DNA of 32,675 nucleotides from a virus (taxonomy: Duplodnaviria; Caudoviricetes). Positions 1-32,675 of the stretch are shown here, piece after piece; the first letter of the stretch is position 1; every line of letters starts with the position of its first letter. The notes below the pieces were generated by a model. It had not been told where the DNA came from. It did not search any database and saw only the letters and a program-made list of their open reading frames with translations. Both the position numbers and the translations under genes were made by a program. The DNA is taken from IMG/VR virus record IMGVR_UViG_3300043400_000063, positions 1 to 32,675 of that record; one strand, given 5' to 3'.

Positions 1-14
1 TTTCGAGGATGGTT
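1..14. other. Window starts inside a phage gene; no left boundary of the element is visible
   Basis: Frame 2 is open from the window edge into ORF 56..466. Confidence 0.6.
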
Positions 15-466
15 TATACAACACCCAATTATTACGTCGTCAGCAAGATGGCAAAGTGTTTAGTTCCCGATTTGGAGGTAAAACCAAATCAGGCTTGGTA
101 AAAGATACCAGTCATTTTATGGTAGCCGAAAACGGACCTGAAATGATTATAGATAACAAAGCTTGGACACAAATGAACCCTAATCTTAAAGATGCTTTGA
201 TTCGAGAAATACAAAGCATCAAAGGTTTTGAAAATGGCTATTATAAAAACGATACGCTTTATACTGGTGATGCGAATGGAGCCAGTCAAGAAAACGCTTT
301 ATACCCAATGATGTTGGCCATGTTATCCGAAAACGTGGCGCTGTTGCAGTATTTCAAAGACAATGGGCTTATAGCCTATGTCAGTAACAAGGACATGAAC
401 TCAATGCGAAAACTCAAAGAAGGATTAGACAAATACCAATCCATAAAAACCGAAAACCGTAAATAA
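2..466 (+). CDS. C-terminal part of probable tail tape measure protein (5'-truncated)
   Basis: Open from the edge (FEDGLYNTQLLRRQQDGK...). The VAENGPEMII motif resembles the GExGPE motif of tape-measure C-termini. Directly precedes tail genes. Confidence 0.6.
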   Translation, partial: FEDGLYNTQLLRRQQDGKVFSSRFGGKTKSGLVKDTSHFMVAENGPEMIIDNKAWTQMNPNLKDALIREIQSIKGFENGYYKNDTLYTGDANGASQENALYPMMLAMLSENVALLQYFKDNGLIAYVSNKDMNSMRKLKEGLDKYQSIKTENRK

Positions 467-467
467 A

Positions 468-2348
468 ATGAACTATACTACTCCATACAACGACATAGAT
501 TTCTTTTACACCAAAGAGGTAGACGAAATTATTTTCAACTCCAATAATCAAAACACCTACTTCGAATTACAGGTGCAAATACAAACGTTTGACTTCTATA
601 CTGATTTACCAACGTTTACATATTTGGTATATAAAATTCCACTTTTTCAACAAAGAGCTTCTTTTTTGTTGGGCGAAGTCATAGACCGAAACATGCCACG
701 TATAAAAGCAATCAACATGAGAAGTTTGTTTCAATACAAAGCGGCCTTGGTTACGCTTACTTTCAGAGAAATTGACAACGCTACCGAAACTTTAATTAGT
801 GAAACTATTCAAGGCCCAATTAAATTTATTTCAGGCTATAAACCTGATGTAGTGCAAAATAATTGCGCCTTTTTGGAAATGTACCAACTGCCAAGTTCGG
901 TAACTGCCAAAGGCTATGCTTTTTTTAATGTCATTCTTCCTGTAGGTACACATAATTTTGGAGTCAAGAAAAACCAAACCCTTGTTGATTCTTTCGCTAT
1001 CACTGTAGTATCTGGAAATATTTGCTCCAAATTCTTAAAGCTAGAAAACTACAACGCTACAATGGGGGATGTTATAGAAGTCGTAATGCCTTCCAATCCG
1101 TTATTGAGTAAAAAATTCATTGTGTTGCCCGATGGAAATTTCAGTAATTATATTGCGTTCGAGGATGAATACCGTTTACGTACCACGATGGAATTCAAAG
1201 GCGATTATTCTTTTCCAATCGAGTATGAAATGCGCACCAACAAAGTGCAAAAAGGAGTGGTTTTCAATACGCAAAAGGTCTCTTCAGAAAAAACAACTTC
1301 TTTAATAATCAATACCGGATTTGTGTTGCAGCAAGAAGAAATCACAATCGAAAGCCTTTTTGACTCATTGAAAGCATGGTTAATTATCGGAGAAAACAAA
1401 GGAATTGAGTTAGTGCCAATCGGTAAAAAGCTAGTAGGCAAAGACCCGAAAAGAGCGTATTACGAATACGATATTGAGTTTCGTCTCAATTTAGAAAGTA
1501 AAAAACCGTTGCTTCTAAATCTAAATGCGCCGTTGCAAATCGTAGAATCAGACGACATTCCACCATCACAGCCTACTAATTTAGCCGCTTCAAAAACCAC
1601 CACTACAAGCACCAATTTAGAGTGGACTCCTTCTATAGATGTATCAGGAATTGCAGGCTATGACGTTTTTATGAATGGCGTGTTCTTGGCTTCTAGTGTG
1701 GCACCTACGTTTGTAGTCACTAATTTGTCCATTAGTACTACTTATGCATTTTATGTGATAGCCAAAGATATTTATGGCAATAGATCAATTGCAAGTAATA
1801 CCGTAAATGTAACTACAGCTGCATTTGTTGACATTACACCTCCAAGTCAAATTCAAAATGTAGTGGCCTCTATGATTACCCCAACTTCCATGCGAATTAC
1901 TTGGGACCCATCTATTGACAACGTTGGTGTTTCTATTTATCGCATTTTCTTAAATGGTGTTGGTATTACTACGGGTACTTACCATAATTTTACTGGGTTG
2001 ACTCCTGGAACAACGTATTCAATATATGTTGTGGCAGGGGATGCAGCTGGCAATCTTTCAATACCTAGCGCCACAATTACCCCTACAACTTTGGCACAAT
2101 TACTTCAAGGATTTATAATGTCTTTTATAGGAATGCCTTTGATAAACGATGCATGTAGTATATTTGATAGATTACATGTTAGATACCATGAAGGAACCAG
2201 TGTGTGGCCATCTGTAGGTGATATCATTTATGAAGATAGTTCGGGGTTAACTCCTTTCATTGGCGACAGATTAATATATCCTCTTGGCAACAACAACTGG
2301 ATTCAAATAGATGAGTTTGGAGTAGTAATTTCTCAAGGTTCTTGCTAA
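468..2348 (+). CDS. Tail-associated protein with two fibronectin type III domains
   Basis: 626 aa. Two FN3 repeats (PPSQPTNL...W...Y...LSISTTYAFYVIAKD; PPSQIQNV...W...LTPGTTYSIYVVAGDAAGN). Follows the tape measure gene. Confidence 0.7.
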   Translation: MNYTTPYNDIDFFYTKEVDEIIFNSNNQNTYFELQVQIQTFDFYTDLPTFTYLVYKIPLFQQRASFLLGEVIDRNMPRIKAINMRSLFQYKAALVTLTFREIDNATETLISETIQGPIKFISGYKPDVVQNNCAFLEMYQLPSSVTAKGYAFFNVILPVGTHNFGVKKNQTLVDSFAITVVSGNICSKFLKLENYNATMGDVIEVVMPSNPLLSKKFIVLPDGNFSNYIAFEDEYRLRTTMEFKGDYSFPIEYEMRTNKVQKGVVFNTQKVSSEKTTSLIINTGFVLQQEEITIESLFDSLKAWLIIGENKGIELVPIGKKLVGKDPKRAYYEYDIEFRLNLESKKPLLLNLNAPLQIVESDDIPPSQPTNLAASKTTTTSTNLEWTPSIDVSGIAGYDVFMNGVFLASSVAPTFVVTNLSISTTYAFYVIAKDIYGNRSIASNTVNVTTAAFVDITPPSQIQNVVASMITPTSMRITWDPSIDNVGVSIYRIFLNGVGITTGTYHNFTGLTPGTTYSIYVVAGDAAGNLSIPSATITPTTLAQLLQGFIMSFIGMPLINDACSIFDRLHVRYHEGTSVWPSVGDIIYEDSSGLTPFIGDRLIYPLGNNNWIQIDEFGVVISQGSC

Positions 2349-2375
2349 AATCTATAAAATCAATACTATACTAAA

Positions 2376-4181
2376 ATGCATAAAATAATAGCTGAATTCT
2401 TCGAAATCGATTTGAGTACCGTTGACATTACTACAACGGACGAAAACTCAATGTTTTTAGATAAGTATACTACAAAGTATTCCTTTCCATTTTCTTTAGA
2501 ATTGACCAATGAAAATCAGCGTAATTTTCAGGACTTACTGGATCATTGTTCTAAAGAAGTTACCACCGAGTTTGATATAACCTATGTGTTTGGGAACATA
2601 AAGGAAGCAGGAATTCTGACTGTTGACACATTGAATGAAACAATAAATTGTCAATTGCAATATGGAGTTGATGAGTTTCCAAATTTTAATAAAAAACTCA
2701 ATGAAATAGAACTTCAAAAAGTAACAACAACTGATGTCTATGCTCACGCAAAAACAATAATAGACAAAACATGGCCTGAAGTAAACTATAATTATCCGCA
2801 AATCATTACGGACAGATACGATACCACACAATCAACCTGGGCGTACTTTCAAAAGATATTCAATAACTACAAGAATGGGGACTTTGTTACAAACGAAGTG
2901 GTAAGCGGTACTCCAAATAATCGAAATCTCATGTTACCACTTCCTTACAAAATGCATATCCTGACGCAAGGTTTTGCACAAGCAGGCTATACATTGAAAG
3001 GGGATGTGCTGAATATTGAAACATTAAAAAAGGAAATACTATATGCGGATTGTGATTACAATAAAATTCTAGATCAAATCGATATTAATACGCTTATACT
3101 AGGAACTGACAGGGTAAGTTCTTCAGGGAATAAAGCCGACTATCAAACTTTTGTCACGCTTCCTTCAAAAGGAAGGTATCGTGTTTTGGGAACGGCTTAT
3201 ATTTATGGAAGATGGAAAGAGTTAAGCGCAGTGCTGATTAGATATCGTGGAAGAAGGCTTTTCATTGCTATGAAAACAGAACGCCGACATCATTCAGGAT
3301 ACCTCTATAGCTATAATGTAGATTTTACTTTTGATACAATTAATGACGGTCAACCAGATGAGTTAGAAATTATTAGCTCTCAATTTAAAAAAGATGATGG
3401 ACAAATACTGGATATCAATACCTCTTCCCTATTTCTTTATAATTCTCTTGGGGTAGCTATTCCAAACATTGTTCAAAACGATGATGTTGATTTGAACAGA
3501 GTAGTTCCAGATGTCACTTTTGGAAAATTTGTAACAAGTATTAAAAACACTTATAATCTTGATTTGCGCTTGGAAGGTAAAGATATTTATATGGATTGTG
3601 TAAACTCAAAAATAAACTATGAAGATGCTATAGATTTATCAGAATTTGAAATGTTTTCTGAACGAATCTATAACAAAGGAATTTCATTTTTGCTAAAATA
3701 CCAAGACGCTAACAACGAAATAAACAATCATACAAAAGTGTTTTTTGATGATGATGGTATTAAAACATCAGGGTTTACAGAAAACGAAAAAACAAATCCT
3801 ATCGAAATAGAATCATTTCCTTTAAAAAACGAATTCAAAGAAGGAGTGCAAACCGCTTATGCCGTGGAATCCGAAAAGCAAAAAATGTATACCGTTTTAT
3901 ACGGAGGATTGAATAGCGATGGATTAAACCTAACTGAAGATGTAGGTCCTATTCTTATACCAAACCTAGTAGAGAATTATTATAATGATTGGTTTCGCTT
4001 TAGAATTAATGGTATTGGATACAAGTTTATATTTTCCAGTTATATTGAGCAAATCAAAAATTTGTCTGCTAAAAATAAAATATTCAACTTCGGAAGGTAC
4101 TTCGTAATCAAAACGCTTGTGAAACGACAAATTAAAAAAGACCTTAACGAAGTTGAAATAGATTGCTTTACTTTAAAATAA
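2376..4181 (+). CDS. Probable tail/baseplate structural protein
   Basis: 601 aa. N-terminal ENSMF...YSFPF pattern typical of Bacteroidota phage minor tail proteins. 3' end overlaps the convergent integrase by 9 bp. Confidence 0.55.
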   Translation: MHKIIAEFFEIDLSTVDITTTDENSMFLDKYTTKYSFPFSLELTNENQRNFQDLLDHCSKEVTTEFDITYVFGNIKEAGILTVDTLNETINCQLQYGVDEFPNFNKKLNEIELQKVTTTDVYAHAKTIIDKTWPEVNYNYPQIITDRYDTTQSTWAYFQKIFNNYKNGDFVTNEVVSGTPNNRNLMLPLPYKMHILTQGFAQAGYTLKGDVLNIETLKKEILYADCDYNKILDQIDINTLILGTDRVSSSGNKADYQTFVTLPSKGRYRVLGTAYIYGRWKELSAVLIRYRGRRLFIAMKTERRHHSGYLYSYNVDFTFDTINDGQPDELEIISSQFKKDDGQILDINTSSLFLYNSLGVAIPNIVQNDDVDLNRVVPDVTFGKFVTSIKNTYNLDLRLEGKDIYMDCVNSKINYEDAIDLSEFEMFSERIYNKGISFLLKYQDANNEINNHTKVFFDDDGIKTSGFTENEKTNPIEIESFPLKNEFKEGVQTAYAVESEKQKMYTVLYGGLNSDGLNLTEDVGPILIPNLVENYYNDWFRFRINGIGYKFIFSSYIEQIKNLSAKNKIFNFGRYFVIKTLVKRQIKKDLNEVEIDCFTLK

Positions 4182-5360
4182 GTTGTCAAGTAAAAATATT
4201 TCAGAGTTAGCATCGCTCTGAACTATATGTGCGTAGATCATTGTTTGACTAATCGTTTTATGACCTAAAAGCAATTGTAGCTTTTCTACTTGTCCACCAG
4301 CTCGCAAAAAAGAAGTTGCGAAAGTATGGCGCGCTACGTGAAAGCTTACTTTTTTGTTGATTTTTAATCTCAGCATTATTTTCTTCAACTCATCATTGAT
4401 GTGTTGGTCTGCAAATTTCTTTTCAAATAATAAAGGCTCGTGCGCAATAATCGCAAGGGCTTTTTTATTTAAAGCAATGCTTTGTGTTTTTCTAGTTTTT
4501 TGAGCAACAAAAGAAACAAATTCATCTTGAAAGTAAGAGCGTTTCAATTTTTGTACATCCGAAATTCGTAATCCAGTCATACAACTAAATAAAAAATAAC
4601 CAAGTATCAGGCGGCTTGATGGGTCAATATAATCAGAATGATAGTAACCAAAACACCTTTTTAATTCAGATGGATTTAAACTGGTTCTGTTTCCCTTGGT
4701 GCTTCCCACCTTTATTTCATCAACATTCAAAGCCAATTGAATGCCTTGTTTTTTAGCTAATCCAAGAAATTTTTTCACAGCCGCCAAATTCCCTGCTACT
4801 GTTGTCGCTTCATTGCCTAATCCACGCAAATGTTTTTTAAATTTATCAATCCAATTTAAATTGATATCCTGAAACGTTACGTCATCGTCATAGGCTTTCA
4901 ACTTCTTCCACACCGATTTATATCTATTATAAGAAGAGCGTTGCATCATTACCTTTTCTTCCTCCAACATCATTTCATAGAAAGCCGTAAACCGAATCCG
5001 AGGCATGCCGTTTAAGAATTCATTTTTCAATTGCTCAATAGTCAAAACGCGATCCGCTAACCGATAAGATGTTTTAATTTTTGTGAGTTTAGAAACGATA
5101 TTGTCTAAGATTAAATTGGTGTCGATATTCTCCTGAGATATCGGTTTTAATCGTTGCTTTTCTTTATCCCACTGTTCAATATAAACATCGAGATCGAGAT
5201 TAATGCGTTCTTTTTTTGAATTAGAACGAAGTGTGAGAATAAGCGGAGTCTTTCCGTTTGATTTTTTGTATTCTCTAAAAGTGAAAGATTCTTTCATTGG
5301 CACGGTAAATTTAGTCGTGGCCAATAGCGTGTCCATTTTGGATTGATAAAGGGTTAACAT
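4173..5360 (-). CDS. int: Site-specific tyrosine integrase
   Basis: 395 aa. Catalytic motifs TGLRISD, AQKT, HVARHTFAT, LLGH, TMIY. N-terminal arm-binding-type region. Confidence 0.95.
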   Translation of the reverse strand: MLTLYQSKMDTLLATTKFTVPMKESFTFREYKKSNGKTPLILTLRSNSKKERINLDLDVYIEQWDKEKQRLKPISQENIDTNLILDNIVSKLTKIKTSYRLADRVLTIEQLKNEFLNGMPRIRFTAFYEMMLEEEKVMMQRSSYNRYKSVWKKLKAYDDDVTFQDINLNWIDKFKKHLRGLGNEATTVAGNLAAVKKFLGLAKKQGIQLALNVDEIKVGSTKGNRTSLNPSELKRCFGYYHSDYIDPSSRLILGYFLFSCMTGLRISDVQKLKRSYFQDEFVSFVAQKTRKTQSIALNKKALAIIAHEPLLFEKKFADQHINDELKKIMLRLKINKKVSFHVARHTFATSFLRAGGQVEKLQLLLGHKTISQTMIYAHIVQSDANSEIFLLDNLF

Positions 5361-5540
5361 AGGCTTGTAGTAAAAAAGTTAAAAACAAAAAAAAGCGCAC
5401 TATACTTGACTTTACAGTCTGTATGTGCACTTTAGTTTTTAGCTTAAAAAGCCATTTGTGAACGCAGAAGGAACCCGAGAATCACACTAAAAGCGCACTA
5501 TTGTTGAGTTTGTTTTTTAATCGTGGCTTTTTCGTGCCAA
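5297..5540. repeat. Putative integrase arm/accessory binding sites around attP
   Basis: CGTGGCCA (5316), CGTGTCCA (5328), CGTGGCTT (5522), CGTGCCAA (5533), inverted TTGGCACG (5297). 13-bp direct repeat AAAAGCGCACTAT at 5391 and 5489. Confidence 0.55.
5457..5472 (-). other. Putative attP core (copy of a tRNA 3' end, probably tRNA-Arg)
   Basis: Minus strand reads TCCTTCTGCGTTCACA, matching the 3' T-arm/acceptor end of Flavobacterium tRNA-Arg(UCU) as I recall it. The match stops at the T-loop. Lies between int and the repressor. Confidence 0.7.
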
Positions 5541-5840
5541 ATGTTCCCTTATTTGTCCTATTCTGATTTGCATTTGACTCAATTCATAGTCAACGTTCAT
5601 ATAGCCATCCATAGGAGGTTCTTGAAAAGTCATTGGTTCTTGTTCTGTGTCCGAAAAAATATCTTCTAGGTTGATATCTGGAAAGTTCTTTTTTAGATTT
5701 GAAATGACTGTACTACTCATTCGGTCTACACCACGCAAGTATTTACTAACTTGATTCTCGCTACAACCCAGTATTGTAGCCACTTCCTTCTGTTTTAAAC
5801 CCTTAGATTTAAAAAAACCTTTTAGTTTTTCGTGATACAT
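5517..5840 (-). CDS. XRE-family HTH protein, probable CI-like repressor
   Basis: KGLKQKEVATILGCSENQVSKYLRG HTH. Divergent from the early operon. No S24 peptidase domain. Confidence 0.85.
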   Translation of the reverse strand: MYHEKLKGFFKSKGLKQKEVATILGCSENQVSKYLRGVDRMSSTVISNLKKNFPDINLEDIFSDTEQEPMTFQEPPMDGYMNVDYELSQMQIRIGQIREHLARKSHD

Positions 5841-5919
5841 AATTATTTATATTGATTATAAATTATCGTGTTGGTTTATTTTTTCTTCAAAAAATAATCC
5901 TACGGTTTATTTTTATTTC

Positions 5920-5927
5920 TATTTTTG
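5920..5927 (+). promoter_or_regulatory. Putative early promoter -7 element
   Basis: TATTTTTG fits the Bacteroidota TAnnTTTG consensus, just upstream of ORF 5944. Confidence 0.5.
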
Positions 5928-5943
5928 TGTCAGAAATAAAAAG

Positions 5944-6219
5944 ATGATGACAAAAATAAACAAAAAAAATCAACCAAAAGATATGCATACGCATACGGCA
6001 AAAGCCTATGCTATTGTCGATCAGTTTTTGCCAAATGTCTACGTAGGACTTGTTCAAGAAAAGTTTGAGAAAAAGTTCAAGACACAAGTCTCTTCGTCTG
6101 TCATTCGAAACGTAAAAAACAAAACCAATTATAGAAATGATATTCTCCTAGTGTTAGTCGAAGTAGCACTAGAAAACAAAAAGAATATCCAACAAATTAA
6201 CAATCTAATAAATCAATAA
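5944..6219 (+). CDS. Small basic protein, possible Cro-like regulator
   Basis: First gene divergent from the repressor. VSSSVIRNVKN helix. Start may be 5983. Confidence 0.5.
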   Translation: MMTKINKKNQPKDMHTHTAKAYAIVDQFLPNVYVGLVQEKFEKKFKTQVSSSVIRNVKNKTNYRNDILLVLVEVALENKKNIQQINNLINQ

Positions 6220-6221
6220 CC

Positions 6222-6794
6222 ATGACATCAATGACCACATCAAATCTATTCCCTGGAATGGGATGCGATGCTACTGAATTTTTGGTAGTAAACGAAGAAT
6301 TAAAATTCTTGAACAAAGGCAAAATACTTCCATTTTGCGAATTATCCTCTGAAATCATTAGTGTACTTGAAAACGCCATAAATAATGATATTCAGGTAAA
6401 ACTAGAGCTTCACGATTGGTTCCCTAACTCCAAAATGAAACGCACAGAGCAATTTGCTAAATGTCGCTTTGGCGGACTTGACTTTAAGGCAGATGTTTTC
6501 GAAGGTAAACTACAAGAAGGAGAATACTGGGCTTGTCCAAACCGCGGCAACTGCCCATCGGAAGGGATATTATGCAAGATGCCTCATATAAATGGTCAGC
6601 GATTGACCAAAAAAGAGGTAGACATGATCCAAATGCTTTGTACCGACGCTACCAATGAGTACATCGCTTACGAATTGGACTTGCCAATGGGTTCCTTTCA
6701 CAAATTCAAACAAAACCTATATCAAAAACTCAAAGTGCAAACCAAGCAAGAGATTGTGCGCATTGCCTTTCAGTTGAATCTTATTCAGTTGTAA
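6222..6794 (+). CDS. Regulator with Cys cluster and C-terminal LuxR-type HTH
   Basis: CPNRGNC..C followed by LTKKEVDMIQML...TNEYIAYEL...QNLYQKLKVQTKQEIVRIA. Confidence 0.8.
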   Translation: MTSMTTSNLFPGMGCDATEFLVVNEELKFLNKGKILPFCELSSEIISVLENAINNDIQVKLELHDWFPNSKMKRTEQFAKCRFGGLDFKADVFEGKLQEGEYWACPNRGNCPSEGILCKMPHINGQRLTKKEVDMIQMLCTDATNEYIAYELDLPMGSFHKFKQNLYQKLKVQTKQEIVRIAFQLNLIQL

Positions 6795-6843
6795 AACTGA
6801 TACTACGTTCTTACCTATACTCGTATGTGCACCATACGCTACT

Positions 6844-6870
6844 AAACCACTCCTAGTGGGTGGTTTTTTT
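6844..6870 (+). terminator. Intrinsic terminator
   Basis: AAACCACTC-ctagt-GGGTGGTTT plus T tract. Confidence 0.6.
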
Positions 6871-6892
6871 ATCCGATAACCATAAAATAAAG

Positions 6893-7150
6893 ATGATGTC
6901 AGACGAATTATTGCAACATAAAATCGATTTGTTACAAGAGCAAATCGACAACCTAGAAAGATCAGGATTTTTTACAGAAAAAGAAATGGACAACGCCGTT
7001 CGCTCTTTGAGAGTAGAACTCGAAACCTACAAACTATCTAAAGCCTTCTCTAATTTCAAAAAAGCATTGAATAGTGCCAATGAAAATTTTTCTACGATGC
7101 AAACCAAAGTCAATAACCTAATTGTAAACCAACCACAACACATAAGATAA
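6893..7150 (+). CDS. Hypothetical coiled-coil protein
   Basis: ATG at 6893 after an A-rich leader. Stop overlaps the primase ATG (TAATG). Confidence 0.65.
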   Translation: MMSDELLQHKIDLLQEQIDNLERSGFFTEKEMDNAVRSLRVELETYKLSKAFSNFKKALNSANENFSTMQTKVNNLIVNQPQHIR

Positions 7151-10020
7151 TGAGCTACGTAAAAGAACAAGACATATTTGATGCAACCAACGGAGGTCTA
7201 GACATTATCTTATCGTATTATCCCAATGCAAACAAGGTTATCTCTAAAGTAGCTAAACAATTCAAACTAAGAGAATCAGAAAAAACAGCTTCGGCTTCTT
7301 TAAAATTATTGGCAAACGGTGTTTGGGTGGTAACTGATTTTGGTGGTGACCAAAAATCAAGAAATGGAATACAAGTATGTGCTTTAGAAGAAAGCATTTC
7401 GCACGGTGAAGCCTGTGCTCTTTTGGGGGCTCGTTTCCAAATCAAAGGAGCGGAATTGCAAGTAGTAAAACCAATCATCGAAAGAAGAAGTTTAAAAGCA
7501 GATGAAACACCAGGTACTTACCATTTCGCTTTTAAAGATTTTACACCAAAAGAATTGGCTTTGTTAGGGCCACGTGTAAACGAAAAAATATGTCAGGAAT
7601 ACCAATTGCATTCTTGCGCCTCGTTTTCTTATTGTAAGGAAAACGAAACCATTACCACAACATCCACAGAGGAATACCCAATTTTTGTTTTTGACTTTGG
7701 CACTTGGCAGAAAATCTACCAACCCAATTCCTTCGAAAAACAATTCCGTTTTCGTTACGCTGGAGCCAAACCAAAACGCCACGTTTTTGGATTGAAACAA
7801 ATTGAAGAAGAATACAAAAAACTGAAAGCAGCTTACGAAGAGCACTTTAGTATTGACGATTTAGAGGATGAGGAAAAGGATAGCAAAAAGAAAAAAGACT
7901 ACAAGTTAGATGCTGTTTTTGTGGTAAGCGGTGGTTCTGACGGCTTGAACCTACGAAGCTTTAATAAGTTTCCAATTTGGTTCAATTCTGAAAGCGAGCA
8001 TTTGACATTTGATGATTTAAAAAAATTAAAAGAATGGGCAAAAGAAGTGTATTACGTAGCCGATTTAGACAATACAGGTATCAAGCAAGCGGTAGAACTT
8101 GGTTTGAAATATTTAGATATAAAACTGCTTTGGTTACCCGAAAAGCTAAAGGAGTTTAGAGACAAACGCGGAAATCCTTGCAAAGATTTTAAGGACTATG
8201 TAGAGAAGTTTTATAACAAAGACTACTCTAGCGCCTTTACCAATGCGCTAGACAAATTGATCGCTAACGCTCTGCCTTTTCAGTTTTGGACAGAGTATTT
8301 CAGTAACAAAAAAATGAACTACAACCTTTCCAATACCAGACTCTATCACTTTTTGGCACACATGGGATTTGGGAGATATGAAGATCCAAACATAAAAGAA
8401 GGCTTTGTGTACATTAAGAAAGAAGGCAGTATAGTAAAGGTGTTGCACCCTTATGAAATTGAAAATTACGTGCATCAATTTTTACAAGACCGTCAGATGA
8501 ATCCAGACCTTCGGGATTACATATACAAAAGCAACCAATTAGGGGAACGTTCTTTATCAAAGTTGCCAAAAGTAAGTGTCGATTTCACAAGAGCGGATCG
8601 CCACACGCAGTACTTATTCTTTAGCAAAAAAGTATGGAAAATAACAGGTAGCGAAATCAAAGAGTTCAAGCAAGGCGAAGTCGACAATTATGTTTGGGAA
8701 GATAAAGTGATTGATTTCAATGTCAAAAAAGAAGAAATGCCACAATTCAAAATAAGCACCGATGCCGAAGGGAATTATGATGTTGAAGTCTTGAAAAAAG
8801 ACAATCCGTTCTTTAACTATATAATCAATGCTTCTCGTGTACACTGGAGAAAAGAACTAGAGGAATCCTTTGAGAACAGACCAGAAATAGAAGCCGAAAC
8901 CTATTTTAAAAAAAATCAGTTCAACATAGCAGGAACCCGATTAACAGAAGACGAAGTGTATGAGCAAAAGATGCATTTGATTAACAAAATCTATTCCATT
9001 GGATACCTCCTGCACACCTACAAAGATGATAGTAGACCGTGGTGTTTGTTTGTCATGGACAACAAAATATCCGAAACTGGAGAAAGTCACGGAGGTTCTG
9101 GAAAGTCAGTTGGTTTTGGAAATATGAATCACATCCTAAAGCGTAGGTTCTACATCAAAGGACGTGACCCCAAGGTGACCCAAAACGATTTTATCTACCA
9201 CGGAGTAACTGAAGATACCGACTTTATTTTGATTGATGATGCCAATCAGTATTTGGATTTTGGTTTTTTCTACTCCGAGATTACAGGTTCTTTGAAAGTG
9301 AATCCCAAGAACGGCCAACCGTATGAGATTCCGTTTGCCAAGTCGCCCAAGTTTGTGATCACCTCAAACTTTACTATTAAAGATGATGGGCCATCAACCG
9401 CCAGACGTTTGTTGTTTTGTTCCTTTTCGGACTATTACCACGAAAACAAGGACGGTGAATACAAACAGAGCCGTAATATCTCAGATGATTTTGGAGGACG
9501 CAATTTGTTTCGAGATTTTACCGAAGCCGAATGGAACACCTTTTACAACTTTTGCGCACAGTGCATTCAGTTTTATTTGTCGCATCCGGGCAAAATCAAC
9601 CCGCCAATGGACAATGTAACCAAACGGAGCTTGCGTGCCGAAATGGGAGAAGCTTTTGAAGGTTGGGCGGATTCCTTCTTTGCTAACAAAGAAACGGACG
9701 AAATGGGTAATGAAGTGGACGAATTCAAGTATCTGGACAAATACTTCTCCAAAGAAGAAGCTTTTGATGAGTTCATGAAAACCACCAAGCAAGGCAAATG
9801 GAGTACCAATAAATTCAAGAAAGCCATGAAAGCCTACTGCCAATTGAACGGATTTATTTTGAACCCCAAAGATTTGAACGGTGCCAATGGTCGAATTACC
9901 AAAAGCATCAAAGGAAAAACACAAGAAGTGTTTTACATCAGAACCATAGAACAAACCATTCCTACCATCACGGGTGATGTAACGGAATACAACAACGAAG
10001 AAGATATTTTTAAATCATAA
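7150..10020 (+). CDS. Primase-helicase (TOPRIM plus C-terminal P-loop NTPase)
   Basis: 956 aa. TOPRIM motifs VFVVSGGSDG and YVADLDNTG. Walker A GGSGKS, Walker B ILIDDA, sensor ITSNF. Confidence 0.85.
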   Translation: MSYVKEQDIFDATNGGLDIILSYYPNANKVISKVAKQFKLRESEKTASASLKLLANGVWVVTDFGGDQKSRNGIQVCALEESISHGEACALLGARFQIKGAELQVVKPIIERRSLKADETPGTYHFAFKDFTPKELALLGPRVNEKICQEYQLHSCASFSYCKENETITTTSTEEYPIFVFDFGTWQKIYQPNSFEKQFRFRYAGAKPKRHVFGLKQIEEEYKKLKAAYEEHFSIDDLEDEEKDSKKKKDYKLDAVFVVSGGSDGLNLRSFNKFPIWFNSESEHLTFDDLKKLKEWAKEVYYVADLDNTGIKQAVELGLKYLDIKLLWLPEKLKEFRDKRGNPCKDFKDYVEKFYNKDYSSAFTNALDKLIANALPFQFWTEYFSNKKMNYNLSNTRLYHFLAHMGFGRYEDPNIKEGFVYIKKEGSIVKVLHPYEIENYVHQFLQDRQMNPDLRDYIYKSNQLGERSLSKLPKVSVDFTRADRHTQYLFFSKKVWKITGSEIKEFKQGEVDNYVWEDKVIDFNVKKEEMPQFKISTDAEGNYDVEVLKKDNPFFNYIINASRVHWRKELEESFENRPEIEAETYFKKNQFNIAGTRLTEDEVYEQKMHLINKIYSIGYLLHTYKDDSRPWCLFVMDNKISETGESHGGSGKSVGFGNMNHILKRRFYIKGRDPKVTQNDFIYHGVTEDTDFILIDDANQYLDFGFFYSEITGSLKVNPKNGQPYEIPFAKSPKFVITSNFTIKDDGPSTARRLLFCSFSDYYHENKDGEYKQSRNISDDFGGRNLFRDFTEAEWNTFYNFCAQCIQFYLSHPGKINPPMDNVTKRSLRAEMGEAFEGWADSFFANKETDEMGNEVDEFKYLDKYFSKEEAFDEFMKTTKQGKWSTNKFKKAMKAYCQLNGFILNPKDLNGANGRITKSIKGKTQEVFYIRTIEQTIPTITGDVTEYNNEEDIFKS

Positions 10021-10031
10021 AAATCAAGATC

Positions 10032-10382
10032 ATGATCATAGAATTTTGGACACAAAAGCTCAATCCAATAACGTGCTATAAAATCAACCGAGAGATAAAC
10101 AGAATTCCAGAGCGCATGGATTTAGATCAGTACAAGGAGAAAACGACGGTAAAAAAAAGAAGAGACCCCGCTTCATATCCTACAGGAATATATAATGGTC
10201 CGTTAAAAGGAGCCCACCCACACGCTAGAGGGGTCACAATAGAAGATGTATACGGACAAAAAAACCCTTTTTCGTCAGCGGTAGAAGCAGCAGAATATTT
10301 AAAAATTAAGCCTGGAGCCTTGTACAATATTTTGCGAGGCACACAGAAAAACAAAACCACTTTTAAAATTTATAAATCTTAA
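10032..10382 (+). CDS. Protein with C-terminal NUMOD1-like HTH
   Basis: FSSAVEAAEYLKIKPGALYNILRG. Confidence 0.6.
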   Translation: MIIEFWTQKLNPITCYKINREINRIPERMDLDQYKEKTTVKKRRDPASYPTGIYNGPLKGAHPHARGVTIEDVYGQKNPFSSAVEAAEYLKIKPGALYNILRGTQKNKTTFKIYKS

Positions 10383-10395
10383 ATAATTAAATCAC

Positions 10396-10671
10396 ATGGA
10401 AATCACAGGAATCGTAAAAAGAGTAACAGAGACGAAAACAGTAGGAACTAATGGGTTTCAAGTGCGTGAGGCAGTCATCACGACCGAGGAACAGTATCCG
10501 CAAATACTTGAAATCAAGTTCACACAAAACCGCGTAAACCTCTTGGATGGTATTTTGCCTAACCAAAGAGTAAAAATTGACGTCAATCTAAAAGGTCGTG
10601 AACAGGAGAAAGAAGGCAAATTAATAGTGTACAACTCTATCGAGGGTTGGAAAGTAGAAAAGTTAGCCTAA
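10396..10671 (+). CDS. DUF3127-family OB-fold protein (probable ssDNA-binding)
   Basis: MEITG...EEQYPQ...NLKGRE...YNSIEGWK signature. Confidence 0.8.
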   Translation: MEITGIVKRVTETKTVGTNGFQVREAVITTEEQYPQILEIKFTQNRVNLLDGILPNQRVKIDVNLKGREQEKEGKLIVYNSIEGWKVEKLA

Positions 10672-10886
10672 TGAAACCGCAAACCAAAACGCTCTCGGTA
10701 ATAGAGAGCGTTACCAATACCGTCATCGGATTGGGCACGAGCTTCGGAATACAGCTGTTCATCTTTCCTTACTTCGGAATCTACATCAGCCACGCGACCA
10801 ATGCCAAAATAACTGCTTTGTTTTTTGTCATTTCCTTCTTAAGAAGTTACCTCATAAGACGTTTTTTTAATCAGATAAAAAAATAA
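10671..10886 (+). CDS. Small two-TM conserved phage protein
   Basis: SVIESVTNTVIG...SFLRSYLIRRFFN. ATG overlaps the previous stop. Confidence 0.65.
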   Translation: MKPQTKTLSVIESVTNTVIGLGTSFGIQLFIFPYFGIYISHATNAKITALFFVISFLRSYLIRRFFNQIKK

Positions 10887-10889
10887 AAT

Positions 10890-11066
10890 ATGTACACACT
10901 CGCAGAAATAAGAACCATTTTCAGCAATTGTGCCAATTGGGACGAATTAGAACTCGCTTGTCGCAGCTTCTTGTTTTTAATAGCAGATGGAGCACTGCCG
11001 CTTTCTCAAAAAATATTCATTGCAGAGCAATCACAGAAAAGATTTAAACAAATCGAAAACTTATAG
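10890..11066 (+). CDS. Hypothetical protein (58 aa, not in ORF track)
   Basis: MYTLAEIRTIF...KQIENL fills the gap with 2-3 bp spacing. Confidence 0.6.
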   Translation: MYTLAEIRTIFSNCANWDELELACRSFLFLIADGALPLSQKIFIAEQSQKRFKQIENL

Positions 11067-11068
11067 TT

Positions 11069-11566
11069 ATGTCCAGTCGATATTTAGAAGTCCGTACTGC
11101 TTTGCGCACCGCTAACAAAAGCGATTTGTTTACAGGTAATGTAAATGACATGCACAGCAAACAGGCTGTAAAAGAAAATGTAGTGGTGTTTTATTTGCAT
11201 GAAAAAACCAAGCAAATATCAGGGCCTCATTACACACACACCTACTCCGATTTTCTGCAGCTCTACACGCGATGTGCATTTAACCTAGTCGGAACCGTAG
11301 TGCCGATGCCCGAAGAAGTCACTAACGAGTTCATATTCGACATGGTGTTGCGTCAAGCCAAAGCCGATGATGTAAAAGAAGTTGGTAAATACCTCAAGAT
11401 ACATCAAGTGTACTATATCTACGATGATCACAAGCTCACAGGACCATTGTTTATCGATCACAGCGTAACACTTTTGTATCTCGACAATCTCATCGCTAAG
11501 AAACAATTGTTTGTTCCTAACGAAAGGCAACACTTTCGTAAAAAGGAATTAAAAAAAGCCAGTTAA
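11069..11566 (+). CDS. Hypothetical protein
   Basis: 165-aa ORF in the early operon. Confidence 0.7.
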   Translation: MSSRYLEVRTALRTANKSDLFTGNVNDMHSKQAVKENVVVFYLHEKTKQISGPHYTHTYSDFLQLYTRCAFNLVGTVVPMPEEVTNEFIFDMVLRQAKADDVKEVGKYLKIHQVYYIYDDHKLTGPLFIDHSVTLLYLDNLIAKKQLFVPNERQHFRKKELKKAS

Positions 11567-11583
11567 CATCAAATAAAAAAACC

Positions 11584-11751
11584 ATGACAAAGAATAACAA
11601 ATACAATTATTTCACACTTCTCTATGCAAACGAAGAACTATATGATAAATACGATATGAGAGTAGCCAGACTCTTGTGGTTCTTGATTGGTTTTTGTGCC
11701 AACTTCGTTTTTGTACTAATTACCTCTTACATCACAGGAATTGAATCATGA
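11584..11751 (+). CDS. Small membrane protein (55 aa, not in ORF track)
   Basis: MTKNNKY...LLWFLIGFCANFVFVLITSYI. ATGA overlap with the next gene. Confidence 0.6.
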   Translation: MTKNNKYNYFTLLYANEELYDKYDMRVARLLWFLIGFCANFVFVLITSYITGIES

Positions 11752-12185
11752 TCACAATAGTAGAAAAATGGGGAGCGATGTACTTGTGTTTTGATCAGAA
11801 GGTCAAAATCACACCTACAACGCTCACCACTACCGATGGAATTACTTTGGAGGCAGGCGAAAAAGTAACGCAAATAGGACGTAAAAAAAGAACCATGTTT
11901 GCCTTAAACCAAGGTTTATACATGATCTACGAAGGGATTTATAAAGAAAACAATGTGAAGTACGCGGTTTTCAATTGCCCGGAACACAACGAAAAGCCCA
12001 ACGTGCAACTCGAATTGTTTTCGTCAGGAAAAAAGGAAGTACAGTACCGCTACGTTTTCAGCTGCGTTTTTGTGGGCCGAAAACTAAACAAACTCCTGGT
12101 CCACAAAAACAATTCCTGTAGAGACATAGACGTGAGTAGCATCACGTTTTTAATCAATAATCAAGAAATCATTCATTGTAAATAA
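11748..12185 (+). CDS. Hypothetical protein
   Basis: 145-aa ORF, translationally coupled. Confidence 0.7.
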   Translation: MITIVEKWGAMYLCFDQKVKITPTTLTTTDGITLEAGEKVTQIGRKKRTMFALNQGLYMIYEGIYKENNVKYAVFNCPEHNEKPNVQLELFSSGKKEVQYRYVFSCVFVGRKLNKLLVHKNNSCRDIDVSSITFLINNQEIIHCK

Positions 12186-12191
12186 AAAATC

Positions 12192-12554
12192 ATGAACACC
12201 ACATCCTTAAAAGAACAAATCATAGCTGCTGCAAACAATAGCACTGAGATCAACGGAAAGAATTTCTGTTCCCACACCTTTGAATCTATAATTGATGCTG
12301 TTTTAGAATCTTTTTCATCGGTAAAACCCTTGCCGTGGAAAACCCTGCAATATTCCAAAGGCTTGCAAGCCGTAACCCCTTTTGGAAGTTACTGCATTGC
12401 TCACACTACCAAAGGCATCGAAATATCAAACACCTTCCCCGGCTATCGAAAAGCACCCAAGCAATTCGCCACCACCATAGCAGAAGCCAAGGAAATGTGT
12501 CAAAAAGATTTGGCCAAGCGATTGAAAGGAGTAATCGAATTAGAGATAAATTAA
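12192..12554 (+). CDS. Hypothetical protein
   Basis: 120-aa ORF after AAAAATC-ATG leader. Confidence 0.7.
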   Translation: MNTTSLKEQIIAAANNSTEINGKNFCSHTFESIIDAVLESFSSVKPLPWKTLQYSKGLQAVTPFGSYCIAHTTKGIEISNTFPGYRKAPKQFATTIAEAKEMCQKDLAKRLKGVIELEIN

Positions 12555-12573
12555 TTAAAAAAAACAAAAAATC

Positions 12574-12822
12574 ATGCAAGAATTAGAATCAACAAAAGGA
12601 AAGAAAGTAACAATACCAAAAAGAGTAAAACGATTTGCAGTAGCCTATTATACAAAGTTTAATGGATGGGAAAACTCAATGCGTTTTCATGCAACACCAG
12701 AAAGCGCCTTAGAAGATTTTTTTAGAATGAACGCAAATAGAGAAGGCAATGATTTCAATCCTAAGTTTTACACCGTTTATGAGTTGGAACTAGAGCTTCC
12801 AATAATCGAAGGAGTTGTTTAA
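12574..12822 (+). CDS. Hypothetical protein
   Basis: 82-aa ORF after AAAAATC-ATG leader. Confidence 0.65.
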   Translation: MQELESTKGKKVTIPKRVKRFAVAYYTKFNGWENSMRFHATPESALEDFFRMNANREGNDFNPKFYTVYELELELPIIEGVV

Positions 12823-12829
12823 CGTCATC

Positions 12830-12961
12830 GCATAACGTTGAGCATAACTCTAGTTACGGACTAAGTAAGCCGAAACATTCAGATTAAAACCCGTATCACT
12901 GATACAAAACAATTTATAAATTCAAGACCGATACCGTAATTAGTGTTATGCATTGTTGGCA
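12830..12961. repeat. attC-like hairpin site 1
   Basis: GCATAAC-gttga-GCATAACTCTAGTTACGG ... CCGTAATTAGTGTTATGC-att-GTTGGCA. 132 bp; inner arms complementary at 16/18. Confidence 0.8.
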
Positions 12962-12986
12962 GATCGGTTTTTAATATCTATTATAT

Positions 12987-13436
12987 ATGAAAAAAATACA
13001 CATTAATAACGATGATCATTATGCAACCCCACCAGAATTGTATAATGAATTAAACAAAAGGTTTGATTTTACTTTTGATCCTTGCCCATATAATGAAAAT
13101 GATCATGAATTTGATGGTTTGATCGTTGAGTGGGGAGAAAGAAATTACATAAATCCGCCTTATTCGCAAAAAAGTAAAGAATTGTTTATAAAAAAAGCAA
13201 TAAAAGAAGCTGAAAAAGGTAAATTATGTGTTTTATTGATACCTGTAAGCACATCAACTAAATTATTTCATGATCATATAAAGCCAAACGCTAAAAGTAT
13301 TGAATTTTTAAAAGGTAGAGTAAAATTTGGTAAACGTGATCATAATGGAAATTTTTATTATCCATTAAATTCAAAAGGTAAAATTCAAAGTGGAACGAAA
13401 GATAGTATGATCGTTATTTTCGATGGTCGCACTTAA
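12987..13436 (+). CDS. Phage-type DNA N6-adenine methyltransferase (PF05869-like)
   Basis: YATPPEL, FDPC, W..YINPPYS, VLLIP, GRVKF. Confidence 0.85.
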   Translation: MKKIHINNDDHYATPPELYNELNKRFDFTFDPCPYNENDHEFDGLIVEWGERNYINPPYSQKSKELFIKKAIKEAEKGKLCVLLIPVSTSTKLFHDHIKPNAKSIEFLKGRVKFGKRDHNGNFYYPLNSKGKIQSGTKDSMIVIFDGRT

Positions 13437-13442
13437 ACTGTC

Positions 13443-13573
13443 TGCCAACGTTGAGCATTGTAGCAGTTGTGGTTAGACTAACACGATGTAACGGATAAAG
13501 ACAAATACTAACCGATTAAAAACAAATTATTAATTAAGCCCGATGCCACAATTGCTACAATGCATTGTTAGGG
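13443..13573. repeat. attC-like hairpin site 2
   Basis: TGCCAAC-gttga-GCATTGTAGCAGTTGTGG ... CCACAATTGCTACAATGC-att-GTTAGGG. 131 bp; inner arms complementary at 17/18. Confidence 0.8.
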
Positions 13574-13598
13574 AATCGGCTTTTTAACACGAAATTCT

Positions 13599-14510
13599 AT
13601 GGAATATTTGACAAATAAATCCACTTTCATAAAAATGCAGAATGCGAACTCAGAAGAGGCTATCTTAAAATTAAAAAAAGAAAGTATTGATATTATATGC
13701 ATCGACCCACCGTATTTATATTTAAAAAACCAAAAATTAGAAAGAGAGTTTGATGAAATAAAATTCTTTGAACAATGCAAAAGAGTTTTGACGCAAGATG
13801 GCTTTATAATTATGTTTGGTCGTGGTGTTTCATTTTATAGATGGAATTGCATATTATCTGATTTAGGGTTTACTTTTAAGGAAGAAATTGTTTGGGATAA
13901 AAGAATGACCTCTTCGCCAGTTTCTCCGATTTCTAGAGTTCACGAAACTATTTCTATTTATTGTAAAGGAAAAGCTTCTTTAAAAAAAGAAAAAGTGCCA
14001 TACATTGAACAAAAAGAATTTGATTTAAGTTCAGTTGTCGCGGATGTAAAAAGAATAAAATCTGCCTTAAAGAATCCAATTGATTTTAATGAGATATTGT
14101 CTTTTTTAGAAAAAAGAGAAATTTCACAAAGAGGAGATTTAAAAACAATAGGAAGAAATGTTACGGTTCAATCAAAATTGAAATTACAGGCACAATCTTT
14201 AAAAACGGTTCAGTCTGTTTCTAATGGAATGAGGGAAAAAAGCATAATATCAATTTTAAGAGACCATTACACGTCCATACATCCAACTCAAAAACCTGTA
14301 AAGTTGTTAGAGAGGTTGCTAAAGCTATGTCTACCTAATAAATTCAATGAAACAATATGGGTGGCTGATTTTTTCGCTGGCTCATTTTCTTGTAGTGAAG
14401 CCTGCTATAATCTAGGAGTTAATTTTATTGGTTATGAAATTGATAAAGAGTATTTCGACAAAGGTGTAAAAAGAATGGAAGAAATTCAATTTCAAACTAA
14501 ATTGTTTTAA
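13599..14510 (+). CDS. Beta-class N6A/N4C DNA methyltransferase
   Basis: IDIICIDPPY (motif IV), HPTQKP, VADFFAGS (motif I), GYEID. Confidence 0.92.
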   Translation: MEYLTNKSTFIKMQNANSEEAILKLKKESIDIICIDPPYLYLKNQKLEREFDEIKFFEQCKRVLTQDGFIIMFGRGVSFYRWNCILSDLGFTFKEEIVWDKRMTSSPVSPISRVHETISIYCKGKASLKKEKVPYIEQKEFDLSSVVADVKRIKSALKNPIDFNEILSFLEKREISQRGDLKTIGRNVTVQSKLKLQAQSLKTVQSVSNGMREKSIISILRDHYTSIHPTQKPVKLLERLLKLCLPNKFNETIWVADFFAGSFSCSEACYNLGVNFIGYEIDKEYFDKGVKRMEEIQFQTKLF

Positions 14511-14523
14511 ACAAAAAATAATT

Positions 14524-14664
14524 ATGAGCATATTTCCAGAAAGGTTAATGGGTAGAAAAATACCTATTGAAAATATTCCTAAATTTTATGTAAAAAAAGG
14601 TAAAGTTTATGAAACAAAATCGAATAAAGAAGTTAAACGGAATGTTGTTCAAGCTGTTCCCTAA
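14524..14664 (+). CDS. Small basic protein (46 aa, not in ORF track) in the second cassette
   Basis: MSIFPERLMGRKIPIENIPKF...VQAVP. Its TAA stop lies inside CCCTAAC. Confidence 0.45.
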   Translation: MSIFPERLMGRKIPIENIPKFYVKKGKVYETKSNKEVKRNVVQAVP

Positions 14665-14697
14665 CTACCTACTACACGCCATTCAATAAAGTGAACT

Positions 14698-14931
14698 ATG
14701 AATTTATCCAGCAAAGGCAATAAGTTAGCCGAGTTCTTAGATGAGAAAATGCAAGAGAAAGCATTTACAAATGATGACTTAGTTCATTTTATTGAACAAG
14801 CAGGTAGATATCTCAACTTGCAAACCATTCCGGACTATGCTACACAGCGCCAAATGAGTTACAACGGCGTCAAAAAACATCGTGAGATAAGGAAAATATT
14901 CAATGTAAAGTTTGTAATAGACAACGACTAA
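14698..14931 (+). CDS. Small protein with possible HTH, next to the cassette array
   Basis: 77 aa. LQTIPDYATQRQMSYNGVKK resembles a winged/MerR-type HTH. Confidence 0.65.
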   Translation: MNLSSKGNKLAEFLDEKMQEKAFTNDDLVHFIEQAGRYLNLQTIPDYATQRQMSYNGVKKHREIRKIFNVKFVIDND

Positions 14932-14934
14932 GCC

Positions 14935-14963
14935 AAAACCGCTCCCACCAGAGCGGTTTTTTT
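14935..14963. terminator. Bidirectional intrinsic terminator
   Basis: AAAACCGCTC-ccacca-GAGCGGTTTTTTT between convergent ORFs. Confidence 0.8.
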
Positions 14964-15261
14964 ATTCCACCTTCCACCCTATCGTCATTCTATCCTCGCG
15001 AGAATGGCGTATATGAATTTTATAAGGGATTGATGCGGATAATCGCATCAGTAACGACATACGATACTTGCTCAAAGGCTCGAAAACCTGAAACACACAT
15101 ATCGGTTCCCGATATTTAGTATAGATCACTTGCGTGCAACCTATGCGGTACTCGTTCTCTTTTTTGTACACCTGGACACTTTCTATAGTCGTAGGGTCAA
15201 TTCGCTTGAATATCGACTGCATTTGCGTCAGTTCTGCAGCTGTAAATGTTTTGCCCTTCAT
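14962..15261 (-). CDS. Hypothetical protein
   Basis: Likely start MKGKTF at 15261. Minus-strand TACCTTTG -7 element at 15300-15307. Ends at the terminator. Confidence 0.6.
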   Translation of the reverse strand: MKGKTFTAAELTQMQSIFKRIDPTTIESVQVYKKENEYRIGCTQVIYTKYREPICVFQVFEPLSKYRMSLLMRLSASIPYKIHIRHSREDRMTIGWKVE

Positions 15262-15350
15262 ACAATCAAAATACATTTTTGTAAGACACTCCCAAAAACC
15301 AAAGGTACGCACTTTCTTACACACTTTTACCCCAACCCCCCATTTATAAT

Positions 15351-15604
15351 AAAACCTAGAAAAAAATGTAATTTTGTAATTTCTGCTAAAACCCCCAATG
15401 TTTTCAAGGGGTTTACTATTACATTTTATATTTTCATTTGTAACGTGAATTACAAAAAAAATGTAACATAAAATAAAATTACATTTTTACATTTCTCTGT
15501 TACTGCCAAATTACAAAACCGATGTAATTTAAAAACCCTTATTTTATAAGGGTTGAGAGGGTAAAAAAACCTAAAATTACAAAATTACATTTTTTTCTGG
15601 TTTT
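15351..15604. repeat. Symmetric AT-rich repeat region, candidate replication origin
   Basis: Perfect 25-bp inverted repeat at 15358-15382 / 15574-15598, two internal AACCC..GGGTT palindromes, many TTACA/TGTAA units. Confidence 0.6.
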
Positions 15605-15706
15605 TTTGGAGAAACACAAAAAACTAGAAATAAACTACAGGTATATTATATATCTCTTTTGAGATGATTTTGTAAGAAAAAAATAAACTGTTAGTTGATT
15701 TTTTCT

Positions 15707-15714
15707 TATCTTCG
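15707..15714 (+). promoter_or_regulatory. Putative -7 promoter element
   Basis: TATCTTCG (TAnnTTYG) 17 bp before ATG 15732. Confidence 0.45.
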
Positions 15715-15731
15715 TAAAAATCAATTTTTAG

Positions 15732-16226
15732 ATGGAACTACTTGATAGAGCAAAGATTAATGTAAGGATTTGTGGTGTAGAACTCGCTTTCAACGGTCAA
15801 CTTACGGCTTCTTCCATTCCGGAATGGCAGCCGTTTTATAATTCGGCTATGGTCGATACGGATTTTTCAAAGACGTATGTTGGTATTGCGAGTGTGGCTT
15901 TTGAGGAAACCTCAGAAGAAATTGCTGCAGGAACGCTCTACAAACAAAAAATAGTATTTGCTTTTCCTAATGCCGATGGCAATCGTTCTGAGCGATTGGC
16001 ATTGTTATCCAGGATCAAGTTTGTAAAACTAAAATTGTCAGATGGACGTGATATCGTCATTGGCCGAAACGATTATGTTCAAAACGCACGCCCAAGAGTA
16101 AAGATTGAGGCGAATATTCAAAAAGGTAGCGTGAGTGTAGAGACGGTTTCTATTACTCCAAGTGGTTTTGTTGCCAATGCTCAAGCGTACCAACTACCAA
16201 GTTTCATCCCGTTAACTTTAGAATAA
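15732..16226 (+). CDS. Hypothetical, probably structural, protein
   Basis: 164 aa, beta-rich, coupled to the tail fibre gene. Confidence 0.6.
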   Translation: MELLDRAKINVRICGVELAFNGQLTASSIPEWQPFYNSAMVDTDFSKTYVGIASVAFEETSEEIAAGTLYKQKIVFAFPNADGNRSERLALLSRIKFVKLKLSDGRDIVIGRNDYVQNARPRVKIEANIQKGSVSVETVSITPSGFVANAQAYQLPSFIPLTLE

Positions 16227-18499
16227 TGAGTAATTTACCTATCAATTGGCAGGACAAAGTAAATAGTCCAGAATTACTGGCTTATTTACAGCAGTTTGGA
16301 GAAAAGAGTTATCTCTCCGCTGAGGAAATTAACCAGTTGCGTGATGCTATAAATGAATTAGGTCAAGGCAGTCTTCCTGATGCCGTATTGAAAAGCGGTA
16401 CTATATCTATTACAGGATTAGCCGTAAACATTGCCGCCAATGCTTTTGCATGGCGCATCAATCAACAAGAATTTTTAACTCCTGCTGCTTATGGAGTGAA
16501 TCTTACAGCTGCAGCAGATGGTTATTATCGCGCTGATATTATTGTAGGTACCAGCACTGGAACCTATCAAGTGATACAAGGAAATCCGAGCACGACCTCT
16601 GCCATAGAACCGGATGCCCCAGACGGAACCATTCGATTGGCTGGAGTGGTAGTTTTTGGTTTGGTGGTTGGAACTCCAACACCAACGCCTACTACAAACT
16701 TTGTCGAAAAATCCGAGCGCGCCAACGTCATCCTAACAGGCTCAGGCGTAATCAATATGCTGACCTTGGCAGACGAAAAAGCCACCGTAGTATTCAAAGG
16801 ATCCGTTACTAGGTTGAACACAATCACCTATCCAAACATTCCGTACAACGGCAAGCGAATCACGCTATTCAATGCCCAAAACACACCTGTAACCATAGGT
16901 AATGCCGTAAGTGGTTATGCTGTAGATTTCATTTTCCCTGACGGTCAGGATTATGTGTTGCAACCGAATCAAACCATTGAGTTTTCTTTTGATATGACTT
17001 ATGCGCCTTACGCGCATCATATGTATATTGGGAATGTAGCAAAAAAAACTACCAACGTAACAACTGAACCAAGTATAACCAAAACACTTGCTGCGACAGA
17101 TGAACATGTTTTGTTTACCAATGCCAATGCGGTAACGTTTACCATTCCTACCAATGCGAGTGTGCCGATACCTGTAGGAACCAAAGTACGATACACTCAG
17201 CAAGGAGATGGAATAGTAAGTGTGGCGGGTGCAGGAATTACGTTTGTGACCAATTTACCTCTAGCAATGGTGAAAGGTGAAACTAGGATTTTGACTAAGA
17301 TTGGTACGGATACTTGGACTGTTGAGGGGAATATTCCCGATGTCGCAAAACAAAGCTATACTGTTTTTGTTGATATAACAAACGGCAATGATGCTAATGG
17401 AATCTTCGAGAACAAGTCAAAGCCATTTAAAAATCTAGATAACGCGCTAGCATCATTGCCTGCAGATAATGGAAAATCTTGGATGATAGTTTTTTTATCT
17501 TCTGGAAATTACCCTTGCAGTTCTTTTCCGAATAGAAATTTAGAATTTGATTCTGATTATTTAGTAGATATTGATTTTACAAATTCACCTTTGGATTATG
17601 TTGCATTGGGTGTTGCTAAATTTTATAGATTCTATAGTGGCAAAATATCCTTGAAATCACAGAAAATTACTTTTCAGCAGTTTTCAGTAGGAAATGTGCC
17701 TATAAATGGAGCCTCTATAGAGGGGCATATTAATGAAATAAAGTGGGAATGCCCATCTTCTTCTGCTGCTAGGACATTACTACATATTGACCAATTTAAT
17801 GGAGTTTCTTTAAAAATTAATAAATTAAATACGTATACAACAAACGTAGCTGGTTCTGTACTATCATTTAGCACTACAAATGGGAATGGGTTATATAATA
17901 CAATAGAAATATTGGAATATGTGAGTAGTAAAAATATTGCTTTACTTTCAAGAATTTCTACTTCTGGTAACGCTTTTCAAAATTTAATTATTAGGAACAT
18001 CGTAGGAAATAGTAATCTTAGTTTTAATTCAATTGATACTATACTTTTTTTAAAAGCATCAGGAACTGGCAATGTAACATTTGGTTCAGTTAACACTGTG
18101 AAGTTTGATAATACACCATCTACAGCTAATTTCAATTTTAGCAATGTAGGAATCGTGACAGGTAATTTAATTTCTAACAACTACAACGGAGGAAACGTTG
18201 GAACTGCTCAATTGTTTTTAAATTTTTCTGGAAAATTAAACGATTTGCGACATTACTCATCTTTAGTTTGCCGATTTGTAAATTGTTCTATAGAGTCTAA
18301 TACAGTACTTTTTCAAAATTTGGACACCACGAATTTAGACGGACGTTTTGTGTTTGAGAATTGCATATTAAAGCAAGTTACCGTTGGTAATATTATAACA
18401 GGTAACGCATCAACTATTCATGTTTTTGGAACATTAAAAACAAATCAAGTGTTGACAACTACTTTAACAGTAACAAGTAAAACTACTAATTCATACTAA
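16226..18499 (+). CDS. Probable tail fibre/spike (receptor-binding protein)
   Basis: 757 aa. SAEEINQLRDAIN N-terminus, PT linker, FVDITNGNDANG...KPFKNLDNAL motif that typically opens right-handed beta-helices, Asn/Ser/Thr-rich C-terminus. Confidence 0.75.
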   Translation: MSNLPINWQDKVNSPELLAYLQQFGEKSYLSAEEINQLRDAINELGQGSLPDAVLKSGTISITGLAVNIAANAFAWRINQQEFLTPAAYGVNLTAAADGYYRADIIVGTSTGTYQVIQGNPSTTSAIEPDAPDGTIRLAGVVVFGLVVGTPTPTPTTNFVEKSERANVILTGSGVINMLTLADEKATVVFKGSVTRLNTITYPNIPYNGKRITLFNAQNTPVTIGNAVSGYAVDFIFPDGQDYVLQPNQTIEFSFDMTYAPYAHHMYIGNVAKKTTNVTTEPSITKTLAATDEHVLFTNANAVTFTIPTNASVPIPVGTKVRYTQQGDGIVSVAGAGITFVTNLPLAMVKGETRILTKIGTDTWTVEGNIPDVAKQSYTVFVDITNGNDANGIFENKSKPFKNLDNALASLPADNGKSWMIVFLSSGNYPCSSFPNRNLEFDSDYLVDIDFTNSPLDYVALGVAKFYRFYSGKISLKSQKITFQQFSVGNVPINGASIEGHINEIKWECPSSSAARTLLHIDQFNGVSLKINKLNTYTTNVAGSVLSFSTTNGNGLYNTIEILEYVSSKNIALLSRISTSGNAFQNLIIRNIVGNSNLSFNSIDTILFLKASGTGNVTFGSVNTVKFDNTPSTANFNFSNVGIVTGNLISNNYNGGNVGTAQLFLNFSGKLNDLRHYSSLVCRFVNCSIESNTVLFQNLDTTNLDGRFVFENCILKQVTVGNIITGNASTIHVFGTLKTNQVLTTTLTVTSKTTNSY

Positions 18500-18500
18500 A

Positions 18501-18992
18501 ATGAAACTAACAGCACCCATTTACAAGAGCCCAATACTTACCGAAGGAAAATTCGAAAATGTATTTATAGAAGAAACGGCAATCACGCTAAAGCGTAAGG
18601 ATTCTTATTTAAAGATTGATTTTGATATGTATATAGAAAAAGACAATCAAATCATCGTGTTGGATAAATCAAGTATTGCTTTTCAAGGTATGAATTCAGA
18701 CAGTAATTCTACAAACAGAAAATCTACTTTTTTGTTTTTGAATGATTCAGAAGAACAAGAGCCTAGAGGGTTAATTGATTACATAATGACAAACCAAGGA
18801 GCATACCCAGAGAACTACAAAATGGTTGACTGGGGTTATCCAAGCTATGAAGATGCTTTGACATTTTTGAGCGGTGGTTCTTTTCAGAATCCAGAACTGC
18901 AACCTATCAATGAATTTGTCAAAGCTTGGATTATGAATACTGTAATCATGAAAGGTGAATATATTGGTGTTCAATTTCAATTTATAGAGTAA
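18501..18992 (+). CDS. Hypothetical protein (possible fibre chaperone)
   Basis: 163 aa, immediately after the fibre gene. Confidence 0.6.
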   Translation: MKLTAPIYKSPILTEGKFENVFIEETAITLKRKDSYLKIDFDMYIEKDNQIIVLDKSSIAFQGMNSDSNSTNRKSTFLFLNDSEEQEPRGLIDYIMTNQGAYPENYKMVDWGYPSYEDALTFLSGGSFQNPELQPINEFVKAWIMNTVIMKGEYIGVQFQFIE

Positions 18993-19312
18993 TGCTAGGT
19001 TTTCTGTTATTCATAATCGCCTACTTGCTATACCTGCCTCTCACGCTAATCAATTTCGTGTTAGTTAGAGATAAAGGTTACTTCCGTGATTCAGCAATTA
19101 CTTTAGACAAGCTAGCCAACAGAGAATTTCGAACCCTTTGGAATAAAACGCTAATCACTTGGGATGGTTATGATTTTGGCAATGTCAATGAAACGATTTC
19201 AAGTGTATTAGGTAAAAACATCCAAAATGAAACTTTAACTAAAACTGGGAAAGTCCTTGTTTTTGTCTTAACTAAAAAGCATTGTCTCGATGCTATAGAT
19301 TGGAACGTATAA
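18992..19312 (+). CDS. Conserved phage membrane protein
   Basis: N-terminal TM. D..AN...FGN.NETISSVLGK...HC motif. Confidence 0.7.
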   Translation: MLGFLLFIIAYLLYLPLTLINFVLVRDKGYFRDSAITLDKLANREFRTLWNKTLITWDGYDFGNVNETISSVLGKNIQNETLTKTGKVLVFVLTKKHCLDAIDWNV

Positions 19313-19321
19313 TAAATAATT

Positions 19322-19885
19322 ATGGCAATAGTCCCTTTAGTAATTCGTCCGCATTTGGTGCCGTTCTTTTTTAAGGAAAGTGATGGCAAAGAGGCTGCTT
19401 ATGGCAATAAGAAAGTGAAGTCGGTTTTGTTTTCTGGAACGGCTAGTTCCGTGGGTAGAATCATTCGTTTGCTAATGGTAAAAACGGGAATGCCTCTTAA
19501 TGTTTCTCATTTCAATTTGTTTTTGACTGTTGCCGATGGTACGAGCTCGAATCGTTACAAAGGCGAATTCTACAAATTTGAAAATGGATACAATAGTTTC
19601 TTAAAACTTCCGGAGGAAGCGAATGATGATATCAACGATTTTTTGGAGGATATGTTTAGAATGTCTTTCATTTCGTATATGAATGGGTGTGTTGAAAGTA
19701 ACGGAGAAGCTTCTATTGTGGCGGCTATAAATAAGTTTATAGACAAATATGATTTGTTGGAATTTGGCTTTAGTACGGACACACTCAGGCGGTTATATTA
19801 TCGGGAGAAAAAACAAAACCAAATAGTTTATCGGTTTCAAATAGGAAAGCCCAATCAAGTAATGAACAAAGTCGTATCGATGTAG
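19322..19885 (+). CDS. Hypothetical protein, possible transcription regulator
   Basis: 187 aa. C-terminal AAINKFIDKYDL...STDTLRRLYYR looks HTH-like. Confidence 0.55.
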   Translation: MAIVPLVIRPHLVPFFFKESDGKEAAYGNKKVKSVLFSGTASSVGRIIRLLMVKTGMPLNVSHFNLFLTVADGTSSNRYKGEFYKFENGYNSFLKLPEEANDDINDFLEDMFRMSFISYMNGCVESNGEASIVAAINKFIDKYDLLEFGFSTDTLRRLYYREKKQNQIVYRFQIGKPNQVMNKVVSM

Positions 19886-19899
19886 ATACGGCTTTTTTT
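19868..19899 (+). terminator. Intrinsic terminator
   Basis: AAAGTCGTATC-gatgta-GATACGGCTTTTTTT. Confidence 0.7.
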
Positions 19900-19901
19900 A
19901 T

Positions 19902-19936
19902 GTCACAGTGTTTTTTTTAGCAAGGAAATATATTTG
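19902..19936 (+). promoter_or_regulatory. Putative late promoter 1 (lysis)
   Basis: GTCACA-N21-TATATTTG. Confidence 0.65.
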
Positions 19937-19954
19937 TTAAAAATCCTACTATTT

Positions 19955-20383
19955 ATGAAAACATTAGTATTAATACTGGCTTCACTAGCTACATTTTTAA
20001 TCCCGATACATGGTTTATTACTTTTGATGATCTTGTTTATTGTTACCGATACTGTTTTCGGAATATACTCGACAGTAAAACGAAAAGGATGGAAGTCTTT
20101 TAAAAGCACCAAACTTTTTAACTTGGTGGTTAAAAGCTTTTTTTACCTATTTTCTATCGTTTTAGCTTTTTTAGTTGATAAACATGTGTTTCAATCCAAT
20201 CTTTTTGGGGTGGCTTATTTTGCGTCTAAATCAATGTCGTTGGTTTGGATCTATATAGAAATAAAATCTATTGACGAAACTAGTGTTGGTTTGGGTAATC
20301 GCTCGATTTGGGTCATACTTAAAGAAATGATTGCTAAGGCTGCGGAATTTAAAAAAGACTTAAAAAGTGTAGACAATGAGTAG
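19955..20383 (+). CDS. Holin
   Basis: Several TM helices. DTVFG and EIKSIDE motifs of the phage holin 4 type. Overlaps the endolysin. Confidence 0.8.
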   Translation: MKTLVLILASLATFLIPIHGLLLLMILFIVTDTVFGIYSTVKRKGWKSFKSTKLFNLVVKSFFYLFSIVLAFLVDKHVFQSNLFGVAYFASKSMSLVWIYIEIKSIDETSVGLGNRSIWVILKEMIAKAAEFKKDLKSVDNE

Positions 20384-20903
20384 AGCAAAAAACATTCGTT
20401 ACATAGTGGTGCACTGCCAAGCAGGACACGGAACGTTACAAAGTATGCAAGCATTTTGGAAGGATTCTTTAGGTTGGAATTCTCCTGGATACAACACTTG
20501 GATAGATTATGATGGTACTCCGCATAAACTTTCGGATTACAATACGCCTACCAATGGTGTAAAAGGGTTTAATTCTCAAATATTAAACGTGTGTTATCGA
20601 GGTGGTGTTTTGCACGAAAATGTAAAACAAGCAGCTGATACAAGAACACAAGCGCAAAAGAACGCTTTACTGCAAGAAATTATGTCAATGATGAATTGGC
20701 TATACGAAAACGGTAATGATTTGCAAAATGTGATGATTATTGGTCATTATCATTTTTCGAATGATAAGAACAAAAATGGCGTGATTGAGTCTTGGGAACG
20801 TATCAAGGAATGTCCTTCGTTTGATGCCTACAAAGAATACGAGGATTTGATGATGAAAGAGAATCCGATGTATCATAAACTGAAATTACCTAGAAATCGA
20901 TAA
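20376..20903 (+). CDS. Endolysin, N-acetylmuramoyl-L-alanine amidase (T7 lysozyme-like)
   Basis: IVVHC, GW..PGY, IIGH, KECPSFD zinc-amidase motifs. Confidence 0.9.
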   Translation: MSRAKNIRYIVVHCQAGHGTLQSMQAFWKDSLGWNSPGYNTWIDYDGTPHKLSDYNTPTNGVKGFNSQILNVCYRGGVLHENVKQAADTRTQAQKNALLQEIMSMMNWLYENGNDLQNVMIIGHYHFSNDKNKNGVIESWERIKECPSFDAYKEYEDLMMKENPMYHKLKLPRNR

Positions 20904-20905
20904 CT

Positions 20906-21085
20906 ATGGCAACAATTGTAATTGGTAAAGGTCCGGTGTTTCGACATGAGAATGGTATGGTTTCTTTTAGTGAGCCACCGATAGTTTTTAATGCGGAAGT
21001 TGAAATACAAAAAACAGAAGCAGTAAACGAAAATGTTTCTTTTAACCATAGTTTTTCATTCGAACTAGAAAAATCCACTAACTGA
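20906..21085 (+). CDS. Hypothetical protein (59 aa, not in ORF track)
   Basis: MATIVIGKGPVF...EKSTN. TGATG overlap with the next ORF. Confidence 0.55.
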   Translation: MATIVIGKGPVFRHENGMVSFSEPPIVFNAEVEIQKTEAVNENVSFNHSFSFELEKSTN

Positions 21086-21321
21086 TGGAAGTCGCAGAAA
21101 TGGTTTGTTACTATGGGCGTTCTGTGTCCTTAGAAAAGGCAAAAGAATTTGTCGCTAGTCAGTTGAATACAGGTGCTATTGTTGGTGAGGTGAAAATGAT
21201 TTATGAAAAACGAGATGAAGCTCCAGAGGAAGGGATTTACATTACTCCTGATAAAAACAAAATGAAAGAAAGGGGTTTAGACTTAATAAATAGAAATAAA
21301 CCATGGAAAAAGAAACGCTAA
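21085..21321 (+). CDS. Hypothetical protein
   Basis: 78-aa coupled ORF. Confidence 0.55.
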   Translation: MEVAEMVCYYGRSVSLEKAKEFVASQLNTGAIVGEVKMIYEKRDEAPEEGIYITPDKNKMKERGLDLINRNKPWKKKR

Positions 21322-21767
21322 AAGCGATTTTGTTTTGGGTACTAGTTTTGTGTATTGCTATATCGTTCAATGGTTGTGGTACTCGCAAAGTAACTACAAG
21401 TGTGGCAACAATGGAACAAAAGGAATTGGTGACCAATCAAAGTGCTTTGACTTTTGAACTAGACAATAGACGCTACGTCTATACGGCTACCGATGATGTA
21501 GAACTGGTTCCGGTAGATAACAGCAAGCCTATGATTGTAAACGGAAAAAGCTATTGGAATGCCAAATTCAAGCGAAGCAAGTCACAAACAACCGACAGCA
21601 GTAAAGTGGCAATAAAGAGCCAAGACAAAAGCAAGTCAGTGTCTCAAAAACAAATCAGTGCCAAAACCAAAGACAAGAAAACCGATAGAGAGACCTATTG
21701 GGGATTGATTGTAGGTGCTATCGTATTTGGAATTTTATTCATTTACTTAAAGCGAAACTTTAAGTAA
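21303..21767 (+). CDS. Lipoprotein with C-terminal TM, probable unimolecular spanin
   Basis: Signal peptide with lipobox SFNG-C, C-terminal WGLIVGAIVFGILFIYLKR, in the lysis module. Confidence 0.7.
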   Translation: MEKETLKAILFWVLVLCIAISFNGCGTRKVTTSVATMEQKELVTNQSALTFELDNRRYVYTATDDVELVPVDNSKPMIVNGKSYWNAKFKRSKSQTTDSSKVAIKSQDKSKSVSQKQISAKTKDKKTDRETYWGLIVGAIVFGILFIYLKRNFK

Positions 21768-21777
21768 AAAATAATAC

Positions 21778-21812
21778 GTCACACCTTGTTTTATTAAATA
21801 AAATCACCTTCG
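21778..21812 (+). promoter_or_regulatory. Putative late promoter 2 (head genes)
   Basis: GTCACA-N21-CACCTTCG. Confidence 0.65.
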
Positions 21813-21826
21813 TAAAAAAATAGATC

Positions 21827-22699
21827 ATGCAAGTAAACAAACTCTTAATGGATATCATGCGTTCCGAATGGCTTATGTCGTTTGAAGGCTTGACCGCTTA
21901 CGCTCCTATTGCTCACAATATTATTACAGGCAAAAGCGTGGATATTGGTAATAAGACAAGCGCAATCATTACTGTTTTGGACGATAACGGCAAAAAGGTA
22001 CAGAAAGACGAAAACAATAAAATGATTGTTCCTGCGGGTTCTGTGGCGGTTATTGATATGATAGGCCCTGTAATTAAATACGGTGACTTCTGCACATACG
22101 GAGCTGATGAAATAGTAAACGCCTTGAAAATGGCAGATGCTAACCCAAACATCATTGGAACCGTGTTTAATGTAGATGGTCCAGGGGGAAGTGTTTCGGC
22201 AATAGGTCCTTTTATGGATTTTGGTGCCAACAAAAAGAAGCCTGTGATTGCATTAGCAGACCAAGCTTGTTCTTTACACTATTGGTCTATGTGCGCGGTA
22301 GCCGATTATAAAATGGCTGACAACAATGTTTCTGCTCAATTTGGGAGCGTTGGTGTAGTGTCTTCTTTTGCGGACAATCGTAAGTATTTGGAAAACTTAG
22401 GATATGTATTCCATGAAATTTATCCAAAAGAAAGTCAGCACAAGAACGAAGCATTTCGTTTGGCTATGGATGGGAAATACGATATGATTAAAGAAGAGCA
22501 CCTCTCTCCTATTGCTATCAAGTTTCAAAATGCGGTGCGTGCTGCGTGTCCTAACCTAAAAGAAGAGTTAGGTGTATTGACTGGGAAAACCTTTAATGCA
22601 GAAAAAGCCGTAGAATACGGAATGATTGATGCCATAGGTTCTATGGACCAAGCTATTCAAAGGCTTCATGTAATGAGTGAACTGAACCACTATAAATAA
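21827..22699 (+). CDS. S49-family prohead protease
   Basis: VDGPGGSV, ACSLHYW, FGSVGV, AVEYGMIDAIG. Confidence 0.9.
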   Translation: MQVNKLLMDIMRSEWLMSFEGLTAYAPIAHNIITGKSVDIGNKTSAIITVLDDNGKKVQKDENNKMIVPAGSVAVIDMIGPVIKYGDFCTYGADEIVNALKMADANPNIIGTVFNVDGPGGSVSAIGPFMDFGANKKKPVIALADQACSLHYWSMCAVADYKMADNNVSAQFGSVGVVSSFADNRKYLENLGYVFHEIYPKESQHKNEAFRLAMDGKYDMIKEEHLSPIAIKFQNAVRAACPNLKEELGVLTGKTFNAEKAVEYGMIDAIGSMDQAIQRLHVMSELNHYK

Positions 22700-22726
22700 T
22701 TTTTAACCCTAAAACAAAAAAGTCCT

Positions 22727-24868
22727 ATGAAATGGAAAATTATGGCCAAAACAGTTGCGTTATTCTCTGCGCTGTTAGGAACTAAAGACATCCCGATTGA
22801 TGGAGAAGCGCAAACGCTAAATCTTAGCGCTGACCAACGCCAAAAAATTGTGGATGCTTTAGGAGAAGATTTAGCCGGTGAGGCTATTAATGGAATCAAT
22901 TCTGAAATTAAGAACATGGCGCAAGAAAACTTGAACCTGAAAGCAATTCAGGATGAAGTGGCCGCTATGGTTCGCTTATCAGCATTGACCGAAGAAGAAT
23001 TGAAAGACGTAGCTAAAGACGGGAATGGAGCCCCTGAAACGCTAGCGTTAGTGCAAGCTATTGCCAAGAAAAACAACGAGCAAGCTTCACAAATTCAAAA
23101 ATTACTTATGGACCCAGAAGGTGATGTGCCAAGCGCTATCATTCAAGGGAACGGCAAAAAAGTAATGCACTCGGCTTCGCATCTGTTTGGTTCTACCAAA
23201 GCTTATGATGCATTCGAGGAAAGAAACTGGAACGCAAGAGCTGCGGGATTGACTACGGCAGCTACTAACTTTACAGACCAACCAACTGTTCAGAAATTGA
23301 ACAATGACCTTGATTTGTATTTTAGAGAGAATCCAGAGGAATTAAAGTCATTGCATCGTGATAACTTTGGTTTGCCTGCTTTTTGGCAAAAAAGAACTAA
23401 AGTTGACGATAAAGTAGCCGATGCCACTATCGCTACTGCCGAAATCTCGCAAGCTAGAAAACTGCCTTGGTTGCCTAAAAACCGTCAGATTATCAAACCA
23501 GAAGAAGGACAAATTTTCCCAATTCAAATTGATATCGAGTACGTGGGCTACTTCTTGCAAAAGATTGAAGCAAGCTGGTTGAATATGATGAACAAAGAAG
23601 GTTCTCAACCTTACAAAACATCTTTCGTTCGTTTCTTAGTGTCAGAGATTGACAAAAAAGCACGCCAAGAGGATAGAATCGCTACTATCAAAGGGGTGTA
23701 TGTAGAAACTCCTGAAGATGCTACCACTCCAGGTAAGTTCATCAACCGTCAAAACGGATTATTGTACTTGGCTCAAAAAGCGAGAGACGTAGATTTCAAA
23801 TATCGTCCTTTCGATTTGGGTATGCCTACTCCTACCAATATTGTGGATTACGTTGACAACTTCATCAAGCAATTGCCTTATGACGTGCGTACACAACAAG
23901 GATTGGTATTGTACTTGTCTGATTTTTGGTTGAAAGCCTACAAACGTAGAAGCGAAACCTTGTTCGGAACCAATAACGATTACACAGGATATCCAACTAA
24001 TCCGAAAGACTACAACAATATCAAATTTGAGGTATTGGTAGATATGGAAGGTTCTGACTTTATGTTTATGACTTTTGATGATAACATCGAAATCTTAGAA
24101 AACATTCCTGCAGAAAAATCAATGTACCATTTTGAGTACTTGAAACGTATGATCTACATCTGGGCGGATTACAAAATGGGAGTTCGTTTCCTTCATATTG
24201 GAAACCCAGTTGTTGAAGGTGACCCGCTTGAATTCTCTGTACAAACTGTTTGGTCAAATACTGCTCCAGTATTCCCAAAAGATTTCTTTGTACCAGTGAA
24301 TGACGATGCCACAGGTAAAGTAAAAGTAGCCTTCAAAAACTTGTATGTTACTAAAGATTGGGCTACGGATATTACCGAGTTCACCAACACTACTCCCGGA
24401 ACGATCATCAAAATAAAAGGAGATACACAATTGGCCGCAACTAAAAATGTGGTTGATGGAGCTAAAGTTGATTTGGTGGGTAATGCAGCTTTCAACTTGA
24501 AATCAGGTGGAACGTTGACATTGTATGTGAACGCTGATGGAACTGTGAAAGAATTGAGCCGTACTACAGCTCCTGAAACGAATGTAGTGGCTGATGTGAA
24601 TTTTGATGCTGTTACTATAGATGCTAACCTTGGAAACGTTTTCCGTTTCAACGGTACAGCTACTAAAACAATCACAGCAATTCAAAATGGTGTAGAGGGC
24701 AAAACAATCAAAATTTATGGTACAGATACTACATCTGTAGACTTAATATTTGGTGATGCTCCGACTATCAATGTGGCTAGTGCAGCGACATTATTGGATG
24801 CAACTGACTACTTACAATTAACGTTGGTAGACGGTGTATGGGTGGAAACTGGAAGATTAATCTCTTAA
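22727..24868 (+). CDS. Probable major capsid protein with N-terminal scaffold-like and C-terminal beta extensions
   Basis: 713 aa after the protease. Helical N-terminus and NGLL motif. Codon usage looks like a highly expressed gene. Confidence 0.7.
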   Translation: MKWKIMAKTVALFSALLGTKDIPIDGEAQTLNLSADQRQKIVDALGEDLAGEAINGINSEIKNMAQENLNLKAIQDEVAAMVRLSALTEEELKDVAKDGNGAPETLALVQAIAKKNNEQASQIQKLLMDPEGDVPSAIIQGNGKKVMHSASHLFGSTKAYDAFEERNWNARAAGLTTAATNFTDQPTVQKLNNDLDLYFRENPEELKSLHRDNFGLPAFWQKRTKVDDKVADATIATAEISQARKLPWLPKNRQIIKPEEGQIFPIQIDIEYVGYFLQKIEASWLNMMNKEGSQPYKTSFVRFLVSEIDKKARQEDRIATIKGVYVETPEDATTPGKFINRQNGLLYLAQKARDVDFKYRPFDLGMPTPTNIVDYVDNFIKQLPYDVRTQQGLVLYLSDFWLKAYKRRSETLFGTNNDYTGYPTNPKDYNNIKFEVLVDMEGSDFMFMTFDDNIEILENIPAEKSMYHFEYLKRMIYIWADYKMGVRFLHIGNPVVEGDPLEFSVQTVWSNTAPVFPKDFFVPVNDDATGKVKVAFKNLYVTKDWATDITEFTNTTPGTIIKIKGDTQLAATKNVVDGAKVDLVGNAAFNLKSGGTLTLYVNADGTVKELSRTTAPETNVVADVNFDAVTIDANLGNVFRFNGTATKTITAIQNGVEGKTIKIYGTDTTSVDLIFGDAPTINVASAATLLDATDYLQLTLVDGVWVETGRLIS

Positions 24869-24879
24869 TATAAAGTACG

Positions 24880-25704
24880 ATGATATATATTAGAACAAAT
24901 GTAGTTAAACCCTTGGGCAAAAGTCCAGGGGCGGCTGCTCCAAAAGAGCCAAACGTTACTATCGTGGCGGTTGATGATATCCTTACTTGGCCAATGAGAG
25001 ACGACAAAGGTGTAAATATGCTCGGGTCGTTTGTAATGAAGGATAACGCTAAAATGATTAGCGTGTATATGACGCCTTCTAAAATCAAAGCAACTTTTGA
25101 AAGCGATGGTGACGAAGACTCCGTTTCTATTATGCAAAAGTTTGAAGCTGAAAGCCCGGGCAACGAATTAGAGTTGGCTGAGTTTGTACAAAACTGGATT
25201 GGTGTAAACGCAATTATCATTTATGGTAGCTGTGTGGATTCTTACCGTAAGGTAATGGGTACTAAATGCGCTCCAATGCAGCTGAAACCAAGTTTGCAAG
25301 ATGACAACGACGCTCGTAAGCACATGTTAGTCTTTGAACAATTTGCTAAATCAGGATATGTACCAGGACATTACACTGGAGCATTGAGTTTTGCTGCTCC
25401 TTTTGCGGTTGCCTCTGTAGGTGCTGTAACGGTAAATGAAGCCAATGGTAGAATTTATCAATTGCCTAGCTTGGCGGTAACAGCTCCAATTACGTTTGCA
25501 GCTATTACACTAGCTCACGGTGACACTATTACCTTGATTGGTGGTGGTGGTGCAGGTGCTGCAACATTAGCAACTGGTGTAGCTGATAAATCGGCATTAT
25601 TGATTAACGGTACTACTTGGACTGCTCTTCAAGGTGCTGTAATCAATTTGAAAGTTTTCAAAGCAGGCGCTCTAACATTGTTAGAAGAAGTCTCTAGAGG
25701 ATAA
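24880..25704 (+). CDS. Major structural protein, probable tail tube
   Basis: 274 aa, beta-rich, RKVMGT..PM motif, follows the capsid gene, ends at a terminator. Confidence 0.55.
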   Translation: MIYIRTNVVKPLGKSPGAAAPKEPNVTIVAVDDILTWPMRDDKGVNMLGSFVMKDNAKMISVYMTPSKIKATFESDGDEDSVSIMQKFEAESPGNELELAEFVQNWIGVNAIIIYGSCVDSYRKVMGTKCAPMQLKPSLQDDNDARKHMLVFEQFAKSGYVPGHYTGALSFAAPFAVASVGAVTVNEANGRIYQLPSLAVTAPITFAAITLAHGDTITLIGGGGAGAATLATGVADKSALLINGTTWTALQGAVINLKVFKAGALTLLEEVSRG

Positions 25705-25737
25705 TGTTTCGTTTTTTTATTGGTTTATTTAGTTAGG

Positions 25738-25766
25738 AAAAACCCCTTTTTATAAGGGGTTTTTTT
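25738..25766 (+). terminator. Intrinsic terminator
   Basis: AAAAACCCCTT-tttat-AAGGGGTTTTTTT. Confidence 0.8.
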
Positions 25767-25768
25767 AT

Positions 25769-25803
25769 GTCACACCAAAAAATATAGGTAATTACCAACT
25801 TTG
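25769..25803 (+). promoter_or_regulatory. Putative late promoter 3 (packaging operon)
   Basis: GTCACA-N21-CAACTTTG. Confidence 0.65.
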
Positions 25804-25845
25804 AAGTATTAAGTATTGAGTATTAAGTATTAAGTATTAAGGTTT
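25804..25845 (+). repeat. Heptamer tandem repeat (AAGTATT)x5-6
   Basis: aagtatt aagtatt gagtatt aagtatt aagtatt aaggttt. Confidence 0.85.
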
Positions 25846-25866
25846 AACTAATTAAAAACTTTGAAA

Positions 25867-26709
25867 ATGAAACAAAAAGTATTAGCGTTCTTTCAGGCGA
25901 TGCCCGCGGAACCATATGAGCAATTTAATGAGGCTTTTGCCTTGTATCGAAATTCTCCTGCCAAAAATCCTAGTGCAGAGCGTTCTTATAATGCTTCTGG
26001 TTACTCTCCGCATATGCTTGAGAGTTTGTTGTATGATTTGCAAAAAGCTTTTGATATTACCGACACGGAACGCTATACGAAGTTAGAAGTTAGAAGTGAG
26101 AAGGAAGAGGGAGGTCAGAAGTTAGAAGTTAGAAGTGATGGTGAAGTGGAAAATAAGAAGTTAGAGGTTTCAGATAGGGACATCGATGTCCCTCAGTTAA
26201 CTGAATTCCAAAAAGATTTTATTCCTATTCGTGAAGACTTTCCTTTTTTGAACGATAAAGATTGTCCGAATGAATTGAAAATTCTTGTAGCGGATAAAAT
26301 TACGGTTTGGAAAGACTATGAAGCTGCTCAAGAAAAGATTAGACTGATTAATGAAAACAAGCTAGCTTCTCAAGATGGGGAATTGGAGAAACTTGCTAAA
26401 ATCTCTGTAGATTCTTTCGAAGAAAACCAAAGAATCTACGATGAGTTGAACGCTTACAAGAACACTGGATTAGTGTTGGGTGTGCATCCCATTTTCAAGG
26501 AATTGAAAATAGCTAGAGAAGTAGAGGCTATGACCAATGATGAATTGATCAAGTACAAAAATGCTTCGGCTAAATATTTCTCGGTAAACAAAACTGCATT
26601 GGCTAAAGCACAAAAAGAAAATGACACCGCCAAAGTACAGGAAATTGAAAACCGTGTAGCGGAGCGTAGTCAAAAACTGTTTTTGGTAAATAAAAAGTTG
26701 GGGGTGTAA
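25867..26709 (+). CDS. Hypothetical helical protein with internal KLEV(R)S repeats
   Basis: ATG 25867. REDFPFL...CPNELKILVAD motif. GAAGTTA heptamers at 26079-26170. Confidence 0.7.
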   Translation: MKQKVLAFFQAMPAEPYEQFNEAFALYRNSPAKNPSAERSYNASGYSPHMLESLLYDLQKAFDITDTERYTKLEVRSEKEEGGQKLEVRSDGEVENKKLEVSDRDIDVPQLTEFQKDFIPIREDFPFLNDKDCPNELKILVADKITVWKDYEAAQEKIRLINENKLASQDGELEKLAKISVDSFEENQRIYDELNAYKNTGLVLGVHPIFKELKIAREVEAMTNDELIKYKNASAKYFSVNKTALAKAQKENDTAKVQEIENRVAERSQKLFLVNKKLGV

Positions 26710-26770
26710 TCTCCTAACTTCTTAAACAGGGAGACTTCTAGCGAATTGTTTAATATAACATAAAATAATC

Positions 26771-27097
26771 ATGAATAGAGAATATGTAACGTTTGGCGAA
26801 GCTTTGGAAGCTTTGAGAGAAGGAAAAGTGGTTTTTAGAAAAAACTGGGAAGAAACGGGAATGTTTGTTTTTCAACAATTATCTACTTCTGTTAAAAGTA
26901 ATATTGTTCCAAAAATGCAAAGTTTACCAGATAGCGTAAAGGAGGTGTTTCAAAAAAGATTTGACAATCCAGATATGCAAATAAAAGAGATTTACTATGG
27001 TTTGCAATTGTCTTTGGTGAATTCAAGTAATTTAATTGTAACATATATTCCTTCGATTGAGGATTTGTTTTGTGCAGACTGGGTTATTTTAGAATAA
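26771..27097 (+). CDS. DUF2829 / Tad2-like anti-defence sponge protein
   Basis: TFGEALEALREGKVVFRKNW..GMFV and YIPSIEDLFCADWVI. Confidence 0.8.
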   Translation: MNREYVTFGEALEALREGKVVFRKNWEETGMFVFQQLSTSVKSNIVPKMQSLPDSVKEVFQKRFDNPDMQIKEIYYGLQLSLVNSSNLIVTYIPSIEDLFCADWVILE

Positions 27098-27098
27098 T

Positions 27099-27683
27099 AT
27101 GCTATTTGATTACAAGGAAAATACAACTAAACCAGAAACCAAGGCTTTGGATGAGCAATTCACTTCAAAGTACTTGGTTTCGCATTATCAAAAAGTAGTT
27201 TCGCCTGAATATGATATGTTACGATTGCCTACTGCAGAAGAATTTTTCTTTTTGCAAAGTGATATGGCTTTTAATGCATTCACATTTATTCCGCTTGTGG
27301 CTAAGGCGCATCGCATCAAACATTTGTATGCATCGACTTATAGTATTGGTAGAAAAGTGATTGAAGCTCTTTTGGAACTGCACGACAAAGGAATGATTGA
27401 ACAAATCACGCTTTTGATTTCGGACAGTATGATCAAAAGGAATCCATTGGTGATTGACAACTTGATGGCAATGGCAAAATCAAGACCGAATATCAATGTG
27501 CTGTATGCTTGGGTGCACGCAAAAGTTTGCCTAATGCAAATAGAAGATGCACATTATGTTATTGAAGGTTCTGGGAACTGGAGCGAAAACGCCCATTATG
27601 AGCAGTATGTATTTGCGAATTGCAAAGGGTTGTATGATTTCAGATTGCAGTTGTTTACGAATTCAAAGTTGAAGAAGTATTGA
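27099..27683 (+). CDS. Phospholipase D-like (single HxK motif) protein, probable nuclease
   Basis: HAKVCL...VIEGSGNWS...YE. Confidence 0.75.
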   Translation: MLFDYKENTTKPETKALDEQFTSKYLVSHYQKVVSPEYDMLRLPTAEEFFFLQSDMAFNAFTFIPLVAKAHRIKHLYASTYSIGRKVIEALLELHDKGMIEQITLLISDSMIKRNPLVIDNLMAMAKSRPNINVLYAWVHAKVCLMQIEDAHYVIEGSGNWSENAHYEQYVFANCKGLYDFRLQLFTNSKLKKY

Positions 27684-27717
27684 GGGTTTAAGGTTTAAAA
27701 GTTTAAGGTTTAAAGTT
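27684..27717 (+). repeat. Degenerate heptamer repeat (AGGTTTA)
   Basis: gggtttaaggtttaaaagtttaaggtttaaagtt. Confidence 0.7.
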
Positions 27718-27724
27718 GTTGTTT

Positions 27725-27862
27725 ATGATTGGGTATTTATTCATACTGTATTTCGTGTTGGTTTTGTTTGGTTTTGGAATCAAAACAAAAAGAGTTCGCT
27801 TTGGTGGTAGAACTGTGCCGATGCCTCCAGAACATTTAAGACCTAAAAAAAGCATACTATGA
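27725..27862 (+). CDS. Small membrane protein (45 aa, not in ORF track)
   Basis: MIGYLFILYFVLVLFGFG... ATGA overlap with the next ORF. Confidence 0.5.
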   Translation: MIGYLFILYFVLVLFGFGIKTKRVRFGGRTVPMPPEHLRPKKSIL

Positions 27863-28023
27863 AAAAGATTGGTATTGGATTAATGGCTTTGTCCTTTGTT
27901 ATGGGGATTTTGTCGGGGCATTTGCCTCAGGGGTTTCCTATGGAGCCTTTTGTGGCATTGTCCTTTTTTTATTTTTTGTTGGGAATTTATGCTTTAATAC
28001 TGGATAAAGATGAAACTACTTGA
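27859..28023 (+). CDS. Small two-TM protein (54 aa, not in ORF track)
   Basis: MKKIGIGLMALSFVMGIL...FFYFLLGIYALIL. Confidence 0.5.
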   Translation: MKKIGIGLMALSFVMGILSGHLPQGFPMEPFVALSFFYFLLGIYALILDKDETT

Positions 28024-28333
28024 TTATATATTTTCGGAGGAAGAAATGACGGCTATACACGATTTGGCCGCAAACAATTACGCGCCTGAAAAAATTGCTT
28101 TGTATCTCGATGTAGATAAAAAAGGCTTTATGCAGTTGTGGTACGACAAAGAAAGTGCTGTGCGTATGGCTTACAATCGGGGTAAACTGAAAAGCGAATT
28201 TACTATTACCAACAAACAAAAAGAACTGGCAGAAAGTGGCAACATTACTGCAGCTCAAATTTTCCTGAAACAAAAGGAAGAAATGGAGATTGAAAATATT
28301 AGAAACAAAATCTTATTTGGCGATGACTATTAA
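28010..28333 (+). CDS. Small HTH protein, terminase small subunit-like
   Basis: APEKIALYLDV HTH and AESGNITAAQIFLK motif seen in TerS-like proteins. Confidence 0.55.
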   Translation: MKLLDYIFSEEEMTAIHDLAANNYAPEKIALYLDVDKKGFMQLWYDKESAVRMAYNRGKLKSEFTITNKQKELAESGNITAAQIFLKQKEEMEIENIRNKILFGDDY

Positions 28334-28952
28334 TGATATTGCTCTCGAGCACGTATATGATTTTATGGAGAAAGGCAGTTTGAACAACGCGCCTCAGGAA
28401 ATTGTAGACTATTTGCAAATGCTCGACAAAATAAGAGGTATGTTTTTGCGTATCGATACTTTTGGCACAAAGGAATCGATCGTGAAGCATTTGATGCTTG
28501 TGGACAAATTGTCGCGATACAAAGCAATGCAGTTGTGCGATGAAGCGCAAGAATACTTTTATAGTGAATCAAAAATAAGCAAGCAAGCGTGGCGCAATAT
28601 CTACGCAGAGAAAGCCGAAAAAATGGTGCTGTTTGCAATGCAAACAGTAAAGAATCCTACCGATGCCGCCAAAGTGGTAAAGATGCTCCTAGACATGGCA
28701 GAATTGCGAGGCGTGAACCTTCCAGATGTGGAGGAACTGCCTGCAGAAATTTTTCAACCGCCTTGGGTTATTTATTCTGCCGATGCGGAGTTTCTTGGTT
28801 TAGAAACCAAAGCCAATCGAAATGAATTAGCCAAAATGATTGATGCTTTCCCTGAACTTACAGAAAAGCAACGCAATCAAATTAAACGTGAAGCCCAAAT
28901 ATTACCTTTAAAAGTATTTCCAAATGAGCAGGAAGACGGCCGTAAGTCATAA
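28323..28952 (+). CDS. Hypothetical protein upstream of TerL (possible packaging factor)
   Basis: ATG 28323. Helical. Overlaps terL. Confidence 0.6.
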   Translation: MTINDIALEHVYDFMEKGSLNNAPQEIVDYLQMLDKIRGMFLRIDTFGTKESIVKHLMLVDKLSRYKAMQLCDEAQEYFYSESKISKQAWRNIYAEKAEKMVLFAMQTVKNPTDAAKVVKMLLDMAELRGVNLPDVEELPAEIFQPPWVIYSADAEFLGLETKANRNELAKMIDAFPELTEKQRNQIKREAQILPLKVFPNEQEDGRKS

Positions 28953-30624
28953 AGACAAAGATGTTCGTAGCGAGTTTGGCTCGTGGGTAAAGCAACTCAT
29001 TTTTTTGATTGCTCCCAAAGACCTTAGATTGATTGCGGGACGTGCGATGGCAAAAACCTCAGACATTATTGCGGAGCGTTCGCAGCATATTTGTTGGGAT
29101 ATGCCTAGAAGCTATCAGGTATTAGTTTCGGACACGTATATGAACGCGATGAAAAACGTGGTTCCTACCTTGCTCGAGGGTTGGAACCGTAAAGGATGGC
29201 GTGAAGGAATTCATTATGTGACCGACAAACGACCTCCCTCCCACTTTAAACTGCCGTACAAACCTGTAGAGGCTTACAAACATTCGATTTCTATTTATAA
29301 CGGATGCTTTTTCAACTTGGGGTCGCTGGACCAACCAGGAGGATTGGCGGGTGGTTCGTACCAACATATGTATGGTGACGAAGCGCGTTTGTTGAAATTT
29401 GCTAAGCTAAAGAAACTAACGCCTGCTATCCGTGGGGAATACGCTATGTTTGGCGGTTCTGTGTACTACAGAGGCACTACATTTACTACAGATATGCCCA
29501 ACGTGATGGACGGTGACGATGATTGGATTATGCAGGACGAAAAGAATATGGACCTGAACCAAATCAAATTGGCGCTTGAAGTAGGTTTAGTTTTGAATGA
29601 AATCAAAAAGGAAATATTGTCGAACAAACAAGTTGGGAATTACGATGCGATTGAGAAGCTTCAAGGCAACTTAATTCGTTGGACAGAACGCTGGGTTCGC
29701 GTGCGTAAGAACTCGATGTTCTTTTATGTGGTTTCTTCCTTGGTTAACGTGGATATTTTGACCGAAGGCTATTTTGCGGACAGCTTGAAAGCTTTGGGTA
29801 TTGAGGAATTCAAAAGTGCAATTCTTTCTTTGAAAATCAATTTGAAGAAAGGCGAAAAGTTTTATGGCGACCTGGGCGAACATCATTTTTATGATGATGG
29901 TATTTTAGGTTCTTACTACGACAATTTCTCGTTGACGGATGAAATAGAGGAAACGAGTTTGGCGCTGCGCTATCTCGACAAAACCAAAAAGCTAGAGGCT
30001 GGAATGGATTTTGGCGATATGTGTAGTATGATTACGGGTCAAGAGCGGGGAGAATATTTGTACATCCTGAAAGAGTTTCACACATTGGCACCTGAAAACG
30101 AAGTGCAGTTGGGTAAAAAGTTTTGTGCGTTCTACAAACATCATCCGGTTAAGGTTTTGGACTTGTACTATGACCGTTCGGGAAATCAGAACAGCAAAAC
30201 CAAACGCGACTGGGCAAACGCTATCAAACAAGCGATTGAGTACAACAACGGCACAAGAACTGGCTGGGTCGTTAACCTGATGTCTTTGAATCAGGCTACC
30301 ATTTTGCAGGAAGAGGAATTTAACTTTGCAAAGGCGTTATTGGGAGAAACAAGGAAAGGTTTACCAAAAATCAAAATTGACCGTTTCCAGTGCAAACACT
30401 TGAAAAGTTCGTTGGAGCTCACGAAGATTAGAATCAAAACCGATAATAAAGGTTCGAAAACCATTCACAAGGATAAATCTACAGAATCCCTTCCTATTCA
30501 TTTGCGCCCGATGTATTCCACGAACTACAGTGATGCATTTAAATATTTTGTATACCGTAGAAACTTTGTGAAGAAAGTAAACACGTACTCGGATTATCGA
30601 GGTAGTGATCCTAGTGTTATTTAG
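28924..30624 (+). CDS. terL: Terminase large subunit
   Basis: Walker A-like IAGRAMAKT, Walker B MYGDEAR, motif FTTD, RNase H-like AGMDFG and SDAFKY. Confidence 0.85.
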   Translation: MSRKTAVSHKDKDVRSEFGSWVKQLIFLIAPKDLRLIAGRAMAKTSDIIAERSQHICWDMPRSYQVLVSDTYMNAMKNVVPTLLEGWNRKGWREGIHYVTDKRPPSHFKLPYKPVEAYKHSISIYNGCFFNLGSLDQPGGLAGGSYQHMYGDEARLLKFAKLKKLTPAIRGEYAMFGGSVYYRGTTFTTDMPNVMDGDDDWIMQDEKNMDLNQIKLALEVGLVLNEIKKEILSNKQVGNYDAIEKLQGNLIRWTERWVRVRKNSMFFYVVSSLVNVDILTEGYFADSLKALGIEEFKSAILSLKINLKKGEKFYGDLGEHHFYDDGILGSYYDNFSLTDEIEETSLALRYLDKTKKLEAGMDFGDMCSMITGQERGEYLYILKEFHTLAPENEVQLGKKFCAFYKHHPVKVLDLYYDRSGNQNSKTKRDWANAIKQAIEYNNGTRTGWVVNLMSLNQATILQEEEFNFAKALLGETRKGLPKIKIDRFQCKHLKSSLELTKIRIKTDNKGSKTIHKDKSTESLPIHLRPMYSTNYSDAFKYFVYRRNFVKKVNTYSDYRGSDPSVI

Positions 30625-30704
30625 TTTTAGTCTTTATTTCTGGAATCTTCGGAGTTGTAATAAAATATTTTATAAGTTTGAGTAACTATAAAAAAACGGA
30701 ACTT

Positions 30705-30947
30705 ATGGAAGAAAATAAAACTAAAGGTTATGAGCAAATCAGTGAATATATTGCTCCTTATTGGATTACTACAAAAGATGGATTTATTGAAAATCAATTA
30801 GGGTTAAGTATTGAATATTCTGAAGACAAAAAAGAATGGGTTTTGTCTCGGTTTTTAGGAACGTCAATGGATTTGACATATATAAAAATACCGCTTACTA
30901 CAGCTGAAATCAACAGAGTTAAAGATATCATCAGTCGATTTAGGTAA
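30705..30947 (+). CDS. Hypothetical protein (moron-like)
   Basis: ATG 30705. TAAGTTTG -7 element at 30673-30680. Confidence 0.55.
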   Translation: MEENKTKGYEQISEYIAPYWITTKDGFIENQLGLSIEYSEDKKEWVLSRFLGTSMDLTYIKIPLTTAEINRVKDIISRFR

Positions 30948-31020
30948 AAAAAGCTTATCTTTATTAAACAAAATATCGTGTTGAATAGAAAGTATAGCGT
31001 TAACTTATAAGTGAATTATT

Positions 31021-31407
31021 GTGGAGAATTTTAAAATTGAAGAAGATCCAGTTTGGATGGAAGATTTTAATAGAATGAATCATAATGTAAAAAACATTTT
31101 TCCAAATATGGTTAGAAAAACAGATGCTATTGTTTCTGATAGGCTTAATGGAGGCGTAGATAGAAGAAAAGAAGAACTAAATCAATATCTTGAGAAACTA
31201 AACAAGCTAGCTCAAGAAAATAATTTAGCAATTGGATGGGTGCATACTGATAAGCTAAATGTTTATGATTATACAATTTTTGTAAAAGACATTCATAATA
31301 ATAGTTGGGAAGATCGTGTAACTACAGAAACCTTTGATTATAATGCTTTGTATAAAGTTTGGGAATGTATTGAAGAACTTATGATGCTAGTATTAAAAAA
31401 ACGCTAG
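31021..31407 (+). CDS. Hypothetical protein (moron-like)
   Basis: 128 aa, AT-rich, GTG start. Confidence 0.6.
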   Translation: MENFKIEEDPVWMEDFNRMNHNVKNIFPNMVRKTDAIVSDRLNGGVDRRKEELNQYLEKLNKLAQENNLAIGWVHTDKLNVYDYTIFVKDIHNNSWEDRVTTETFDYNALYKVWECIEELMMLVLKKR

Positions 31408-31442
31408 TTTTTCCACAAAAAAAGAGAAAGAAAACCCAACGC

Positions 31443-31497
31443 CGCCCGGAGGGCGGAATTTTTTTTGAACGAAAAAACGCCCTATGTCGGGGCGTTT
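31443..31497. terminator. Pair of hairpin terminators between convergent genes
   Basis: CCGCCC-gga-GGGCGG followed by AA and a T tract; AAAACGCCC-tatgtcg-GGGCGTTTT. Confidence 0.75.
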
Positions 31498-31913
31498 TAT
31501 TGTTTATTGAAACTCTTTAAAACCTCTGAAGCTATCAGGCTTTTTAGTTGCTTGTAGTAGGTGTTTTTCTGCTCCTGTTGCAACAAAAGCGCTTCTATGT
31601 CTTGCAGTGCTTTTAGTTTTTTTTGAGTGCTTAAATCCTCTATTTTGGGGTTTTCTAAAAGTGGGAGTAGTATTTTTTTGTACTCTCGCAAACTCAAAAA
31701 AGGAATCACAGAGCCACGAAGGTAAATTTTTAAGCTGTTGGAGTTGTAGAGCATAAAACAAATTTCGAAGGCGTTTTTTATATCGGTTTGCAGTTCCCAA
31801 CTGTTGGGAATTGGTTTTTTGAGCGGTCGCCCTGCGTGCAGTCCGTGAGATTGGATATAAAAAACGCTTTCCCCTTCCGTTGGTCGGTCGGGGTTGTAGC
31901 GTGTTATTTTCAT
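31497..31913 (-). CDS. Hypothetical protein resembling half of a type I R-M specificity subunit
   Basis: LRGSVIPFLSL...ILLP followed by a coiled coil ending KQLKSLIASEVL. Confidence 0.6.
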   Translation of the reverse strand: MKITRYNPDRPTEGESVFYIQSHGLHAGRPLKKPIPNSWELQTDIKNAFEICFMLYNSNSLKIYLRGSVIPFLSLREYKKILLPLLENPKIEDLSTQKKLKALQDIEALLLQQEQKNTYYKQLKSLIASEVLKSFNKQ

Positions 31914-32362
31914 AATAAACCGTTATCAGCAAAGGAGTAAAAATTTTCGTCCGTGATAATTAGATGGTCAAGTACTGGAATATCTAAAATTTTGCTCGCT
32001 TCCTTTATTTTTCGGGTTACGGCTTTGTCTGCTTCGCTGGGGTGTAGTGTTCCGCTCGGGTGGTTGTGTGCTATGATGATAGCAGTAGACAAACAATTTA
32101 AAGCGGTGGTAAAAATGGTTCGAACGTCTACAACTGTGCCGGTCATGCCTCCGCTCGATAGCTTGTAAAATCCTACTACCTTGTTATTATTGTTAAGGCA
32201 AAGCAAAATGAATTCTTCGCACCAGTCGAACGTGTCCGCATTAAAAACACGTTGAAAAATATGGTAAGCATCTTTTGAAGATGTGATTTTTAATAGTTCT
32301 GATTTTTTCAATTTCTTATCAAATGAAACTGAAATTTTGATTTCTGGGATGTTGTGATTCAT
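31910..32362 (-). CDS. radC: RadC-like JAB domain protein
   Basis: EEFILLCLN, GGMTGTVVDVR, AHNHPSG...PSEAD, VLDHLII, YSFAD. Confidence 0.92.
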   Translation of the reverse strand: MNHNIPEIKISVSFDKKLKKSELLKITSSKDAYHIFQRVFNADTFDWCEEFILLCLNNNNKVVGFYKLSSGGMTGTVVDVRTIFTTALNCLSTAIIIAHNHPSGTLHPSEADKAVTRKIKEASKILDIPVLDHLIITDENFYSFADNGLL

Positions 32363-32372
32363 GGCGTATAGA

Positions 32373-32603
32373 TTAAAAAATGTATTCTTGAAAGTCGCTT
32401 GTGTTGCTGCTTAGATTGTCGTTTATAAATAGTTCGGCTATGGCTTGCGCTTTGTTGAATGCTTTTTTAACCTGTGCTTTGTAGTACTTGTAATCTTGAT
32501 AGTTGAAAATGGCGGAATATCCGCGGGCGTGTAGTGTTTCTTTTACTTGTTCGGACAATTTAAAAGATGTATTTTTGTGGCTTGTAGATTGTATGTGCGT
32601 CAT
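32373..32603 (-). CDS. Hypothetical protein
   Basis: 76 aa, first gene of the minus-strand radC operon. Confidence 0.65.
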   Translation of the reverse strand: MTHIQSTSHKNTSFKLSEQVKETLHARGYSAIFNYQDYKYYKAQVKKAFNKAQAIAELFINDNLSSNTSDFQEYIF

Positions 32604-32628
32604 GGCGTGTATAATTTATTTGATTGTT

Positions 32629-32664
32629 AACCCCTCTAAACTTCGACCCTTAGAGGGGTTTTTT
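32629..32664. other. Hairpin in the leader of the radC operon (or a plus-strand terminator)
   Basis: AACCCCTCTAA-acttcgaccc-TTAGAGGGGTT plus T tract. Confidence 0.6.
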
Positions 32665-32675
32665 AATGCTTACAA

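What the first reader, a model, noticed from the sequence alone, without database searches (positions are those of the whole stretch)
12823..14700. Integron-like cassette array inside a phage early operon, with no IntI
Seen: two 131-132 bp elements share the frame AAC-GTTGA-GCAT..[18-bp arm]..loop..[arm]..ATGC-ATT-GTT. Their arms differ (GCATAACTCTAGTTACGG vs GCATTGTAGCAGTTGTGG), yet each pairs with its own partner arm. These compensatory changes point to selection on a hairpin. Each cargo block begins with GTT and ends with its complement (GTTGGCAGA...TCTGCCAAC; GTTAGGGAA...TTCCCTAAC). Established: integron cassettes follow this R'/R'' logic. On the minus strand the layout is complete: site G|TTAGGG - cassette - hairpin - G|TTGGCAG - cassette - hairpin - G|TTATGCG. 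Inference: the phage has a site-specific gene-capture slot. ORFs are antisense to the usual integron convention but co-oriented with the phage early operon, and the recombinase would act in trans.
Basis: partly seen in the sequence, partly recalled or inferred. Interest (0 to 1): 0.92.

Follow-up and report, generated by a model that had tools for sequence, protein, structure and literature searches.

The report
Phage gene-cassette dock with helper protein
This phage, likely of Flavobacterium, keeps two DNA-methylase genes as hairpin-bounded cassettes docked at a conserved site beside a small predicted DNA-binding gene; related phages show the same slot empty or differently filled, and the recombining enzyme likely comes from the host, an integron-like way for phages to swap accessory genes.

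Summary
The array is real. Two ~123-nt hairpins open cassettes of 613 and 1216 bp carrying DNA methyltransferases. Both refutation tests failed. Relatives break at the AAC triplets: an empty allele, an extra cassette and a contig skipping exactly 1216 bp. Host chromosomes fold the same sites on the non-coding strand, so they are not RNA elements. That gene hides a second, inverted box at helically phased spacing. No IntI was found. Flavobacteriaceae chromosomes carry matching arrays behind an IntI-like recombinase lacking the I2 insert, the likely enzyme in trans. Sites mostly lack extrahelical bases, and a same-type site failed with IntI1 in Qi et al. 2023, so this is not a canonical integron. 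This scan noted the cassette system before on other phages; the dock-plus-protein module was not found in its notes or in nine literature searches. Four cultured Cellulophaga phages carry the module, so it is testable. No recombination was shown.

The parts
12574..12822 (+). Left-flank early gene (82 aa); its stop codon plus the next C forms the AAC (12821-12823) that is probably the true left end of the array
   Evidence: Sister phage L171 is 85% identical over 12548-12826 and then starts another hairpin; a contig of run X7 diverges into another hairpin after 12825
12823..12835 (.).
   Evidence: L171 has a complete 663-bp cassette at this position; 13 bp cannot prove descent
12830..12961 (+). 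attC-like hairpin 1; crossover inferred between 12835 and 12836; + strand is the predicted folding (bottom) strand
   Evidence: (76 bits; it was in the training set)
12836..13448 (+). Cassette 1, 613 bp
   Evidence: Found as a unit with other neighbours in L171 (96.8% from 12830 to the contig end) and in runs X3, X6, X8, which diverge after 13451
12987..13436 (+). Phage Dam-type N6-adenine DNA methyltransferase, 149 aa
   Evidence: Pfam PF05869 E 5.7e-17; phrog_111
13443..13573 (+). attC-like hairpin 2; crossover inferred between 13448 and 13449
   Evidence: (68 bits; training set)
13449..14664 (+). Cassette 2, 1216 bp, two ORFs
   Evidence: One contig of run X2 joins 13446 to 14663, skipping exactly 1216 bases (27 letters on the short side, 12 differences, so a sister phage)
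13599..14510 (+). N6/N4 DNA methyltransferase, 303 aa
   Evidence: Pfam PF01555 E 1e-29; phrog_67
14524..14664 (+). 46-aa ORF with no family; its stop codon lies in the terminal crossover triplet
14663..14696 (+). attI-like docking site: AAC (14663-14665), 16-nt core, box 1 (14682-14696, quasi-palindrome)
   Evidence: Same layout in 90 of 103 homologous loci; conservation stops at the AAC
14698..14931 (+). 77-aa platform gene: N-terminal helical hairpin plus C-terminal excisionase/MerR-like winged helix; predicted homodimer
   Evidence: AF2 pLDDT 94; weak fold matches to RdfS (Z 3.8, rmsd 5.2, 53 aligned) and Pukovnik Xis (Z 3.2, rmsd 1.9, 39 aligned); dimer score 0.81, best control 0.02
14782..14796 (-). 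Box 2: inverted copy of box 1 written into the codons of the platform gene, 85 bp after box 1
   Evidence: synonymous codon constraint, helical phasing
14935..14960 (+). Terminator-like hairpin closing the operon after the platform gene
   Evidence: consensus match only
4173..5360 (-). The phage's own arm-type integrase, 9 kb away; not an IntI and probably not the cassette enzyme
   Evidence: PF17293 + PF13102 + PF00589; TIGR02249 53 bits against cut-off 265

Best explanation
The stretch is a two-cassette, integron-like gene array whose units are swapped among Bacteroidota phages at AAC triplets, anchored on a conserved phage docking site and likely recombined in trans by the host's IntI-like tyrosine recombinase that lacks the I2 insert. 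Shown from sequence: cassette borders, variable cargo, empty and filled alleles, reversed ORF orientation, matching host arrays beside that recombinase, no such enzyme on module-bearing phages. Inferred: each hairpin folds as single-stranded DNA on the gene-sense strand and is cut between A and C; cassettes leave as circles and enter at the dock, the distal end of the early operon; only cassettes whose ORF is antisense to attC polarity are read from the upstream phage promoter, which would explain the reversed orientation and the methylase-rich, probably anti-restriction cargo. The 77-aa protein is predicted to dimerise and to bind box 1 and box 2, bridging them in a loop of about 100 bp beside the crossover. 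It would act as an architectural or gating factor for the dock and probably also regulate its own gene.
For: Hairpins lie upstream, not downstream, of the platform gene: 168 in 372 kb against 9 in 503 kb (90 loci). 105 of 158 unique sites have 5 of 5 complementary cassette ends; null mean 3.2, maximum 9. 26 of 46 alignment ends between relatives fall within 10 nt of an AAC, chance about 6%. Empty allele L078-L080 against filled L082; L055/L056 and L022/L095 share both flanks with different cargo. For this phage: L171 with an extra cassette, the X2 joint skipping 1216 bp. Longest ORF on the phage-sense strand in 98 of 105 phage cassettes but canonical in 19 of 23 host cassettes. G-T outnumbers A-C 107 to 22 on the phage-sense strand with no G-T credit in the finder. 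The phage-built model finds 9 sites in the host array L125 and 9 in the prophage array L096 of the same genome. The recombinase is in 60 of 81 Flavobacteriaceae genomes; 18 of its 30 best loci have a hairpin within 1.5 kb downstream, 0 of 30 upstream. A profile of 14 host attI cores scores 53% of 75 phage docks above the 95th background percentile. No such recombinase in 120 module loci; PF00589 in 2 of 32 module phage records. Box 2, located by protein alignment in 79 loci: Ile ATT 68 of 68 (162 of 428 elsewhere), Val GTT/GTG 75 of 76 (151 of 308), spacing phased at 10.5 bp, R 0.69 against 0.39 shuffled, 0 of 5000. Dimer score 0.81, best control 0.02, runs agree in at least 95% of contacts, pLDDT at least 88; 20 of 30 solved dimers and 1 of 23 monomers reach the mark.
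Against: No recombination, circle, binding or expression was observed. The window's own dock scores only at the 84th background percentile under the host attI profile. The host of this phage is not known, so its recombinase was not seen. The X2 joint rests on one contig with 27 letters on the short side, below the tool's caution line, from the sample that may be the source. The fold matches of the small protein are weak (Z under 4; no Foldseek hit at E 0.001). In four Cellulophaga phages the gene sits directly before a phage integrase, an Xis-like position. Host attI sites mostly lack the box and hosts lack the gene beside their recombinase, so the enzyme works without it. Loci are partly redundant and related, which inflates all counts and p-values. 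Deleting I2 abolishes IntI1 activity (PMC7790495, passages), and Cury 2016 judged I2-less recombinases near attC not to be IntI (PMC4889954, passage).
Confidence: 0.7

Rival explanations
1. The cassette array and host enzyme are as described, but the 77-aa protein is only an autoregulated repressor or a prophage excisionase; its boxes are operators and the dock works without it.
For: Box 1 lies mostly 1-5 nt before the start codon and box 2 inside the gene, a classic repression-loop layout. In four Cellulophaga phages the gene precedes a SAM_5 phage integrase. Host attI sites and the P12002L dock lack this gene.
Against: The AAC-to-box distance is fixed at 15 or 16 nt in 90 of 103 loci and the unit sits in 72 different downstream gene clusters among 100 loci. 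12 of 14 near-complete module phages have no PF00589 match, so there is usually no integrase to serve.
Confidence: 0.3
2. The recombinase comes from another source: a co-infecting phage with its own Xer-like enzyme, or this phage's arm-type integrase.
For: Earlier scan notes describe phage arrays ending beside a small Xer-like recombinase (AI notes, not checked here). This phage and the Cellulophaga phages encode a tyrosine integrase.
Against: Most module phages lack any detectable tyrosine recombinase. The host enzyme is common (60 of 81) and sits beside sites of the same family. Phage-type cassettes occur inside host-type arrays.
Confidence: 0.15
3. Box 1 and box 2 are the arms of a fold-back hairpin or cruciform, so the dock is a derived attC recombined as folded DNA rather than a double-stranded attI with a protein loop.
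For: 14660-14809 folds at z -4.5 with the boxes paired; the boxes covary across loci (996 pairs against 964 +/- 6; relatedness not controlled).
Against: Pairing outside the boxes, which an attC needs up to the R box, is not conserved at any offset. A hairpin would not need 10.5-bp phasing of its loop.
Confidence: 0.12
4. An ordinary CALIN: canonical attC cassettes picked up passively from a bacterial integron and moved by a classical IntI.
For: R'/R'' logic and G-T skew match canonical attC (PMC5027507). Phage CALINs with methylases are published (PMC9892861). Some attC sites recombine without extrahelical bases (PMC5027507, passage).
Against: TIGR02249 over cut-off in 0 of 50 genomes or records. 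3'-arm bulges are rare, 11 in 105 sites. The same-type site P12002L_attC1 was the one of six that failed with IntI1. Cargo is phage-like and reversed, and a dedicated dock is conserved.
Confidence: 0.06
5. The hairpins are RNA elements (processing or termination signals) of the early transcript, unlinked to gene mobility.
For: In phages the G-T-rich folding strand is the mRNA-like strand.
Against: In host arrays the same sites fold on the strand opposite to most ORFs (G-T 73, A-C 10, finder gave G-T credit; 19 of 23 ORFs canonical). Breakpoints sit at the AAC. No Rfam match near a gathering score.
Confidence: 0.02

Closest known systems
Phage CALINs of Qi et al. 2023 (PMC9892861), above all Polaribacter phage P12002L
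   Same: attC-like sites in a Bacteroidota phage flanking DNA methyltransferase genes, no IntI. Their P12002L_attC1 has the geometry found here and maps to 30009-30055 of that genome on the gene strand.
   Different: In the text and supplement that I read they describe no antisense cassette logic, dock, host enzyme or accessory gene. Their attC1 failed with IntI1. Their 'divergent' attC2 is, by my reading, the terminal dock of that array read backwards; the same sequence ends a second array in P12002L. P12002L has no homolog of the 77-aa gene.
Classical integrons (IntI, attI, attC; class 1 and Vibrio chromosomal)
   Same: Conserved AAC crossover, complementary R'/R'' cassette ends, folded sites with G-T skew, one terminal insertion site, a gene transcribed away from the array where intI would stand.
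   Different: No IntI; candidate enzyme lacks the I2 region (matches TIGR02249 positions 2-179 and 238-315 only, 169-213 bits against 265) and lies upstream of and co-oriented with its array in hosts. Extrahelical bases mostly absent, 2-4 extra nt in the spacer beside the R box instead. Phage ORFs are reversed. A 77-aa winged-helix gene stands in the intI position.
Excisionases / recombination directionality factors (RdfS, Pukovnik Xis, Tn916 Xis) and MerR-type winged helices
   Same: C-terminal half has the small winged-helix fold in three searches, all weak; gene lies next to a recombination site.
   Different: Extra N-terminal helical hairpin predicted to form a symmetric dimer; paired quasi-palindromic boxes rather than head-to-tail repeats (recalled for Xis); usually no phage integrase in the genome.
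Integrative mobile elements exploiting Xer (CTXphi)
   Same: A phage uses a host tyrosine recombinase on folded single-stranded DNA without I2 (PMC7790495, passage).
   Different: Here the phage would use the host enzyme to load genes into itself, not to integrate into dif; the enzyme is not XerC or XerD by NCBIfam cut-offs.

Membership tests
Integron (complete) | intI gene with the I2 insert next to the array | tested here: not met
   No IntI in the window or in 50 genomes/records; the host candidate lacks about 40 model positions across the I2 region
Integron (complete) | attI site at one end of the array where new cassettes enter | tested here: met
   Conserved terminal site, variable cargo starting at its AAC, empty allele; activity not tested
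Integron (complete) | Cassette ORFs oriented from attI/Pc towards attC | tested here: not met
   98 of 105 phage cassettes reversed; hosts canonical in 19 of 23
attC site | R'/R'' boxes with conserved AAC and complementary cassette ends | tested here: met
   (105 of 158 at 5 of 5)
attC site | Hairpin kept by structure, not sequence, with G-T skew to the bottom strand | tested here: met
attC site | Extrahelical bases on the L'' arm | tested here: not met
   None in either window site; 11 bulges on the 3' arm in 105 phage sites, 1 in 34 host sites; a T bulge on the other arm in 19
attC site | Recombined as a folded bottom strand by an integron integrase | not testable with these tools
   The one published same-type site failed with IntI1
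CALIN | Two or more attC sites without a neighbouring intI | tested here: inconclusive
   Met with my own finder and model; IntegronFinder and HattCI models were not available
Excisionase / RDF winged helix (77-aa protein) | Xis-type winged-helix fold | tested here: inconclusive
   Z 3.8 (rmsd 5.2, 53 aligned) and 3.2 (rmsd 1.9, 39 aligned); no Pfam family for the window protein
Excisionase / RDF winged helix (77-aa protein) | Controls direction of a cognate recombinase | not testable with these tools
   Adjacent phage integrase only in the four Cellulophaga phages among those examined
XerC/XerD (host candidate enzyme) | Scores above XerC or XerD family cut-offs | tested here: not met
   162-198 bits against 330-335; best family NF040815, 193-222 bits against 220 (5 proteins)

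The most novel reading that the evidence does not exclude
Bacteroidota phages carry a portable 300-bp 'integron adaptor': an attI mimic plus a dimeric winged-helix protein that loops two phased boxes, recruits the host's I2-less proto-integron recombinase and gates capture of a phage-specific, reverse-oriented cassette pool, part of which is stored silently in host chromosomal arrays.
Probability: 0.35. Interest if true: 0.93.

Novelty: new variant of a known kind. Interest (0 to 1): 0.8.

Why it matters
It would give a site-specific mechanism for part of phage mosaicism: accessory and anti-restriction genes swapped as cassettes rather than by illegitimate recombination. It points to integron-like arrays in most sampled Flavobacteriaceae, a group where surveys report almost none (PMC9024848, passage). 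An I2-less enzyme acting on folded sites without extrahelical bases would be a living test of how integron integrases arose from Xer-like ancestors, since I2 is held to be necessary (PMC7790495, passages). Four cultured Cellulophaga phages share an identical dock and gene with four different cargos, so the model can be tested directly.

Tried and rejected
A first strict hairpin finder missed most sites and was replaced. Rfam: two matches far below gathering score. The window's platform protein and hairpin 1 had no match among 50,697 annotated phage records; a relative's protein gave the Cellulophaga hits at only E 5e-3, accepted because the dock matched. Foldseek PDB and viral searches: nothing at E 0.001; Atlas: unnamed phage clusters only. 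An exact dock pattern found only 2 viral loci, both already held. The metagenome scan gave no close sister phage with long flanks. No RNA holder listed. No circle junction was seen; all runs were contigs, which drop rare forms. The sigma-70 promoter scan gave fewer sites than shuffles and does not fit Bacteroidota. A right-hand AAC boundary after the platform gene, which would make the module itself a cassette, is not conserved. Host cassette proteins had no tblastn match in the phage loci held. Cassette cargo of this window was not found in 301 Flavobacterium genomes searched; only the hairpins matched, in 2. The platform gene was found in 4 of 301. Cassette-2 methylase relatives examined (L174-L179, 6 of 80) showed no hairpin with my finder, and 12 of 24 cassette-1 relatives showed none: these genes also occur outside arrays or beside sites that I missed.
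Full report
Context. The window is a whole 32.7-kb virus record with tail, lysis, protease, repressor and arm-type integrase genes: a temperate tailed phage. Its platform gene is 63-65% identical to copies in Flavobacterium genomes, so the host is likely a Flavobacterium. Runs holding the stretch are freshwater metagenomes; the two full holders may be its source.

Observation. AAC triplets at 12834, 13447 and 14663 define cassettes of 613 and 1216 bp. Cargo: a Dam-type methylase, an N6/N4 methylase and a 46-aa ORF. Hairpin 1 alone is not more stable than shuffles (z -0.5), hairpin 2 is (z -2.6), so two sites alone would be modest evidence. A covariance model built from 65 family sites finds only these two in the window (both were in the training set).

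The dock. I searched with the 77-aa gene right of the array. After removing 9 duplicates of the first scan and one cut locus, 90 of 103 loci have AAC, 15 or 16 nt, then the box TTCAAWAAATTGMAC, mostly 1-5 nt before the start codon; the 13 misses are cut, degenerate or mis-picked. The set includes near-identical pairs. Left of the AAC the sequence is unrelated between loci. The unit sits before 72 different downstream gene clusters among 100 loci, so it is a portable platform and not a feature of one phage lineage.

Arrays. Hairpins lie upstream of the dock, 168 in 372 kb, against 9 in 503 kb downstream; 0 to 9 per locus within 7 kb. In 105 of 158 unique sites the five bases after GTT complement the five before the next AAC (null mean 3.2, maximum 9); the rest probably include missed sites. 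The longest ORF is on the phage-sense strand in 98 of those 105; cargo is phage-like, many methylases by inspection. Structure is kept while sequence changes: 88% of cells paired, covariation 0.76 against 0.21 shuffled and at most 0.16 slid (the structure was derived from the same alignment).

Content is not invariant. 26 of 46 alignment ends among relatives lie within 10 nt of an AAC, chance about 6% (pairs are not independent). L078-L080 have the left flank joined directly to the dock, while L082 has the same flank and dock with 555 bp and two hairpins between. L055/L056 and L022/L095 share both flanks with different cassettes. For this phage, L171 has the same left gene, an extra 663-bp cassette, then cassette 1. 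Contigs of runs diverge at 12825, 12832-12836, 13447-13451 and 13570, and also at places inside genes. One X2 contig joins 13446 to 14663, skipping exactly 1216 bp; it has 27 letters on the short side and 12 differences, so it is a sister phage, not an excision caught in this genome. L171 and X7 put the left end at the AAC 12821-12823, making 12823-12835 a probable relic. The RNA reading also fails: G-T pairs outnumber A-C 107 to 22 on the phage coding strand in an unbiased scan, but in hosts the same sites fold on the strand opposite to 19 of 23 ORFs. The skew follows recombination polarity, as in canonical attC (PMC5027507, passages).

The enzyme. TIGR02249 passes its cut-off in 0 of 50 genomes or records. 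The best host matches cover model positions 2-179 and 238-315 with about 18 residues between, so the I2 region is missing; they have the SAM_4 domain and score nearest to NF040815. In G006 this gene is followed by a G|TT site and nine hairpins of the same family, and a prophage in the same genome carries nine more before the platform gene. The enzyme is in 60 of 81 Flavobacteriaceae genomes at E 1e-60. Of its 30 best loci 18 have a hairpin within 1.5 kb downstream and none upstream; 6 of the 12 misses end within 300 bp. A profile from 14 host attI cores places 53% of 75 phage docks above the 95th background percentile, but this window's dock only at the 84th. Phage-type reversed cassettes occur in host-type arrays (L125, L303), one with a hairpin 79% identical to hairpin 2. 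No such enzyme lies in 120 module loci, and PF00589 matches 2 of 32 module phage records, 2 of 14 near-complete. Action in trans by the host enzyme is therefore the best inference, not a result.

Non-canonical sites. The window's arms have no bulge. Among 105 phage sites there are 11 bulges on the 3' arm, where the L'' extrahelical bases belong, and the spacer beside the R box has 2-4 extra nt on the 5' side. This fits an enzyme without I2, the helix that holds extrahelical bases (PMC7790495, passages).

The 77-aa protein. AlphaFold gives a confident model (pLDDT 94): two helices, then a small winged helix with weak likeness to RdfS and Xis, echoed weakly by viral and Atlas searches. Two copies are predicted to dimerise: score 0.81, best control 0.02, runs agreeing in at least 95% of contacts, pLDDT at least 88; 20 of 30 solved dimers and 1 of 23 monomers reach that mark. 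The gene contains an inverted copy of the box (14782-14796). Located by protein alignment in 79 loci, its codons are fixed beyond protein need: Ile ATT 68 of 68 against 162 of 428 elsewhere, Val GTT/GTG 75 of 76 against 151 of 308, Gln CAA 64 of 64, Glu GAA 71 of 71. Box spacing clusters near 76, 87 and 96 bp; periodicity peaks at 10.5 bp, and shuffling the box-to-ATG gap against codon number lowers R from 0.69 to 0.39 (0 of 5000; relatedness not controlled). That favours a protein-bridged loop in duplex DNA over a fold-back, although the region also folds well (z -4.5). Whether the loop serves recombination or only autoregulation is open.

Cultured examples. Cellulophaga phages phi18:3, phi13:2, phi46:3 and phi19:3 have an identical 78-aa homolog and identical dock core, with four different cargos whose last cassette ends complement in each. 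There the gene precedes a phage integrase, which supports the excisionase rival for those phages.

Literature. Qi et al. 2023 (PMC9892861; I read parts 1-4 of 7 of the text, through the conclusion, and part 1 of 2 of the supplement; figures and the Dryad file not seen) report CALINs in phages, including methylase cassettes in Polaribacter phage P12002L. Their attC1 is of the type found here and was the only one of six that failed with IntI1. Their attC2 matches the terminal sequence of two arrays in that phage read backwards, which would explain their 'divergent' sites. [quoted passage not shown] Nine searches (listings only for the other papers) showed no description of the reversed cassettes, the dock, the platform gene or the I2-less host arrays; subscription journals are not covered.

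Earlier scan notes. At least 13 findings describe the same reversed cassette system, several naming a host Xer-like enzyme, and others describe phage arrays with their own recombinase. I had located the host enzyme and its array before reading them. A search by sequence with the dock and gene returned nothing.

Verdict. A real integron-like capture slot that works like an integron but fails membership on the integrase, the extrahelical bases and ORF orientation: a new variant of a known kind. The dock with its phased boxes and dimeric protein is the part that appears undescribed. All mechanism beyond the sequence comparisons is inferred.

Noticed in passing
window 15351-15382 and 15574-15605: 32-bp inverted repeat, 94% complementary, 191 bp apart, inside an 800-bp gene-poor stretch rich in short TTACA/TGTAA repeats between early and late genes; possibly an origin or packaging signal.
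   Followed up: no
window 26771-27097 and 31910-32362: Tad2-like anti-Thoeris gene and a RadC/JAB gene outside the array.
   Followed up: no
window 25806-25847 and 26079-26156: Short tandem 7-bp repeats (GTATTAA-type before, GAAGTTA-type within ORF 25861-26709).
   Followed up: no
L286 (P12002L) about 29150-29250 and 37180-37300: Two arrays end in the same non-coding terminal sequence, a second type of dock without the 77-aa gene; it is the site that Qi et al. tested as attC2 and that recombined with IntI1.
   Followed up: partly
L303 (G375:C78): Host-type array holds the same phage-type reversed cassette twice, and long units between hairpins with metal-resistance-like genes (ArsR-, MerT- and chromate-transporter-like by inspection).
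   Followed up: no
L302 (G393:C63): Phage-type array of at least 12 cassettes; one hairpin is 93% identical to hairpin 1 of the window but heads a different ORF, so hairpin and cargo can be recombined separately.
   Followed up: partly
L125 8957-9340, L171 1755-2348, L093 5593-6315: Many phage-type cassette ORFs start inside the hairpin loop and read through the 3' arm, so the site supplies the translation start.
   Followed up: no
L113-L124, L254-L283: The host I2-less recombinase gene often lies within a few hundred bases of a contig end, as expected where repeated cassette sites break assemblies.
   Followed up: partly
L096 about 7930-7970 (G006): A prophage array of nine cassettes whose dock has lost the AAC, possibly a frozen array.
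   Followed up: no
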